From Ignavibacteria bacterium (GTDB lineage: Bacteria; Bacteroidota; Ignavibacteria; Kapaibacteriales; UBA961), in NCBI GenBank assembly GCA_016873735.1, contig VGWD01000005.1:1929-65928 (forward strand): DNA of 64,000 bases. The letters are read 5' to 3'. Below are positions 1 to 64,000 of this stretch, in pieces. The stretch's first letter is position 1. Each line of letters opens with the position of its first letter. The notes below the pieces were generated by a model that did not search any database, was not told the DNA's origin, and was given only the letters and a program-made list of their open reading frames with translations. The translations under genes were made by a program, and so were the position numbers.

Positions 1-2775
1 CAACAAATTCTCCCGAAGGATGCAAGAGCACCTGTAGTATCAAAGATTGCATTGGATGAGATTCCCGTATTGCGTGTTGGCGTCACAGGCTCCATGCAAA
101 ACCGAGAATTCTATCAATTCATGAAAGATAAAATCGTGCCTGCGCTATCAAAAATCGAAGGTGTCGGTAATATTGCATTATTGGGCGGAGAGGAAAGAGA
201 GATAAAAGTCAATGTGAATATTGAGAAAGTTCGGGGATATGGTCTTGGATTGAATCAAATAGCTGGAATGATCAAAGCATCTAATCTGGATTTTCCTACC
301 GGCAAGATTAAGGATGATGATGGACAATATGTTGTTCGTCTTGCAGGAAAATTTACCAGCATAGATCAAATCGGTTCCATCATTGTTGGAAAGTCGCGTG
401 CCGGCGGCTTTGTTCGCCTTCAGGACATCGCAGAAATTGAAGATGGACGAAAAGAATATTCCACAATCAGCAGAATCAATGGCACCACAACAATCGCAAT
501 GTTGATTCAAAAACAAAGTGATGCTAATTCAGTTGATGTAAGCGAAAAAGTGCGCAAACAAATGACCGAATTGGAAACTGAATATGCTCAAGAACAATTA
601 CGATTCAATATAGCTCAGGACGGTTCTCGATTTACGATAGAAGCTGCAAATGCAGTTAAGTTTGATTTGTTTATTGCTATTATCCTTGTCGCAGCGGTGA
701 TGTTTCTCTTTTTGCACTCACTCCGAAATTCATTGATTGTGATGATTGCAATTCCGGCATCATTGTTATCGACATTGTTTGTGATGTATATGCTGAATTA
801 TTCATTGAATCTCATGACGCTTCTCGCAATGTCACTGGTGATTGGTATTCTTGTGGATGATTCAATTGTTGTCTTGGAGAATATTTATCGTCATCTGGAA
901 GTGGGTAAGAATAAACAGCAAGCATCAATAGATGGAAGAAATGAGATTGGATTTGCCGCGCTTTCAATTACCCTGGTGGATGTTGTGGTATTTGTACCAC
1001 TTTCTGTAGTTGGCGGGCTTGTAGGAAATATCATGCGTGAATTTGCAGTTGTGGTGTTCACATCGACATTGATGAGTTTGGTTGTATCATTTACGATCAC
1101 ACCCGCTCTTGCATCAAGATTGGCAAAACTGGAACATCTTTCATCACTTACGCTGATGGGTAGAATCGCTCTGTCCTTTGAGAGATTTTTTGAATCGCTG
1201 GCAAAGCAGTATGAAGAATTGCTTCAGTGGGCATTGAGATCAACATTTAGAAGAGGACTCGTCATTGCCGTATCATTTATGTCCATTATTGCAGGCGGTG
1301 CATTGGTGCCATTGGGCTATATAGGATCTGAGTTCATTTCTCAAACAGATAGAGGTGAATTTGCGGTCACGGTAGAACTACCTCCCGAGTATTCGGTTGA
1401 AGAAACAAATTATGCCGCATTGCATATTGAAGAAATGCTTCGCGAATTTCCGGAAACGGAAAGAATATTTACATCCGTGGGTGTATCAAATGAAGGTCTC
1501 ATAGGTCAGAGTTCAAATAATGCAGTTGAATTCAATGTTACATTATCCTCTCCGAAGCAAAGAACACGAAGCACCGATGAGATCGGTATGCTGATGAAGC
1601 AAAAAATCAGCTCCATTCCTGGTTCAAAAGTAAGGGTAAACCCGATCGGAATTTTTGGAACTGCGAATCAAACCCCGATACAAATCATAGTTGGTGGTAC
1701 AGATTTCCAAGATGTATATGCATCGGCAAAGAAACTTGCAGACATAGCCAAATCGACCAAGGGTGCCGAGGATGTACGAATGAGTGTAGATGAAGGCAAG
1801 CCCGAATCCCGTATAGAATTGGATAGAGATAAAGTCTCTGCATTTGGCTTGACAATTGGTGAAATAGGTAATGCATTACAAATTGCATTATCCGGAGACA
1901 ATTCAGCAAAGTTTAGAGATGAAAATGCGGAATATGACATGCGAATCATATTGGATGAATATGATAGATCACAAACAGAAAAATTACTTCGATTGCCTTT
2001 CGTGAATGCAATGGGTCAGCAGATTGAATTGCAACAATTCGCAACAGTTGTACAATCGAGTGGTCCAACAAAATTGCAGAGAGAAAATAGAAATACTGCA
2101 ATCACTGTGTTTTCTCAGGCGCTCGGCAGACCATCAGGAAATATCGTTGCTGATATTCAAAAGGGCATGGAAGGCCAAACATTGCCGGACGGCGTGTTTA
2201 TCTCTTATCTAGGCGATCAAAAGAACATGAAGGAATCCTTTGTGAGTTTGGGTTTGGCACTTGGTGCTGCTATCCTCTTTGTGTATTTGATCATGGTTGC
2301 ATTGTATGATTCCTATGTCTATCCATTTGTTGTACTCTTTTCCATTCCTGTTGCATTTGTAGGCGCTCTATTGGCCATGGCTTTGAACATGAAGGCATTG
2401 GGCATTTTTCCTGTGCTTGGTATCATCATGATGATCGGCTTGGTAGCAAAGAATGCTATTTTGTTGGTTGATCGTGCGAATCAGGCAAGAAAAGAAGGAT
2501 TATCTGTACTGGAATCACTACTTGACTCGGGTAGAACAAGACTAAGGCCCATTTTAATGACAACGGTTGCAATGATACTTGGGATGCTGCCGATTGCAAT
2601 TTCAAAAAGTTCAGGAGCAGAATGGAAAACAGGATTGTCATGGGCCATCATTGGAGGTCTGTCCAGTTCTTTATTGCTCACTCTTGTATTGGTCCCCGTT
2701 ATATACTATATCGTTGAAACTTTCAAAGAACATAGGCAAAACAAACGCAATCAAGAAGTATATTCTCAAGCGTAG
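1..2775 (+). CDS. RND-family efflux transporter permease (AcrB/HAE1-like), 5'-truncated at the window edge
   Basis: The 907-aa ORF runs to the window start. It shows 12-TM RND architecture with large periplasmic loops. The C-terminal TM bundle motifs are typical of AcrB-type pumps. Confidence 0.85.
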   Translation, partial: QQILPKDARAPVVSKIALDEIPVLRVGVTGSMQNREFYQFMKDKIVPALSKIEGVGNIALLGGEEREIKVNVNIEKVRGYGLGLNQIAGMIKASNLDFPTGKIKDDDGQYVVRLAGKFTSIDQIGSIIVGKSRAGGFVRLQDIAEIEDGRKEYSTISRINGTTTIAMLIQKQSDANSVDVSEKVRKQMTELETEYAQEQLRFNIAQDGSRFTIEAANAVKFDLFIAIILVAAVMFLFLHSLRNSLIVMIAIPASLLSTLFVMYMLNYSLNLMTLLAMSLVIGILVDDSIVVLENIYRHLEVGKNKQQASIDGRNEIGFAALSITLVDVVVFVPLSVVGGLVGNIMREFAVVVFTSTLMSLVVSFTITPALASRLAKLEHLSSLTLMGRIALSFERFFESLAKQYEELLQWALRSTFRRGLVIAVSFMSIIAGGALVPLGYIGSEFISQTDRGEFAVTVELPPEYSVEETNYAALHIEEMLREFPETERIFTSVGVSNEGLIGQSSNNAVEFNVTLSSPKQRTRSTDEIGMLMKQKISSIPGSKVRVNPIGIFGTANQTPIQIIVGGTDFQDVYASAKKLADIAKSTKGAEDVRMSVDEGKPESRIELDRDKVSAFGLTIGEIGNALQIALSGDNSAKFRDENAEYDMRIILDEYDRSQTEKLLRLPFVNAMGQQIELQQFATVVQSSGPTKLQRENRNTAITVFSQALGRPSGNIVADIQKGMEGQTLPDGVFISYLGDQKNMKESFVSLGLALGAAILFVYLIMVALYDSYVYPFVVLFSIPVAFVGALLAMALNMKALGIFPVLGIIMMIGLVAKNAILLVDRANQARKEGLSVLESLLDSGRTRLRPILMTTVAMILGMLPIAISKSSGAEWKTGLSWAIIGGLSSSLLLTLVLVPVIYYIVETFKEHRQNKRNQEVYSQA

Positions 2776-2983
2776 ATAAATAGCGGTACTTCCTTATGAT
2801 ACTGCATGTCATCACCGGAATTTTATGTCTTTTTTGTTTGGTCTAATGCTATACTTGTTCAAAGCACTTGGTGACTCATCAAAGGAAAATACGCCAATAT
2901 TGAGAGAATTGCTGTTATTATTGGGCATAACCGCATTTTGCCATTTGCTCTTTCATTGTTTGCTCACTGATGTGAAGTACAAG

Positions 2984-5557
2984 ATGAAAACATTCCTTGG
3001 ATTACTATTGATAGGACTCAATCTGCTGATACTAAGTTCTTATTCTTCCTTGGCGAAGAATGAACAAATGTCTCTTGTTCTCATGAAAAAGTATCCACTT
3101 CCAATCTCACAGTCCTATGTTGTTGACACCATCCTTCCTATGCAATATATCCGCTCACAATGGAGTGCAGGCTATCATGTGGCGCATATCTCAAGTGGAC
3201 AATTCGGGTATTCTGTGATCATGAATGGTGGCATCATACCACAGAGGATCATTTCTGCGGATACATTTCCCATCATGCAAATTCGTGATCAATTGGCTTT
3301 GGGTTTACGTATTACTGCCATCAGCGGATATCAGGGTAAGTGGGATATAGTGATGACATTGGATAATGGTGTCATGAATCAATATGTGATATTGCAATCA
3401 ACATTTCCTTCGCAAATCATACAATCATATTGGAAGAAAGATTATCGAATAGGCGTTTTGGATTATATCAATGGATATTGGGTTCTCTCCATGAATCGCA
3501 CTATGTTCAGTTCAGCACAGTCATATGCCATACATGATTCCATACCTATTGAGAATTTTGATACCTTCCTAAAAGGATATGCTTTGCGTGAATGCAAGCA
3601 AATTGAAGATAAGTACTTATTTATCATGGAAGGAAATTCTTCAAAAGAAGATGTAATCCGATTTTCCGGGAAACAGCTGACAAAACAAGCGATTGACTCT
3701 GCATGGGAACGTGGTTATGCTTTATGTGCAATGCAAATGTATAAGCCAATCAATCAACATGCCTATTGGTTGAGAGATTCAATTATCGAGATATCATCAC
3801 TTGATATCAATGCATTGCCACAGGACTCACTTTCTCATGCCATATATGATCGGCATATCATGTCTTGCAATGATTGCCTGAGTTCCACCGTGGCAATGAA
3901 AAAGAGATTACAGGGATATCTCATGAACAAAGATACATCGTCCGCCATAGCTATGTATGCAATGTACAAAACAGCATTGCCAACATATAAAGCATGGATA
4001 GATTCATCTCTTGCATTACTTGCAAATCCAATGGATTCAATACAAAAAATAAATCTTGGCTCGCCCATTAATACATCCGGTTCTGAATGGGATCCGGTTC
4101 CATCTCCTGATGGACAATCACTATACCTTTCTGTTCGAGATAGAAGAGGCGGCGAGGGAAGGCAGGATGTATTTGTTGCCGAGCGAAGTGATTCACTGAT
4201 TGGCGGAATGTGGAAGAAGCCAATCAGTATAGGAAAGGGTGTAAATTCCCAGAATGGTGAAGAAACAATCGATAATGTTTCAACGGATGGCAATACACTT
4301 TTTTTATCAGGTACATTCCCCGGTACTTATGGCATGTTTGATATTTATACAGCAGAACGAACTCCGGACGGCTGGGATAATCTTCGCCAAATGCCTCGAC
4401 CAATAAATTCGGAATATCATGATGAAAGCGGTTGTCTTAGTTCGGATGGAAAAGTACTATTATTCAGCTCTGATCGCCCGGGAGCAATTGGTGATTTGTA
4501 TGTTCCAATGAATTATCGATTTGCTGATGGAACTCATGGTAACATGGATTTATGGGCCAGCATCAAAACAGATACCGGTTGGAGCGAGCCGATTAACTTG
4601 GGAGATAAGATCAATACTCCATTTTCAGAGCGCTCTGTGTATTTACATCCGGATGGAAGAACATTGTATTTCTCAAGCAATGGACATCCCGGAATGGGTG
4701 GTTTGGACGTATTTGTTTCTTATCGTTTGAATGAAGATTCATGGACTGAATGGACAGTGCCAAAGAATATGGGAAGAGCCATCAATACAATTGATGATGA
4801 TTTCAGTTATAAAATCACCGTCTCAGGTGATACTGCTTATTATGCTGCTCAAGATGCTCCTGACGGACTTGGACAATGGGATGTTTACAGAGTGATTATT
4901 CCAAAGAATGTAAGGCCACAACCTATTGCTTCATTATCTGGTAAAGTACTAGATAAATTGACCAAAAAACCAATATCGGGATCTATCATATGGGAAGATT
5001 TGCAAACCGGTAAAAAAGTCGGGTCATCAACCGTGAATCCAAATGATGGATCATACTTTATTGTATTACCACTTGGAAAGAAATATGGATATTATGCAAG
5101 TGCAGACGGATATTATCCCTCTTCTTCGAATATCGATTTGAAAAAACAACAATCTGCGCTTTCAAAAAAATATGATATTCAATTGTCGGCAATGCCGGCA
5201 TCAAAAGAAAAAGAATTGACTGTTGAATTATCAAATGTCTTTTTTGATTATGGTTCGGCACAGCTATTGGAAGAATCACAGCCTGAATTACGCAGATTTG
5301 CAACAATCATTAAAGAAAAAGGCTATACAAAAATCTTGATTTCAGGGCATACCGATGATATTGGTTCTGATGCATTTAATGACCGTTTGTCCTTTCTTAG
5401 GGCCAATGCCGTAAAAAATTATCTCATTACACTGGGACTTTCTCGTGGAATTCTGCAAGCCAAAGGATTTGGCAAGAGAAATCCACGATCCTTAGAAAAG
5501 ACAGCAGAGGCAAATGCAGAAAACCGCCGAGTGGAAGTAACAATATCGGGAAGATGA
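2984..5557 (+). CDS. Outer-membrane-associated protein: signal peptide, uncharacterised about 400-aa N-terminal region, TolB-like PD40 beta-propeller repeats, C-terminal OmpA/MotB peptidoglycan-binding domain
   Basis: The likely true start is the ATG at 2984 (MKTFLGLLLIGLNLLILSS signal peptide). Repeated 'PDGxxLYFSS.R.GG' PD40 motifs occur in the middle. The C-terminus has the OmpA_C-like block 'FDYGSAQL...GHTDDIGSDAFNDRLSFLRANAVKNYL...NRRVEV'. Confidence 0.7.
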   Translation: MKTFLGLLLIGLNLLILSSYSSLAKNEQMSLVLMKKYPLPISQSYVVDTILPMQYIRSQWSAGYHVAHISSGQFGYSVIMNGGIIPQRIISADTFPIMQIRDQLALGLRITAISGYQGKWDIVMTLDNGVMNQYVILQSTFPSQIIQSYWKKDYRIGVLDYINGYWVLSMNRTMFSSAQSYAIHDSIPIENFDTFLKGYALRECKQIEDKYLFIMEGNSSKEDVIRFSGKQLTKQAIDSAWERGYALCAMQMYKPINQHAYWLRDSIIEISSLDINALPQDSLSHAIYDRHIMSCNDCLSSTVAMKKRLQGYLMNKDTSSAIAMYAMYKTALPTYKAWIDSSLALLANPMDSIQKINLGSPINTSGSEWDPVPSPDGQSLYLSVRDRRGGEGRQDVFVAERSDSLIGGMWKKPISIGKGVNSQNGEETIDNVSTDGNTLFLSGTFPGTYGMFDIYTAERTPDGWDNLRQMPRPINSEYHDESGCLSSDGKVLLFSSDRPGAIGDLYVPMNYRFADGTHGNMDLWASIKTDTGWSEPINLGDKINTPFSERSVYLHPDGRTLYFSSNGHPGMGGLDVFVSYRLNEDSWTEWTVPKNMGRAINTIDDDFSYKITVSGDTAYYAAQDAPDGLGQWDVYRVIIPKNVRPQPIASLSGKVLDKLTKKPISGSIIWEDLQTGKKVGSSTVNPNDGSYFIVLPLGKKYGYYASADGYYPSSSNIDLKKQQSALSKKYDIQLSAMPASKEKELTVELSNVFFDYGSAQLLEESQPELRRFATIIKEKGYTKILISGHTDDIGSDAFNDRLSFLRANAVKNYLITLGLSRGILQAKGFGKRNPRSLEKTAEANAENRRVEVTISGR

Positions 5558-5572
5558 AGTTTGAAAATTGGG

Positions 5573-5580
5573 TATCTTTG
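5573..5580 (+). promoter_or_regulatory. Candidate Bacteroidota-type -7 promoter element TATCTTTG upstream of tgt
   Basis: It matches TAnnTTTG and lies 31 nt upstream of the tgt ATG. Confidence 0.3.
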
Positions 5581-5610
5581 CATTCACACTGACAAATCCA
5601 GACCCTTTAA

Positions 5611-6732
5611 ATGGCATTTTTCACCCTCAATCATACAGATCTGCATAGCCGGGCCAGAGCCGGAGTCATAACCACTGATCATGGTATGATTGAAACTCCG
5701 ATATTTATGCCTGTTGGAACCGTTGGTTCAGTGAAGGCAATCGAACAAAGAGAATTGTTGGAAATAGGAGCCCAAATCATCCTGGGAAATACATATCATT
5801 TGTATTTAAGACCGGGTGAAGATGTACTCACCCATTTTTCAGGACATCATCGATTCATTTCTTGGGAAAAACCAATTCTAACAGACTCCGGCGGTTATCA
5901 AGTATTCTCATTGAAAGAATTGAGAAAAATAACCGAACAAGGTGTGGAGTTTCGCTCCCATATTGATGGATCCAAGCATTTCTTCTCACCGGAACGAGTG
6001 ATAGAAATACAACGTTGTATAGGAAGTGATATCATGATGGTGCTTGATGAATGCACCTCATTTCCGGCTACGCACGAAGAGGCAAAAACCTCAATGGATT
6101 TGACTCTTAGATGGGCAAAGAGAAATATTGATGCATTCAAGGCCACCAGCCCAAGATATGAACATGCGCAATATCTATTTGGGATTGGTCAAGGAAGCAC
6201 ATATAAAGATCTCAGATCGCAATGCATGGAACAATTGATAGATCATGATTTTGATGGCTATGCAATCGGTGGTCTTGCGGTTGGCGAACCTTCTTTTGAC
6301 ATGTATGATATCATCGATCATTCAACGAATGTGATGCCTCCCAATAAGCCAAGATATCTAATGGGAGTCGGTACTCCCGAAAATATACTTACAGCCATCG
6401 AAATGGGTGTTGATATGTTTGATTGCGTCATGCCAACCAGGAATGCCCGCAATGGTACCATCTTCACCACTCGTGGCAGAATGAATGTCCGTAATCTCAA
6501 AAATAAATTCAGTGATGAGCCAATTGATCCGGGCTTGGACCTCTATGCATCAAGAGAATTTTCATTGGGATATTTACGGCATCTCTTCACAGTAGGAGAA
6601 ATCTTGGGTCTGCAACTTGCAACATTGCAGAATCTTGGCTTTTATATGTGGCTTGTACGCGAAGCAAGAAAACACATTCTTGATAATACATATTCTCAAT
6701 GGAAAACTTCAATTTTGGAAATCATTAAGTAA
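5611..6732 (+). CDS. tgt: Queuine tRNA-ribosyltransferase (tRNA-guanine transglycosylase)
   Basis: It has the Tgt TIM-barrel motifs 'LGNTYHLYLRPG', 'DSGGYQV' and 'MLDEC'. The zinc site 'CVMPTRNARNG' is present and the length is 373 aa. Confidence 0.9.
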   Translation: MAFFTLNHTDLHSRARAGVITTDHGMIETPIFMPVGTVGSVKAIEQRELLEIGAQIILGNTYHLYLRPGEDVLTHFSGHHRFISWEKPILTDSGGYQVFSLKELRKITEQGVEFRSHIDGSKHFFSPERVIEIQRCIGSDIMMVLDECTSFPATHEEAKTSMDLTLRWAKRNIDAFKATSPRYEHAQYLFGIGQGSTYKDLRSQCMEQLIDHDFDGYAIGGLAVGEPSFDMYDIIDHSTNVMPPNKPRYLMGVGTPENILTAIEMGVDMFDCVMPTRNARNGTIFTTRGRMNVRNLKNKFSDEPIDPGLDLYASREFSLGYLRHLFTVGEILGLQLATLQNLGFYMWLVREARKHILDNTYSQWKTSILEIIK

Positions 6733-6756
6733 TCATTACATACAAAAGGTAAGACA

Positions 6757-7083
6757 ATGCCCATTTTTCCGATCGAACTACATGCTCAACAAGGTCAAGC
6801 AGCAGGTGGAGACTCTATTTCTCAATTACTCACATCCCTTTTGCCAATGGCAGCAATATTTGCTGTTTTCTATTTCTTGATGATTCGTCCTCAAAGAAAG
6901 CGTCATAATGATCATTTGAAGATGATCTCTGAATTGAAAAAAGGAGACAAAGTAGTTACATCTGCCGGAATTCACGGTACTGTAGATTCAGTCGATGAAT
7001 CAGGCATCATCAAGTTAAAAATCGCTGATGCAACCATTATCAAAATAGACAAAGTTGCTATTTCACAAATCAATGTACAGTAA
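6757..7083 (+). CDS. yajC: Preprotein translocase subunit YajC
   Basis: It has a single TM plus the YajC signature 'FYFLMIRPQRKRHNDHLKMISELKKGDKVVTSAGIHGTV'. It follows tgt, as is usual. Confidence 0.8.
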   Translation: MPIFPIELHAQQGQAAGGDSISQLLTSLLPMAAIFAVFYFLMIRPQRKRHNDHLKMISELKKGDKVVTSAGIHGTVDSVDESGIIKLKIADATIIKIDKVAISQINVQ

Positions 7084-7086
7084 TCT

Positions 7087-8295
7087 ATGAAACAAACGTT
7101 CGATTCAATAGAACAAGCAGTCAAAGATCTGCAAGCCGGTAAAGTGGTGGTAGTTCTTGATGATGAAGACAGAGAAAATGAAGGTGATATTATTTGCGCA
7201 GCAGAGTTTTGTACTCCTGAACAAGTGAATTTCATGGCTTCTCAAGCCAAGGGATTGATTTGCGTGGCATTGCCATCAGAAAAAGCCATTGCTTTGGATC
7301 TAGCACCAATGGTTCCTGACAATACGGCATTGCATGGCACAAAATTTACTGTTTCAATCGATTATCTTCATGGTACGAGTTCAGGCATATCAGCAAGTGA
7401 TAGATCTGCTACGATAAAAGCCTTGGTTCAGCCGAATATTACACCTGATGATTTTGGAAGACCCGGTCATATTTTTCCACTCATTGCAGTGGAAGAAGGA
7501 GTGCTTCGCAGAGCAGGACATACAGAAGCTGTTGTTGACTTGATGAAACTTGGTGGTCTCCAACCTGTAGGAGTGCTTTGCGAGATCCTCGCCGAAGACG
7601 GAACTATGATGCGAACAACACAATTGATGGAGTTTTCAGAAAAACATCAATTATCGATCATTACCGTGAAAGACCTTATCAGGTATAGATTAAACAAAGA
7701 ACAATTGGTTACTGCTGTAGCCAAAGCCAAATTACCAACTGAATTTGGTGATTTCATGTTACAAGTGTTTGCCAATACCGTTGATGGCAAAGAGCATGTA
7801 GCTTTGGTTAAGGGAACATGGAATGAAGATGAACCCATACTTGTGAGAGTACATAGTGAATGCTTAACCGGTGATATTTTTCATTCTCTTCGTTGCGATT
7901 GCGGCCCACAGTTATCTGCCGCATTGTCCATGATTCAAGAAGCTGAACAAGGTGTGCTTCTCTATATGCGCCAAGAAGGAAGAGGTATTGGCTTGGTAAA
8001 TAAAGTCAAAGCTTATTCATTGCAAGAACAAGGGCTTGACACCGTTGAGGCAAATGAACAGTTGGGTTTTCAACCTGATCCAAGGGATTATGGCATAGGA
8101 GCTCAGATTTTGGCTTCATTGGGTGTGCGAAAGATGAAATTACTGACAAATAACCCCACAAAAAGGGTAGGCCTGGAAAGCTATGGACTTGAAGTGGTTG
8201 AAAGAGTACCAATTGAAATGCAGCCAAATTCGGTCAATCGCGATTATCTCGAGACTAAAAAGGTGAAAATGGGCCACTTATTGACCCATCTCTAG
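7087..8295 (+). CDS. ribBA: Bifunctional 3,4-dihydroxy-2-butanone-4-phosphate synthase / GTP cyclohydrolase II
   Basis: The N-terminal DHBP synthase motif is '[21 protein letters not shown]'. The C-terminal GTP cyclohydrolase II zinc motif is '[18 protein letters not shown]'. Confidence 0.9.
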
Positions 8296-8358
8296 GTTTT
8301 GTCATCTTATAAAAATTCTCTACTTTTGTTGCGTACTTCGTGCACGCCACGAGGCAAA

Positions 8359-8390
8359 GTCGTTATGAACATAACGGCTTTGTTTTTTTT
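8359..8390 (+). terminator. Intrinsic terminator-like hairpin plus U-tract between ribBA and greA. It could equally be a greA leader attenuator.
   Basis: An 8-bp stem GTCGTTAT/ATAACGGC with loop GAAC is followed by TTTGTTTTTTTT. Confidence 0.5.
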
Positions 8391-8420
8391 ACAACATTCA
8401 CATTGAATCTGGAGAAATCC

Positions 8421-8903
8421 ATGTCATCCGGCCCAGTATACATGACCCGCGAAGGTGTCGCTAAAATGGAAGATGAATTGAGGCAACTCAAGGGAAAGGG
8501 AAGAACGGAAATAGCTCAAAAAATCGCCTATGCCCGTTCACACGGAGATCTCTCTGAAAATGCAGATTATGATGCTGCAAAACATGAGCAAGAATTGCTC
8601 GAAATGCGCATTTCAAAACTCGAATCAACATTGATGAAAGTACAGGTGATCGATTCAAAAGATCTACCAGATGATAAAATATATATCCTCTCAAAAGTAA
8701 AGCTAAAGAATCTCAATAACAGTAAAATAATTGTGTATTCTCTTGTAAGTGCGGAAGAGGCCGATTTTCAGGCGAATAAACTTGCGGTTTCTTCACCTTT
8801 GGGAAAAGCTCTATTGGGCAAAACCGTTGGTGATAAGGTTATTACCAAAGCCCCGGCAGGAGAAATAGAGTATGAAGTCCTTGAAATTGGTAAAATCATT
8901 TGA
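8421..8903 (+). CDS. greA: Transcription elongation factor GreA
   Basis: A GGAG ribosome-binding site precedes the ATG at 8421. The GreA N-terminal coiled coil and C-terminal FKBP-like domain are present, with 'HGDLSENADYDAAKHEQ'. Confidence 0.85.
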   Translation: MSSGPVYMTREGVAKMEDELRQLKGKGRTEIAQKIAYARSHGDLSENADYDAAKHEQELLEMRISKLESTLMKVQVIDSKDLPDDKIYILSKVKLKNLNNSKIIVYSLVSAEEADFQANKLAVSSPLGKALLGKTVGDKVITKAPAGEIEYEVLEIGKII

Positions 8904-8939
8904 TTTAAACCTTTTTATGAGAAAACCAATCTAAATCCC

Positions 8940-9536
8940 ATGAATGATCGCATGGGATTTTCTTTTGATTTGATGAAATCAGAATCTGACATAGCCGATT
9001 TGCTTTCAAAAGGCAAAAGTCATGAAGCAATGAATTGTATCATGTCGCAGTTCAAGCGATTTGTCCATTCCATTGCAATACGATATATGCGCGATGATGA
9101 AGATGCAAAAGACATAACACAGGAAGTTTTCATCAAAGTATATCAATTTTTGAATACATTTCGAGGTGAGTCGCATATTCGTACATGGTTATATGCTATT
9201 ACAAGAAATATGTGTTTGAATGCTCTCGAAAAGAAAAAACGTCGAGGACATATCACAAGAATAGATACCTATGAACAATTTGATATTCCCGCTGAGGAGC
9301 ACTCAGATTCACTTATTACTGATTCTGAATTTTCTTCTTTTTTTGCCGATTGCATGTCGATATTGCCTGAAAAACAAAGAGAAACATTTATACTTCGCCA
9401 TGTGGAAGAACTTTCTTATGAAGAAATATCTAAAATGCTGGGAACGAGCATTGGTGGTTTAAAAGCAAACTACTTTCAAGCAGTTCAGAAATTAGCTCAA
9501 TATCTAGGATCAAAAGATAAAAAGGAACACATATGA
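8940..9536 (+). CDS. RNA polymerase ECF-type sigma-70 factor (sigma-24 family)
   Basis: Region 2 is 'ITQEVFIKVYQFLNTFRGESHIRTWLYAITRN'. The region 4 HTH is 'ELSYEEISKMLGTSIGGLKANYFQAVQKL'. Confidence 0.85.
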   Translation: MNDRMGFSFDLMKSESDIADLLSKGKSHEAMNCIMSQFKRFVHSIAIRYMRDDEDAKDITQEVFIKVYQFLNTFRGESHIRTWLYAITRNMCLNALEKKKRRGHITRIDTYEQFDIPAEEHSDSLITDSEFSSFFADCMSILPEKQRETFILRHVEELSYEEISKMLGTSIGGLKANYFQAVQKLAQYLGSKDKKEHI

Positions 9537-10093
9537 ATGACAAACATGAAATATTGTCGCTCTTTCCGGATCATATTAACGGAAAATTAGCTGAACATGA
9601 TAAGCTCATTGTTGATGAAGCTCTTCGTTCTTCTCCGGAACTCAAAGCTGAATATGATGAGTATGTTCAGGTATTTCACTTGCTCAATAAGACAGATATT
9701 CTATCTACCATGGAAGCCAAAGCAGATACATTCGCATTGAAATCCATAAAGCCAAAAATGATGAGGCCTATGCAAATTATGATTGGTTCTGTTACAACTC
9801 TGGCTGCTTGCCTTCTTGTTTGGATCGGCATTACTTCAACTGATCATGTATCTTCTATTGAGAAGTCTCCTGTGACAGTCGGTCACATTGAAGTAGAATC
9901 AGTTTCGTATGCTGATAATATGAATGGAACCAATATCAGTACAGATGATTTGGAAGATATCATGCTTGAGGAAGTTTTAACTTTATATGTTCGCGATATT
10001 GAATCGGATTTGGATGCACCTCTCAATCCTGTTTTGGAAGAAGAAATCACCAAGTATCTTTTAAAGGAATCTCAAGATGAAGAATCGATGTAA
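9533..10093 (+). CDS. Putative anti-sigma factor (single-pass membrane protein), translationally coupled to the ECF sigma
   Basis: Its ATGA start overlaps the sigma stop. It has a short cytoplasmic N-terminal domain, one TM helix (GSVTTLAACLLVWIGI) and an acidic periplasmic tail. Confidence 0.5.
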   Translation: MNDKHEILSLFPDHINGKLAEHDKLIVDEALRSSPELKAEYDEYVQVFHLLNKTDILSTMEAKADTFALKSIKPKMMRPMQIMIGSVTTLAACLLVWIGITSTDHVSSIEKSPVTVGHIEVESVSYADNMNGTNISTDDLEDIMLEEVLTLYVRDIESDLDAPLNPVLEEEITKYLLKESQDEESM

Positions 10094-10538
10094 TCTCTCA
10101 TCATGCATTGCGATCCTTGTGATATTCATCTCGATGCAGTTGATGAAGGCTCAGGATGAAATGCCAATGCTCAATAAAATGAAATCATTCAAGAAAATCA
10201 TGCTTATTGATAAGCTTAAAATGAATGAGGAGCAAGCAACACGTTTTTTTGCTCGATATCAGCAACATGAAGAGTATATTAAGGCGTCGCACAAGGAACT
10301 TGAACAAGCACTAGTGCATCTTGATGAATTACAAAAGTCAGGGAATCATGAGTATGACAAAGCAATACAGCAAGTTTTCGAGAAAGATCTTGCAACGCGA
10401 AAAACCATTATAGATAGAATGAAGGGGATGAAAGGTATTCTTTCTGAACAGCAATATGCTCAGTATATTCTGATTGAACATAGATTGCTGGATAATCTTC
10501 AGAAATTGGTTAAGCAAAGACAAAAAAGAAAGAAATGA
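10077..10538 (+). CDS. Periplasmic LTXXQ-motif (CpxP/Spy-like) protein
   Basis: It has a signal peptide and two LxxxQ motifs ('LNEEQATRF', 'LSEQQYAQY'). It is helical and charged. Its start overlaps the anti-sigma gene, so the three genes form one operon. Confidence 0.5.
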   Translation: MKNRCNLSSCIAILVIFISMQLMKAQDEMPMLNKMKSFKKIMLIDKLKMNEEQATRFFARYQQHEEYIKASHKELEQALVHLDELQKSGNHEYDKAIQQVFEKDLATRKTIIDRMKGMKGILSEQQYAQYILIEHRLLDNLQKLVKQRQKRKK

Positions 10539-10570
10539 AAAATCCCCTTCAATGAGAAAAGGATTGTTAT

Positions 10571-11869
10571 TTATGATCTTTTTCTTGGAGGTCTCATACC
10601 GGCATCTTTCGACCCTCTATTTGTACGCTTATCATCGCGCTTTTTGAATCCGCCGGCATCATCTCGTTTTTTGTATCCTTCATCTTCACGTTTTTTGTAT
10701 CCTCCGCCATCACGTTTTTTGTATCCGCCATCCTCACGTTTTTTGTATCCGCCATCTTCACGTTTTTTGTATCCGCCATCCTCACGTTTTTTGTATCCGC
10801 CATCTTCACGTTTTTTGTATCCGCCATCTTCACGTTTTTTGTATCCGCCATCCTCACGTTTTTTGTATCCGCCATCTTCACGTTTTTTGAATCCGCCGCC
10901 ATCATCGCGTTTTTTGTATCCTCCGCCGCCATCACGTTTCTTGTATCCGCCATCTTCACGTTTTTTGTATCCTCCGCCATCATCGCGTTTTTTATACTCT
11001 TTGTCATCCGATCTGGTAAAGCGTGGTGAGCGTTCTTTAGAAAAATCTGATCGTTTTCTGAATTCGCGCTGTGAATCTCGAGACTCATCTTTTTCGAATT
11101 CTGATTCATCTATACCTTTACGTTCGCTGCTTCTGATTTTTTTCTTTTCAGATGTTTCAAGTACGCTGAGAATCGTTCTTCCTGGATGACCTTCAAAAAC
11201 AATGACAAATTCTCCTTTAAAAGGAGATTCTGTGAATTTTGCGAATAGTTCGGAAAAAGTACCATAGTGATGATGCTCGAATGCCATGGTGAGATTACAA
11301 CCGATATAAGCTTTCCTGTCTGGTATTACTTTATTCGCTGCTTCCAATAATTGTTTCAAGCGATAGGGTGTTTCCAATAGAATTGTAGTGCGTGGTTCTA
11401 GAGCCAGAGCTTGTAATTGAGACAGACGTTCTTCGGTGGTTCTGCTTAAAAATCCTGCGCAAGTAAATACATCTGATTGGAATCCGCTTCGAACAAGTGC
11501 AGTCATGATTGAGCTCGCACCGGGAACAACGACGATATTGATACCTGCATCCAAAGCCAATTGTAATAGATATCGACCCGGATCAGCAAATATGGGAGTT
11601 CCTGCATCTGAAATCAAAGCGAATGTTTCGCCATTCTGCATGCGCTCTATTAGCTGAGGTGCATAGTATTCCTCATTATGTTCATTGAGCTGTTCTAGTT
11701 TAGCTGAAAAGTTGTGTCGTTTTATGAGCAATGCCCCAATCTTTTCTTCTTCGCAAATGATTGCATCAACTTTTTTCAGAACTTTTAATGCACGGAGTGA
11801 AATATCATCTTCATTTCCTATTGGAGTGGAGACGATATATAAAATTGATGCTTCTTTCTTCTTTCTCAT
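10571..11869 (-). CDS. rsmI: 16S rRNA (cytidine1402-2'-O)-methyltransferase RsmI fused to a long C-terminal low-complexity (KKREDGGY)n tail
   Basis: The N-terminal 235 aa is the tetrapyrrole-methylase/RsmI fold ('ILYIVSTPIGNEDDISLRAL', 'ISDAGTPIFADPG'). It continues with no stop into about 200 aa of Lys/Arg/Glu/Asp/Gly/Tyr repeats. Confidence 0.8.
   Translation of the reverse strand: MRKKKEASILYIVSTPIGNEDDISLRALKVLKKVDAIICEEEKIGALLIKRHNFSAKLEQLNEHNEEYYAPQLIERMQNGETFALISDAGTPIFADPGRYLLQLALDAGINIVVVPGASSIMTALVRSGFQSDVFTCAGFLSRTTEERLSQLQALALEPRTTILLETPYRLKQLLEAANKVIPDRKAYIGCNLTMAFEHHHYGTFSELFAKFTESPFKGEFVIVFEGHPGRTILSVLETSEKKKIRSSERKGIDESEFEKDESRDSQREFRKRSDFSKERSPRFTRSDDKEYKKRDDGGGYKKREDGGYKKRDGGGGYKKRDDGGGFKKREDGGYKKREDGGYKKREDGGYKKREDGGYKKREDGGYKKREDGGYKKREDGGYKKRDGGGYKKREDEGYKKRDDAGGFKKRDDKRTNRGSKDAGMRPPRKRS
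10640..10995. repeat. Tandem array of about 15 copies of a 24-nt unit (CGTTTTTTGTATCCGCCATCYTCA on the + strand), in frame within the rsmI 3' region
   Basis: The repeat is directly visible. The eight core copies differ only at one synonymous C/T position, and the outer copies are degenerate 24/27-nt variants. Confidence 0.95.
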
Positions 11870-13541
11870 TAATAACCTGTAAGAAGTAATGTCGAAGTGG
11901 AAAAAGTTGAAGTTTGCAAATGCAGTATCGATGTTTTACAATAGTTAGCAGTTTTCAGAAATACAGTGCCATGCATATCACTCCAAAGTATTTCATTAGT
12001 AATATCTTGAAGTAATTTTCCTTGTAGATCATATACCTTCGCAGAAAAATATGTTCTATCGTTCACAGTGAATGCTATATGTTGTATATCTGTAGGTTGA
12101 CTCGAATTATGAACTACTATCAATTGCTTGATTTCAATATCATTTATGGATGTAGTAGTTTCGGTTGATATTGGTATGGCAAGTGTTGGTATTCCATCAG
12201 CAAATCGTATGCGCAATAAAGTACCGCTTGGCATTTGAGTCGTAATCAATACCTTGGCGATTATTGAATTGCCCGGTGTGATCAATGAATCGATTGACAA
12301 GACTTTCGCTTTATCAGTCAAGGGTCGAAACTCAGTTGTATTGATCTTGAGAGTTTGATTACCTTTATTTATTATCGGGATTTCTACTATCATTGAGTCT
12401 TGAAATTGAGCATGAATACCCAAAGGGTCTGTCGCCGGTTCGGGATACAGAGGAAAAGCCGGCTGAGTAGATAATCTGAACATCCTGTCGATCATATCCG
12501 GATGGGCTATGTAAGGATTCATCCTCTTCTGTGCAGAAGAGATTAAGATTGCACGACTTCGTTCTCTTTCATCAACCGGATCTTGTTTATTCCATGAACG
12601 AATAAGTGTTTCCATATTAGTAAGAAAACCCGAATTATCGAATGTTCCTTTTCTATTGCCATATCTCGTTGCAAAATAGAGTAAACTTCTGGCAACGTTG
12701 CCCTTCATTTTATCTCTTGGTTCGAAGACTGTATCTGCTGATGCTTGTGGAAGGCCAAGTTTAGATCCGCCTGATTCCCATGATAATGATCTGTTTACTA
12801 TTCCATATGGATGATTTGAACGTCGCTCATTGGCTTTTGAATCTGATGGATAGATGATATAAATATCTGACCTTGCAGGTTCTTGATCGGCACCTTTGCT
12901 TTGAGGCCAAGAATGTTCAGTATTAAAGAGGTTTATATTAGGAATCCCGCTTGTTTGAATCGATTTACCTGTGTAAACGCATTCAACCATACCATTTACA
13001 TTATCAGCTTTCGAAAACATGAATTGTCTGGCATCTGAATAAGTGAACATCAAGGATTCGTTCAGATATTTATTGAGAGAATTATATAATTCCTGACCTT
13101 CAAGGTTTTGGGTAAAAGAAAATTCGCCATTGGGATATGTTGCTTTGCCATGTAACTTGGTGATAAGCGAGTAGCGCATGACAGGGCATGTCACACGTAT
13201 AATTGCATTTCCGCTATGTGTCATATTGTGTGGGGTAGCAAATCGGAAGGTCAGCTGTTTGCTTTCACCTGGAGATAATATTAATCGCTTATTGTCCATA
13301 ACGGTGAACACATCCCATCGAGAAAATATCATGACCGAATCAATGGTAATTGTTTCCATTGTAGGATTGGTAATCAAGATTGTTGAGCTTGTTTCATCGA
13401 TTGTTTGAATTGTGCCAAAGTCTATGCTACTAGTTGATAGGATGACTTTGCATGGATGTTCGGACATTGCACTTTGTAATGGATGATAAATCCACATCAT
13501 TGATACAATCAAACCAATTATGTAAACAATGTTTTTCATAA
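11869..13541 (-). CDS. Secreted endonuclease I-family nuclease with Ig-like domains and a T9SS C-terminal sorting domain
   Basis: The signal peptide is MKNIVYIIGLIVSMMWIY. Endonuclease_1-like motifs 'CVYTG', 'NTEHSWPQS', 'GNVARSLLYFATRY' and 'DPVDERER...RMNPYI' are present. The CTD-like tail is '...KVYDLQGKLLQDITNE...'. Its stop overlaps the rsmI start (TAATG). Confidence 0.6.
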
Positions 13542-14282
13542 GGATTGCATACTTTGAAATTGCTCCTCTTCCCATTTGGAAGAGATGATATCTGCAATTT
13601 GAGAAAAATCGCAAGAATGACCCAAGCATTCAGATAACGATGTGGAATGGTTGTTCAAAGCATTGCGTAGCAAGACGGCCTCATCACTTGATGTTGAAAG
13701 AATATCGGCAATATTCAAATATGAATTATCCAATGGCAGAGATCCGTGCTGCAGTAATACTCCATCAATGATTCTTTGGGCACTACCTATGAGTTTTTTC
13801 CCCTTACAAGTCAATTCATGACGAGCAGAAGCAGAAAAGCAAGCAGATGATTCCATTGATTGATAATGTTCCTGAAAAGATGGTACGCCTTTGGCGAATT
13901 CCAAATCTTGTATCGATAATGATTGCAAACATTTCAAGAAAAAGTGATGAATATCACGGTAAACATTATGAGCATCTTCCATCGAAGCACATGGCATTGT
14001 TATGCAGTATGTTAACTCATTAGCATGAAGAACAGCTCTGCCACCGGTAGGTCGATAAACAATCGGTATCGAGCGTTCTTTGCACTGTTTTTCTATGGTT
14101 GATGTTAATAATTGATGTTTTCCAAGAGAAAGAGTATGACGATCCCAGGCATAAATCCGAAATAGTGATTGTGTTGATATTGTTTCATGTAATGAACGTG
14201 CTAGCTCTTGAGCATTGTTCATATCCAAAGACATGTTTTCTTCACCACTGAGGAAACCACTATTGACGAAAGACCAATTCAT
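13536..14282 (-). CDS. Lipoate-protein ligase / octanoyltransferase family protein (BPL_LplA_LipB catalytic domain)
   Basis: 'RPTGGRAVLHANELTYCI' resembles the LplA/LipM active-site region. The length is 248 aa. Confidence 0.5.
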   Translation of the reverse strand: MNWSFVNSGFLSGEENMSLDMNNAQELARSLHETISTQSLFRIYAWDRHTLSLGKHQLLTSTIEKQCKERSIPIVYRPTGGRAVLHANELTYCITMPCASMEDAHNVYRDIHHFFLKCLQSLSIQDLEFAKGVPSFQEHYQSMESSACFSASARHELTCKGKKLIGSAQRIIDGVLLQHGSLPLDNSYLNIADILSTSSDEAVLLRNALNNHSTSLSECLGHSCDFSQIADIISSKWEEEQFQSMQSL

Positions 14283-15241
14283 GATTGAGAATCACTGAAG
14301 TGTAAAGTTGCGATGATTTCTCTGCAATACTGTTCATCTTTATATAATTGATCTCGTAATGACTGAAGAGAAGTAAATTGTTGCTCATCTCTAATATATT
14401 TCAAAAACCAAATCACTATCTGTTGATGGTATAGATCTTCATCGAGATCAAAAAAATGTACTTCTAGTCTGATATCATCAAGATTGTTTACGGTTGGTCT
14501 TGTGCCAATATTTGCCATTCCATATACTGTTTTTCCTTGTATATCAGAAGAAACAAAGTATACTCCATTTTTTGGCAATAGCTTGGCGGGATTGGCTGCT
14601 TGCACATTTGCAGTCGGATATCCGATTGTTCTACCGCGTTGATCGCCATGAATCACCATGCCCTCCACGAAATATGGATGACCAAGCAATTCAAAAGCTT
14701 GTTGTAGATAACCATGTTTCAGGGCGGATCTTATCTCGGTACTGCTGATTGTTGTTAAATCAATGAGCATGGCATTTATTTGATGCACTTTGAATCCAAG
14801 CTCCGATGAAAGCGCATGCAAAGTCTGTGCATCACCTTCTCTAGATTTTCCGAATCCATGATCATAACCAATGAAGATGTCAGAGCAGCCGATACGTTCA
14901 TGTATGAATGTTTTTATGAATTCATCGGCCCCAATTTGAGAAAATTCTTTTGTAAAAGGGATAATCACAACCGTATCCACTCCATAAGATTCCAATAATT
15001 GTAATCTCTCGGATATATCGGTCAGCAAGGAAATGGGAGGTTTATCAAGTCTTTGAATAACCAATTGCGGATGAGGTTCAAAGGTCACTACAACAGTACG
15101 CGCATTGCTTTTTGATTTCTTTAATTCATTCATTGAATCGATGATTTGCTGATGTCCTTTGTGAACGCCATCAAATGTCCCAACGGTCAAGATTGTGTTA
15201 GGATCATGTGGAATGGAATCAAAAAGTGAGTAGACAATCAT
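14279..15241 (-). CDS. ribF: Bifunctional riboflavin kinase / FMN adenylyltransferase
   Basis: The adenylyltransferase motif 'TVGTFDGVHKGHQQII' is present. The C-terminal riboflavin kinase region has 'GYPTANV'. Confidence 0.9.
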   Translation of the reverse strand: MIVYSLFDSIPHDPNTILTVGTFDGVHKGHQQIIDSMNELKKSKSNARTVVVTFEPHPQLVIQRLDKPPISLLTDISERLQLLESYGVDTVVIIPFTKEFSQIGADEFIKTFIHERIGCSDIFIGYDHGFGKSREGDAQTLHALSSELGFKVHQINAMLIDLTTISSTEIRSALKHGYLQQAFELLGHPYFVEGMVIHGDQRGRTIGYPTANVQAANPAKLLPKNGVYFVSSDIQGKTVYGMANIGTRPTVNNLDDIRLEVHFFDLDEDLYHQQIVIWFLKYIRDEQQFTSLQSLRDQLYKDEQYCREIIATLHFSDSQS

Positions 15242-16005
15242 CGTGAGCCCAATATTTGTTGTTGTGTAAGTGGGATATCCATCGTGGCAATATTGAAGGA
15301 TTGTTCGAAATTCTGTATTGTGATTGCATCACTAACCAGAAATTCACCACTGGATATTCTTCTTAAGGCTGTTAAATAACCGACAGTTCCCAGTTTTTCG
15401 GCTATGTCTCTTGCAAGAGAACGAATATATGTCCCCTTCGAGCAATCAATGGTTATATGAAGCAAATTGTCTTTGAACTCATCCAAAGAGATTGAGTGTA
15501 TAGTGATGGTCCGGGGTTCAATCTCTTCTTGGATTCCTTTTCTAGCTTTTTTATACAATGGAATACCATTTATTTTCAGAGCGGAGAACATAGGAGGAAT
15601 CTGCTGGGTTTCGCCAATGAATGAATCAAGAACAATCCGAATTGAATCTTTTGTGATGTTTTCGGGAATATTCGCAAATACTGACTCTTCAGTTTCGCAA
15701 TCATATGAAATCGTTGAAGCGCCAAGTTTGATTATTGCTTGATATGCTTTTGATGAGTTTTGATATTGGGTAATGAGCTTTGTAGCAGGCCTGCCGACAC
15801 AAACAATCAATAATCCCGTTGCAAGTGGATCTAGTGTACCTGCATGACCGATTTTTTTGATGCCGAGAATTCTACGGAGTTTGGCAACAACATCAAATGA
15901 TGTCCAATTCAAATCCTTATCAATGAGGATGACGGCACCATGTTCCAAAGCTTCTGCATGCCACGAAGGAATAGACGACAATGAATGCAGAGTAAGAATG
16001 TTCAT
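15238..16005 (-). CDS. truB: tRNA pseudouridine(55) synthase
   Basis: The catalytic motif 'GHAGTLDPLATGLL' is present. Confidence 0.9.
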   Translation of the reverse strand: MNILTLHSLSSIPSWHAEALEHGAVILIDKDLNWTSFDVVAKLRRILGIKKIGHAGTLDPLATGLLIVCVGRPATKLITQYQNSSKAYQAIIKLGASTISYDCETEESVFANIPENITKDSIRIVLDSFIGETQQIPPMFSALKINGIPLYKKARKGIQEEIEPRTITIHSISLDEFKDNLLHITIDCSKGTYIRSLARDIAEKLGTVGYLTALRRISSGEFLVSDAITIQNFEQSFNIATMDIPLTQQQILGSR

Positions 16006-16048
16006 GAAATCAACATTGAGAATGATAATTAGGCAGAGTCAAGGAGCA

Positions 16049-16420
16049 TTAAGATGACTCATTTCCATCACGCAGGCGATCATGTTGTTTAGTTTGCTCG
16101 ACGAGTTTTTGTATCTGCTCCATCGCATCCATGGTTTCATCTCGGTAGAAACGAAGCTCAGGTGCAAAACGCAATTGAACTACATGTGCCACATGTTTGC
16201 GTATTAAGGATTTATCGGTTTCGATGGCTTGCAAAACATCAGCAATTGATGATTTTCCACCTATGCAACTTATATACACCTTTGCAATTTGAAGATCCGG
16301 CGACATTTTGACTGATGTTACCGTAATCAATCCTGCATTAATCTCGGATGCAATTTTCCGCAAAGGATCGGACAATGCTTCAACAATCACCGATGCTACT
16401 TTTTCCGTGCGAATAGACAT
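16049..16420 (-). CDS. rbfA: Ribosome-binding factor A
   Basis: The RbfA KH-like fold is 123 aa and begins 'RTEKVASVIVEALSD'. Its position after infB is typical. Confidence 0.85.
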   Translation of the reverse strand: MSIRTEKVASVIVEALSDPLRKIASEINAGLITVTSVKMSPDLQIAKVYISCIGGKSSIADVLQAIETDKSLIRKHVAHVVQLRFAPELRFYRDETMDAMEQIQKLVEQTKQHDRLRDGNESS

Positions 16421-16421
16421 G

Positions 16422-19277
16422 TCAGCTTAACTTCCTTTTGACTTCAACTTGCTTATAAGCCTCGATGATGTCTCCAACTTGTATATCATTGTAGCCATTG
16501 ATGCTCATTCCACATTCATAATTTGTGTCCACTTCACGAACATCATCTTTGAAGCGTTTAAGAGCCGATAATGTAGAATTATAAACGGGAAAGCCGTCAC
16601 GCAAGACGCGAACTCTGTCATTTCTGTTGATTTTTCCGGAAGTAACATAGCATCCTGCAACGGTTCCAATCTTGCTGATTTTGAATACTTGTCTGATTTC
16701 AGCGGTACCCGTGATTTCCTCTTTGATTTCAGGAGAAAGCAATCCTTCCAATGCCATCTGTATTTCATTGATACAGTCATAGATGATTGTGTACAATCGT
16801 ATGTCAACACCTTCTGATTCCGCGGATTTTCTCGCCTGTGATGTAGGGGAGACATGGAAGCCGACGACAACTGCACTTGATGCTGCAGCGAGCATCACAT
16901 CTGATTCTGAAATAGGGCCTACACCTTTGTGTAGAATGGTCACTTTTGCTTCGTCTCTGGTGAGTTTTTGCAATGAATCTGAAAGTGCTTCAAGTGATCC
17001 ACTCACATCACCTTTGATGATGAGTCGAAGTTCTTTGGTACCACCACGAAGAATGTCTTGAGAAATTTCATCGAGAGTAATCGGACGCATTTGCTTGAAA
17101 TGTTGTTCTCTTTTCAATTGCTGACGTTTGATTGCAATTGCTCTGGCTTCAGCTTCCTGTTCCAGCACGGCGAACAAATCACCAGCTTGCGGAGCTCCGT
17201 CAAAACCGGATACTTGAACGGGAACAGAAGGCCCTGCTGATTCAACTCGATGTCCTCGCTCATCATACATTGCTCGAACCCGACCTGAATAGATTCCAGC
17301 TACAAATGCATCGCCGATTTTCAATGTTCCTTTTTGAACCATCACGGATGCAAGAACTCCTTTTCCTTTATCCAAGTGCGATTCAATGATTGTTCCTCTC
17401 GCGATTCGATTTGGATTTGCCTTCAGATTCAATAATTCTGCTTCAAGGAGGATCTTTTCCATCAATCCTTCAATATTGATTCCTTTCTTGGCGGAAATTT
17501 CAGCGCATTGATACTTACCTCCCCAGTCTTCAACCAATACACCGCGGTCCGCCAATTGTTGCTTCACTCTGTCTGGATTCGCATCTTCCTTGTCGATCTT
17601 GTTCAAAGCCACTACGATGGGAACATTTGCAGCTTGAGCATGGCTGATGGCCTCTATTGTTTGGGGCATCACATTGTCATCTGCCGCAACCACAAGAACA
17701 ACAATGTCTGTTACTTGGGCACCGCGTGCACGCATGGCGGTAAATGCTTCATGACCCGGCGTGTCCAAAAATGCTATTGTCCTTCCATCAGGAAGATCAA
17801 CATGATATGCTCCGATATGTTGGGTTATGCCTCCGGATTCACCGGCAACAACATTGGTTTTACGGATATAATCAAGAAGTGAGGTCTTTCCATGATCGAC
17901 ATGCCCCATGATCGTGACGATTGGGGGTCTTGCCAATAATGATTCCTCGGCGTCTTCGATGTCGGTGATTTCTTGTGCAGCTTGTTCATCTAGGAAATCA
18001 ACCTGGAATCCATAATCATCTGCTATGAGCGTGATGGTGTCTTTATCAAGTCTTTGATTGATGCTGACCATCAAGCCCAAAGACATACACTTCATGATGA
18101 TTTCAGCTGCCGTGGTTCCCATAAGGGCGGCAAGATCAGCTGTTGTTACGAATTCAGTCAGGCGTAGAATTGTACTTTCGCGTTCGATCTCTTCAATTCT
18201 ACGAGCTTCTTTTTCTTCTCGTTCTAGTTTTTTCTTCTGCTTGAGTTTCGTTTTGAAACCTGATCCGGAATCTTCCATTCCTGACAGTGTTTCGCGAATT
18301 GCTCTTGTTACATCTTCTTCGGTGATAGTTTCACGAATTGATTTTTTCTTCTTTTTCTTTTTGTCTACACCTTTGGCATCTTTCGACGGTGCTGGACGGA
18401 AGTTCTTCTTTGCACCTTTATCTGCATCATCCTCAGTCTTGGCAGGTGCGATGCCGAATCCGTCTTCTTGGCCTTTGGCCTTTAAGCGTTCACCAATCGA
18501 ATGTTGATTTCCTTGCCTGTTTTGTCTACGATCATCGTCTCGTCTTTCACCTTGTTGAGGGCGATCGCCTCTCTTTGCATTTCTGTCCGGTCTGCCATAA
18601 CGATCACCTTCTTCTTGCCGAGAGGAAACTGTGATTTTTCCTACTACAGTCAAACCTCTAAGATGTGGCATCGACCCTGCTTCATACTCAACTTCATTGA
18701 TGCGTTTTTTTCTTTTCTTCTTTGGTTCTTGAGAATCATCATAAGTTTTTGTGACGGTTTCTTGAGCAGGTTCAGCTATGCTTTCCTCTGCCTTTTCAGA
18801 AGGTGTTTCGGTTGATGGAGGTATGGGTTCGGATTCAACAATGTCAGTTGCTGCCAAGATCTCAGTTTCAGTCTTTGTTTTTTTCTTTGTAGATTTTTTT
18901 GGAGCGGGTTGTTCTTTGCTTTCAGATTCTTCCGGTACCGAAGGAGCTGATTGCACTTCTTCCAAAGGCTCTGCTGTCTGCGGTTCGGGAGCTGCTTCCT
19001 CTTCTGAAACTGCTTCTGATAGGGCATCTTCAGACTCGCCTTTTTCAGGATTGCGAGCATGGTGATACTTTTCAAGCTTTTCTCTTTGCTTTTCAGCTGC
19101 TTTCGCTTCTCGGGCGAATTTATCCATGACTACGTCAACCATCTCATCTGTTAGTACAGATGTAGGTTTATTTTCAACGCTGAAACCTTTGCCTTGAAGA
19201 AATTCTACAATGGCATCCTTCCCAATATTGATTTGGGAGGCAAGCTTGAATAATCGTGTTCCTTTTGATGCAGGCAT
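16422..19277 (-). CDS. infB: Translation initiation factor IF-2
   Basis: The G domain has '[18 protein letters not shown]', 'DTPGHEAF' and 'NKIDK'. The N-terminal region is charged and low-complexity. The length is 951 aa. Confidence 0.95.
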
Positions 19278-19335
19278 ACAACCTATGGTTGAATGTTAAA
19301 AAATATCAATTACATGAGTTCTACTGATGTCATGC

Positions 19336-20696
19336 TTAAGAATCTTGTTGATCTCCGGAACTTTCATTTGAAGGTTCATCAGGAATGGTATTTGCCACCT
19401 GAATGGCATCTCTGATTTCGGGTCTTTCTTGTTCTTCGAACTCAGAAAGAATAATGTCTCGAATATCGAGCAATGTATTTTTGGTCATGCTCGGAATCTC
19501 TAATAAATCATAAATGTCTGCTTCAAGAAACTCGCGAGCAGTATCTATGCCGAGATTAATGATGTTTTCATACATTTCTTTACCGATTTCATCTCTGAAT
19601 TCTATGAGTTCAATGTCTTCGCCACCCTCTTTGATCAAGGTGATATTGAAACCGGTTAATTTTGATGCAAGGCGTACATTTTGACCATTTCTTCCGATTG
19701 CCAAAGAAACTTGATCATCTGGTACAACAACCGTTGCAGAGCGAGTCTCCGGTGCTATCACGATATCTCTTATTCTAGCCGGTGCCAATGCTTTGGCTAT
19801 AAACACTTTCGGATCGGTTGAGTATTCGATCACATCAATATTTTCATTGTTCAATTCGCGAACTATAGAGTGAATACGAATGCCTTTCATCCCAACGCAA
19901 GCGCCAACAGGATCAACTCGTTCATCATATGATAATACTGCAACTTTGGCTCTTTCACCGGGGTCTCGTGCAATTGATTTGATTTCTATAATGCCGTCAT
20001 ATACTTCTGGAATTTCGATTTCAAAGAGACGTGCAAGAAATTCATCTGCAGCGCGTGACAAAATGATGTCAGGCGTACCGTTTCCTTGCATTCTGCGAAC
20101 TTCTTTGATGATCGCCTTGACAGACATATTTTTCTTATATCGTTCATTGTGTATCTGTTCTTCGCGAGGCATGCGCATTTCAGTTTTATTGTGCATGATG
20201 AGCAGGCTTCCGGGGCGAACCTGATACACCTCCCCTACAATGATTTCTCCGACTTTTTCATTGAATTCATTGAATACATTGTCTTTTTCTACATCACGAA
20301 TTCTTTGCCCAAGAGTCTGCGTTGCCAAGGCAATCAATCGTCTGCCAAAATTATCAGATATGTTCTCAAGTGTGATTTCCTCAATGAATTCATCTCCGAT
20401 TTCAAATGTTTCGGCTGAACGTGTTGACACTTCTTTCAATGATATTTCCAATGCAGGATCTTCAACTTCCTCAACAATGGTGCGCATGAGATAAATCTCC
20501 AAATCACCTTTGTTCATGTTTACAACAATGTCAAAATTGGCTTCCTGACCATACTTCTTGCGGATAAGCATGGAAAGCGTCTCGACAAGCATCCCCTGCA
20601 GAAGATCTTTGTCTATACTTTTTTCACGTGCCATTTCGGCAAATGCTTCAATGATTAGCTTTTTGTCGTACTTGGGTTTGACTTTACGGCGTGCCA
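19336..20696 (-). CDS. nusA: Transcription termination/antitermination factor NusA
   Basis: The NusA N-terminal domain, S1 domain and KH domains are recognisable. The ORF track start is TTG; the first ATG (MARRK) is at about 20696. Confidence 0.9.
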
Positions 20697-20736
20697 TGTT
20701 GTTGATGTTTGTTTGTGATACTACCTGTGCAATCAA

Positions 20737-21219
20737 TCAGAATGATATTTTAACGATTGCTTTTTGAATTTCTGAATAGGGAAATGAGAATGTCGTATTT
20801 TCGTTTCCTGATATTTTGGATTTCTTGGGTTCACTGCAAACAATGCCTTGTTCATTTGCTTCTAGCAATACATATGAACCATTAGCATATGTTTCTTCGT
20901 TAATCAAGCTTAATTCCAAAACTCGACCAATATTTCTGGGATATTGCCACCAATGTGTGAGAGGCCTGTCAACTCCGGGTGATGAGACTTCTATACTCCT
21001 GATGGCATCAATGAATGGATGTGTTTCAGCTGTTTCCAGCAAAGCGCGATTGATTTTTTCGCATTGCTCAAGTGAAATGCCATCCGGTGTGTCCACATAT
21101 AGCTCCAATAACATGCGCTCTTTAGTGCCTCTCAATACCGCGTCAATCAATGTTGCGTTGTATGCTGAACAGGTGGATTCCAATAAAGAGCGAATATCTT
21201 TGGGCAAATCCAATGGCAT
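20737..21219 (-). CDS. rimP: Ribosome maturation factor RimP
   Basis: It has the DUF150/RimP fold and sits immediately upstream of nusA in the conserved order. Confidence 0.8.
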   Translation of the reverse strand: MPLDLPKDIRSLLESTCSAYNATLIDAVLRGTKERMLLELYVDTPDGISLEQCEKINRALLETAETHPFIDAIRSIEVSSPGVDRPLTHWWQYPRNIGRVLELSLINEETYANGSYVLLEANEQGIVCSEPKKSKISGNENTTFSFPYSEIQKAIVKISF

Positions 21220-21225
21220 GGCTAA

Positions 21226-23277
21226 ATGCTGACAATCCATAGAAACAAAAAAGGGACTTCTGCCGAGAAGACCCAATCACAAGTGCAAATATACGGTTTT
21301 TTCCCTTTCGGAGCATTGAATGGGCTTTATTTAGGCATAGGACTCTTGATTGGTTTTTTTGCAGCAGCAAATCCAATTTTTGCTTCTGAAAGCACCATTA
21401 TTCCGGATTCCATCAAGGAAGTCACTACAAAAGTCTTAATAAAAGAAGCGAAAAGTCGGTCTAATATTGTAGAATATGGCAAAATAGCATCAAAAAGATC
21501 ATATGGGTCCCAAATTGGGGATTTATTCGGTGCTGCCCGTTTACAGTCTCTTTCTTTGATTATTCCTTCGATAGAAGTTAGGGATTATGGCGGGCCGGGG
21601 TCGATGAATTTGTTTTCAATTCGTGGTCTGGGTCCCATGAGAAGTGTCATTATGCTTGATGGTATTCCATTGGCATCATCCCAAACGGGTGTATTTGATA
21701 TGTCTGCTCTGCCTATTCTACCTGGGCAAAGTATTGATTTGGATCTTGGTGGTTCTTCTTCTATCATGGGAAGTGGGGCGATGTCGGGTATGATTGAACT
21801 TATATCTCCATCCATCTTAGATACACCTTTTTGTGCTTTGAAAGGCGGAGCGGGGAGTTTTGGTGAGCTCTCCATGTCTCTTCATGGAGGGATGAGTGCG
21901 GGGAATACCACGCTTTCGGCCATGGCAAATCATTTTCAATTTGAAGGAGATTTCCCAATCTCATTTCAGCCAACTGGAAATGCTCCGATGATGAGCGTCA
22001 AAAGACAAAATGCCGGAAATGTCCGGCAGAATGTCTTTGCAAGGGCCTCGCATGTTTTTGAAGAATCTCAAATTTCAACAAGCATGTGGACTTCATTTGT
22101 CAAAGGTGATCGCGGTGTTCCTGGTGCAGTATTGACGGGGAATATTGAATCTGCAGAGGCATCTTTTCATGAGCAAGATATAATGATAGCAGGCACTATG
22201 CATGCACCAATATCGGCAAATGCACAATTGCGTATTCGTGCATCCTATCGCACTTCTGAAAGTTTGTTCAAGGATCCATATGCTCTTTATGCAGGTCCGG
22301 GAGGAGCTGATAATGATTTTCTTACACAAGATATATTCTCACATGCCGAAGTTGCTTATTCTCCACATCATGATATGTGGTTTTCAAGCGGCCTCATGTT
22401 CACATTTACAGATTTACAAGGCGAACTTCTTCAACCTTTTGTTAAAGGAAATCCAAGACGTATTTCTGGAGCTTTGTTCACCAGGTTGAATTCTCAATGG
22501 AAAGGGTATATATGGGATTTCGGAATCAGAATGGATATGTTCAGTGATCAACTGGGCCCTGCACTTTCAGGACATGCAATAATTATGAAAGAACTTTCTG
22601 ATTCATTGACGATTTCTGCAAAATGCACGCGTGATTTCAGGGTTCCTTCTTTCAATGAATTGTATTATCTCAATTATGGAACACAATTTCTATCACCTGA
22701 AACATCGATGGGTATTGATCTTGGCCTAACATATACATCAGGAAATGTTACCGGGCAAATTTCCATCTATCACATGAGCGTTTCGGATCAGATACTTGCA
22801 ATTCCTATTTCACCGGTTCAATGGAGCGCTAGAAATATCGGGAGGGTATTGTCTTCTGGAATCGAATCATCGTTTGGATATCACATTCCAATAATCAACA
22901 TTGATATGCAATTGAGTTATGCATATAAGCATGTAGTAGATGGACGTTTGGATTCGCCGACATATAATACTGTACTTCCATATGCACCTCGACATACCAT
23001 TTCTATGTCAATGCTATATTCAGGCCCAATGCAATCCGTCGGATTCATTGTTTCTTCAATTGGAGAGCGATTCGGTTTGATAGGCGAATTGCCTGACTCC
23101 AAACTCAAACCAGTTATGTTGATCAATCCATTCTTTGAATATCGCATACCATTGCATATTGGTATGATGAACATGCGTGCAGAAATACGGAACCTGCTCA
23201 ACAGCAATTATCAGATGATCCTGAATTTTCCTTTACCCGGTAGATCTTTTATTGTACAATGTGGGTTTACTTTGTAA
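21226..23277 (+). CDS. TonB-dependent outer-membrane receptor
   Basis: The plug domain has 'DYGGPGSMNLFSIRGLGPMRSVIMLDGIPL'. It has a long beta-barrel and ends in an aromatic/aliphatic residue pair. Confidence 0.75.
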   Translation: MLTIHRNKKGTSAEKTQSQVQIYGFFPFGALNGLYLGIGLLIGFFAAANPIFASESTIIPDSIKEVTTKVLIKEAKSRSNIVEYGKIASKRSYGSQIGDLFGAARLQSLSLIIPSIEVRDYGGPGSMNLFSIRGLGPMRSVIMLDGIPLASSQTGVFDMSALPILPGQSIDLDLGGSSSIMGSGAMSGMIELISPSILDTPFCALKGGAGSFGELSMSLHGGMSAGNTTLSAMANHFQFEGDFPISFQPTGNAPMMSVKRQNAGNVRQNVFARASHVFEESQISTSMWTSFVKGDRGVPGAVLTGNIESAEASFHEQDIMIAGTMHAPISANAQLRIRASYRTSESLFKDPYALYAGPGGADNDFLTQDIFSHAEVAYSPHHDMWFSSGLMFTFTDLQGELLQPFVKGNPRRISGALFTRLNSQWKGYIWDFGIRMDMFSDQLGPALSGHAIIMKELSDSLTISAKCTRDFRVPSFNELYYLNYGTQFLSPETSMGIDLGLTYTSGNVTGQISIYHMSVSDQILAIPISPVQWSARNIGRVLSSGIESSFGYHIPIINIDMQLSYAYKHVVDGRLDSPTYNTVLPYAPRHTISMSMLYSGPMQSVGFIVSSIGERFGLIGELPDSKLKPVMLINPFFEYRIPLHIGMMNMRAEIRNLLNSNYQMILNFPLPGRSFIVQCGFTL

Positions 23278-23315
23278 GAACTGTGAAAATTCATGGAAAA
23301 CAAGGCCTGAAAGAG

Positions 23316-23323
23316 TATATTTG
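23316..23323 (+). promoter_or_regulatory. Candidate -7 element TATATTTG upstream of adk
   Basis: It matches TAnnTTTG and lies 57 nt upstream of the adk ATG. Confidence 0.3.
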
Positions 23324-23379
23324 AAGGGTCTCAAAGGAATTTTTTAAGAAGTAATACTTCAACGATAATCGGAGTCATA

Positions 23380-23928
23380 ATGATCATTGTCATGTTTGGC
23401 GCTCCCGGTGTGGGAAAAGGAACGCAAGCTGCTTTATTGGCTGAGCGCAAAGGCATTCACCATTTGTCAACCGGAGAGGCATTCCGTTCGGCTATAGCAG
23501 CCGGTACGGAATTAGGCAAGACTGCGCAGGAATTTGTTCAATCCGGTGGTTTGGTGCCTGATGAAATTGTTACGGGCATCGTTGAAGAAGCAATGGCAAA
23601 ACCTGAGTTTTCTTCGGGGGCAATATTGGATGGTTTCCCTCGTACGCTTGGCCAAGCTCAAGCATTGGATTTGTTACTCAATGCTCAAGGTAAGGCAATT
23701 GCTCATATAGTTAATATCACAGTCGATAATGAAGAGATTGTCAAAAGAATGCTTCTTCGTGGCAGACAAGATGACAATGAAGATGTCATTAGACATAGAC
23801 TTCATGTGTACAATGAGCAAACAGCTCCATTGCTAGAATATTATGCAGGTTCCGGGAAGATGATCAATATTGCCGGGGATGCAGACATAGAAACCGTCTA
23901 TGCAAGAATTGAGGAAAGCCTCCGCTGA
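23380..23928 (+). CDS. adk: Adenylate kinase (short form without zinc lid)
   Basis: The P-loop is 'GAPGVGKGTQA'. The NMP-binding and LID regions are present. The length is 182 aa. Confidence 0.9.
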   Translation: MIIVMFGAPGVGKGTQAALLAERKGIHHLSTGEAFRSAIAAGTELGKTAQEFVQSGGLVPDEIVTGIVEEAMAKPEFSSGAILDGFPRTLGQAQALDLLLNAQGKAIAHIVNITVDNEEIVKRMLLRGRQDDNEDVIRHRLHVYNEQTAPLLEYYAGSGKMINIAGDADIETVYARIEESLR

Positions 23929-23998
23929 TATTCTACGAAAGTGGAACATTCACATCTCGCTTCATGTTTTTTCTGCATATATTCCATAAAGCAGACTT

Positions 23999-24448
23999 AT
24001 GCATTCCTATACAAGAAGCGTCATCATTCGCGCACCAATTGAAGAAGTGTTTCTTTTTCATACAGATGTGCGAAATCTAGTCAAAATTACTCCTTCATTT
24101 ATCAAAGTCGATATCATTCATGCTGATCCACCGGGCCCTGGACAACATGTTCAGCTGAGAGTTCGGCAATTCGGTTTCCTACCCTTGAATATGCTGATGG
24201 AGTTTTTTATATACGATTATCCAACCTCTTTGGCCGATAGACAAATCAAGGGTCCTTTTTCTTCAATGGTACAGTATAGATATTTTGAGGATATTGGCGG
24301 GGGATATACTCGCATGAAAGATGTATTTGAGTTTTCTTTACCCTTGGGAATATTAGGGATAATGGCTTATTCGCTCATTGTGAAAAAGATGATCGAGGTA
24401 ATGTTTGTTTACAGACAAAACATGACAAAGAAGCTCCTTGAATCCTAA
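23999..24448 (+). CDS. SRPBCC-superfamily (polyketide cyclase/dehydrase-like) protein
   Basis: It is 149 aa and begins 'RSVIIRAPIEEVFLFHTDVRNL', which is typical of Bet v1-like/SRPBCC domains. Confidence 0.45.
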   Translation: MHSYTRSVIIRAPIEEVFLFHTDVRNLVKITPSFIKVDIIHADPPGPGQHVQLRVRQFGFLPLNMLMEFFIYDYPTSLADRQIKGPFSSMVQYRYFEDIGGGYTRMKDVFEFSLPLGILGIMAYSLIVKKMIEVMFVYRQNMTKKLLES

Positions 24449-24449
24449 A

Positions 24450-25208
24450 TCATGCTTGAGCTGCAATTGCAAGAAATGACTCCGCGTTGAGTGATGCCCC
24501 ACCAATCAAAGCGCCATCGATATTTGGCTGTAGAAAATAATCTTTTGCATTCTCTAGCTTTACGCTTCCACCATAAATCACATCAATCATTGATGCATGA
24601 TCACCAAGCTTCTCCTCCAATTGCAAGCGAATGAATGCATGAACATCTTCAGCTTGTTCGGGGCTAGCGGCCAATCCGGTTCCAATTGCCCAAACAGGTT
24701 CATATGCAAAAACAATATTATGAGCCGAAATCGAACTGACAATTTGTTCATGGTGAAGTATGGATAATACTTGTTCTTGAATCACTGGATGGACAATTCC
24801 CTTATTTCTTTGTTCCAATGTTTCACCGATGCACACGATGGGAGTTAATCCGGCTTTAAATGCGGTGAGACATTTTCTTGCAATGAAATCATTTGATTCA
24901 TTGAATAAAAATCTGCGTTCGGAATGACCAAGAATTACATAATCAATGCCCATCGAAGCAAGCATGCTTGCAGAAATTTCTCCTGTAAAGGCTCCTTCAT
25001 CGGAATCATGACAATTTTGAGCGCCTATCAAGAGGGGCGATTCGTTGTTTTCGATGATCAATGAACATTGAGCCAAATGCGTGAAAGGAGGACAAATCAG
25101 AATATCCACATGAGATGGGATATCAGAGATCCCCATGCAAATTTCATGAGTGAGCATCATGCCTTCATGCGGCATAAGATTCATTTTCCAATTGCCTGCA
25201 ATCAACAT
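24450..25208 (-). CDS. tpiA: Triosephosphate isomerase
   Basis: 'IAGNWKMN' and 'GHSERR' motifs are present. The likely start is the internal Met (MLIAGNWKMN). Confidence 0.9.
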   Translation of the reverse strand: MLIAGNWKMNLMPHEGMMLTHEICMGISDIPSHVDILICPPFTHLAQCSLIIENNESPLLIGAQNCHDSDEGAFTGEISASMLASMGIDYVILGHSERRFLFNESNDFIARKCLTAFKAGLTPIVCIGETLEQRNKGIVHPVIQEQVLSILHHEQIVSSISAHNIVFAYEPVWAIGTGLAASPEQAEDVHAFIRLQLEEKLGDHASMIDVIYGGSVKLENAKDYFLQPNIDGALIGGASLNAESFLAIAAQA

Positions 25209-25212
25209 TAGA

Positions 25213-25986
25213 TCACCATTCCGCAGATGGATCAATTCCGAAAACTTCGGTCATTTCATCCAAAAGAGGTTGCAAATGCTCCGAATGAAATCCCTTTCTA
25301 CCGCCATAGATTGGGTTAACAGATTCTCTATCAGGAATTGTTAAACCTGCCTTGTTGAGTATAGTTGAAATTCTATCATGCCAAGCTCTTTCCAATTCCT
25401 TCTCTCCTTTGAAGATGCCATGTTCAATAAGTATCTGTTCATCTTCTGAATTTTCAAATATCCCTAGTGCAAGTGGATAACAATCATTCAATGCAGATTG
25501 CATGCGAGCTTTACTTTCTTCATTTCCTTGAGACCCAAGTTGAATGATCCACGTATCAGCATGAAAAACATGATACTTAATTTCGCCTCTTACTTTGACT
25601 GCCAGTTTCGCAAGTGGTTCAAATGTACTCTGCTCCAACATCTCATAGCGTAAAAGATCGGCTGAATCAAAAAGAAAATGCCGCATCAAGCTAAAATCAT
25701 ATCCTCCAATGGGAAATTCCACTAACTGGCAACAAGTAAATTGCAGCTCATTTCTTGTGAAAGCACTGATATCGGGTTCAGGTTCGCCAAGTTGTTGAAG
25801 GAGTGTATAGAGTGCAAGTGCATGACCCATCTTATCCTGCGCAATGGAAGAAAATGCGATGTCTTCCTCCAGCATCGGGCCAAGGCCGGTCCACTCGGAA
25901 TTTCTATGTGCAATAATCAAAGAATCATCAGCCATGCCATATAGCATTCGTTTCAAGGCCGAAGTGGAATCATTATCCAATGTCAT
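25213..25986 (-). CDS. PaaC-like ferritin-fold protein (phenylacetyl-CoA epoxidase subunit C homolog), apparently orphan
   Basis: Blocks similar to E. coli PaaC are present: 'AFTRNELQFTCCQLVEFP' and 'GGRKGFHSEHLQPLLDEM'. Confidence 0.5.
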   Translation of the reverse strand: MTLDNDSTSALKRMLYGMADDSLIIAHRNSEWTGLGPMLEEDIAFSSIAQDKMGHALALYTLLQQLGEPEPDISAFTRNELQFTCCQLVEFPIGGYDFSLMRHFLFDSADLLRYEMLEQSTFEPLAKLAVKVRGEIKYHVFHADTWIIQLGSQGNEESKARMQSALNDCYPLALGIFENSEDEQILIEHGIFKGEKELERAWHDRISTILNKAGLTIPDRESVNPIYGGRKGFHSEHLQPLLDEMTEVFGIDPSAEW

Positions 25987-26081
25987 ATATATCTCCGTTT
26001 AACTAACCTGCAAAGATACGATTGTTGATTTGAAGTATTGCCATAGTTTCAGTATATGATTGATAAATCAGAAATCATATC

Positions 26082-26089
26082 TAAATTTG
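26082..26089 (+). promoter_or_regulatory. Candidate -7 element TAAATTTG upstream of the first reeler-like gene
   Basis: It matches TAnnTTTG exactly and lies 19 nt upstream of the ATG at 26108. Confidence 0.35.
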
Positions 26090-26107
26090 AAAAAAATCAG
26101 GTGTATT

Positions 26108-26920
26108 ATGTCTAAAAGAGTATTTATACTTTTTTTCTCCGGCTTATTAATCTATTCATTGATGAATGCTGATTTGACAGGAATATTGAGTTTTGGAGCT
26201 CCGCCTTCTTCAACAGGCGCTCCAGGGGAAATAACATGCGCAGAATCCGGGTGCCATGATGATGGCCCAAACCCTATGAAGAATTCAAATCATAGTTTAT
26301 TGATCCGTTCAAAATCCAATGCTTTGCAAGCAGGTGACACAGCGCTGATCACGATTCGGGTCGTAGATTCGAATATTAGACGCTTCGGCTTTCAATTGAC
26401 TGCGCTTGATGCGCATGGAATATCAGTTGGAACGTTTCTTATTACTGATCCCAACAAAACGCAGTTATTACAAAATCACATAGCTTTCACCGATAGGGAA
26501 TATGTGACCTATACCAAAGATGGTACGCTCTCATTGAAACCCGGTAATCATGAGTGGAAATTCGAGTGGGTTGTGCCCCAGAAACAAAATGGACCAATTT
26601 CATTTTATTTGGCAACGGTTTCTGCAAATGATGATAATAGAGATAAAGGGGACAAAGTGTATCTCATGGACACCACAATACATATACGACAATCCACAGG
26701 TATTGCCAAAGAACATATGATAAAGTGCAAGCAATTTGGTGAATCATTGATTATAGACAATCCTGGATTTCGTACTGCTATGAATATATTTTCAATTGAT
26801 GGAGCTATCATTGGATCACATATTGCAGAAAACGGGGAATCAGTGATGGATCTACGTCATATATCCAAAGGGTTATATGTGCTACATTCTGAAACTATCA
26901 TTTATCCATTCATACGTTGA
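26108..26920 (+). CDS. Secreted reeler-like domain protein with a T9SS C-terminal sorting domain (copy 1)
   Basis: The signal peptide is MSKRVFILFFSGLLIYSLMNA. Motifs 'STGAPGEITCAESGCHDDG', 'FGFQLTALD' and 'WKFEWVVP' resemble reeler-domain consensus blocks. The C-terminal '...IFSIDGAIIGS...LYVLHSE' resembles a T9SS CTD. Confidence 0.4.
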   Translation: MSKRVFILFFSGLLIYSLMNADLTGILSFGAPPSSTGAPGEITCAESGCHDDGPNPMKNSNHSLLIRSKSNALQAGDTALITIRVVDSNIRRFGFQLTALDAHGISVGTFLITDPNKTQLLQNHIAFTDREYVTYTKDGTLSLKPGNHEWKFEWVVPQKQNGPISFYLATVSANDDNRDKGDKVYLMDTTIHIRQSTGIAKEHMIKCKQFGESLIIDNPGFRTAMNIFSIDGAIIGSHIAENGESVMDLRHISKGLYVLHSETIIYPFIR

Positions 26921-26925
26921 CGAAT

Positions 26926-27813
26926 ATGCCTGCATCAATACGACATATAACAGCAGTGTTTTTTCTCGTGATTGCAATTACGATTGCAATCTCAAATGAG
27001 AAATATCCTGAATTTCCTTTAAAATCAACCGCTGCTCATGAAAGCTCAACGGGAGCACCCGGTGAATTAACCTGCGCTCAATCCGGTTGCCATGAAATAA
27101 GTAAGATAGTTCGTGATGATACCACGAATGCATTGCTGTTTTTTGATGCTGATTCCACATATGGTGACTCTATGGAAGGAGTCACCTTGAGAGTTCGCAA
27201 AGAGGATTGTAAAAAATTCGGATTTCAGATTGTGTGCCTTGATACCCTTATGAAAAATGTGGGAAGCTGGGTGCTTCTCAATAAAGAGAGAGTGCAAATG
27301 CAATCTGCTGATTTTTCTGTACCCGGTGCAAATGGAAGAAAATATTTAACGCATACCTATAAAGGAACCATACCACAAAGTACTGGAGAAATATTTTGGG
27401 AATTTTCATGGCTTCCACCATTGAATGGCTATAAAGGGGCAGTCACATTTTATGTAATGACGAATTGCACAAATAATGACAATACCAATTCAGGTGATGC
27501 ATTGTATGCATCAAAGCATACATTAAGACATCAATCTTCTCCTACATTCATTTCGGAAGAAAAAAAGAATCAAATTATTTCTTTCCAGACCACTCAAGGA
27601 TCATGGTCACTCCCATTGCCAATGGAAGAGCGCATGACATCTCTTGAGATATGCGATTTGTCTGGAAAATATATTTCTTGTACATGGGAGTCAAAAAACA
27701 AATCTGAAATTGAGATTTCACTAGAAAATCAACGTTTTCATGGCCTAGCAATAATCAAGATGTCCATGCAATCAGGTCTGCTACTTAAAAAAGCAGTGTT
27801 TTTCCATGACTAA
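26926..27813 (+). CDS. Secreted reeler-like domain protein with a T9SS-like C-terminal domain (copy 2, tandem paralog)
   Basis: It shares 'STGAPGELTCAQSGCHE', 'FGFQIVCLD' and 'FWEFSWLPP' with copy 1. The ORF-track start is TTG. The first ATG (MPASIRH...) is at 26926, 4-10 nt after the copy-1 stop. Confidence 0.4.
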   Translation: MPASIRHITAVFFLVIAITIAISNEKYPEFPLKSTAAHESSTGAPGELTCAQSGCHEISKIVRDDTTNALLFFDADSTYGDSMEGVTLRVRKEDCKKFGFQIVCLDTLMKNVGSWVLLNKERVQMQSADFSVPGANGRKYLTHTYKGTIPQSTGEIFWEFSWLPPLNGYKGAVTFYVMTNCTNNDNTNSGDALYASKHTLRHQSSPTFISEEKKNQIISFQTTQGSWSLPLPMEERMTSLEICDLSGKYISCTWESKNKSEIEISLENQRFHGLAIIKMSMQSGLLLKKAVFFHD

Positions 27814-27837
27814 TTGACTCTCCTGTAAGGAATTCCA

Positions 27838-27845
27838 TAGTTTTG
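27838..27845 (+). promoter_or_regulatory. Candidate -7 element TAGTTTTG upstream of the MerR-like gene
   Basis: It matches TAnnTTTG and lies 32 nt upstream of the ATG at 27877. Confidence 0.3.
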
Positions 27846-27876
27846 TGTCTTACTCTATGACGGGTTCCATTCCCGT

Positions 27877-28251
27877 ATGAGTTTCATAGATTTGTTTGGT
27901 ACAATGGCGGATTCTGAAGTACATACAATCAAAGAAGTTAGCTTGATTCTGGATGAAGAGCAGCATGTCTTGCGTTATTGGGAGCGCGAATTCGAATTTC
28001 TTCACCCTAAAAAGAATGAATCAGGTAATAGGATATATGATCAACGTGATCTTGCAATCCTTAAAGAGCTTAAGCGATTGATCAGGACAGAAAGAAAAAC
28101 AATTCAGGAAGCCAGAACAGCTTTCCAAGAAGCATATCCATCTGGATTTGTTGAAATGCCGAATGGCAATGATCAAGCTTGTGAATCACATGATGAAATT
28201 GCATCTTTACAACAAGAATTACGCGATATCATCAATAAGCTACGTTCATGA
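27877..28251 (+). CDS. Small MerR-family HTH protein (no obvious effector domain)
   Basis: 'IKEVSLILDEEQHVLRYWEREFEFLHPKKNESGNRIYDQRDLAILKELKRL' fits the MerR-type HTH plus dimerisation helix. The length is 124 aa. Confidence 0.55.
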   Translation: MSFIDLFGTMADSEVHTIKEVSLILDEEQHVLRYWEREFEFLHPKKNESGNRIYDQRDLAILKELKRLIRTERKTIQEARTAFQEAYPSGFVEMPNGNDQACESHDEIASLQQELRDIINKLRS

Positions 28252-29312
28252 ACAAACAAAGCACTTATTCTTATTTATTTTGGGATGAATACATGAATCA
28301 AAGTATGCTCAAATATGTCATGATTCCTTTTGTCATGTCATTGGCATTGTCAATGAATATGAAAGCGCAACAAAGAACGTATGTCATGAAAACCATTGGG
28401 ATGCATGATGATGAAGTGCTCGGGGTTTTCGTAAATGGGGACAATACACGTTTTGCCACCTCGAGTTTGGATGAAAGTATTAAACTCTGGTCTATTCCGG
28501 AAGGCAAAGAATTATTGACTATCAAAGGTCATCTTGGGCATGTGAATAATATCTCTTTCTCCGGAGATGATAAATTGATTGCTAGTGCAAGCACTGACAG
28601 AACAGTCAGAGTTTGGGATGTTCAAACCGGTACCCAGCAATATGTTTTAACCGGACATACAGCCGAGGTGATCGGGGTGTATTTCAGTCCCAAAAATGAT
28701 TATATAGCAAGTACAAGTTTTGACAGAACTGTCAAATTATGGGATACAAAACTAAGAACTGAAGTCAAAACTCTACGCGGTCATACAGACAAAACAAATG
28801 ATGTAGCATATAGTTATGATGGAAAATATATTGCATCATGCAGCGATGACAGAACCATCAAGATTTGGAGCACTGATCTGAATACGAAAGAAGAATTGAT
28901 GACGTTGACTGGTCATGACACGCAAGTATTGACAGTGTTATACAGTTTTGATTCCAAACGGCTTGCATCAGCTGATGAGAAAGGCGTAGTAAAAATTTGG
29001 GAGATGCCCTCAGGCACTTTGCTTCGTACTATTAATGCTCATAATGAAATCCTTCAAAGTGTTTCATGGGCTGAAGACAATAAAACAGTTGTTACAGGAA
29101 GTCTGGACAAGTATGTCAAACTTTGGAATAGCGACACAGGGGAAAATTTAATGTCGATGGATGCTGGTTCTGATATCTGGGGTGTTGATCTCACTAGTAG
29201 TGGAGATCACATTTTGGTTGGTTGTGCCGATGGCTCTGTGAAAATGCTTTCCGAAACAAAAGCAGCCATCAAAGGAAAAGAAAAGCCCAAAGCCAAAGGA
29301 GGAAAGAAATGA
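28248..29312 (+). CDS. Signal-peptide-bearing WD40 repeat (7-bladed beta-propeller) protein
   Basis: Seven 'GH...V..V.FS.DG..IAS.S.D.T.K.W' WD repeats are visible. The N-terminal hydrophobic signal peptide is MLKYVMIPFVMSLALSMNMKAQ. Its start overlaps the MerR-like gene. Confidence 0.8.
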   Translation: MNKQSTYSYLFWDEYMNQSMLKYVMIPFVMSLALSMNMKAQQRTYVMKTIGMHDDEVLGVFVNGDNTRFATSSLDESIKLWSIPEGKELLTIKGHLGHVNNISFSGDDKLIASASTDRTVRVWDVQTGTQQYVLTGHTAEVIGVYFSPKNDYIASTSFDRTVKLWDTKLRTEVKTLRGHTDKTNDVAYSYDGKYIASCSDDRTIKIWSTDLNTKEELMTLTGHDTQVLTVLYSFDSKRLASADEKGVVKIWEMPSGTLLRTINAHNEILQSVSWAEDNKTVVTGSLDKYVKLWNSDTGENLMSMDAGSDIWGVDLTSSGDHILVGCADGSVKMLSETKAAIKGKEKPKAKGGKK

Positions 29313-30013
29313 GATATATCAAGCATGTAATGTTCATGATAGTGTTCTTGGTGATAGCCCAAGATAATTGCCATGCTCAACAAGTGATGAGCGTCACCGG
29401 CACTGTGATAGATCAAACTACAAGAAATCCTGTAAGCATTCTTGTTTCATTTTATGATCGGAACAATAAAAAAATCGGCTCTTCCAAAAGCAATTCTGCA
29501 ACAGGCTATTATCTTGTAACCGGCTTGAAACAGGGTGAAACATATAAAGTTCAACTTGAGTCTTCTGATTTTTTCAAAGATGAGTATGACATTACATTAC
29601 CTGTTTCAAAAAAATATGCGGATGTTTCAAGAGACTTTACCGTAAAACCCTTGGTAAAAGGAGCAAAGATTTTGCTTGAAGTACCACCATTCGAATTGAA
29701 AAAATCCAAATTACGTGTTGGAGCTGAAGACTATTTGGCAGATATAAAGAAAATGCTCGTCCTCAATCCAGGTGTTTCAGTTGAAATACAAACTTTTCCC
29801 GATGCAGAAGGTGATCCAGCGGCCAATGAAGCATTTACCATGGAGAGAGCGCAAGCCATCAAACAATATCTCATCGACAATGGTGTAAGAGAGCAAAAGC
29901 TTGCAGTTAAAGCATCAGGCCAAACAGATTCAGTTAATCCTCCACCTAGATACAAAACGGCCAAAGGGAAACGGTATATAGGTCCTATCTATATAGTGAT
30001 TACCAAGGTTTGA
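29306..30013 (+). CDS. CarboxypepD_reg-like domain + OmpA-C-like domain protein (signal peptide)
   Basis: The signal peptide is MRYIKHVMFMIVFLVIAQDNCHA. 'SVTGTVIDQTTRNPV' is the CarbopepD_reg-type beta-sandwich. The C-terminal 'FELKKSKL...VEIQTFPDAEGDPAANEAFTMERAQAIKQYL' resembles OmpA/MotB. It overlaps the WD40 gene stop. Confidence 0.55.
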   Translation, partial: EMRYIKHVMFMIVFLVIAQDNCHAQQVMSVTGTVIDQTTRNPVSILVSFYDRNNKKIGSSKSNSATGYYLVTGLKQGETYKVQLESSDFFKDEYDITLPVSKKYADVSRDFTVKPLVKGAKILLEVPPFELKKSKLRVGAEDYLADIKKMLVLNPGVSVEIQTFPDAEGDPAANEAFTMERAQAIKQYLIDNGVREQKLAVKASGQTDSVNPPPRYKTAKGKRYIGPIYIVITKV

Positions 30014-30051
30014 TTCAGTATACGAAGCAAACATCCTTTTTTATATCTTGC

Positions 30052-30085
30052 AGGGCATTCATGTGAATGCCCTTATTATGTTGTT
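30052..30085 (+). terminator. Intrinsic terminator after the MerR-WD40-OmpA-like operon
   Basis: A perfect inverted repeat AGGGCATTCA..TGAATGCCCT is followed by TATTATGTTGTTT. Confidence 0.5.
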
Positions 30086-30090
30086 TAAAG

Positions 30091-31653
30091 ATGTATACAC
30101 CTCAAGATAGACGTGAATTCCTAAAGATCCTCATAGGTGGGACAGGTGCTGCCTATTTGGCAATACAAGGATGTGGAAATGATGCATCTTCCGAACTCAA
30201 GAACATAGCAGGCCCTCATCAGCAAGCGCTGTTGAAGCGACAAAGACATGCCATTGCTCATGCTTATTTGCGTGATAAGTCATTTGATGCAAGTAAATTT
30301 AAGAACTCCTATCTGCAAACAGATATTGTGATTATTGGAGGTGGAGCATCCGGATTGGCGGCAGGTCTATCCCTTCAAGATGCCGGATATTCCATATTGA
30401 TTCTTGAAAATGAACACCAAATTGGTGGTGCCGGTATAAAAGGATCAATGCATGGGATAGCTTATCCATATGGATCAGTCTATTTTGTTGATGAAACAGA
30501 AGAAATAGCATCGATTTGCAAAAGAGCAGGAATACAATCTAATTCTGCTCCCGAAGATGCAGTATTATTCAAGGATACACTCATTGAGAATTTCTGGTCT
30601 GATATTTCCATTGAAGCACTTCCAATCTCACCTCTGGAAAAGGATGGCTGTAAACGATTCAGAGATCTGTTATTACATGAGAGTTTCATCCCTTCTTATC
30701 CATTACCGAATAAGTTGAGCCCTCAAGAGGCACAATTAGATGGGCAAACATCACGATCTTTTCTGAAACAATATCAATCGCCATTTCTTGAAACCATGCT
30801 TGATATTTATTCGAAATCTTCTATGGGTGCTTCAATAGATGAAACGAATGCATATTGCCTTCTTAATTTCTTCTCATCAGAACTAGGAAGTGAATTCGGC
30901 AAGAAGAGATTTACATTTCCAGGAGGAATGAATGCATTATATGCAGGCATTGCTTCATTGATCAAACCTGATTTCATCAAAACGGGAAATTTGGCATTTT
31001 CAGTAAAGAATAGTAAAGATGGAGTGGAAGTTCAAAGTGTAAGTGATGAATTATCACTTGTAACAATAAAAGCCAAGAAAGTCATCATGGCCGGTCCAAA
31101 GCATATTGCTCCCTTCATGATTCATGATTTACCGGATGATCAAAAGGCGGCTATGCTTTCCATGAAATACCCGCCATATGCCACCATTCATATGTCTATG
31201 AAAGAAGAGATATTTCCGGGATCGATCATGGATGTTTGGACCCCTGAAGCAAATGGTTTCTGTACTGATATCATTTGTTCGAATGCAATGCAAGATACAA
31301 AGTCATCAGAACATGCATATGTCTATTCCATCTTTGGGGCCATGCCACATGAGCAACGTTCGCTTTTGCTGGATGATACCGAACTATCATCATATGCATT
31401 GAATATCATAAAGAAGACAATGAACTATCTTCATAAGCCAATGGACATTCTTGATAGTGTGGAAGTTTATGCTTGGGGTCATGCATTGGCAATACCATAT
31501 CCCGGTTCACATAATGGGCCTGCTCAAATAGCGTCTCGCCCACATGGAAATGTGCTATTTGGATCTTCAGACAATGATGCCGCCTCAAGTGTTGAAAATG
31601 CTCTTGCAAATGGATTTGCCACGGCTAAGGAGATTATTGCATCACTTTCTTGA
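30091..31653 (+). CDS. Tat-signal FAD-dependent oxidoreductase (amine oxidase/phytoene desaturase-like Rossmann)
   Basis: The twin-arginine motif 'DRREFLKILIGGTGAA' is present. The FAD dinucleotide motif is 'DIVIIGGGASGLAAGLSL'. The chosen ATG at 30091 avoids the terminator hairpin. Confidence 0.6.
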   Translation: MYTPQDRREFLKILIGGTGAAYLAIQGCGNDASSELKNIAGPHQQALLKRQRHAIAHAYLRDKSFDASKFKNSYLQTDIVIIGGGASGLAAGLSLQDAGYSILILENEHQIGGAGIKGSMHGIAYPYGSVYFVDETEEIASICKRAGIQSNSAPEDAVLFKDTLIENFWSDISIEALPISPLEKDGCKRFRDLLLHESFIPSYPLPNKLSPQEAQLDGQTSRSFLKQYQSPFLETMLDIYSKSSMGASIDETNAYCLLNFFSSELGSEFGKKRFTFPGGMNALYAGIASLIKPDFIKTGNLAFSVKNSKDGVEVQSVSDELSLVTIKAKKVIMAGPKHIAPFMIHDLPDDQKAAMLSMKYPPYATIHMSMKEEIFPGSIMDVWTPEANGFCTDIICSNAMQDTKSSEHAYVYSIFGAMPHEQRSLLLDDTELSSYALNIIKKTMNYLHKPMDILDSVEVYAWGHALAIPYPGSHNGPAQIASRPHGNVLFGSSDNDAASSVENALANGFATAKEIIASLS

Positions 31654-31666
31654 TGAATGGGGAAAT

Positions 31667-32764
31667 ATGAAAAGGAAATCACTATGGGGAAAGGAAGATA
31701 TCATCGGTTTATCATTGTTCCATTCTATTCATGGTCCGCGTTTGAGGGCAATTATTTCTATATATGATTCACTCGATTCTTTTTGTCGATTTGGATTGTC
31801 GAAACCATTGTTTCACGATTCAATTACAGATATTACAGACGAAATACGTGATATCGGACTTAGACATATAGCTGAACATGAAGAACAGGGAATAGTAATC
31901 AGCACTTTTGCCTCAGAAGAGTATCCGCAAAGCCTTTTGCATATAGAATATCCACCTTCATTGCTGTATATAAAAGGGGAACTTAACAATGAAATCGCGA
32001 TCGGTATTGTTGGAACCAGAGCTCCAACACCATATGGACAAAGGGTTGGAGAATATTTTTCTGAAACTCTTGCGCACAATGGAGTATGCATCGTCAGTGG
32101 TTTAGCTCCGGGAATAGATACCATTGTTCATAAATCCGTGATACGAAATAATGGACTCACATATGCGGTGATAGCATCCGGGCATGAGAAAATTAGTCCC
32201 AGAAATGCAAGGGAGTTATCTGAGGTAGTCATTGATTCAGGTGGCGCTGTTATCTCTGAGTACTCCATGAATGTGAAAGCAAAGCCACCATTTTTCCCAC
32301 GGAGAAATAGGATCATAAGCGGATTGAGTACTTCGGTGCTGATTGTGGAAAGTGGGAAAAAAGGAGGCTCAATGATCACGGCACAATTTGCATTTGATCA
32401 GAATAGGGATGTGTTCGTTATTCCGGGAAGTATCTATTCTCCTATGTCAGAAGGGAATCATCACCTTTTATTGAAAGACAAGGGTATGATAGCAACCAAT
32501 CCTCATGAATTGCTATTTCATGCCAAAAGAGAACCAAAAAAGCAGACTGCCAGACATGAATGTAATGTTGAAGAACATGCTATATTGCAATATCTTGGTA
32601 GTGAACCAAAACATATTGATGAGATTGTTGCATATGCTATGATTTCTCGCTCTCAGATAATGTCATCATTATTGATTTTGCAATGTCGCTCGATAGTAAA
32701 GCAACTTCCCGGAATGAACTTTATCCGATTAACCAATGAATTCACACTCTCAAAGAAAGCATGA
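31667..32764 (+). CDS. dprA: DNA-processing protein A (DprA/Smf)
   Basis: The Rossmann-like DprA core is 'GIVGTRAPTPYGQRVGEYFSETLAHNGVCIVSGLAPGIDTIVHK'. A C-terminal winged-helix-like region follows. The start was chosen at MKRKSLWG. Confidence 0.8.
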   Translation: MKRKSLWGKEDIIGLSLFHSIHGPRLRAIISIYDSLDSFCRFGLSKPLFHDSITDITDEIRDIGLRHIAEHEEQGIVISTFASEEYPQSLLHIEYPPSLLYIKGELNNEIAIGIVGTRAPTPYGQRVGEYFSETLAHNGVCIVSGLAPGIDTIVHKSVIRNNGLTYAVIASGHEKISPRNARELSEVVIDSGGAVISEYSMNVKAKPPFFPRRNRIISGLSTSVLIVESGKKGGSMITAQFAFDQNRDVFVIPGSIYSPMSEGNHHLLLKDKGMIATNPHELLFHAKREPKKQTARHECNVEEHAILQYLGSEPKHIDEIVAYAMISRSQIMSSLLILQCRSIVKQLPGMNFIRLTNEFTLSKKA

Positions 32765-33764
32765 TCATGTTTCTATATGCTTGCAACATGACATTGAGCA
32801 TAAAGCAAGCAGTGGATTTGATGCATATTCATTCACACATAATGCTCTGCCTGAATTGAACTTTGAAGATATAGATTTATCTGTTCAATTATTTGGTCGA
32901 ACATTCAGTTTGCCCTTATTCATATCCGGGATGACCGGTGGCTATAGGGATGCAATTGACATCAATGGTGCATTGGCTGAAGTTTGTTGTGAATTGTCAA
33001 TTCCACTGGTGTTAGGATCGCAACGTTCGATGTTGCATGATGATCATTCAGATTCAACATTCACAATCGCTCGGGAAAGAGGATCAAACATCTGTATTTC
33101 AGCCAATATTGGTGCGACCGAAATTGCTCAATCAATTCATCATGATGGAATTATTCGCATCATTGACACTATCAATGCAGATTGGATTACCATTCATGCC
33201 AATCCCTTGCAGGAACTTTTTCAGCCGGAAGGGAATACTGATTTTCGAGGTGTGCTCAAAGGTATTGAAGATTGTAGAAAGAGAATTCAGATTCCAATGA
33301 TTGTGAAAGAAGTTGGATCCGGAATTTCTCTTGATATTGCAAAGCGATTGCATGATATTGGTATAGATGGCATTGATGTGGCAGGAAAAGGAGGTACAAG
33401 TTGGTCGGCTGTTGAAATGAAGAGGAATGAAAAGGAGCATTCTGATTATTTCAAAGAATGGGGCATGGAAACTTCAGACTGTTTATTGTCTTTGAGGGAA
33501 TTCTGTGAAAACAACAACTTGGCACTGTTGTCATCTGGTGGAATTCGTAATGCACATGATATTGCGATGTCGGTGGCTATGGGAGCCAAATCTGTGGGTA
33601 TGGCAAGACCGATCCTGATTGCATATCATGAAGGTGGGATTCGACATGTCAAGATGCTGATTGAACAATTCATGAAAGATGTTCAAAGAATAATGTTCTT
33701 AACAGGCAGCAATAATTGTAATGCTCTTTCACAAGCGCAATTCAAAATGAATCAACGAAATTGA
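32736..33764 (+). CDS. fni: Isopentenyl-diphosphate delta-isomerase, type 2 (FMN-dependent)
   Basis: It has the N-terminal 'RKHDHVSICL' block. 'MTGGYRD', 'GSQR' and 'VKEVGSGIS' motifs mark the IDI-2 TIM barrel. Confidence 0.8.
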   Translation: MNSHSQRKHDHVSICLQHDIEHKASSGFDAYSFTHNALPELNFEDIDLSVQLFGRTFSLPLFISGMTGGYRDAIDINGALAEVCCELSIPLVLGSQRSMLHDDHSDSTFTIARERGSNICISANIGATEIAQSIHHDGIIRIIDTINADWITIHANPLQELFQPEGNTDFRGVLKGIEDCRKRIQIPMIVKEVGSGISLDIAKRLHDIGIDGIDVAGKGGTSWSAVEMKRNEKEHSDYFKEWGMETSDCLLSLREFCENNNLALLSSGGIRNAHDIAMSVAMGAKSVGMARPILIAYHEGGIRHVKMLIEQFMKDVQRIMFLTGSNNCNALSQAQFKMNQRN

Positions 33765-34450
33765 TCTTCGCTAATCCCTTTGTTCACTACAATTGAAGTA
33801 TATGTTATCTGAGCACTCCCTTTTGTATTCTTCTTGCTATTGGCCGGTTTTTTTTCAGAAAGTAAGTCACCGGTCATGGATTTAGGAAGTGAAAAAGCGG
33901 GGACATCAAATGACATGTAAATTGATGATGGTAAAGCATACCGAAGATGCTCATTTTTATATGCCATGTCCATGATAATAGTTCCACTCTTTGTTACGGC
34001 TGACATCTTTGCAATTATCTCCTTTTTGGAATCTAACCAAACGGTTGCTACAATGATTTGTCCTGTATCAGCAATGGGTATGACTTTTTTTACTTTGTAA
34101 TTGATCCCTTTGATCATCTCATCCGGTAAATCCACACTTGTAAAAGGGGATTCCAACAGGGCGGCAAAAGGGAGCCCGGCACCTTGTTTTGGCAACATGG
34201 AGAATCCATCTGATTTTATTTTCAATCTTCCGGGGGACTTGTAGAGAATTCTTGCCTGTGATGGTTTGGCCTTTAAAAATTCCACGTTCAAGGTTATTGT
34301 GGCATCAGCCGTAAAATCTTTGATTGCACGAACTTTGTCTCTGACTTTATTCAACAGTGTGTCAGAGGCATGTATTTTAGTGAAACTAATGACAAAAAGA
34401 ATGATGAAGATAAGTGTGTTCATATAATTCGCATGATGTAGTGGTAACAC
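33752..34450 (-). CDS. LolA-like outer-membrane lipoprotein carrier/sorting-fold protein
   Basis: It has a signal peptide. 'ITLNVEFLKAKPSQARILYKSPGRLKIKSDGFSMLPK' is a typical LolA/DUF4292 beta-barrel segment. Confidence 0.45.
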   Translation of the reverse strand: MLPLHHANYMNTLIFIILFVISFTKIHASDTLLNKVRDKVRAIKDFTADATITLNVEFLKAKPSQARILYKSPGRLKIKSDGFSMLPKQGAGLPFAALLESPFTSVDLPDEMIKGINYKVKKVIPIADTGQIIVATVWLDSKKEIIAKMSAVTKSGTIIMDMAYKNEHLRYALPSSIYMSFDVPAFSLPKSMTGDLLSEKKPANSKKNTKGSAQITYTSIVVNKGISEDQFR

Positions 34451-34480
34451 GCTAAACAGATCTTATGAATGCATTGTTCC

Positions 34481-35710
34481 CTATGACATTTCAACATAAT
34501 TCATATCCTTACCAAAAGTTTCTTCCAATGGAATGACAGATAGTATTGCGATGATGGTACAAGCTATTCCGACGCACAATGCTGAATATTTCATGCCGAT
34601 CATAGGCGAAAGTGCGGCAAATGCTACTGATATCAGATTCAAAGAGCCGCGAGCAATGTTTGGGACAGTAGTTGCAACTGTGGCTCTTAGATTGGTTCCG
34701 AATTGTTCAGCAGCTATGGTAACGAAAATTGCCCAGAAGCCTACAGAAATTCCTAAAACAAATATCCACCAATACAATGCAACCGAACTGGTAAAAGGGA
34801 ACATCAAATATCCGATGCTACAAAAAGCATTGAATGCCAAAAATTGGAACATTACTTTTCTTCTGCTTTTGTACACCTGGCTAAGCCATCCCGTCAGGAA
34901 ATCCCCTATAGCCAAACCTGCATAGCAGAATGCTATGGCATCACCACCTGAAATCGAATCCGTTATACCATGCGCTTTGGCAAATTCAGGAGCAAGCGTC
35001 ACCAGGATTCCCACGACAAACCATGTAGGCATTCCAATTAAAATGCAAAGCAAAAATCGCTTTAGAAGGTGTGGACTTGATAATAATTGTAGAAGACTTC
35101 CTTTTTTGTGATCGGAACTCTTGACATTTGAAAACATTTCGGATTCAACAACTTTGATTCTGAGAAGAAGTAATGCTAGCCCCATGATTCCACCAACGAT
35201 ATATGCTGTTCGCCAATCCAGTTTTGCGACCATATTTGCAAGCAAAGCACCTGTTACTCCAATTCCTGCAACTATCATTGTTCCATATCCTCTTTGATCC
35301 TTTGGCAACACTTCTGATACGAGAGTGATTCCCACGCCTAATTCACCTGCCAAGCCAATACCGGCGATAAATCGTAAGACAGCATATTGTTCCACATTCG
35401 TTACGAATGCATTTGCAGTATTTGCCAATGAATAGAGGAGGATTGATCCGAACAATGTTGAAATGCGTCCTTTTTTGTCTCCTAACACTCCCCATAATAC
35501 ACCTCCGATAAGCGTACCGGCCATTTGCATATTAAGAAGGAAAAGGCCTTGTTTTGTTATGTCTTCAGGCAATAGGCCAAGCGAAGCCAAACTTGGAACT
35601 CGAACTACACTAAACAAAATCAAGTCATAAATGTCGACGAAATATCCCAATGCTGCTACAATGACGGCTACATTGAGTGCTGCATTGCGGAGACCATTTA
35701 CATGTGACAT
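34481..35710 (-). CDS. MFS transporter
   Basis: It is 409 aa with 12 predicted TM helices. The loop 2-3 motif 'GVLGDKKGR' is MFS-like. Confidence 0.8.
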   Translation of the reverse strand: MSHVNGLRNAALNVAVIVAALGYFVDIYDLILFSVVRVPSLASLGLLPEDITKQGLFLLNMQMAGTLIGGVLWGVLGDKKGRISTLFGSILLYSLANTANAFVTNVEQYAVLRFIAGIGLAGELGVGITLVSEVLPKDQRGYGTMIVAGIGVTGALLANMVAKLDWRTAYIVGGIMGLALLLLRIKVVESEMFSNVKSSDHKKGSLLQLLSSPHLLKRFLLCILIGMPTWFVVGILVTLAPEFAKAHGITDSISGGDAIAFCYAGLAIGDFLTGWLSQVYKSRRKVMFQFLAFNAFCSIGYLMFPFTSSVALYWWIFVLGISVGFWAIFVTIAAEQFGTNLRATVATTVPNIARGSLNLISVAFAALSPMIGMKYSALCVGIACTIIAILSVIPLEETFGKDMNYVEMS

Positions 35711-35725
35711 AGTATTCTCACTTTA

Positions 35726-36649
35726 TTAATGTCGACCACTGAAATAAGTGGCATCAATGAATTCTTCATTGTATTCTCTTCGCTCTTTTAATGAAGAATC
35801 GTGAGAATCCAATACTTCTTGATCCAATAACCAATTGTTTCCCGTCAGCAATCGAATGGTTTCATTCGCTTTTTCAATTTCGCGATCAATGTGTAGTATT
35901 TGTTGATTCAGGGTTTCACCATGTCGTTGAATCCAAGATTCATCTCGAAGTCCAAGTTCATAACAAAAGGGAATCTGTTTCTTAAGTACTTCAATCGAAT
36001 GTTGCTCTTTTGATAGTAATTCTTCTATCTTTTTTAATTCATTCTTTAATCCTTCGTAACTCAATGAATCATCTTGAATGGGGTTAAGATGTGTATTGTT
36101 GCAGATCAATGTATGCAGGGCATGAAGTCCGTGTAAGTCTTTTGCATCATAAGCTCGCTGGACAGACAACCAATACATCCGAGTTAATTCGGGGTCCGCG
36201 GCGGAATCCGGATGGAGCTTCTTAGCTAATTCTTTGTATAATTTAGAAAGTGAGGCATGATCGGTTTGCATATTGACTGATCTGGTGTTTTTTGCTTCTT
36301 GCTCGAGTAAGGTTCTCATTCTTGCTTTGATTGCAGCGAATTCTTTATCTACTACCTTATGAATGAGAGCTATCAATTCAGGAGTTAATTTTTCACCTCT
36401 TTGATGTTTTATCATCAAAAGCTCTGCTCTTCTCTGCAATTCGCTTTGCAGCAATGCCTTTTTTTGAATATCAATTTCAAGATGTTTGAAGTGTTTGTCA
36501 TACATGTCATGAAGAGCTTGCTTGTCAACTTCATTCATGCGATAATGGAGATGTATCAATGACTCCAAATCATGCTTTGCTTCTGCAATTGCTTTTTTTA
36601 ATGCAATGATATCCTGGTGCAGCTCAATATGTGAATGATTGTGGCTCAT
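35726..36649 (-). CDS. Coiled-coil protein with an internal J-domain-like segment
   Basis: 'LSKLYKELAKKLHPDSAADPELTRMYWLSVQRAYDAKD' contains the HPD tripeptide in J-domain context. The rest is helical and charged. Confidence 0.45.
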   Translation of the reverse strand: MSHNHSHIELHQDIIALKKAIAEAKHDLESLIHLHYRMNEVDKQALHDMYDKHFKHLEIDIQKKALLQSELQRRAELLMIKHQRGEKLTPELIALIHKVVDKEFAAIKARMRTLLEQEAKNTRSVNMQTDHASLSKLYKELAKKLHPDSAADPELTRMYWLSVQRAYDAKDLHGLHALHTLICNNTHLNPIQDDSLSYEGLKNELKKIEELLSKEQHSIEVLKKQIPFCYELGLRDESWIQRHGETLNQQILHIDREIEKANETIRLLTGNNWLLDQEVLDSHDSSLKERREYNEEFIDATYFSGRH

Positions 36650-37227
36650 CTGGGTTGATAAGAACTAAAAGCCAAGGCAATGTGGTCGGAATTCAAAAAT
36701 TCTTCTTTATTCTTTGAAATGATGCAAAGATGATGAATACGGGTATTTCTTGAATACATCTCTGATACGCCAAAATATCGTTTCCCATCTGAAGTAAAAG
36801 AAAAGAATGTGCGTTCGCCATTGAGTACAGTAGTTTTGATGTTCTTCTTGCATGTATGAGTTGTTGTTTTCTTTGCATTCAATGAGTGCAAGAACATGTT
36901 GATTGCGGATTCAAAAAGTGTTCTATCTTTTCTCTTATTGAACACTTCATCTTCATAAGAAGCAATACTGATGATCATGGACAATGTATCATTATCGATT
37001 ACATATGCATCTTGAATCGCAACGCCGAATATGGTTGGCAATGTGTCTCTTCCGGTATATCGTAATTGCTGAAAAGGTGAAGAAAGTTCTATCGAGAATA
37101 TTGAGTCTTTACCCACAAACTTTTGAGACATGGGTATGTTTCTAAGTTTATTGACAGGTGCAGAACTCTTATCCCCATTACATGATGCAAGAAGAAGTAC
37201 GCATAACAAATGCAGGAAATATCTCAT
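36646..37227 (-). CDS. Lipoprotein, function unknown
   Basis: The lipobox 'LLLASC' follows a signal peptide. The gene overlaps both neighbours by 4 nt. Confidence 0.4.
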   Translation of the reverse strand: MRYFLHLLCVLLLASCNGDKSSAPVNKLRNIPMSQKFVGKDSIFSIELSSPFQQLRYTGRDTLPTIFGVAIQDAYVIDNDTLSMIISIASYEDEVFNKRKDRTLFESAINMFLHSLNAKKTTTHTCKKNIKTTVLNGERTFFSFTSDGKRYFGVSEMYSRNTRIHHLCIISKNKEEFLNSDHIALAFSSYQPR

Positions 37228-39566
37228 GATTCGTTTTTTCTTCTTTTCTGGACGAAGAATCCAAATGCTATTCCAAGAATAGTCAATCCCAGTCCTGAAT
37301 ACGTAATCGTGGACCCGGTTGCATATGCTTTTGAGTCATATGTAATGACAATGGTATGGTTTCCTTTGGGTACTTCAATACCACGCAATGACCAATTGAT
37401 TCGATGAATGTCTATGTCATTGCCATCTATGGTTGCTTTCCAAGCCGGATACCATATCTCGCTCAGACATAATATGCCATTTATTGAAGTTTCCACTTTA
37501 TACTGTTGTTGATTTGGTCCATATTCAATTGTCTTGATATTATGGTTAACCGAATCTGGATTAGCGGCTGATAGGGATATTGCAGGTATTTTTTCCATGT
37601 AAGCAATATTCTTTAGATCTGAACCGGCATTCATGATCGCATTTTTCATCGCTGAATCATCTGAGATCACTTTTGCAGCGAAAACCATCCTGGCATGACC
37701 ATACGCACTTTCTCTTTTTTTGAAGTACAATGATCCTGAAGTCGAATCGAGTGCAATCGCATAACGGATATTCAGAATGTCGAAGCGGTCTTCCTCTGAT
37801 TTTAAAGGTGGTACTCTTCGTGATAAAAGAATGGGGTTATATCCTTCATAGAGCATGATACCCGCATTCATTCCTCCATTTCTTTGGAAGGCCATTCCAT
37901 ACTGATTGCGCATCGAAACGCGGAAAATATCCTGTGGAAACTTTGAAGACAATTGATTGCGAAGATCGTCTGCAATGATATATGCTGTATATGGATTTTC
38001 TTTTGATCCATGAAAGTCTTTGAATTGTACATGTAGGTCCAAAAATATGAGTCCGCAAAGAGCAATGCCGCTGATGAGCGGATTCAAGGTTTCTTTTCCT
38101 CGCAGAACAATGATGAGTGAACCTATGATTGCAATGACAATGATATATCCCGCTTGTTTTCCTGCAAAAGCACTCAATGGATCATTCACGGAAGCAAATG
38201 ACTGAATGATACCGAATACAATCAATGCAAGTATGATGAATGGAACAGCCATAATGACAAACATTCTTTTCTTCATTTTTTCATCAGAAACGATTCGAGG
38301 CATTTGATCAAATGTCAAGCCCGCTAAAAGAGGGAATCCAAATGATGCATAGAACATCATTCTACCCGGATTTCTGAATTGTCCGAAAATCGGAATATGT
38401 GAAAGTAGTTCATGCAAAAAGCCATTGTTGCCAATTCCATAAAGAAAGGCAAAAATCCATAGGTATTGACAAGTAAGAATCAATGGAGTTTTAGGTAATA
38501 CCAACAATGACAAAAGACCAAGAATTAGGGCCAAAATTCCAAAGTAAAACGATGTATCCCAATACCAATGCGTCTGCACGGGTTCATTTGAAGCATTCAT
38601 CATGGTGAATTGTCCATCTGCATCTTTTGGACTCGGATTGCCAATTATTTTCCCATGCAATGAAGGATTGAAAGCATGAAAGAATTGCGATAATTGCATT
38701 GAGCCATCGGTTGTTTTTTCATACGTGATATCATTTCTTTCGGAATAACCTGCAAGTTCCTGACCCGGCAAATACTGAGTAGCGGCCAAAGAAGCAGCAA
38801 TGATAACCGGCAAGGCAAGAAATCCTGCATATCTGATGGCTGTAATGCCTTGCAATTGTTTATTGAGAATTCCTTGGACAAAGCCAATGAACCCAATGAC
38901 AGCAATAAACAGCAACATATAAGTGGATGTCTGAGCATGCCCTGCAAGTATGGCAATTCCAAGAATCAGTCCTGCGTATAACACATTCAATATTCTTGCT
39001 TGTTGCAATCCTTGTAAAACATGATGAATGATCAGTGGAAATAAAGCAAGATGGTATATAATCATTGGATGATTTGTCCTCACAGCCAATGCACCACTGA
39101 AGGCATAAGAAATACCGGCAACCAAAGCACCCCATTGGCTTGAACCAAGACCGCGCATCAGATATACCATGCTGAGTTGAGCAATAACAAAATGCAATAT
39201 GATGACATATTCAATGATTTTGGTTTGAAGCAATCCTGTTGCCTCATCTATGAAATATGGAAAAATCCAATGTGCTGGGTAAAAATACTGAGCTTGAAAA
39301 TCAGCAAGAAAAGGCATGCCATTAAACATGTAGGGATTCCAAAAAGGCGTAATACCCTGCGCATGTAACTTTGCACCATAACTTGCCATCGGATAAACAT
39401 ATTGAGATATATCGTCCCAAAAGAATGATGTTCCAAACACTATGTCTGAAAAAAAGATGAGAGTAGTCAGAATTGAAACTCCGACAATCAATGGCCAAGA
39501 ATATTGGCTTTTGGAAGAGGTTGTTTTGGACATTCGTGATAAATGCTCTGAATGGTCAATAATCAA
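37224..39566 (-). CDS. YfhO-family polytopic membrane protein (putative glycosyltransferase-like)
   Basis: It is 780 aa with many TM helices. The N-terminal region matches the YfhO-like architecture. Confidence 0.6.
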   Translation of the reverse strand: MIIDHSEHLSRMSKTTSSKSQYSWPLIVGVSILTTLIFFSDIVFGTSFFWDDISQYVYPMASYGAKLHAQGITPFWNPYMFNGMPFLADFQAQYFYPAHWIFPYFIDEATGLLQTKIIEYVIILHFVIAQLSMVYLMRGLGSSQWGALVAGISYAFSGALAVRTNHPMIIYHLALFPLIIHHVLQGLQQARILNVLYAGLILGIAILAGHAQTSTYMLLFIAVIGFIGFVQGILNKQLQGITAIRYAGFLALPVIIAASLAATQYLPGQELAGYSERNDITYEKTTDGSMQLSQFFHAFNPSLHGKIIGNPSPKDADGQFTMMNASNEPVQTHWYWDTSFYFGILALILGLLSLLVLPKTPLILTCQYLWIFAFLYGIGNNGFLHELLSHIPIFGQFRNPGRMMFYASFGFPLLAGLTFDQMPRIVSDEKMKKRMFVIMAVPFIILALIVFGIIQSFASVNDPLSAFAGKQAGYIIVIAIIGSLIIVLRGKETLNPLISGIALCGLIFLDLHVQFKDFHGSKENPYTAYIIADDLRNQLSSKFPQDIFRVSMRNQYGMAFQRNGGMNAGIMLYEGYNPILLSRRVPPLKSEEDRFDILNIRYAIALDSTSGSLYFKKRESAYGHARMVFAAKVISDDSAMKNAIMNAGSDLKNIAYMEKIPAISLSAANPDSVNHNIKTIEYGPNQQQYKVETSINGILCLSEIWYPAWKATIDGNDIDIHRINWSLRGIEVPKGNHTIVITYDSKAYATGSTITYSGLGLTILGIAFGFFVQKRRKNES

Positions 39567-39633
39567 GGTGCAAAATACCCCTTGGAGACTCTTTTTCCAA
39601 AGTCTTATGCTTTGTCATGATGGGTCAAGAGAC

Positions 39634-39641
39634 TATTTTTG
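39634..39641 (+). promoter_or_regulatory. Candidate -7 element TATTTTTG upstream of the yqeY-like gene
   Basis: It matches TAnnTTTG and lies 21 nt upstream of the ATG at 39662. Confidence 0.3.
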
Positions 39642-39661
39642 AACAACTTTTGGAGAATACC

Positions 39662-40111
39662 ATGAATTTCGAACAATTAATCAATGATGACCTAAAAGAA
39701 GCAATGAAATCAGGAGACAAACTCAAATTGGAAACACTTCGGAGTTTGCGTGCCTCCGTGATTGAATTCAATAAAAATGGAACAGGGAAGGAATTGGCAG
39801 AAGAAGATGCTCAAAAGATTCTGTTGCAAGCAGCCAAGAAGAGAAAAGATGCCATCGATATGTACAAGCAAGCAGGCAGACAAGATTTATTGGAGAAAGA
39901 GGAAGCGGAATTGGCAATCATTGCATCGTATTTACCTGAGCAATTAACTGAAGATCAAGTGATGGATATTTTGAAAGGGCTGATAGCACAGGTTGGAGCT
40001 GAGGGGCCTAAAGACATGGGAAAGGTTATGGGCTTGGCAATGAAAGAATTGCGAGGTAAAGCTTATGGTACATTGGTGCAGCAATGCTTGAAATCATTGC
40101 TACAGGCCTGA
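39662..40111 (+). CDS. yqeY: GatB/YqeY-domain protein
   Basis: The N-terminus 'MNFEQLINDDLKEAMKSGDKLKLETLRSL' is typical of YqeY. The length is about 150 aa. Confidence 0.8.
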   Translation: MNFEQLINDDLKEAMKSGDKLKLETLRSLRASVIEFNKNGTGKELAEEDAQKILLQAAKKRKDAIDMYKQAGRQDLLEKEEAELAIIASYLPEQLTEDQVMDILKGLIAQVGAEGPKDMGKVMGLAMKELRGKAYGTLVQQCLKSLLQA

Positions 40112-40112
40112 C

Positions 40113-40256
40113 ATGAGAAAGCCATTTCTTCCGGTTAAAACTTGCGTGACTTGTAATAGGGAATTTGCATGGAGAAAGAAATGGGAGAAGGTTTGGGAAG
40201 AGGTAAAATATTGTTCTGAACGATGCAGAAATGAGCAAAAACGAAAAAAGCCCTGA
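40113..40256 (+). CDS. DUF2256-like zinc-ribbon mini-protein (47 aa), absent from the ORF track
   Basis: The translation is MRKPFLPVKTCVTCNREFAWRKKWEKVWEEVKYCSERCRNEQKRKKP. It has CxxC...CxxxC spacing and a basic tail. It begins 2 nt after the yqeY stop. Confidence 0.55.
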   Translation: MRKPFLPVKTCVTCNREFAWRKKWEKVWEEVKYCSERCRNEQKRKKP

Positions 40257-40265
40257 AAGGGCTTT
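40247..40265. terminator. Hairpin AAAGCCC-tgaaa-GGGCTTT between the mini-protein and tRNA-Val (possible bidirectional terminator)
   Basis: It is a perfect 7-bp stem. The stop codon TGA sits in the loop. Confidence 0.4.
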
Positions 40266-40266
40266 G

Positions 40267-40341
40267 TGGGCGAAGAGGGATTTGAACCCCCGACATCCTG
40301 CTTGTAAGGCAGGCGCTCTGAACCAACTGAGCTATTCGCCC
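40267..40341 (-). tRNA. tRNA-Val (anticodon UAC)
   Basis: The reverse complement is GGGCGAATAGCTCAGTTGGTTCAGAGCGCCTGCCTTACAAGCAGGATGTCGGGGGTTCAAATCCCTCTTCGCCCA. It forms a 7-bp acceptor stem, has the anticodon loop CTTACAA and a T-arm GGTTCAAATCC. Confidence 0.85.
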
Positions 40342-40407
40342 CTCAAATAGAGGGTCGAAGATAGGGTATTTTCACAAAAAGACAAATCATTTTGATTGAA
40401 TTTGTCA

Positions 40408-40650
40408 TTAACGGACTGCTTCGATGCGCTTTAATGAAGGAATTCCAGCCAAAAGCCACCGTTCCACACCTGCTCTCAATGTCATTAATTGCATAGGGCA
40501 TTGTGCACATTGACCCAGAAAACGCACTTCAACAACGCCAATATCATCTTCATATCGAACAAACTCAATATCTCCACCATCCTTCTTTAGAGTGGGTCGT
40601 ATTTGTGAGAGAATGGATTGTATATGCTCTATGACATTATCGTTCTTCAT
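40408..40650 (-). CDS. NifU-like (Nfu) Fe-S cluster scaffold/carrier domain protein
   Basis: 'LKKDGGDIEFVRYEDDIGVVEVRFLGQCAQCPMQLMTL' is the Nfu CxxC domain. The start is taken at MKNDN. Confidence 0.7.
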   Translation of the reverse strand: MKNDNVIEHIQSILSQIRPTLKKDGGDIEFVRYEDDIGVVEVRFLGQCAQCPMQLMTLRAGVERWLLAGIPSLKRIEAVR

Positions 40651-40651
40651 C

Positions 40652-41740
40652 TTACAAAGTAATCGAGATGGTTTGAGAATTGCGTGCTGAATGTGCATTC
40701 TTACGAATAGTTGAAACTATCGAAGACGTGATGGAACGAATCACATCTCCTTGAGTCAAGTGTTCGGGGTTTAACACAACCGGAAATCCTGTGTCGCCAC
40801 CTACTCTTGTATCAATCGTGAGCGGAACTTCACCTAGAAAAGGTACGCCGGAATCCTTTGCCACTTGTTCGCCACCACCCTTGCCGAAAATATAGTATTG
40901 CTTTTCCTGAGCATCGGGAGGAATGAAATAGCTCATATTCTCAATCACGCCAAGAATGGTAACATTCACTTTCTTGAACATGCTGATGCTTCTTCGAACA
41001 TCAGATACTGAAATTTCCTGAGGAGTAGTGACAATCACAGCGCCATCCAAGGGGACTCTCTGTGTCAACGTCAATTGTATGTCTCCAGTACCCGGTGGAA
41101 GGTCGAATACAAGAAAATCCAGATCCCCCCATGCTATCTGATCCATCAAAGTTGTGAAATAACCTGCCAACATGGGGCCACGCATTATAGCCGCTTGATC
41201 ACGATCCATGATGAATCCGATTGAAGCTATCTTTACGCCATACTGTTCAATCGGATATCCTAATAATGCTCCAGATTCAGTTTTTTCGGCTTCCATTTGA
41301 GCTCCTGCAACTCCATACATGGTGGGTATGCTCGGACCATAAATATCCGCATCAAGTAATCCGACTGATGCACCTCTTTGAGCAAGGGAAGCGGCAAGAT
41401 TTGCAGCGATGGTAGATTTGCCAACACCTCCCTTACCTGAAGAAACAGCGATAAGGTGTTTCACTGTTGGTAGAACATTGGGATTTGTCATGCGTGGGAT
41501 CAATATTTCGCGGACAAAAATCTTGACTTCAAATCCTTCCGATATGGAAAGAATGCTATCTTTTATAGCATCTTCAATAATTTTTGCAATCCAATGTACA
41601 GGAGGGAATAATTCAATGTACACGGAAATTGTGTTTCCTTCAATCTCAATGGTTTTTATCGAATCGAGCTCTTGTAAATTGAGATTGAGATCCGGATCGA
41701 TTATATGCTCTATTGCTGCCTTGATTGTTTGTTCTGTCAT
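40652..41740 (-). CDS. apbC: Mrp/NBP35-family Fe-S cluster carrier ATPase (ApbC) with an N-terminal DUF59 domain
   Basis: The deviant Walker A 'SSGKGGVGKSTIAANLA' is present. The N-terminal 'IKAAIEHIIDPDLNLNLQELDSI' is the DUF59/MIP18 domain. Confidence 0.85.
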   Translation of the reverse strand: MTEQTIKAAIEHIIDPDLNLNLQELDSIKTIEIEGNTISVYIELFPPVHWIAKIIEDAIKDSILSISEGFEVKIFVREILIPRMTNPNVLPTVKHLIAVSSGKGGVGKSTIAANLAASLAQRGASVGLLDADIYGPSIPTMYGVAGAQMEAEKTESGALLGYPIEQYGVKIASIGFIMDRDQAAIMRGPMLAGYFTTLMDQIAWGDLDFLVFDLPPGTGDIQLTLTQRVPLDGAVIVTTPQEISVSDVRRSISMFKKVNVTILGVIENMSYFIPPDAQEKQYYIFGKGGGEQVAKDSGVPFLGEVPLTIDTRVGGDTGFPVVLNPEHLTQGDVIRSITSSIVSTIRKNAHSARNSQTISITL

Positions 41741-42150
41741 TTGTTTGATTGTCGAGGTTGGCAAAATTCCATTAACACGCCGCCTGTTGAACCGGGGTGA
41801 AGAAATGCAATGTGCATATCATGGGCACCAGGCACCGGAAATTCATTGATTAGTTTGATACCGTTTTCTTTGGCTTTTGATAAATCATCTGAGATTGAAT
41901 CAGAGGTGAATGCAATGTGATGAATGCCTTCGCCACGTTTATTGATGAAATTGGCAATTGGCGAATCATCAGAAATAGCCGCAGTTAATTCTATAAGGAT
42001 GCCATTCAAAGAGAATGAGGCAATTTTTACCTTCTGAGTTTCGACGGTTTCTTCATGGAAGTGCTCAATACCAAAAAGTGCGGAATATCTAGATTTGCTT
42101 GCTTCAAGATCTTTCACAGCAATGCCGATATGATTGATTGATGTAAGCAT
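41737..42150 (-). CDS. VOC-family enzyme, probably methylmalonyl-CoA epimerase
   Basis: It is 137 aa and begins 'INHIGIAVKDLEASKSRYSALFG'. It has a glyoxalase-like paired beta-alpha-beta-beta-beta fold. Confidence 0.55.
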   Translation of the reverse strand: MLTSINHIGIAVKDLEASKSRYSALFGIEHFHEETVETQKVKIASFSLNGILIELTAAISDDSPIANFINKRGEGIHHIAFTSDSISDDLSKAKENGIKLINEFPVPGAHDMHIAFLHPGSTGGVLMEFCQPRQSNK

Positions 42151-42911
42151 TATGATGAGTGTTTGGATGTGGATGAATAGACAGCTTCAGCTTGTTGGAG
42201 TTCGTCCAATGTATTGATTCCCATGAACTCGGATGAATTAAGAGACGGAATCACAGCAACTGCATGTCCTTGCTTGTGCAAATATCCAATAATGTCAGTC
42301 AGATAATATTCGCCTTGAACATTTGCATTTGAAATATTCGACAATACATCAAAGAGGTGTCTTGACTGAACGAGAAACATTCCTGTATTGATTTCTTGAA
42401 TCAATCGCTGTGCATCACTTGCATCTTTTTCTTCCATGATACCAATGAAATCACCGGCAGATGAACGTAAGATTCTTCCATATCCCTTTGGTTCATCGAG
42501 AAATGTGGAGACTGTAATTGCAATTGGAGCAGGTGATATGTCTTGTGCTTTATTCAATAGGTCTAACAATGTATGGGTACGGATCAGTGGAGTATCACCG
42601 GTTAAAATCAACACATACCCATCAAAATCTGATAGTCTTTCCGCAGTCTGCATTACAGCATGGCCGGTACCTAATTGCACCAATTGATATACAGGTTTTA
42701 TGCCCGGATACTGCTCGGATACATACTGTTCAACAATTTCTTTCTTATATCCAATTACAGGTAATATTTCTTTTGGCTGAAGGGGAATGATTGCATCCAA
42801 AACATGGCCGATCAGTGGTTTGCCACATAGTTCAGCCATGACTTTGGGTTTATCTGTTAACCCCATCCGAGTGCCCTTGCCTGCAGCAAGAATGATGATG
42901 ACTACATTCAT
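42150..42911 (-). CDS. Stand-alone GlmU-like N-terminal uridyltransferase (sugar-1-phosphate nucleotidyltransferase) domain protein
   Basis: 'ILAAGKGTRMG', 'QLGTGHAV', 'LTGDTPLI' and 'EYYLTDII' match the GlmU N-domain. It is only 253 aa with no left-handed beta-helix acetyltransferase domain. Its stop overlaps the next start (TAATG). Confidence 0.6.
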   Translation of the reverse strand: MNVVIIILAAGKGTRMGLTDKPKVMAELCGKPLIGHVLDAIIPLQPKEILPVIGYKKEIVEQYVSEQYPGIKPVYQLVQLGTGHAVMQTAERLSDFDGYVLILTGDTPLIRTHTLLDLLNKAQDISPAPIAITVSTFLDEPKGYGRILRSSAGDFIGIMEEKDASDAQRLIQEINTGMFLVQSRHLFDVLSNISNANVQGEYYLTDIIGYLHKQGHAVAVIPSLNSSEFMGINTLDELQQAEAVYSSTSKHSS

Positions 42912-42920
42912 GAATGTCGA

Positions 42921-43304
42921 TTATGATAAATAATTTTGTGGTTCTATAGAATGAAATCGGTCTACGATATCATTATTCTCATTAACCAAGACTATGGTTG
43001 GTTGATAAATGCGGGCTTCTTCATCAGACATGCTTGCATAACTGATGATAATAATGCGATCACCAACAACGCCTTTTCTTGCGGCAGCCCCATTCAAGCA
43101 AATGGTTTTGCTGCCTCGTTCACCGGGAATGATATAGGTTTCCAGACGTTCGCCATTGTTGATATTGACAATGGAAACTTTCTCATATGGCAATAAATCT
43201 GCAGCATCCATCAAATCCGTATCGATGGTAAGACTGCCTTCATAATGTAATTCCGCTTGAGTAATTGTCGCACGGTGTATTTTAGATTTAAACATTATGC
43301 GCTC
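42921..43304 (-). CDS. panD: Aspartate 1-decarboxylase
   Basis: '[25 protein letters not shown]' is present, with the Gly-Ser self-cleavage context. The length is about 125 aa. Confidence 0.85.
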
Positions 43305-43338
43305 CATTACGCAATCCTCATATTGAGTAAACAAGCAT

Positions 43339-45390
43339 TTAAAAACGTAGAAGCTGATGCAATCGTTCCTTGATCAATTCCTTCGTGGGTATAACAGCAT
43401 TCATCAAAGATTTGTTATAAGGTATTGGTATATCGGGGGTTGCAATTCGCATGACGGGTGCATCCAGAAATGAAAATGCATCTTCAGTGATCGTTGCTGA
43501 TATTTCAGCTCCGAAACCACCTGTCATACAATCTTCATGAATAATCATGCAATGTCCTGTCTTTCGAACAGATTGCAATACTGCCTCTCTGTCCCAAGGA
43601 CAGATAGTCCGCAAATCAATGATTTCCAAAGAATATTCTGACAACTCTTGTTGAATGTCGTTCACACGATACAGCATTTCTCCCCAAGTTACAATTGTTG
43701 CGTCTGTACCTTCCTTCACTATGTTTGCCTTACCGAAAGGTAATATGAAAGTATCACCCGGATAATCTCCTCTTCCGGAAAAAGTATCAAGAAGATTGCG
43801 ATGTTCCAAAAAAACTGTTGGATCATTTCCGCGTAATGCCGTTCTGAGTAATCCCACCGCATCGCGCACATTGCTTGGGAATGCTATTCTCCAGCCAATA
43901 GTGTGCGCAAATATAGCTTCGCCGGAAACGCTATGCCAAGGATCGCCGACTACTTTGCTGTGTCCAACAGGTATACGAACGACAATTGGACAAGAAAATC
44001 GATTATTGGTTCTCCACCTGACTGTTCCTGCATCATTGAACTGCTCCATTGCAGGGTCAAGATATTTACGGAATTGGATTTCGGGTACAGGTACCAAACC
44101 GGCGAATGCAAGGCCTATGGATCGACCTATGATTCCTTCCTCAGAGAGAGAAGTATCAAACACTCTGTCTGCCCCATGTTTGATTTGCAAATCCATTGTA
44201 GCACCATGCACTCCTCCTTTCATGCCGACATCCTCACCAAATACCACAACTCTTGGATTGACCATGAGTTCAGTGTCGAGTGTGGCGCGAATCCCTTTGA
44301 TCAACTCCATCCTGGTTTGAGGTTTTTCTTCAGAAAGAGGTAATAATCTCAACTGCTCCGGTAATGTTCCGCCAATTTCCTGACTAATGCCTTGATAGAA
44401 TACATGATCCTTTATGAAAGAACTATCTGGATTAGGCAGGGACAATGCATTCTCCAAAGATTGCCTCACTTCGCTTTCGCATTCTGCATACAGCCGTTCC
44501 CATTCTTTTTCGGAGAGAATCTTCTTCTTAATGCAAAAACGCTTTAGTGAATCCATAGGATCGCGTTCATTTTCTTGGAGTTTTTGTTGTTCAGTCTTAT
44601 ATGTTTGGGAATCTTTTCCTGAATGACCGCATAATCTCGGAACATCCAATCGTATGAGAACAGGAGAAATACGTTTTCTTGCATGTTGGACTGCATTGAA
44701 AATCAACTCAGCTGTTTCTTCCGGATTTGTTCCATCTCCTTCAAGAATAAGAAGATTGGAAAAAGCAGCAAGATTATGGGCAATGTTTCCACCGGGTGTT
44801 TGATAGTCGCCGGTTACGGAAATTCCATAGTGATTGTCTTCGATGAAAAAGATCATCGGATAATTTTGCGTGGTGGCAATCGTAAGTGCAGACCAGAATC
44901 CATTTGTGGCACATGAAGCATCACCTCCAAGTGCAACTGCTATTGATTCATTCCAATCTTGTTCCTCCAATACAGATGATCGATATACCGCTGCTTGCGC
45001 CCATCCAACTGCCGGTGTGAATTGCGCTCCAACATCACCACTTGCCGGCATTATGGTTACCCCTTTTCGAGGAGGTAGATGATGCACGACGCCAATGTCT
45101 CTTCCGCCATTCAAACTGCCTGTATTTGAGATTGGCCCTGCGAATGCTTCTTCAATGGTCATACCTGCGGCAAGCACAAATGGACGAGAACGATAGTACA
45201 CCGTGGCACCATCATGCGGATTGTTCATGTAGTGTGCCAGAATGATTTGACCGAGCTCATGCCCCCTGGCAGAAAATTGATAAAGAACCACTCCTTTTTC
45301 AGCCAATTCTAGCTCTTCAATAACATCGGTCAATCGGGATGTTATGAGGGTTTTTGCTATGCCGATCCAGTCTGATTTCGAGATATTCAT
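43339..45390 (-). CDS. Fused 2-oxoacid dehydrogenase E1 component (alpha + beta subunits in one polypeptide, ThDP-dependent)
   Basis: The N-terminal half has E1-alpha ThDP-binding motifs ('GGDAS.ATNG'). The C-terminal half has the E1-beta/transketolase-like Pyr domain ('[17 protein letters not shown]'). The length is 683 aa. Confidence 0.8.
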
Positions 45391-45529
45391 GCGAGAATCA
45401 ATAGTTTGCGTTCAAAACAGAGAATAAAATTACAAATACTACGCTTTTCTATGGGGCACTTATTACAAGAAAGTATGTGTTTATAATGATTAATCCGTGC
45501 GTATGGCGTTTCATTTCCCTAAATTTGTG

Positions 45530-45537
45530 AATATTAT
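45530..45537 (+). promoter_or_regulatory. Candidate -7 element TAAATTTG upstream of a T9SS-cargo gene
   Basis: It matches TAnnTTTG exactly and lies 39 nt upstream of the ATG at 45576. Confidence 0.35.
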
Positions 45538-45575
45538 GTCAATTGAAAGTTTCAACATAATCTGAGGTAATTACA

Positions 45576-46523
45576 ATGTTACATCGCCAATTTACTCGAA
45601 TATTGCTCGTATTTGCATTGTTTCTCTGCTTACAGGATTATGCCAATGCGCAACTCACTCAGCCATTTTTGATGAAAGAAGGGCTCCAATCAGTAAAAAA
45701 AGCAGCAGCAGATTCAGGCTGGAAAAGCCCGATTCTGACAACTGTGGTCACCATTGGAGATACTACCGGTATTGGAGGAGGCCTTTTGACGACTGCATTT
45801 GATATGAAAACAGGTCGTTCTCCGATTTGGATCTATATACTTGGAATTGAAGATGCAAGAGGGAATTCTGAAACAAAATTGTTGGCATATGTAAAATTGC
45901 CGTTTCTTGGTCTTCAACAATTTCCTTTGCCGGCAGATGCTGTGCCGGGAGATATTCCATTCCAGCCACAAGATTCCATTCCTACGGCATTGGTCATGAA
46001 TTCCGATGGAATTGTGAATAAGGTGAATGCAAATGCCACATATCAATCATTTATCAAAGAAAATCCAAAAGCGAAATCCGCTTTCATAGTTTTGTTCACA
46101 TCTCCATTAGATATTCCTGGAACCCCATTCACTACAGGTGCTCCTCTTTGGAATTTCAACTTTTCTGATCAAGCTGATTCATTGGCTCCTTCACTAACTT
46201 GTTTCGTGCACGGTGTAACAGGTGAAACCATTTGTATTGATGCACCATTCACTTCAATCAACGAGGAAAGCGATCAAATTGCTCATGCTTCATTGAAGAT
46301 TCATCCGATTCCGCAAGGAACTAATGGTATACTTCAGTTTTCAAACATGGATGCTGATCAATCAGTTTTTGTAGATGTGACTGATTTGATGGGAAGATCT
46401 GTGTATTCATCACAATCAAACGACAAATCTTTTATTACATTGCCGCTGCTTCCTGCAGGTGTCTACATTGCAAGGATTCAAGATGCGAGTGGTATTTCTT
46501 CACTACGATTTATTCAACAGTAA
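45576..46523 (+). CDS. Secreted protein with a T9SS C-terminal sorting domain, function unknown
   Basis: The signal peptide is MLHRQFTRILLVFALFLCLQDYANAQ. The C-terminal '...VDVTDLMGRSVYSSQSNDKSFITLPLLPAGVYIARIQDASGISSLRFIQQ' has the typical CTD pattern. Confidence 0.6.
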   Translation: MLHRQFTRILLVFALFLCLQDYANAQLTQPFLMKEGLQSVKKAAADSGWKSPILTTVVTIGDTTGIGGGLLTTAFDMKTGRSPIWIYILGIEDARGNSETKLLAYVKLPFLGLQQFPLPADAVPGDIPFQPQDSIPTALVMNSDGIVNKVNANATYQSFIKENPKAKSAFIVLFTSPLDIPGTPFTTGAPLWNFNFSDQADSLAPSLTCFVHGVTGETICIDAPFTSINEESDQIAHASLKIHPIPQGTNGILQFSNMDADQSVFVDVTDLMGRSVYSSQSNDKSFITLPLLPAGVYIARIQDASGISSLRFIQQ

Positions 46524-47825
46524 ATGTCTATATACGATATCACCAAACACCATGACCCTGAATTATTTGCCGCATTGCAAGGCGAATATACTCGTCAACT
46601 TGAAAAGATTGAATTAATTGCAAGTGAAAATTTCACTTCAAAGGCAGTAATGGAAATACAAGGATCTATTCTCACCAATAAATATGCCGAAGGGTATCCC
46701 GGAAAACGATATTATGGTGGATGCGAGTGGGTTGATGTAGCTGAAGATTTAGCACGTGATCGATTAAAGCAGTTATTTGGTGCGGAATATGTGAATGTTC
46801 AACCACATAGTGGAAGTGGCGCCAATATGGCTGTCTACTTTGTATATCTCAAACCCGGTGACACGGTACTGGGTATGGACTTATCACATGGTGGGCATCT
46901 TACACATGGATCACCTGTAAATTTTTCAGGAAAGTTCTATAATTTCATTCCCTATGGTCTGGACAAAGAAACAGGAAGAATCGATTATGATAAGGTTGAA
47001 GACCTTGCGAAAGAACATCGTCCGAAAATGATTACGGTTGGGGCTTCGGCATATTCCAGAAATATTGACTTCAAAGCATTCAGAACAATAGCTGATTCCG
47101 TTGGTGCATATCTCTTGGCTGATATTGCGCATCCTGCTGGATTGATCGCAAAAAGCCGCTTGGATAATCCCGTTCCATACTGTGATATCGTAACAAGTAC
47201 CACCCATAAAACACTCCGTGGCCCGCGTGGTGGAATAATCATGATGGGCTCCAATTATGAAAATCCTTTTGGAGCGGTTGCACCAAAATCGGGAAGGAAG
47301 AAACTCATGGGTGAGCTTCTTGATTCGATGGTTATGCCTGGTATTCAAGGCGGCCCTTTGATGCATGTTATTGCAGCAAAGGCAACTGCTTTCAAAGAAG
47401 CACTCTCTGACGAATTTGATACATATACCAAGCAGGTCGTAAGAAATGCCAAGAGCATGGCAAATTCACTTATTTCAATGGGGTATGATATCGTAAGTGG
47501 CGGAACGGATAATCACCTTATGCTCATTGATTTGCGAAATAAAGGCGTAACCGGCAAACAAGCTGAAATAGCATTGGACTCTGCCGGCATTACGTGCAAT
47601 AAAAATGCTGTTCCGTATGATACCCAACCACCATTGGTGACATCGGGCATTCGTCTTGGAGCAGCAGCGATGACTTCCAGGGGCTTTAATGAACATGATA
47701 TGAAGCAGATTGCTGGATTCATAGACATGGTCATTCAACATATCGATCAACCTGAAATTGCGGTAGATGTAAAGCAACAAGTCAAAGAATATTGCAAAGA
47801 TTTTCCTATTCATCCACAGATATAG
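46524..47825 (+). CDS. glyA: Serine hydroxymethyltransferase
   Basis: The PLP-lysine region is '[13 protein letters not shown]'. Homology extends over the full 433 aa. Confidence 0.95.
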
Positions 47826-47847
47826 AAACGTTCAACTATAAATGATA

Positions 47848-47884
47848 AAGCGGTTAGCCTCATAAAAGGTTAACCGCTTTTTTT
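47848..47884 (+). terminator. Intrinsic terminator after glyA
   Basis: The stem AGCGGTTA...TAACCGCT is followed by TTTTTTTG. Confidence 0.6.
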
Positions 47885-47955
47885 GTACTTTCTTTGCAAA
47901 TTTCATCGACAAATTGTAGTTTAGGCAAAAATCATACCACGATGCAAAGCAGCAA

Positions 47956-48552
47956 TTGCATCAGGCGTATCCACACAATTTTAACGCCATGATTCTTATA
48001 GATTCAATACTAATGGATGAAGCAATCATCCATGAGCATTTTTCATGTGATTTGCAGACTTGCAAAGGTGCTTGCTGTACGCTCAGAGGCGGGGAGGGAG
48101 CGCCATTGGACAAAAGGGAAATTCCGCTTATCAAAGAAGCAATTCCTTCGGTTCTTTCTTATCTCGATGATGAATCTATCCAAGTTCTCAAAAATGAATC
48201 ATGGATTGGTGGATCACCTGATGAACCTTTTGTGCAATGCATTGATGATGCTGATTGTGTGTTTGTATTTAGGGAGGGCGGTATTGCCAAATGTGGTCTG
48301 GAAATAGCATTCTTTGAAAAGAACACCACATTTAGGAAGCCCTTGTCATGTCATTTATTTCCCATTCGTATTCGAAATTTCGGTGGTGATTATCTTAGCT
48401 ATCAACCATTCGATGAATGCAAGCCGGCAATTGAGCATGGCAAAAAACAACAGAGTTTGGTTATACACTCGTTGCGTGAAGCCTTGATTCGTGCATATGG
48501 GGAGGACTGGTATGATCAAGCACAAGAATTCATGAGTCAGGAGGGCGCATAA
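47956..48552 (+). CDS. Cys-rich hypothetical protein (possibly DUF3109-like), translationally coupled to rpoN
   Basis: 'CDLQTCKGACC' and further Cys residues (C..C, CKP) suggest a metal-binding fold. Its stop overlaps the rpoN start. Confidence 0.35.
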   Translation: MHQAYPHNFNAMILIDSILMDEAIIHEHFSCDLQTCKGACCTLRGGEGAPLDKREIPLIKEAIPSVLSYLDDESIQVLKNESWIGGSPDEPFVQCIDDADCVFVFREGGIAKCGLEIAFFEKNTTFRKPLSCHLFPIRIRNFGGDYLSYQPFDECKPAIEHGKKQQSLVIHSLREALIRAYGEDWYDQAQEFMSQEGA

Positions 48553-50240
48553 TGCCGATGAAAGTTTCAATGAATTTGCAGACTTCGCTTCTGCAAACGC
48601 TTACACCACAACAAATTCAATATTTGAAGCTCTTGCAATTGCCAATTTTGCAATTGGAACAGCATGTACGTCAGGAAGTTGAACAGAATCCAATGCTTGA
48701 TGAGTCTTCAGAAGAAATGATTGCAATTGAAGAAGATTCAGATTTTGAACCGAATGAAAATTTATTGAGCACTGTCCCCAAAGATGTGATGGAGGGCAAT
48801 GACTATAATGACAATACCCATGATTATGATGAACCAGTTCCATTCGATGCAGAACATCATGATCCTTTCGATTTTTACGAATTGGCTTGGAATGAAACGA
48901 GGACACCCGAACAGGGTTCCGTTGATATAGATGATGAAGATGATTATGGGTACAATGAGCAAAGCGAGCAGACCACCTTCACTGATGATCTGATTGAACA
49001 AATAAATTTGCTCAATCTCAATGATCAGGAAAAACTCTTATGCTATACGATCATCGGCAATTTGGAGGATGATGGGTATTTACGTCGTTCCCTTGAAGAT
49101 TTGGTTGATGATGTCAATACTAGAATCTTGGAAGAAAATCATAAAGCACATAGAGAATATCTTCGCAGGCATAAACGTTTCTTGGAAGAGTCGATCAGGA
49201 AAAACTCCATGTCAAGTAATTCCTACTTCGACAATCTGGAGGAGGAAGATCCTGATCTTGCAATGGAGGAACCAATTGCCCCATCTCCTGTTGCATCTGT
49301 AACAATAGAAATGGCAGAGCAATCCCTGCACTATGTGCAACAACAAGAACCACCCGGTATAGCAGCAAGAGATCTTCGTGAATGCTTATTACTTCAATTG
49401 CATGCAAAAACCAATCCCGCTGATTCTGAAATACTGGCCACACATATATTGGAAAAGAGTTATGATGTATTCGTCATGAAACATTATACAGTATTGTGCA
49501 GACAATTTTCCATCAATGAAGATGAATTGAAGTCAGCCATTGATGCCATTCGCCGTTTGAATCCCAAACCCGGCGGAATGGGATTATCAATCGCAACCAC
49601 AAGCGTTATACCTGATTTTGTAATTTCAATCGATGATGATAGTGATGAAATCATGATTAATGTCAATGATATGCGTATCCCTCAGTTGAAGTTGAATAAA
49701 ATGTATGAAGATTTGAAAAAGGAAGCTCGATACCGTAAATACAATAAAGAAACAAAAGAATGGCTTCGAAAGAAATACGATGATGCAAAATTCCTGTTGC
49801 AAGCCATAAGGCAAAGAAAAAAGACAATGCTCAAAGTCATGACAGGAATAGCCGGTGCTCAAAAGGATTTCTTCAGATACGGAGAAAGTGCACTGAAACC
49901 ATTGATCTACAAAGATGTGGCAGATGTGACGGGGATGGATGTATCTACGATTTGCCGCATAGTCAATGGGAAATATGTTCAAACCGATTTCGGTACATAT
50001 GAATTAAGGTTTTTCTTTAGTGAATCATTACCGAGCGACGATGGCGAAGAGATATCAACAACTGTCATCAAACAAAAAATCAAAGACTTGATTGACAAAG
50101 AACCAAAACTCAAGCCACATAGTGATGACAAATTGATGTCCGAGCTCAAAAAACAAGGATTAAATGTTGCACGGAGAACAGTTGCGAAATATCGAGAGCA
50201 AATGAGAATTCCAGTTGCTCGACTTCGTAAAGAATTGTGA
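48552..50240 (+). CDS. rpoN: RNA polymerase sigma-54 factor
   Basis: Region I is 'LLQTLTPQQIQYLKLLQLPILQLEQHVRQEVEQNPML'. Region II is long and acidic. The C-terminal HTH and RpoN box are 'RRTVAKYREQMRIPVARLRK'. Confidence 0.9.
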   Translation: MPMKVSMNLQTSLLQTLTPQQIQYLKLLQLPILQLEQHVRQEVEQNPMLDESSEEMIAIEEDSDFEPNENLLSTVPKDVMEGNDYNDNTHDYDEPVPFDAEHHDPFDFYELAWNETRTPEQGSVDIDDEDDYGYNEQSEQTTFTDDLIEQINLLNLNDQEKLLCYTIIGNLEDDGYLRRSLEDLVDDVNTRILEENHKAHREYLRRHKRFLEESIRKNSMSSNSYFDNLEEEDPDLAMEEPIAPSPVASVTIEMAEQSLHYVQQQEPPGIAARDLRECLLLQLHAKTNPADSEILATHILEKSYDVFVMKHYTVLCRQFSINEDELKSAIDAIRRLNPKPGGMGLSIATTSVIPDFVISIDDDSDEIMINVNDMRIPQLKLNKMYEDLKKEARYRKYNKETKEWLRKKYDDAKFLLQAIRQRKKTMLKVMTGIAGAQKDFFRYGESALKPLIYKDVADVTGMDVSTICRIVNGKYVQTDFGTYELRFFFSESLPSDDGEEISTTVIKQKIKDLIDKEPKLKPHSDDKLMSELKKQGLNVARRTVAKYREQMRIPVARLRKEL

Positions 50241-50247
50241 TTATGTC

Positions 50248-51345
50248 ATGTCTATAGCCACATTGCTTTCCAAGATTGATCACTCCTTGCGTCCTATCTT
50301 TGGCGCTTTGCCTGCATCGGTATTTACTCGCTTTTATTCCTCTACCAGACCATGGTTTTCCAAAGTTGCAGCTGATGATGCTGTACCTTTTGTTTCAATT
50401 CCTTCTAATGTTAGTATATCATTCAAACAACTCACTTTTCGGTCCTATCTAGGTAATGCGGCCGGAATGTATAAGCAAGCAGAAGGCTATGAGAGAGCAT
50501 ATGCTCAAGGCGCAGGATTCTATCTTTGCGGAACTACCACAAGTTTACCAAGAAAAGGTAATGCTAAACATGGTATTTATCTTCCATTTGTTCCATATCC
50601 CACTACACATGCTGCATCGAACTGGCTTGGTTTGCCAAATGATGGTCATAGAGCCACAGCTTCAATCATTGCCGGCTTTATGAGGTATGAACATTTTCCA
50701 ATAGGTGCCAGTATTGCCATGGACCCTGGCATGCCCTCCGATCAAGCAATGGAAGGATTGATTGAAGGAATACGAGCTTATATTGACGCCGGTTGTGATT
50801 TTTTGGAGTTAAATGAAAGTTGTCCAAATGTTCCCGGACATGATATGAATGATGGCACACTCGACATTTCTCTACTTAAACGCTTGGATACCATATCTTC
50901 ACAAATAGATCTCACTTCAATACCTTTATTTGTCAAATTATCCAATGATACTGATCAAGGATTGGTTCCGCAATTAATGAGAGCGCTGATTGATCGTTCT
51001 TTTTCCGGAGTTAATTTCGGAAATACGTCAACTCGTTATAAAGAAATGGAACGATTGATTCATTCATCAGATAGACATCTTTATGATTATTTCACGAAAG
51101 AATTCGGTGGTGGTTTAAGCGGAGTGATTGTTAGAGAGGCATCAAGCGCATTGATCGCGCAAGCAAAACGCTATCGTGAAGAGTTATCAGCACCTGAATT
51201 TTTAATTATTGCTACAGGCGGGATTGAAACGAAGGAAGATGTGCAGCAGGCAAAGGAGAATGGGGCAGACATTATTCAATGGTATACCGGTTACTACGAG
51301 CAGTTCGGTAAACATGGCAATGATGTATACTCAGCAATGTATTGA
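50248..51345 (+). CDS. Dihydroorotate dehydrogenase-family (class-1-like) TIM-barrel flavoprotein
   Basis: 'FLELNESCPNVPG' matches the DHOD 'NLSCPNVPG' active-site Cys motif. 'IIATGGIETKEDVQQ' is the C-terminal FMN-binding block. Confidence 0.55.
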   Translation: MSIATLLSKIDHSLRPIFGALPASVFTRFYSSTRPWFSKVAADDAVPFVSIPSNVSISFKQLTFRSYLGNAAGMYKQAEGYERAYAQGAGFYLCGTTTSLPRKGNAKHGIYLPFVPYPTTHAASNWLGLPNDGHRATASIIAGFMRYEHFPIGASIAMDPGMPSDQAMEGLIEGIRAYIDAGCDFLELNESCPNVPGHDMNDGTLDISLLKRLDTISSQIDLTSIPLFVKLSNDTDQGLVPQLMRALIDRSFSGVNFGNTSTRYKEMERLIHSSDRHLYDYFTKEFGGGLSGVIVREASSALIAQAKRYREELSAPEFLIIATGGIETKEDVQQAKENGADIIQWYTGYYEQFGKHGNDVYSAMY

Positions 51346-52383
51346 TTATCGAAGGGCCTCGCGTATTCTCGCCGAAACATAATCCATGATCCATACCACA
51401 AATGCAATCATGATGATGATAAGCCCTACTTCATGCCATTGAGCCAAACCCTGATATTGCATAAGCATAGTTCCAATGCCACCACCACCAACCAAGCCAA
51501 TGATCGTTGCCATTCTGACATTGATATCCCAACGGTAAATCGTAAAACTCAAAAATGGAATCACTATTTGTGGAATGATTGCATATGTAATCACTTGCAG
51601 TGGATGAGCTCCTGTAGCTTCAATTGCTTCAATAGGTCCATTGTCAATATCTTCGATTTGTTCTGAATATTGTTTGGTAAGCGAAGCTACAGTGTGAACC
51701 ATGAGCGCAAGCATGCCTGCGAAAGGCCCTATACCAACCCAGACAGAAAAGATGATGGCCCATATCAATGGTTCAATCGAACGAGAGAAATTCGTGATGA
51801 ATCTAATCACTGTGTAAATGGAAAATGACAGAGTGCTGCCTTTCATGAGTGTTCTAGCACTCAAAAAACTTAGAATGAATGATGGGGGTAGAGCAATGAC
51901 GGTTGCCGTCAAAGCTATATATACAGTCTCTATTAATGCTTTCAGTGCTATATCAAAGATGCTGAGTTCCGGAGTAATCAATGCAGTGAAAATATTGGAA
52001 GCAGATTGCAATCCTTTGGCTGAAAAAAAATCAATAGGTGAGATATCGGTGATTATCCAACCTGCGATGATTGAACAGCTGAATGAGAGCCACATGAGAT
52101 GTTTACCAAACAATGGCATTGCATGATTTGTATCAGAAAGAATGAACATTCCTGCTGATTGATTGAATCTTCTACTGATGAATGCGATGACTCCGGCTAT
52201 TGCAAGGTATCCAACTTGCATGACAAAGCCATGAAGTGGGGTATAAGTGGTTAAGGCGGGAATAATAATCCTATCCAAAGAAATCAACACATACCAAATG
52301 AAAAATACATCGATGAGATATGATTGTATGGAAATTCCTTTTGCGGAATGATGTTGCATTGTGCGGCTCGAAAATGATGACAC
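51346..52383 (-). CDS. PhnE-like ABC transporter permease (phosphonate/phosphite-type), apparently orphan
   Basis: The C-terminal 'EAIEATGAHPLQVITYAIIPQIVIPFLSFTIYRWDINVRMATIIGLVGGGGIG' closely matches the PhnE/PtxC signature. There are multiple TM helices. Confidence 0.55.
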   Translation of the reverse strand: MSSFSSRTMQHHSAKGISIQSYLIDVFFIWYVLISLDRIIIPALTTYTPLHGFVMQVGYLAIAGVIAFISRRFNQSAGMFILSDTNHAMPLFGKHLMWLSFSCSIIAGWIITDISPIDFFSAKGLQSASNIFTALITPELSIFDIALKALIETVYIALTATVIALPPSFILSFLSARTLMKGSTLSFSIYTVIRFITNFSRSIEPLIWAIIFSVWVGIGPFAGMLALMVHTVASLTKQYSEQIEDIDNGPIEAIEATGAHPLQVITYAIIPQIVIPFLSFTIYRWDINVRMATIIGLVGGGGIGTMLMQYQGLAQWHEVGLIIIMIAFVVWIMDYVSARIREALR

Positions 52384-52393
52384 AAAAATAAAG

Positions 52394-52423
52394 AACCCTC
52401 GGATAATAAGAAAGCCGAGGGTT
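52394..52423 (-). terminator. Intrinsic terminator of the RRM-protein gene
   Basis: A perfect 9-bp stem AACCCTCGG/CCGAGGGTT is followed on the minus strand by a U-tract (A-run 52384-52393 on the plus strand). Confidence 0.5.
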
Positions 52424-52465
52424 CCGTTTACTGTCTGTATCGATGATCAGGGGATCTCTATCTCA

Positions 52466-52774
52466 TCATTCATATCGATCTGACCGACGATCGCCACCGC
52501 GAGAATCACGACGTGGACCGCGTGATTGCTCTTCGCGTGGACGAGCCTCATTTACTACCAATGTACGTCCGCTGAACTCTTTACCATTGGTTGATTCGAT
52601 GGCGCCTCTGGCTTCATCATCATTATCCATTTCAACAAAACCAAAGCCGCGTGAACGACCGGAGATTTTGTCTGTAATGACAAAGGCACCTGTGACATTG
52701 CCGTATGACTCAAAAAGGGAACGAAGTTCTTCGGATCCCATCGTGTACGGCAAATTGCCTACATAAATATTCAT
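52466..52774 (-). CDS. RRM-type RNA-binding protein with an RGG/RD-rich C-terminal tail
   Basis: RNP-2 is 'IYVGNL' and RNP-1 is 'RGFGFVEM'. The tail is 'RPREEQSRGPRRDSRGGDRRSDRYE'. Confidence 0.85.
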   Translation of the reverse strand: MNIYVGNLPYTMGSEELRSLFESYGNVTGAFVITDKISGRSRGFGFVEMDNDDEARGAIESTNGKEFSGRTLVVNEARPREEQSRGPRRDSRGGDRRSDRYE

Positions 52775-52941
52775 AACAAACCTTCCGTAGATGTGTAGTG
52801 ATTAACGAAGTCAACAATAAAACAATTACACAAGTGACTGCAAGTAATGGCGCACATCAACACCAAATACATTGTCGAAAATACCACAAACCATTGATTA
52901 AACAACACATTACATGGAAATAATTAATGTTACCAATTGGA

Positions 52942-52974
52942 AACAAAAAAGCCCGAGTAAGCGATTACTCGGGC
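52942..52974 (-). terminator. Intrinsic terminator of the gdh gene
   Basis: A perfect 10-bp stem GCCCGAGTAA/TTACTCGGGC is followed by a U-tract on the minus strand. Confidence 0.55.
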
Positions 52975-52997
52975 TAAATATATCATTATAGGGGAAA

Positions 52998-54434
52998 TTA
53001 CGGGAAAATCCCCATTTGATCATAAGAAGCAGCAATTTTGTCAATCGCGGAAACAAGGGCTGCCGTGCGCATGTCTTTCACATTTGATTTGTTTCTCCAA
53101 ACGTCCATGATTTCATGATAGGAGCCAATCATTGAGTCTTCCAGACCTGAATTCACCAAATCAACTTCATTCGGACCTTGAACGAGCATTGCTTTTTCAG
53201 AAGCGGTCAGTGATTTGCCGGTAAGATTTTCAATTGTTGAAATCAAACCCTTCTTTGAATTTTCTTCATATCGTTTGTCCAAACGACCAAATCGAACATG
53301 AGAAAGATTCTTCAACCATTCAAAGTAAGAAACAACTACACCACCTGCATTGATATACATATCCGGAATGATAAGGATATTCTTAGCTAAGAGAGTGGGC
53401 TCGGCGGAAGCTGCAATTGGTCCATTTGCACCTTCGGCAATGATCTTCGCCTGTATGCGATCTGCATTCCATTCTGTTATTTGTGATTCGAGAGCTGCAG
53501 GCACGAGAATATCACAGGGATACTCGAGTAGTGAATTTCCTTCATCAATGGTTTTTGCGCCTGCGAAATTTCTGATTGACCCGGTTTGAGCATGATGTAC
53601 TTTCAATGCATTGATGTCAATTCCATCAGGATTATATACAGCACCGTCCCATTCTATTATGCCAATGATTCTCGAGCCACCTTCGGCAATGAATTTTACT
53701 GCATGATATCCAACATTTCCAAATCCCTGCACAATGACGCTCTTATCATGTAAGCCCGTAGAAAGGCCAATCGATTTCATGAGTTCTGCATCATTCACAG
53801 CTTCGCGTACACCAAAAAACACTCCTTTTCCGGTTGCTTCTGTTCTTCCATTGACTCCGCCTTGTGAAATTGGCTTACCAGTAACGCAACCCAGTGCATT
53901 GACATCGTCGAACTTAATTGTTTGATAGGTATCAGCAATCCAAGACATTTCTCTCATGCCTGTACCATAATCCGGAGCGGGAACATCAACTGCTGGTCCA
54001 ATGAAATTTTTGCGAATCAATTCCACAGTATATCTTCTGGTGATCCGTTCCAATTCGTCAACCGAATAATTCTTGGGGTTGATTTTGATACCACCTTTAC
54101 CACCGCCGAAAGGAACATTTACAACGGCACATTTATATGTCATGAGAGCAGACAAAGCAATCACTTCATCTTGATTCACATCCTCGCTATAACGAATTCC
54201 ACCTTTGCAGGGAAGTTTGTGGTGGCTGTGTTCGGCTCTCCATGCAGATATGACCTGAATTTCTCCTTTTACTCTAACCGGAAATTGAATTTGATAAACA
54301 GCATTGCATGCACGAATCTGATCCAAAAGTCCTTTGGAATGATCAAGCAAAGCAGCTGCTTTATCGAAATACGTATTTACCGATTGAAAAAACGGGATTT
54401 CGTGATAACTCGGAGGTGTTTTTTGAGAAGTCAT
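52998..54434 (-). CDS. gdh: Glutamate dehydrogenase (Glu/Leu/Phe/Val dehydrogenase family)
   Basis: 'KGGIRYSEDVNQDEVIALSALMTYKCAVVNVPFGGGKGGI' is the GDH catalytic Lys-Gly region. A Rossmann NAD(P) domain follows. Confidence 0.85.
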   Translation of the reverse strand: MTSQKTPPSYHEIPFFQSVNTYFDKAAALLDHSKGLLDQIRACNAVYQIQFPVRVKGEIQVISAWRAEHSHHKLPCKGGIRYSEDVNQDEVIALSALMTYKCAVVNVPFGGGKGGIKINPKNYSVDELERITRRYTVELIRKNFIGPAVDVPAPDYGTGMREMSWIADTYQTIKFDDVNALGCVTGKPISQGGVNGRTEATGKGVFFGVREAVNDAELMKSIGLSTGLHDKSVIVQGFGNVGYHAVKFIAEGGSRIIGIIEWDGAVYNPDGIDINALKVHHAQTGSIRNFAGAKTIDEGNSLLEYPCDILVPAALESQITEWNADRIQAKIIAEGANGPIAASAEPTLLAKNILIIPDMYINAGGVVVSYFEWLKNLSHVRFGRLDKRYEENSKKGLISTIENLTGKSLTASEKAMLVQGPNEVDLVNSGLEDSMIGSYHEIMDVWRNKSNVKDMRTAALVSAIDKIAASYDQMGIFP

Positions 54435-54482
54435 AGTACTTCCTAATGAAACAATATGTAGGGGTAAATGAGAAATCTGCTA

Positions 54483-55613
54483 TTACAGATTTCCTCTCAA
54501 TGCTTGTTCGCGTTCAATTGATTCGAAAAGTGCTTTGAAATTTCCTTTGCCAAATGATGTGGCGCCTTTTCTTTGGATGATTTCAAAGAACAATGTTGGC
54601 CTGTCTTCAACAGGTTTGGTGAAAATCTGAAGCAGATAACCTTCTTCGTCTCGGTCTACCAATATGCCAAGTTCTCGAAGCGGTGAAATATCCTCATCTA
54701 TCGCTCCGACACGGTCCAATAAATCATCATAGTACGTGTCCGGAACACGCAAGAACTGAACGCCTCTTTCCTTCAGAGCAGAGACGGTTGCTATGATGTC
54801 ATGGGTTGCAACAGCGATGTGTTGAACACCGGGACCATTATAGAATTCAAGATATTCATCAATCTGGGATTTTGCTTTTTTCCCTTCGGCAGGTTCATTG
54901 ATAGGGAATTTGATATACCCATTTCCATTGGAAACAACTTTGCTCATCAAAGCGCTATACTCCGTAGAGATGTCTTTGTCATCGAAAGTTAAGAGCAATG
55001 AAAATCCCATGACTTCTTCATAGAATCGAACCCATTCATCCATCTTGCCTAGTTCCACATTCCCAACGCAATGATCAACATAGAGTAAGCCAACTTCAGT
55101 AGTTATATATCCATCATTGATAGGAACATAACCAGGCATGAAAACGCCATTATATTGTTTACGTTCTACAAATGTGTGAATTGTCTCGCCATAGGTATGT
55201 ATGGAAGCAATCTTCACTTCGCCGAAATCATCACGAAGTATGGTTGGTTCCGTATGACTTTTCGCGCCACGAGAGGTTGTTTCTTTCCAAGATTGTTCTG
55301 CATCATCAACCCACAAGGCAAGGACTTTCACTCCATCGCCATGTTTGTCTACATGTGAACTGATGTCATTTCCGGGATGCATAGGGGTTGTTAGGATAAG
55401 TCTGATTTTTCCTTGCTTCAAAACATAACTTGCCCTGTCCCTTATGCCTGTTTCTGGTCCGGCATAAGCAATAAGATCAAAACCAAAAGCCGTACGATAA
55501 AAATATGAGGCTTGTTTTGCATTCCCCACATAGAACTCGATATAATCTGTTCCATTTATTGGAAGAAAATCGGTGACAGCTGATTGTGATGATGTGGCGG
55601 AAAGTGTTTCCAT
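54483..55613 (-). CDS. hppD: 4-hydroxyphenylpyruvate dioxygenase
   Basis: It has the two-VOC-module architecture and the conserved C-terminal 'GNFKALFESIEREQALRGNL'. His/Glu iron ligands are in 'VQHIAVATHDI'. Confidence 0.85.
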   Translation of the reverse strand: METLSATSSQSAVTDFLPINGTDYIEFYVGNAKQASYFYRTAFGFDLIAYAGPETGIRDRASYVLKQGKIRLILTTPMHPGNDISSHVDKHGDGVKVLALWVDDAEQSWKETTSRGAKSHTEPTILRDDFGEVKIASIHTYGETIHTFVERKQYNGVFMPGYVPINDGYITTEVGLLYVDHCVGNVELGKMDEWVRFYEEVMGFSLLLTFDDKDISTEYSALMSKVVSNGNGYIKFPINEPAEGKKAKSQIDEYLEFYNGPGVQHIAVATHDIIATVSALKERGVQFLRVPDTYYDDLLDRVGAIDEDISPLRELGILVDRDEEGYLLQIFTKPVEDRPTLFFEIIQRKGATSFGKGNFKALFESIEREQALRGNL

Positions 55614-55658
55614 GACAATGCATCCAATAAATAAAGTTCGGTAAAAATAACAAATTGC

Positions 55659-56765
55659 TCATGCATAATGAGCAATCAATTCCTGCATGGTGAGAATCAC
55701 TCTTTGATTGGTATCATCTGTTCCGGTACTGATTCTGATACAATGGGGCAGTCTGAACCCTCCGAGTCTTCGCACAATTATTCCTCTTTTTTCAAGATCA
55801 TTGGTCAATCGAATGGCATTGTCTTCAATTCCACAGTCAATCATTGAAAAATTGGCAACTGATGGTGAAATCTTCCAGCCTTGCTCTGCAAATGACGCTT
55901 GAAATGCACGTAAACCTCTTTTATTGAGCTGAATGGTTTCTTGAAGAAAATCTTCATCTTCCATAGCTGTTACAGCTGCCAATTGGGAGAGAGTTCCGGG
56001 ATCAAATGTTAATTTTGATTTGGACATAACCGCGATCAATTCCCGTGGACCAATTGCATATCCAACTCGGAGCGAAGCCAAACCATAGACTTTGGAAAAT
56101 GTCCGCAATGTGATCATGTTTGGTCTGCGATGAAGCAAGCTGTTTGGATAATCATCGGTTATGATTTCAGTGTATTCAAAATATGCTTCGTCCATAATTA
56201 ATAGGACACTGTCGGGAAGGGCGGCAAGGAGTTTCTCGAACTCTGCTTTTGTGATATGTGTCCCTGTTGGGTTATTAGCATTTGCTATGTATACAATTCT
56301 TGTTTTTTCATCAATTACCTTTATGATTCCATCTATATCGAATCGATAATCAGGCGTCAAAGGCACCGATATGCGATGTAGATTTGCAATGGATGTGGCA
56401 ACATAATATCCTACAAATGTTCCTTCACTCGAAACGATTGTATCTCCCGGAACGGTGAAGCAACGCATGATCAAATGCATCAATGCATCAGAACCATTAT
56501 AGCAAACAACTTCTTCTTTGCTTACATGAAATTTGTTGGCTATTGCCGTACAAAGAAATTCGCCTCCATCTGGATACACTGAAAGATCTTCTGATTGGAT
56601 ATTTCTTAAAGCATGGAGTGCTTTTGGGGAAGCACCTAAAGGATTTTCATTGGAAGCCAGTTTGACGATATCAGTGATGCCATGCTTCTCTTGAACTGTT
56701 TTTATGGATGTACCGGGTGTATAAGGCAATAACTGTTGGATATGCTCGGGAACAAATATGGACAT
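55659..56765 (-). CDS. Class-II PLP aminotransferase (histidinol-phosphate / aromatic aminotransferase family)
   Basis: It has 'NENPLG' and 'YPDG' motifs, and the PLP-Lys is in 'FSKVYGLASLRVGY'. Its position next to hppD suggests a tyrosine aminotransferase role. Confidence 0.75.
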   Translation of the reverse strand: MSIFVPEHIQQLLPYTPGTSIKTVQEKHGITDIVKLASNENPLGASPKALHALRNIQSEDLSVYPDGGEFLCTAIANKFHVSKEEVVCYNGSDALMHLIMRCFTVPGDTIVSSEGTFVGYYVATSIANLHRISVPLTPDYRFDIDGIIKVIDEKTRIVYIANANNPTGTHITKAEFEKLLAALPDSVLLIMDEAYFEYTEIITDDYPNSLLHRRPNMITLRTFSKVYGLASLRVGYAIGPRELIAVMSKSKLTFDPGTLSQLAAVTAMEDEDFLQETIQLNKRGLRAFQASFAEQGWKISPSVANFSMIDCGIEDNAIRLTNDLEKRGIIVRRLGGFRLPHCIRISTGTDDTNQRVILTMQELIAHYA

Positions 56766-56966
56766 GGTGATGAACGGTATAAGTTAGGCGAAATTCGAAG
56801 CAAATTTAACAAAACGGGGGCTTTGCCAATAAAGTTTTGACTTCAATTGAAAAGAATACGCCAAGATTCAATGTGTTTATGGTCAAAGACTTGGTTTTTT
56901 GTGTAAATTAGCCATGAATACTGGATTTGATACCCGAAACATTGTATAGCAATCAATAGTTCTAAC

Positions 56967-57728
56967 ATGTCATTAACAATTGCAATACCACACAATCCTG
57001 CCTACTCCTCATTAACTGCAAATGCACAATCGGTTTGTCAGGAGCGTGGATATGGTTGCCGTGTGCTTTCCGAATATGAATGTGCCCAAAGTTTGTACAA
57101 AGGAACTGCAGATATATCATTGATTGATCCTTTAAGTTTTGCTAGGCATCCATCTGAGTTGAGAATTATTCCTTCATTGGCTTTATCGATAGAAGGATGT
57201 TCGAATCTTGGTTCTATCCATTTTGTACCGGGCAAAGAAGAATTTCAACTTCTGGGTTTGCAAGAGGATGTGTATTTTTTACGTATTGGAGCTCTTTGCT
57301 TGGCAGAAAAATATGACCTATTCCCGGAGATAATGATTGATTCCGCTGTGGGTGAGGATCCCGAACTTACAAATTCACAGTATGATGCCTGGATTGCATG
57401 GAATTCTTCAAAAGGACAAGGTGCATTGGATATTTGTGAAGAATGGTCAGACTTTCAAGAGGTACCATTGCCGTTGGTTTTTTGGGCATGCAAAGATGAG
57501 GATTCTCCGGAACTACTTGAACTTACAAGGCTCTGCGCGGCGGATGATATTCCGGAATCAGATGAGATACATTCTATTACAAAAGGGAGTGATGCCGATC
57601 CACGCATTGGTACTTCTCATTTTAGATATTCAGCAAGTTTTCAAGATTCTCTTGATGCTGTGCAACATTTTATGTTTTATCATCGCATGATTGAATCAGT
57701 TCGTGCGATAACTTTGTTGGGAAATTGA
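56967..57728 (+). CDS. MqnA/MqnD-family protein (futalosine-pathway chorismate dehydratase-like)
   Basis: 'ADISLIDPLSFARHPSELRIIPSLALSIEGCSNLGSIHF' parallels the MqnA 'LDLALISSVEYARHPDRLVLLPDLSISS..GPVGSVLLF' block. Confidence 0.5.
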   Translation: MSLTIAIPHNPAYSSLTANAQSVCQERGYGCRVLSEYECAQSLYKGTADISLIDPLSFARHPSELRIIPSLALSIEGCSNLGSIHFVPGKEEFQLLGLQEDVYFLRIGALCLAEKYDLFPEIMIDSAVGEDPELTNSQYDAWIAWNSSKGQGALDICEEWSDFQEVPLPLVFWACKDEDSPELLELTRLCAADDIPESDEIHSITKGSDADPRIGTSHFRYSASFQDSLDAVQHFMFYHRMIESVRAITLLGN

Positions 57729-57729
57729 T

Positions 57730-58398
57730 ATGCTTACTCGTTATGGATATGACAATGCAATACCAATGCTCATTATTGGTTTTTCATTGATCATACTTTC
57801 TGCATTTGTGTTCTCGGGAGCTCTTTCTTGGATTTCCACTGGATTGGGTTTTATTGTCATCTTTTTCACATTGTGGTTTTTTAGAGACCCATTGCGCATC
57901 ATCCCTGAAACTGCTCTTTCAGATCATTCGATCATAATAGCACCGGCTGATGGGAAAGTGGTTGAAATCGTTGAAATAGAAGAGCATGAATTCTTCAAGG
58001 GGAAAGCTCGACAGATCAGTATTTTTCTTTCTCCATTGGATGTGCATGTGAATCGCTCCCCAGTATCTGGAAATGTTACATTTTATCGTTATATGCAAGG
58101 TGATTATATGGTTGCCTGGCATCCGAAAGCTTCTGAGTTGAATGAACAAAGCAGGATTGGAGTAGAAACCGGTTTCGGTAAGGTATTATTCAAGCAGATT
58201 ACAGGCGTATTGGCTAGACGTATTGTCTGCACCGTGAAACAAGGTGATCCTCTCAAAACAGGAGAGCAAATTGGTATGATGAAATTTGGTTCTCGAATGG
58301 ACATCATTATTCCCCTAGATGCAGAAGTACTCGTTCAGAAAGATCAGCGAACAAGGGGTGGTGAAACTGTACTTGCCAATTTGAATAAAACCAAATGA
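57730..58398 (+). CDS. psd: Phosphatidylserine decarboxylase proenzyme (short form)
   Basis: It has an N-terminal TM helix, 'FFRDPLR', 'LSPLDVHVNRSPVSG' and a C-terminal 'FGSRMD' (G-S cleavage/pyruvoyl site). Confidence 0.8.
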   Translation: MLTRYGYDNAIPMLIIGFSLIILSAFVFSGALSWISTGLGFIVIFFTLWFFRDPLRIIPETALSDHSIIIAPADGKVVEIVEIEEHEFFKGKARQISIFLSPLDVHVNRSPVSGNVTFYRYMQGDYMVAWHPKASELNEQSRIGVETGFGKVLFKQITGVLARRIVCTVKQGDPLKTGEQIGMMKFGSRMDIIIPLDAEVLVQKDQRTRGGETVLANLNKTK

Positions 58399-60038
58399 TA
58401 TTGCATAAATCATATGTTTCACTCGATTCATTGATGCCCAAACATGTAGGTCAATCATTTGCTTATGCCTGTTTGTCAGGGATTATGCTTGGCTGTGCAT
58501 TTCCTCCAATGCCATTCGGTTTTTTGGCTTTCTTTGCTTTCTTTCCATTGTTTCTGATTTTAGAAGCAGAGTCATCCAGACAAAAAAGATCTATTGTCCG
58601 CTATTTGTATTGTACGTTTTTTTTATATCAAGGGATTGCTAATTGGTGGGTTGGAAGTTGGCAAAAAGAAAGCGATCCTTTCTTGATTATTGCCGGCTTG
58701 GCTTTGCAAATAGGTCATCCATTCTTTTTGATGTTGCCATTCATTGCATTCTTTTATATCAGACAACGCATGGCATCTGCATTTGCTTATGGATTTCTTC
58801 CATGTTTTTATGTAGCTTATGAGTGGCTTCATTCATTGACTGATGCATCATATCCGTGGTTGTCCATAGGATATATGACGATGTCTATTGAGCCGATTCA
58901 TCAATGTGCTGATTTGTTTGGCATATGGGGCTTGACATTTCTTCTGATGGTTGTAAATATTCTGCTTTTTCAGTTTCTCATCAAAAAAGACAAACGCATA
59001 GTATTTGGATGTCTCATTGCTTTAGTAGCCATACTTTCTTGTACTGTGATATATGGCTTGAATAGATCGCTTGAAGTCAGAGGAATAGTTTCAACATCGC
59101 CGAGCATCAAGATTGGAATTGTCCAGCCAAATATCAATCCTTGGAATAAATGGGAAGGCGAGGTTCGTGATCAGATATTTATTCACAAGTCTACAATGGC
59201 GAAGTCGGTCAAGAATATTCCGGATTTATGGCTATGGAGTGAAACTGCAATACCATTCGTGAATGTACCTTTGAATGTCTACAAAGATTTTTCAAGTTTG
59301 CAATCAATCATTGGAAAGACTCCTATCCTTACAGGATTTGCCAATCTGGAACTCGTGGAAGACCCTTCGAAGGAACCATTGTCAAAACCATTCCGATTAA
59401 TTCCCGGTTCATATTATGTTGCCTATAATGCTGCTGCTTTGCTGCAAGATTCAACCGTGAGTATACACCGAAAAATGAGATTAACGCCATTTGGAGAGGG
59501 GTTTCCTTTCTCGCAAGATATTCCGTGGCTTGGTTCGATATTGCAATGGGGTGTTGGAATCTCCGGATGGAAAAAGGGGGATATTCAACAGCCATTGAAA
59601 CTCTATAAGGACCATCATCTTATTGTATCTATAGGAACTGTTATTTGTATAGAATCCATTTATCCAGAATTTGTCAGAAATTATGCTGTTTCGGGTGCAA
59701 CAATGCTAGCCGTCATAACAAATGATGCTTGGTTTGATAATACGCCCGGCCCGATGCAACACTTTGTGATATCTCAGATGAGAGCAATTGAGAATAGAAG
59801 GGCTATTGCACGCTGCGGGAATACAGGTATTTCCGGAATCATATATCCCGATGGTTCTATTGCAAAAATGGTCAACCCTCAAATCAGGACAGCAATCATC
59901 GGAGATATACCAATCATTTCAATGGATTCTTTGTATATGCATGTTGGTGATCTTCTTCCAAAGATCTGTAGTATTGCATCATGTATCATCTTGTGTCTTG
60001 CAGGATATAAAGGGTTTATGCAAAGGAAATCACAATGA
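58395..60038 (+). CDS. lnt: Apolipoprotein N-acyltransferase
   Basis: It has an N-terminal polytopic membrane domain and a C-terminal CN-hydrolase domain. The catalytic Cys is in 'VICIESIYPEF'. Confidence 0.8.
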   Translation: MILHKSYVSLDSLMPKHVGQSFAYACLSGIMLGCAFPPMPFGFLAFFAFFPLFLILEAESSRQKRSIVRYLYCTFFLYQGIANWWVGSWQKESDPFLIIAGLALQIGHPFFLMLPFIAFFYIRQRMASAFAYGFLPCFYVAYEWLHSLTDASYPWLSIGYMTMSIEPIHQCADLFGIWGLTFLLMVVNILLFQFLIKKDKRIVFGCLIALVAILSCTVIYGLNRSLEVRGIVSTSPSIKIGIVQPNINPWNKWEGEVRDQIFIHKSTMAKSVKNIPDLWLWSETAIPFVNVPLNVYKDFSSLQSIIGKTPILTGFANLELVEDPSKEPLSKPFRLIPGSYYVAYNAAALLQDSTVSIHRKMRLTPFGEGFPFSQDIPWLGSILQWGVGISGWKKGDIQQPLKLYKDHHLIVSIGTVICIESIYPEFVRNYAVSGATMLAVITNDAWFDNTPGPMQHFVISQMRAIENRRAIARCGNTGISGIIYPDGSIAKMVNPQIRTAIIGDIPIISMDSLYMHVGDLLPKICSIASCIILCLAGYKGFMQRKSQ

Positions 60039-60637
60039 AAATTGGTATCATGGGGGGTACATTCAATCCTGTACATACAGGGCATATTGCTTTTGTTCGT
60101 GCATTTATTGATCAGATTCAACTTGATCAGTGTTTTATCATCCCCGCAAGACGGTCACCATTCAGAATGAATGAACCTTTGGCTGAAGACATGCATAGAC
60201 TGCAAATGTTGCAATTGGCTTTTACAGACATTCCTCATACCATTGTTTCTGATATTGAGATCAAAAGAGAGGGACTATCATTTACGATTGATACTGTGAA
60301 TGAAATTCAATCTCAATATCCCAGAGCAGAAATTTATCTACTCATTGGTGAAGATCAAGCGCATAGATTCAAAGAATGGAAGGAATGGAAAGAGTTGCTT
60401 CAACGTGTTCAATTATGCATCGTACAAAGAACTGAGGATGCCAATCTTCAAGAATTGATTCAACATTTGATACATGGTTTGAATGTGAATATGCCATGGA
60501 TCCTTAAGTCACCTCTATTTCATGTATCATCGACGCTGATACGAGATTCGATGTCCAATAACCAATCTATCACAGGTTATGTGCCGGAAACAGTCGAAGA
60601 ATACATTCATTCACATAAACTATATGTAAACACATGA
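60035..60637 (+). CDS. nadD: Nicotinate-nucleotide adenylyltransferase
   Basis: 'IGIMGGTFNPVHTGHIAF' is the (H/T)xGH nucleotidyltransferase motif. Confidence 0.85.
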   Translation: MKIGIMGGTFNPVHTGHIAFVRAFIDQIQLDQCFIIPARRSPFRMNEPLAEDMHRLQMLQLAFTDIPHTIVSDIEIKREGLSFTIDTVNEIQSQYPRAEIYLLIGEDQAHRFKEWKEWKELLQRVQLCIVQRTEDANLQELIQHLIHGLNVNMPWILKSPLFHVSSTLIRDSMSNNQSITGYVPETVEEYIHSHKLYVNT

Positions 60638-61320
60638 AAGATTTGACGGTCGTTCTCATGAGTGGAGGAATGGATTCCACGGTCTGTGCGGGAATTGCCT
60701 TGGAAAAAGGATTCGAAGTTTGTGCTTTGCATGTTCATTATGGGCAACGCACTGAGAAAAAGGAATCGGCATCTTTTTTACAAGTTTGTGAGTTTTACGG
60801 AATTCAGAAGCGTTTGGATATAGATATATCTCACCTTTCAAGAATAGGAGGCAGCAGCCTTACGGATAAAAATATGACGATAAGCACTGCAAATCTTGAA
60901 CATCACGGAATACCCACAAGTTATGTACCTTTTAGAAATGCAAATCTCCTTTCAATAGCAGTCAGTTGGGCGGAAGTGCTGGGTACGCATTCTATCTTCA
61001 TCGGGGCTGTTGAAGAAGATGGTAGTGGATATCCCGATTGCAGGCGTGTGTTCTTTGATGCATTTCAAAAGATGATTACCACAGGAACAAAACCTGGCAC
61101 TGATATCTGTATTGAAACGCCAATACTTCACATGAAAAAAAGTGATATAGTAAAGGAAGGAATAAGATTGAGAGCTCCTTTGCATCTTACTTGGAGCTGC
61201 TATGCAGAGAATGATATTGCATGCGGAGTTTGCGATTCATGTGCTCTACGCTTGCGAGGGTTTTCGCTTGCGGGAATCGAGGATCCAATTGAATATAAAC
61301 AAAGACCGAACTACAGATAA
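60634..61320 (+). CDS. queC: 7-cyano-7-deazaguanine synthase
   Basis: The PP-loop is 'VVLMSGGMDSTVCAGIA'. The C-terminal zinc motif is 'CGVCDSCALR'. Confidence 0.9.
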   Translation: MKDLTVVLMSGGMDSTVCAGIALEKGFEVCALHVHYGQRTEKKESASFLQVCEFYGIQKRLDIDISHLSRIGGSSLTDKNMTISTANLEHHGIPTSYVPFRNANLLSIAVSWAEVLGTHSIFIGAVEEDGSGYPDCRRVFFDAFQKMITTGTKPGTDICIETPILHMKKSDIVKEGIRLRAPLHLTWSCYAENDIACGVCDSCALRLRGFSLAGIEDPIEYKQRPNYR

Positions 61321-61323
61321 ATG

Positions 61324-61360
61324 AAAGGCCACTCATCGAGTGGCCTTTGTTTATTTCTTT
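61324..61360 (+). terminator. Intrinsic terminator after queC
   Basis: A perfect 11-bp stem AAAGGCCACTC/GAGTGGCCTTT with a 3-nt loop is followed by GTTTATTTCTTT. Confidence 0.65.
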
Positions 61361-61485
61361 ATGAAAGGGACCGAAATTAGAAAACCATCTGCATATAAGG
61401 ATAGGATATAATGCCCTGATGGAATCAAAGCATGTAATCCGGATAGCCCTGTACTATGACTTCCAAGATATTGATATCCTAAATC

Positions 61486-62150
61486 CTACTTGAACACTTG
61501 TTGTCCCAAAGTATTTATTATGGAATATGAAACATTGGCATTGAACGGCAAATGATATTCAATAATTGAATGTTCTTGAGGTGGAATAGGAAATATATTG
61601 ACAATCGAATTCTCCTGAATGCCGGTGGTAGACGAAACAATCAATTGTGTGTGCTGCATATAATTCCATTCATCTCCGCTATCACCATAATTTCTATTGA
61701 CTGCATTGACTGTCGCCATTAAATAATAAGTACCCTCTTATGTAGGAGCGGTCCAGGTGAATGTAAACTCTGCTCTACCACTAGAAATGTCTTTTGGTAA
61801 TGATTGAACCAATTCAGAAGCTGAATTCTTTAGATCTTGTCCCGCAATAACTTCCAATGTTCCAAAATTGGTATTTGAATTCGGTGCGGATTTAACTCCG
61901 ATATTAACTCCTGCAGCTACTTTGGATGGATGTGCAACAACTGCAGTTAGTTCTAATTTAGTACCCGGCTTTACGGTTAAAGATCCGGTTTTGCTTACCA
62001 TGGAAATTATCGTATTGGAGGAATATGCTCCATGACAACCACCACAGCCCCCTTAGCTTGCTACAGTTTCCCAGTGATTCCTGCAGGATATGCAAACAAC
62101 ATAGTAGAAGAACTAAAAAGTATAAACAAACTGTACAAAATGTGTTTCAT
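61486..62150 (-). pseudogene. Disrupted third copy of the reeler-like T9SS protein family (frameshifts/stop)
   Basis: Three consecutive reading-frame pieces are visible on the minus strand. The first is the signal peptide MKHILYSLFILFSSSTMLFAYPAGITGKL*. The second, in another frame, is ...GGCGGCHGAYSSNTIISMVSKTGSLTVKPG...GRAEFTFTWTAPT*. The third, in another frame, is a CTD-like tail ...NVSYSIINTLGQQVFK. The 'FTFTWTAP' and 'GCH' blocks align with the genes at 26108-27813. Confidence 0.45.
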
Positions 62151-62164
62151 GATTTACCTTCAAT

Positions 62165-62812
62165 TTAGTTTGACTCATTTCCAAACAATTTGATGTCAAG
62201 ATCAATGTTTTCACCAACTTTACTACCAATTATGTCGCCTTTTCCAAGAACATTAAAATCTTTAAGTGAAACTGAAAAATCAGCATCAACCATTACAAGA
62301 TCACCTTCTGCTCTTTTTTTTGTGGCATCGGATTCAAATACATATTTGACATATACTTTTGCCTTTGCATATTTAGATACACCTTTCAAAGTGCATTGTC
62401 CTTCTGCCATGGCTGAAAATTCTATTCCGGTATTGTCTGATTTCTTGATCGCGATCCCCGTAAATTTCTTTACATCAAAAGTGACCATTGGATATGACTT
62501 CGCATCAAGCCAATCTTTTCCATACATGTGATCATCACGTTTGGATAGACCGGTTTTCATGGAATTTACTGGGAATGAGATTTGCCCTGTACTCTGTTCC
62601 AGTTGTTCTGCAACCAGGGTGAATGAACCTTGCAGTAATTGAGAATTCCCCTCAAATTTCTCCAAAGGGGAATTGCTGTAAAACTTGACGATTGATGTTC
62701 CAACAGCTTTATTGAGGGTTATTTGTTTCTTGCCTTTTACATTTCCGAGCTGCGTGGCTTTCAATTCTAAGGATGCAATAATTATTATGCAAAGTATAAT
62801 GAATGATTTCAT
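62165..62812 (-). CDS. YceI-like periplasmic polyisoprenoid-binding-fold protein
   Basis: It has a signal peptide. 'SFPVNSMKTGLSKRDDHMYGKDWLDAKSYPMVTFDVKKF' matches the YceI lipocalin-like signature. Confidence 0.6.
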   Translation of the reverse strand: MKSFIILCIIIIASLELKATQLGNVKGKKQITLNKAVGTSIVKFYSNSPLEKFEGNSQLLQGSFTLVAEQLEQSTGQISFPVNSMKTGLSKRDDHMYGKDWLDAKSYPMVTFDVKKFTGIAIKKSDNTGIEFSAMAEGQCTLKGVSKYAKAKVYVKYVFESDATKKRAEGDLVMVDADFSVSLKDFNVLGKGDIIGSKVGENIDLDIKLFGNESN

Positions 62813-63120
62813 GATAATGATTTGGAGGATTTGGAAATTTTACGTTGAGCAATCGCAATTGTTAGTATGGCAATTACAAAGTAGAATGACAGTGATCTAA
62901 AAGGTTGAAGAGGGTCATCGGGTAATAGGCCAAATTGAAAATCTTCAACCCATTCTCGCTTTTCGATTATAGTACCGAAGATATCATCTTTTTGAAGGGT
63001 GACTTTTTCCGACTTATCTTTTGTAAAAATCTGAAATCCATCGTTCATCCATAGTCCGGAAAGTGAAAGAATTACGATGAAAAGACCTATTTGCAGAATT
63101 CGCCAGCGGGACATAATCAA
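62809..63120 (-). CDS. Small two-TM membrane protein, function unknown
   Basis: It is 103 aa with two hydrophobic helices. It overlaps the yceI-like start by 4 nt. Confidence 0.3.
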   Translation of the reverse strand: MIMSRWRILQIGLFIVILSLSGLWMNDGFQIFTKDKSEKVTLQKDDIFGTIIEKREWVEDFQFGLLPDDPLQPFRSLSFYFVIAILTIAIAQRKISKSSKSLS

Positions 63121-63171
63121 CCTCCAATGATGACAAATACAGTAATACTATCGCAAAGTTACATAAGTGCT

Positions 63172-64000
63172 TTACGATAATATGTCTTTTTTAACTATGA
63201 CAAAGAGGGTAATGAGAAGGGAAGCAACGGAATGTCCGCCTAAAACCCACGTTGAGAGGAGAATTCTATCCACAGGGACGGTTTCTTCAAAAAACAGTCT
63301 CCAGGATATCAGGTGATTGGTAAACAAAAGGTATTTCACATCTTTGATGAATCCGGCATCTAAAGCAGATATTATGGTAAATACAATGATGATTGCCATT
63401 GTCATTGCAATCGGACCAATAGAATTTTCAACCAATGCTGAAAACATGAAAGCAATCGAAGCAACAGTGGACATGCTTAATATACCGAAGAGATAAGCAT
63501 ATCCGAATCTCCACAAAATGTCATCCTTTTGGAGCACGGTAATGGAGCTTGAAACAATGAATAACTCCCCGGATCCGAATAGTAAAAAACTTAGCCCCAT
63601 TGACAATAAAGACATCCATGCTATAAGACCAATGGTATACAATAAAGCCGCACTATATTTAGCAAGGACGATGGTATGTCTAGAAACAGGTCTTGAGAAA
63701 AGCAATCTATATGTTCCACCCGTAGCTTCGCCGGCTAACATGTCACCTGCAACGAGCGTAACCAATAAAGGTACATGGACCAATAAACTCTGCAAAACAA
63801 CAAATGCTATCAAATACCCATTGAGAAATGTCCCGGTAAAACTGAACTGTTGTTGCAAACCTTGTGTGAACAAACCGAAATAGGCTTCTCCTTCACTATA
63901 CATGGCCGCCTGAACTATTGGGACAAGAATTGTAATAGCGCCAAATCCGATATATGATCTTCCTTTGGAGAAGATTTTCAACAATTCAATTGACAATACT
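63172..64000 (-). CDS. ABC-2 type transporter permease, possibly running off the window edge
   Basis: It has six predicted TM helices. The ORF-track start is a TTG 4 nt from the window end, so the true N-terminus may lie beyond the window. Confidence 0.55.
   Translation of the reverse strand, partial: VLSIELLKIFSKGRSYIGFGAITILVPIVQAAMYSEGEAYFGLFTQGLQQQFSFTGTFLNGYLIAFVVLQSLLVHVPLLVTLVAGDMLAGEATGGTYRLLFSRPVSRHTIVLAKYSAALLYTIGLIAWMSLLSMGLSFLLFGSGELFIVSSSITVLQKDDILWRFGYAYLFGILSMSTVASIAFMFSALVENSIGPIAMTMAIIIVFTIISALDAGFIKDVKYLLFTNHLISWRLFFEETVPVDRILLSTWVLGGHSVASLLITLFVIVKKDILS

Follow-up and report, generated by a model that had tools for sequence, protein, structure and literature searches.

The closest described counterpart of the gene considered here is RsmI of E. 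coli (YraL; TIGR00096; PDB 5HW4 and the cryo-EM structure 9PZG; EC 2.1.1.198), which 2'-O-methylates C1402 of 16S rRNA on the assembled 30S subunit and joins a TP_methylase N-terminal and core part to a small C-terminal domain (CTD). In the E. coli enzyme, the 42-residue CTD of the auxiliary protomer grips helix 23b (h23b) of 16S rRNA on the 30S platform, and loss of the CTD, or of its third helix alone, nearly abolishes C1402 methylation (PMC13037946). That 2026 cryo-EM study presents the CTD as essential for 30S recognition and the h23b contacts as probably conserved across the family. Disordered or low-complexity extensions are also described on other bacterial enzymes that act on nucleic acids. 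In RhlE helicases, C-terminal disordered regions boost both RNA binding and unwinding (PMC11260450). More generally, the regions of RhlE1 and RhlE2 (PMC11260450) and of Rho from Bacteroides thetaiotaomicron (PMC13269538) raise RNA binding or enzyme activity and are also capable of forming condensates, and PAKKA-type repeats of mycobacterial Ku modulate nucleic-acid binding (PMC3553676).

The rsmI gene studied here lies in a 64-kb window (the whole stretch of DNA that was analysed). Whereas E. coli RsmI carries a three-helix CTD of helix-turn-helix type and 42–46 aa (RsmI_C, PF23016), the 432-residue product of this gene has in its place a repeat tail of about 200 aa that is predicted to be disordered. 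The features of the locus are as follows.

10571–11869, minus strand: rsmI coding sequence, 432 codons; stop codon at 10571–10573, ATG at 11867–11869.
11180–11869, minus strand: N-terminal and core part of RsmI (aa 1 to about 230), SAM-dependent TP_methylase fold.
11117–11173, minus strand: single predicted helix, aa 233–251 (TILSVLETSEKKKIRSSER), of low confidence (AlphaFold pLDDT about 57–60).
10997–11116, minus strand: non-repetitive, mixed-charge linker rich in Ser, Arg, Asp and Glu, aa 252–291.
10625–10996, minus strand: array of 15 [YF]KKR[DE][DG]G(G) units, aa 292–415, in DNA units of 24 and 27 nt.
10574–10624, minus strand: basic C-terminal end, aa 416–432 (TNRGSKDAGMRPPRKRS), ending in GMRPPRKRS.
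10541–10565, minus strand: terminator-like hairpin with a 10-pair stem, then a T-run (TTTCATTTCT); a match to the consensus only.

The open reading frame contains no internal stops, and its ATG overlaps the stop codon of an upstream endonuclease-I-family gene by 1 nt; the same 1-nt overlap, with identical gene order, recurs at rsmI in two other loci (L014 and L015). Downstream, the terminator-like hairpin begins 6 nt past the rsmI stop codon, in the 32-nt gap before a convergent gene that ends at 10538. Scanned with Rfam and for tRNAs, the window yielded a tRNA-Val only and no rRNA. Public databases already label the 432-aa protein RsmI.

An earlier examination of the DNA from its letters alone (the sequence-only reading) had taken the gene for an RsmI methyltransferase, and profile searches bear this out. 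The protein scored 181.2 bits against TIGR00096, the NCBIfam RsmI equivalog, above the cutoff of 167.9 (aa 9–246 aligned with profile positions 1–240 of 275), and matched PF00590 (Pfam TP_methylase) over aa 10–208 (4e-31). It also matched the PDB chains of E. coli RsmI over aa 9–230 (5hw4_A, 4.1e-43; 9pzg_V, 4.8e-43), with a gap-free alignment across its N-terminal half. Residues E44, H68, D92 and D137 of the E. coli enzyme (numbering of PMC13037946), which serve in catalytic metal binding and rRNA contact, have their equivalents in E40, H64, D88 and D133, of which E40 and D88 are invariant in an alignment of 69 relatives; Y103/H104 correspond to R99/Y100 and are partially conserved. AlphaFold2, run with this 69-sequence alignment, gave a confident core over aa 9–225, mostly at pLDDT 80–95. 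The matches indicate that the core, aa 1 to about 230, is a bona fide RsmI, which presumably also methylates the 2'-O of C1402 on assembled 30S subunits.

The CTD of E. coli RsmI has no recognizable counterpart in this protein. PF23016 did not match it (E ≤ 1 for the whole protein, E ≤ 10 for the tail alone), nor any of its relatives (0/69); E. coli RsmI, as positive control, gave 64.7 bits. The E. coli sequence, which also seeded a CTD profile built with jackhmmer, was validated solely by that 64.7-bit match. With filters off (--max), the CTD profile scored -0.4 bits on the protein. It located the domain in 35 of the 256 RsmI-family proteins that were collected and in none of the 159 RsmI proteins with a tail of at least 60 aa. 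By both profiles, RsmI_C is absent, and the tail stands in its place. The earlier claim that a tail had been added to RsmI is therefore right as to an in-frame tail, but this is not a simple addition, as the tail occupies the place of the absent RsmI_C.

RsmI_C is also missing from the RsmI of Bacteroidia, so we regard it as an accessory domain and keep the 432-aa protein in the RsmI family, as a variant architecture. In the Bacteroidia that were compared (Roseivirga, Cyclobacteriaceae and Psychroflexus; L005–L008), RsmI stops right after the core, with neither CTD nor tail. RsmI of Roseivirga pacifica (L008) thus resembles the present protein in having no RsmI_C, and Bacteroidia cores are 42–49% identical to its core. 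Unlike it, the Bacteroidia proteins (ORFs of 228–236 aa) end a few residues past the 'KGEFV.V.EG' strand.

The architecture is not a one-off; it is the normal one in a large clade of RsmI proteins. To keep the tail from biasing the search, we used the catalytic domain alone as query against 1.84 billion cluster representatives. Among the nearest 50%-identity clusters, about 68 (core identity at least 47%) have lengths of 324–754 aa, and below a core identity of about 45% the cluster representatives return to the canonical RsmI length of 226–300 aa. No tail-less RsmI was seen within the close clade. The comparison of orthologues proposed in the sequence-only reading found tails to be common in related lineages. 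Tailed members come from metagenome-assembled genomes (MAGs) named by their sources as Ignavibacteria, Kapaibacteriota, Chlorobiota, Bacteroidota or FCB group; among them no cultured species was identified, taxonomy being that of the names given by the sources.

Tails from about 78 long representatives resist mutual alignment and yet converge in composition: K+R 0.2–0.35, D+E 0.15–0.25, aromatic residues 0.05–0.12 and aliphatic residues below 0.1, with internal periodicities of 5–40 residues and a C-terminus that is almost always basic. Their DNA units measure 24, 27, 30, 39 nt and more. More distant relatives carry other peptide units, namely YKKRDDAGG (9 aa), DGDSGGYRKR (10 aa), GGFSRDRKDSRG (12–13 aa) and, on a 4.23-Mb contig, DRKPREFGDKPYG (13 aa), and in these also the frame is kept and a basic stretch stands at the end. 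A distant subgroup of the clade combines an acidic N-terminal extension of 80–180 residues with an RGG/FGG-rich C-terminal tail of up to 450 residues. When JGI metagenome contigs were searched with a degenerate DNA pattern for YKKRDDGGYKKR, four loci were found; all of them were rsmI, and the pattern was not found on other proteins, so the repeat, at least in its exact YKKRDDGGYKKR form, does not appear to be a shared mobile module. A search with the tail alone in a 5.8-billion-protein database returned one match, an RsmI fragment, and is uninformative given its composition-bias correction and word-count candidate selection. Some relatives bear the Pfam labels PF23348 (RDM3_C) and PF02095 (Extensin), but these were below the gathering cutoffs and were set aside as low-complexity noise, as was a Prion_octapep match at E=4.8.

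The tailed architecture is the rule in a whole lineage, and apparently it has never been studied; in the literature, for which coverage of subscription journals was incomplete, nothing relevant was found on tails, low complexity or disorder in RsmI. A large natural clade without RsmI_C contradicts the expectation that CTD–h23b recognition is universal in RsmI. The domain is replaced in this clade by a long, fast-evolving disordered tail of conserved composition, and in the sister Bacteroidia by nothing. Such a clade offers a natural experiment in which an rRNA-modifying enzyme would recognise the assembled subunit without a structured docking module, and it raises the question of whether the work of a folded RNA-binding domain can be done by a fuzzy polyampholyte tail.

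The tail begins with the helix of aa 233–251, which is kept in the closest relatives only. We considered this helix as a remnant of helix alpha-1 of the CTD and rejected the idea, as the CTD profile did not support it and there was no similarity to RsmI_C. In the region of aa 236–291, which takes in the linker, the charged fraction is 0.59 and the net charge about zero; the linker evolves faster than the core and is still constrained (dN/dS 0.29–0.9). In the array, Tandem Repeats Finder reported a 24-nt period with 13.8 copies (10653–10993, 85% matches, score 454), and segmentation of the protein gave 15 units with a [YF]KKR start and the consensus YKKR(E/D)DGG. This agrees with the earlier count of at least 15 octapeptide repeats, with the refinement that 11 units are octapeptides and 4 are nonapeptides. 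The central seven units differ in DNA only where GAA and GAG alternate, a synonymous change, and their sameness suggests that the array was recently expanded or homogenised. Array codons (TAC, CGT, GGC/GGA) are unlike the codon choice of the catalytic part, as is expected of an amplified unit. By composition, the array (aa 292–415) is 61% charged, with a net charge of +0.145 per residue, 26% Gly, 12% aromatic and 2% other hydrophobic residues. The C-terminal end (aa 416–432) shows zero substitutions relative to L009 and L010.

For the whole tail, the charged fraction is 0.59, the net charge per residue +0.12, the pI 9.9, the hydrophobic share 6.6% and the mean Kyte-Doolittle value -2.37; the net charge is about +24 for one chain and hence +48 for the dimer. 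About 23% of the tail residues are acidic, which lowers its affinity for RNA relative to a purely basic tail and tells against the tether reading set out below. AlphaFold gave pLDDT below 50 and no secondary structure for aa 254–427, so the disorder that the sequence-only reading had proposed is supported by prediction. The charge-patterning parameter kappa is 0.14, about that of shuffled sequences. In polymer-physics terms, a strong polyampholyte whose charges are well mixed and tilt toward the basic side behaves as an expanded, soluble coil. The tail (about 200 aa) falls in this class on modelled properties, as a predicted intrinsically disordered, net-basic chain, and its well-mixed charges and basic bias would lead it to adopt such a coil.

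Our main reading, to which we assign a probability of about 0.5, is that the gene product would be a functional 16S rRNA C1402 2'-O-methyltransferase in which the disordered tail has replaced RsmI_C and acts as a multivalent, sequence-unspecific tether to RNA or to the 30S subunit; both the binding and the functional substitution are what we infer. Lys and Arg of the tail would make contacts with the rRNA backbone, Tyr and Phe, placed at regular intervals, could stack on exposed bases, and Gly would lend flexibility, with the interspersed Asp and Glu keeping the chain expanded, soluble and weakly binding. With a tail of this kind, the enzyme would capture late pre-30S particles faster and reside on them longer, and the tail would supply the distal anchoring that is given elsewhere by RsmI_C. 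The absence of RsmI_C makes the tethering proposal more specific. Slippage during replication, or recombination between the 24-nt units, could make unit number and sequence drift fast, because function would depend on composition and valence and not on exact sequence. A role in RNA or pre-30S tethering, as the sequence-only reading had proposed, is plausible, and the tail probably takes over the role of the lost docking domain. If so, it would add a clean case, repetitive and length-polymorphic on a well-understood core, to the few bacterial enzymes with functional low-complexity regions. The main counter-argument comes from the Bacteroidia, where RsmI without CTD and without tail indicates that a bare core apparently suffices in a sister lineage, which weakens the case for the tail as a needed compensation.

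An account on which the tail does not exist as a protein, with an assembly chimera or collapse at this site, or with a gene that ends after the catalytic domain and repeats that are non-coding or read in another frame, could draw on two observations: every frame is free of stops across the array, simply owing to its repetitiveness, and contigs end inside the array in 3 of the 4 close GTDB species representatives (L001, L003 and L004). These broken contigs, in a region where short-read assemblies struggle, do make the exact number of units not secure. The existence of the tail is another matter. The 432-aa frame (10571–11869, minus strand) runs uninterrupted from core to repeats, as had been claimed, and the quoted junction 'FVIVFEGHPGRTILSVLETSEKKKIRS' is present. 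An identical protein, from identical DNA, was assembled in two or more further JGI metagenome samples, and it also occurs as the RsmI of an NCBI MAG ('Ignavibacteria bacterium'). More than 100 independently assembled orthologues stay in frame through differing array lengths and unit sizes up to a common C-terminal motif, including the relative with the 13-aa repeat on the 4.23-Mb contig. Among strains with cores that are 97–100% identical, the array has 7, 9, 12, 14, 15, 16 or 20 units, and the last 9–12 residues hold whatever the unit number ((K/N)DAGMRPPRKRS, with the variants KDAGMRPPRKRS, NDAGMRPPRKRS and GSGMKPPRKRS). Across orthologue pairs, pN/pS of the tail is 0.26–0.35 in the RsmI frame and 0.7–4.2 in the two shifted frames, values that come from protein-guided alignments, which favour the RsmI frame, and in which the repeat units of different orthologues can be paired in more than one way; dN/dS of the core is 0.01–0.1. 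Synonymous changes prevail in the RsmI frame only, and the terminator-like hairpin follows directly after the stop codon of the tail. Taken together, comparison of orthologues indicates that catalytic domain and tail are translated as one frame and that the tail is under purifying selection, and an artefact as the explanation of its existence, unit number aside, appears essentially refuted and has a negligible chance of being correct. The same small chance covers the variant in which the antisense ORF at 10644–11189 (plus strand; 'SSRFLYPP') would be the true frame; this ORF, a frameshift and a premature stop were each excluded by the in-frame orthologues and the pN/pS in the RsmI frame. Of the scenarios that the sequence-only reading had named as fatal to its proposal (a stop, a frameshift or an assembly artefact), none survives the orthologues, and only the unit count is less certain.

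A translated tail might still do little. It could be an appendage of generic low complexity and for the most part neutral, arising from a minisatellite that is prone to slippage and that a permissive C-terminus tolerates; it would then serve at most as a solubility aid, an entropic bristle or a hydrophilin-like protectant and have no specific role in ribosome recognition. Should the tail be dispensable, it would be a mere lineage-specific decoration of a housekeeping gene. The quick shifts in copy number (from 7 to 20 units at near-identical cores), the recent expansion evident in the near-identical DNA of the central units, the Bacteroidia that do without any tail and the tails of subclades that cannot be aligned are all in keeping with this. 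We nonetheless find it doubtful, as the frame, the low pN/pS and the constant terminal motif are maintained, one unusual composition recurs in about 68 clusters at 50% identity despite their different DNA units, the close clade has shown no tail-less member, and tail and CTD are mutually exclusive among the tailed proteins. Conservation of frame, composition and terminal motif is difficult to square with pure neutrality. The pN/pS in the RsmI frame, the C-terminal motif that is constant at 7–20 units and the composition shared across the clusters indicate instead a tail that is selected, and not junk. The tail might also drive or join RNA-dependent phase-separated assemblies and so concentrate RsmI with nascent subunits, as a condensate or localisation module whose main role would not be that of a 1:1 anchor on the 30S subunit, although this is compatible with the tether model. 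It is multivalent, with aromatic 'stickers' (one Tyr or Phe per 8–9 residues), Gly spacers and opposite charges; distant clade members have classical RGG/FGG tails together with acidic N-terminal disordered regions; and the GAR domain of fibrillarin offers a eukaryotic analogy. The well-mixed charges speak for expanded, soluble chains over self-association, and RsmI is expected to be of low abundance, so that condensate formation is possible, is not favoured by the charge pattern and, as the main role, is unlikely. More speculative, and quite improbable, is a broader version in which RsmI of the Ignavibacteria, Kapaibacteria and Chlorobiota-related lineages would have traded its structured docking domain for a fuzzy one, and the tails would gather late 30S maturation into a nucleolus-like condensate or hub that depends on RNA, convergent on the logic of fibrillarin-GAR and the KKE/D tails of Nop56/58. 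Bacterial precedents for condensates are the disordered regions of RhlE (PMC11260450) and of Bacteroides Rho (PMC13269538).

Tethering by the tail, which we prefer, can be set beside other low-complexity extensions, to which its likeness is one of function or composition. Among eukaryotic rRNA-modification factors, such tails are found as the GAR (RGG) domain of fibrillarin and as the KKE/D repeats of Nop56, Nop58 and Cbf5. In each unit of the present array, one acidic residue or two come after KKR, so that the KKR-(D/E)(D/E) core resembles the Nop56/Nop58 tails in composition only, by convergence, and homology is not expected; Tyr and Gly-Gly are foreign to KKE/D repeats. Fibrillarin differs in its Rossmann-type fold, where RsmI has the TP_methylase fold, and in its nucleolar context, and the tail here is without RGG triplets. 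The sequence-only reading had likened the tail to RGG-type extensions, which does not hold: Arg precedes Asp or Glu and not Gly, and the tail, a well-mixed polyampholyte, has a single aromatic residue in every unit. RhlE1/RhlE2 (PMC11260450) and Rho of B. thetaiotaomicron (PMC13269538) share with it basic low-complexity extensions on RNA enzymes, a functional analogy without homology, and differ in that their catalytic domains are unrelated and their extensions are less acidic and have no near-perfect octapeptides. Mycobacterial Ku (PMC3553676) likewise bears tandem basic C-terminal repeats on a nucleic-acid enzyme, in certain lineages only; its repeats are DNA-binding and rich in Pro, Ala and Lys, without acidic or aromatic residues.

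The rsmI repeat array recurs as an assembly breakpoint, since the contig ends within it in three of the four close GTDB species-representative genomes (L001, L003 and L004), and many database entries for RsmI proteins of this clade are truncated ("partial"). Two long ORFs in frames other than that of RsmI cross the array:

10644-11189, (+) strand, translation such as "SSRFLYPP…"
10594-11109, (-) strand, translation such as "MADTKNVK…"

These frames are open only because the repeat lacks stop codons, and translation of either is unsupported by the substitution pattern.

The immediate neighborhood of rsmI consists of the following features:

8340-8903, GreA, adjoining the next block on its upstream side
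8940-10538, (+) strand, three overlapping or abutting genes convergent to rsmI
11869-13629, (-) strand, Endonuclease I family protein of 586 aa (PF04231, 3e-36)

The stop codon of the Endonuclease I family gene shares 1 nt with the rsmI start codon, and this pairing is kept in L014 and L015, two compared loci with the same rsmI gene order. The conserved pairing suggests that the nuclease, which also has a weak match to an Ig-like domain and is probably extracytoplasmic, is co-transcribed with a ribosome-modification gene. The convergent block is also kept in both loci. One of its genes encodes an ECF-type sigma factor (Sigma70_r2/r4); the other two ORFs, of 186 and 153 aa, had no Pfam match; the 186-aa product may be an anti-sigma factor.

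Among the RsmI proteins found by catalytic-domain search, a distant subgroup (P0172-P0175, P0181, P0183, P0185 and P0206; 590-757 aa, core identity 39-49%) carries a strongly acidic N-terminal extension of 80-180 aa as well as a C-terminal tail that is rich in RGG/FGG and can reach 450 aa. The subgroup includes one protein labeled Chlorobiota. Disordered ends of opposite charge on a single enzyme are unusual.

Across the 64-kb window, Rfam and ARAGORN gave a single match, a tRNA-Val, and no rRNA. This gene and two further proteins with low-complexity regions are located as follows:

40266-40341, (-) strand, tRNA-Val (anticodon TAC)
52466-52774, (-) strand, single-RRM protein of 102 aa (PF00076, 2.4e-22)
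16422-19277, (-) strand, 951-aa ORF with a GTPase motif, putative translation initiation factor IF-2

The RRM protein ends in a short tail rich in Arg/Asp/Gly/Ser (…EARPREEQSRGPRRDSRGGDRRSDRYE), making it a second RNA-binding protein in the window to end in a mixed-charge low-complexity stretch. The 951-aa ORF looks like IF-2 from its GTPase motif, and its first ~380 residues are low-complexity and Glu/Lys/Pro/Ser-rich, with an Arg/Asp/Gln-rich stretch among them.
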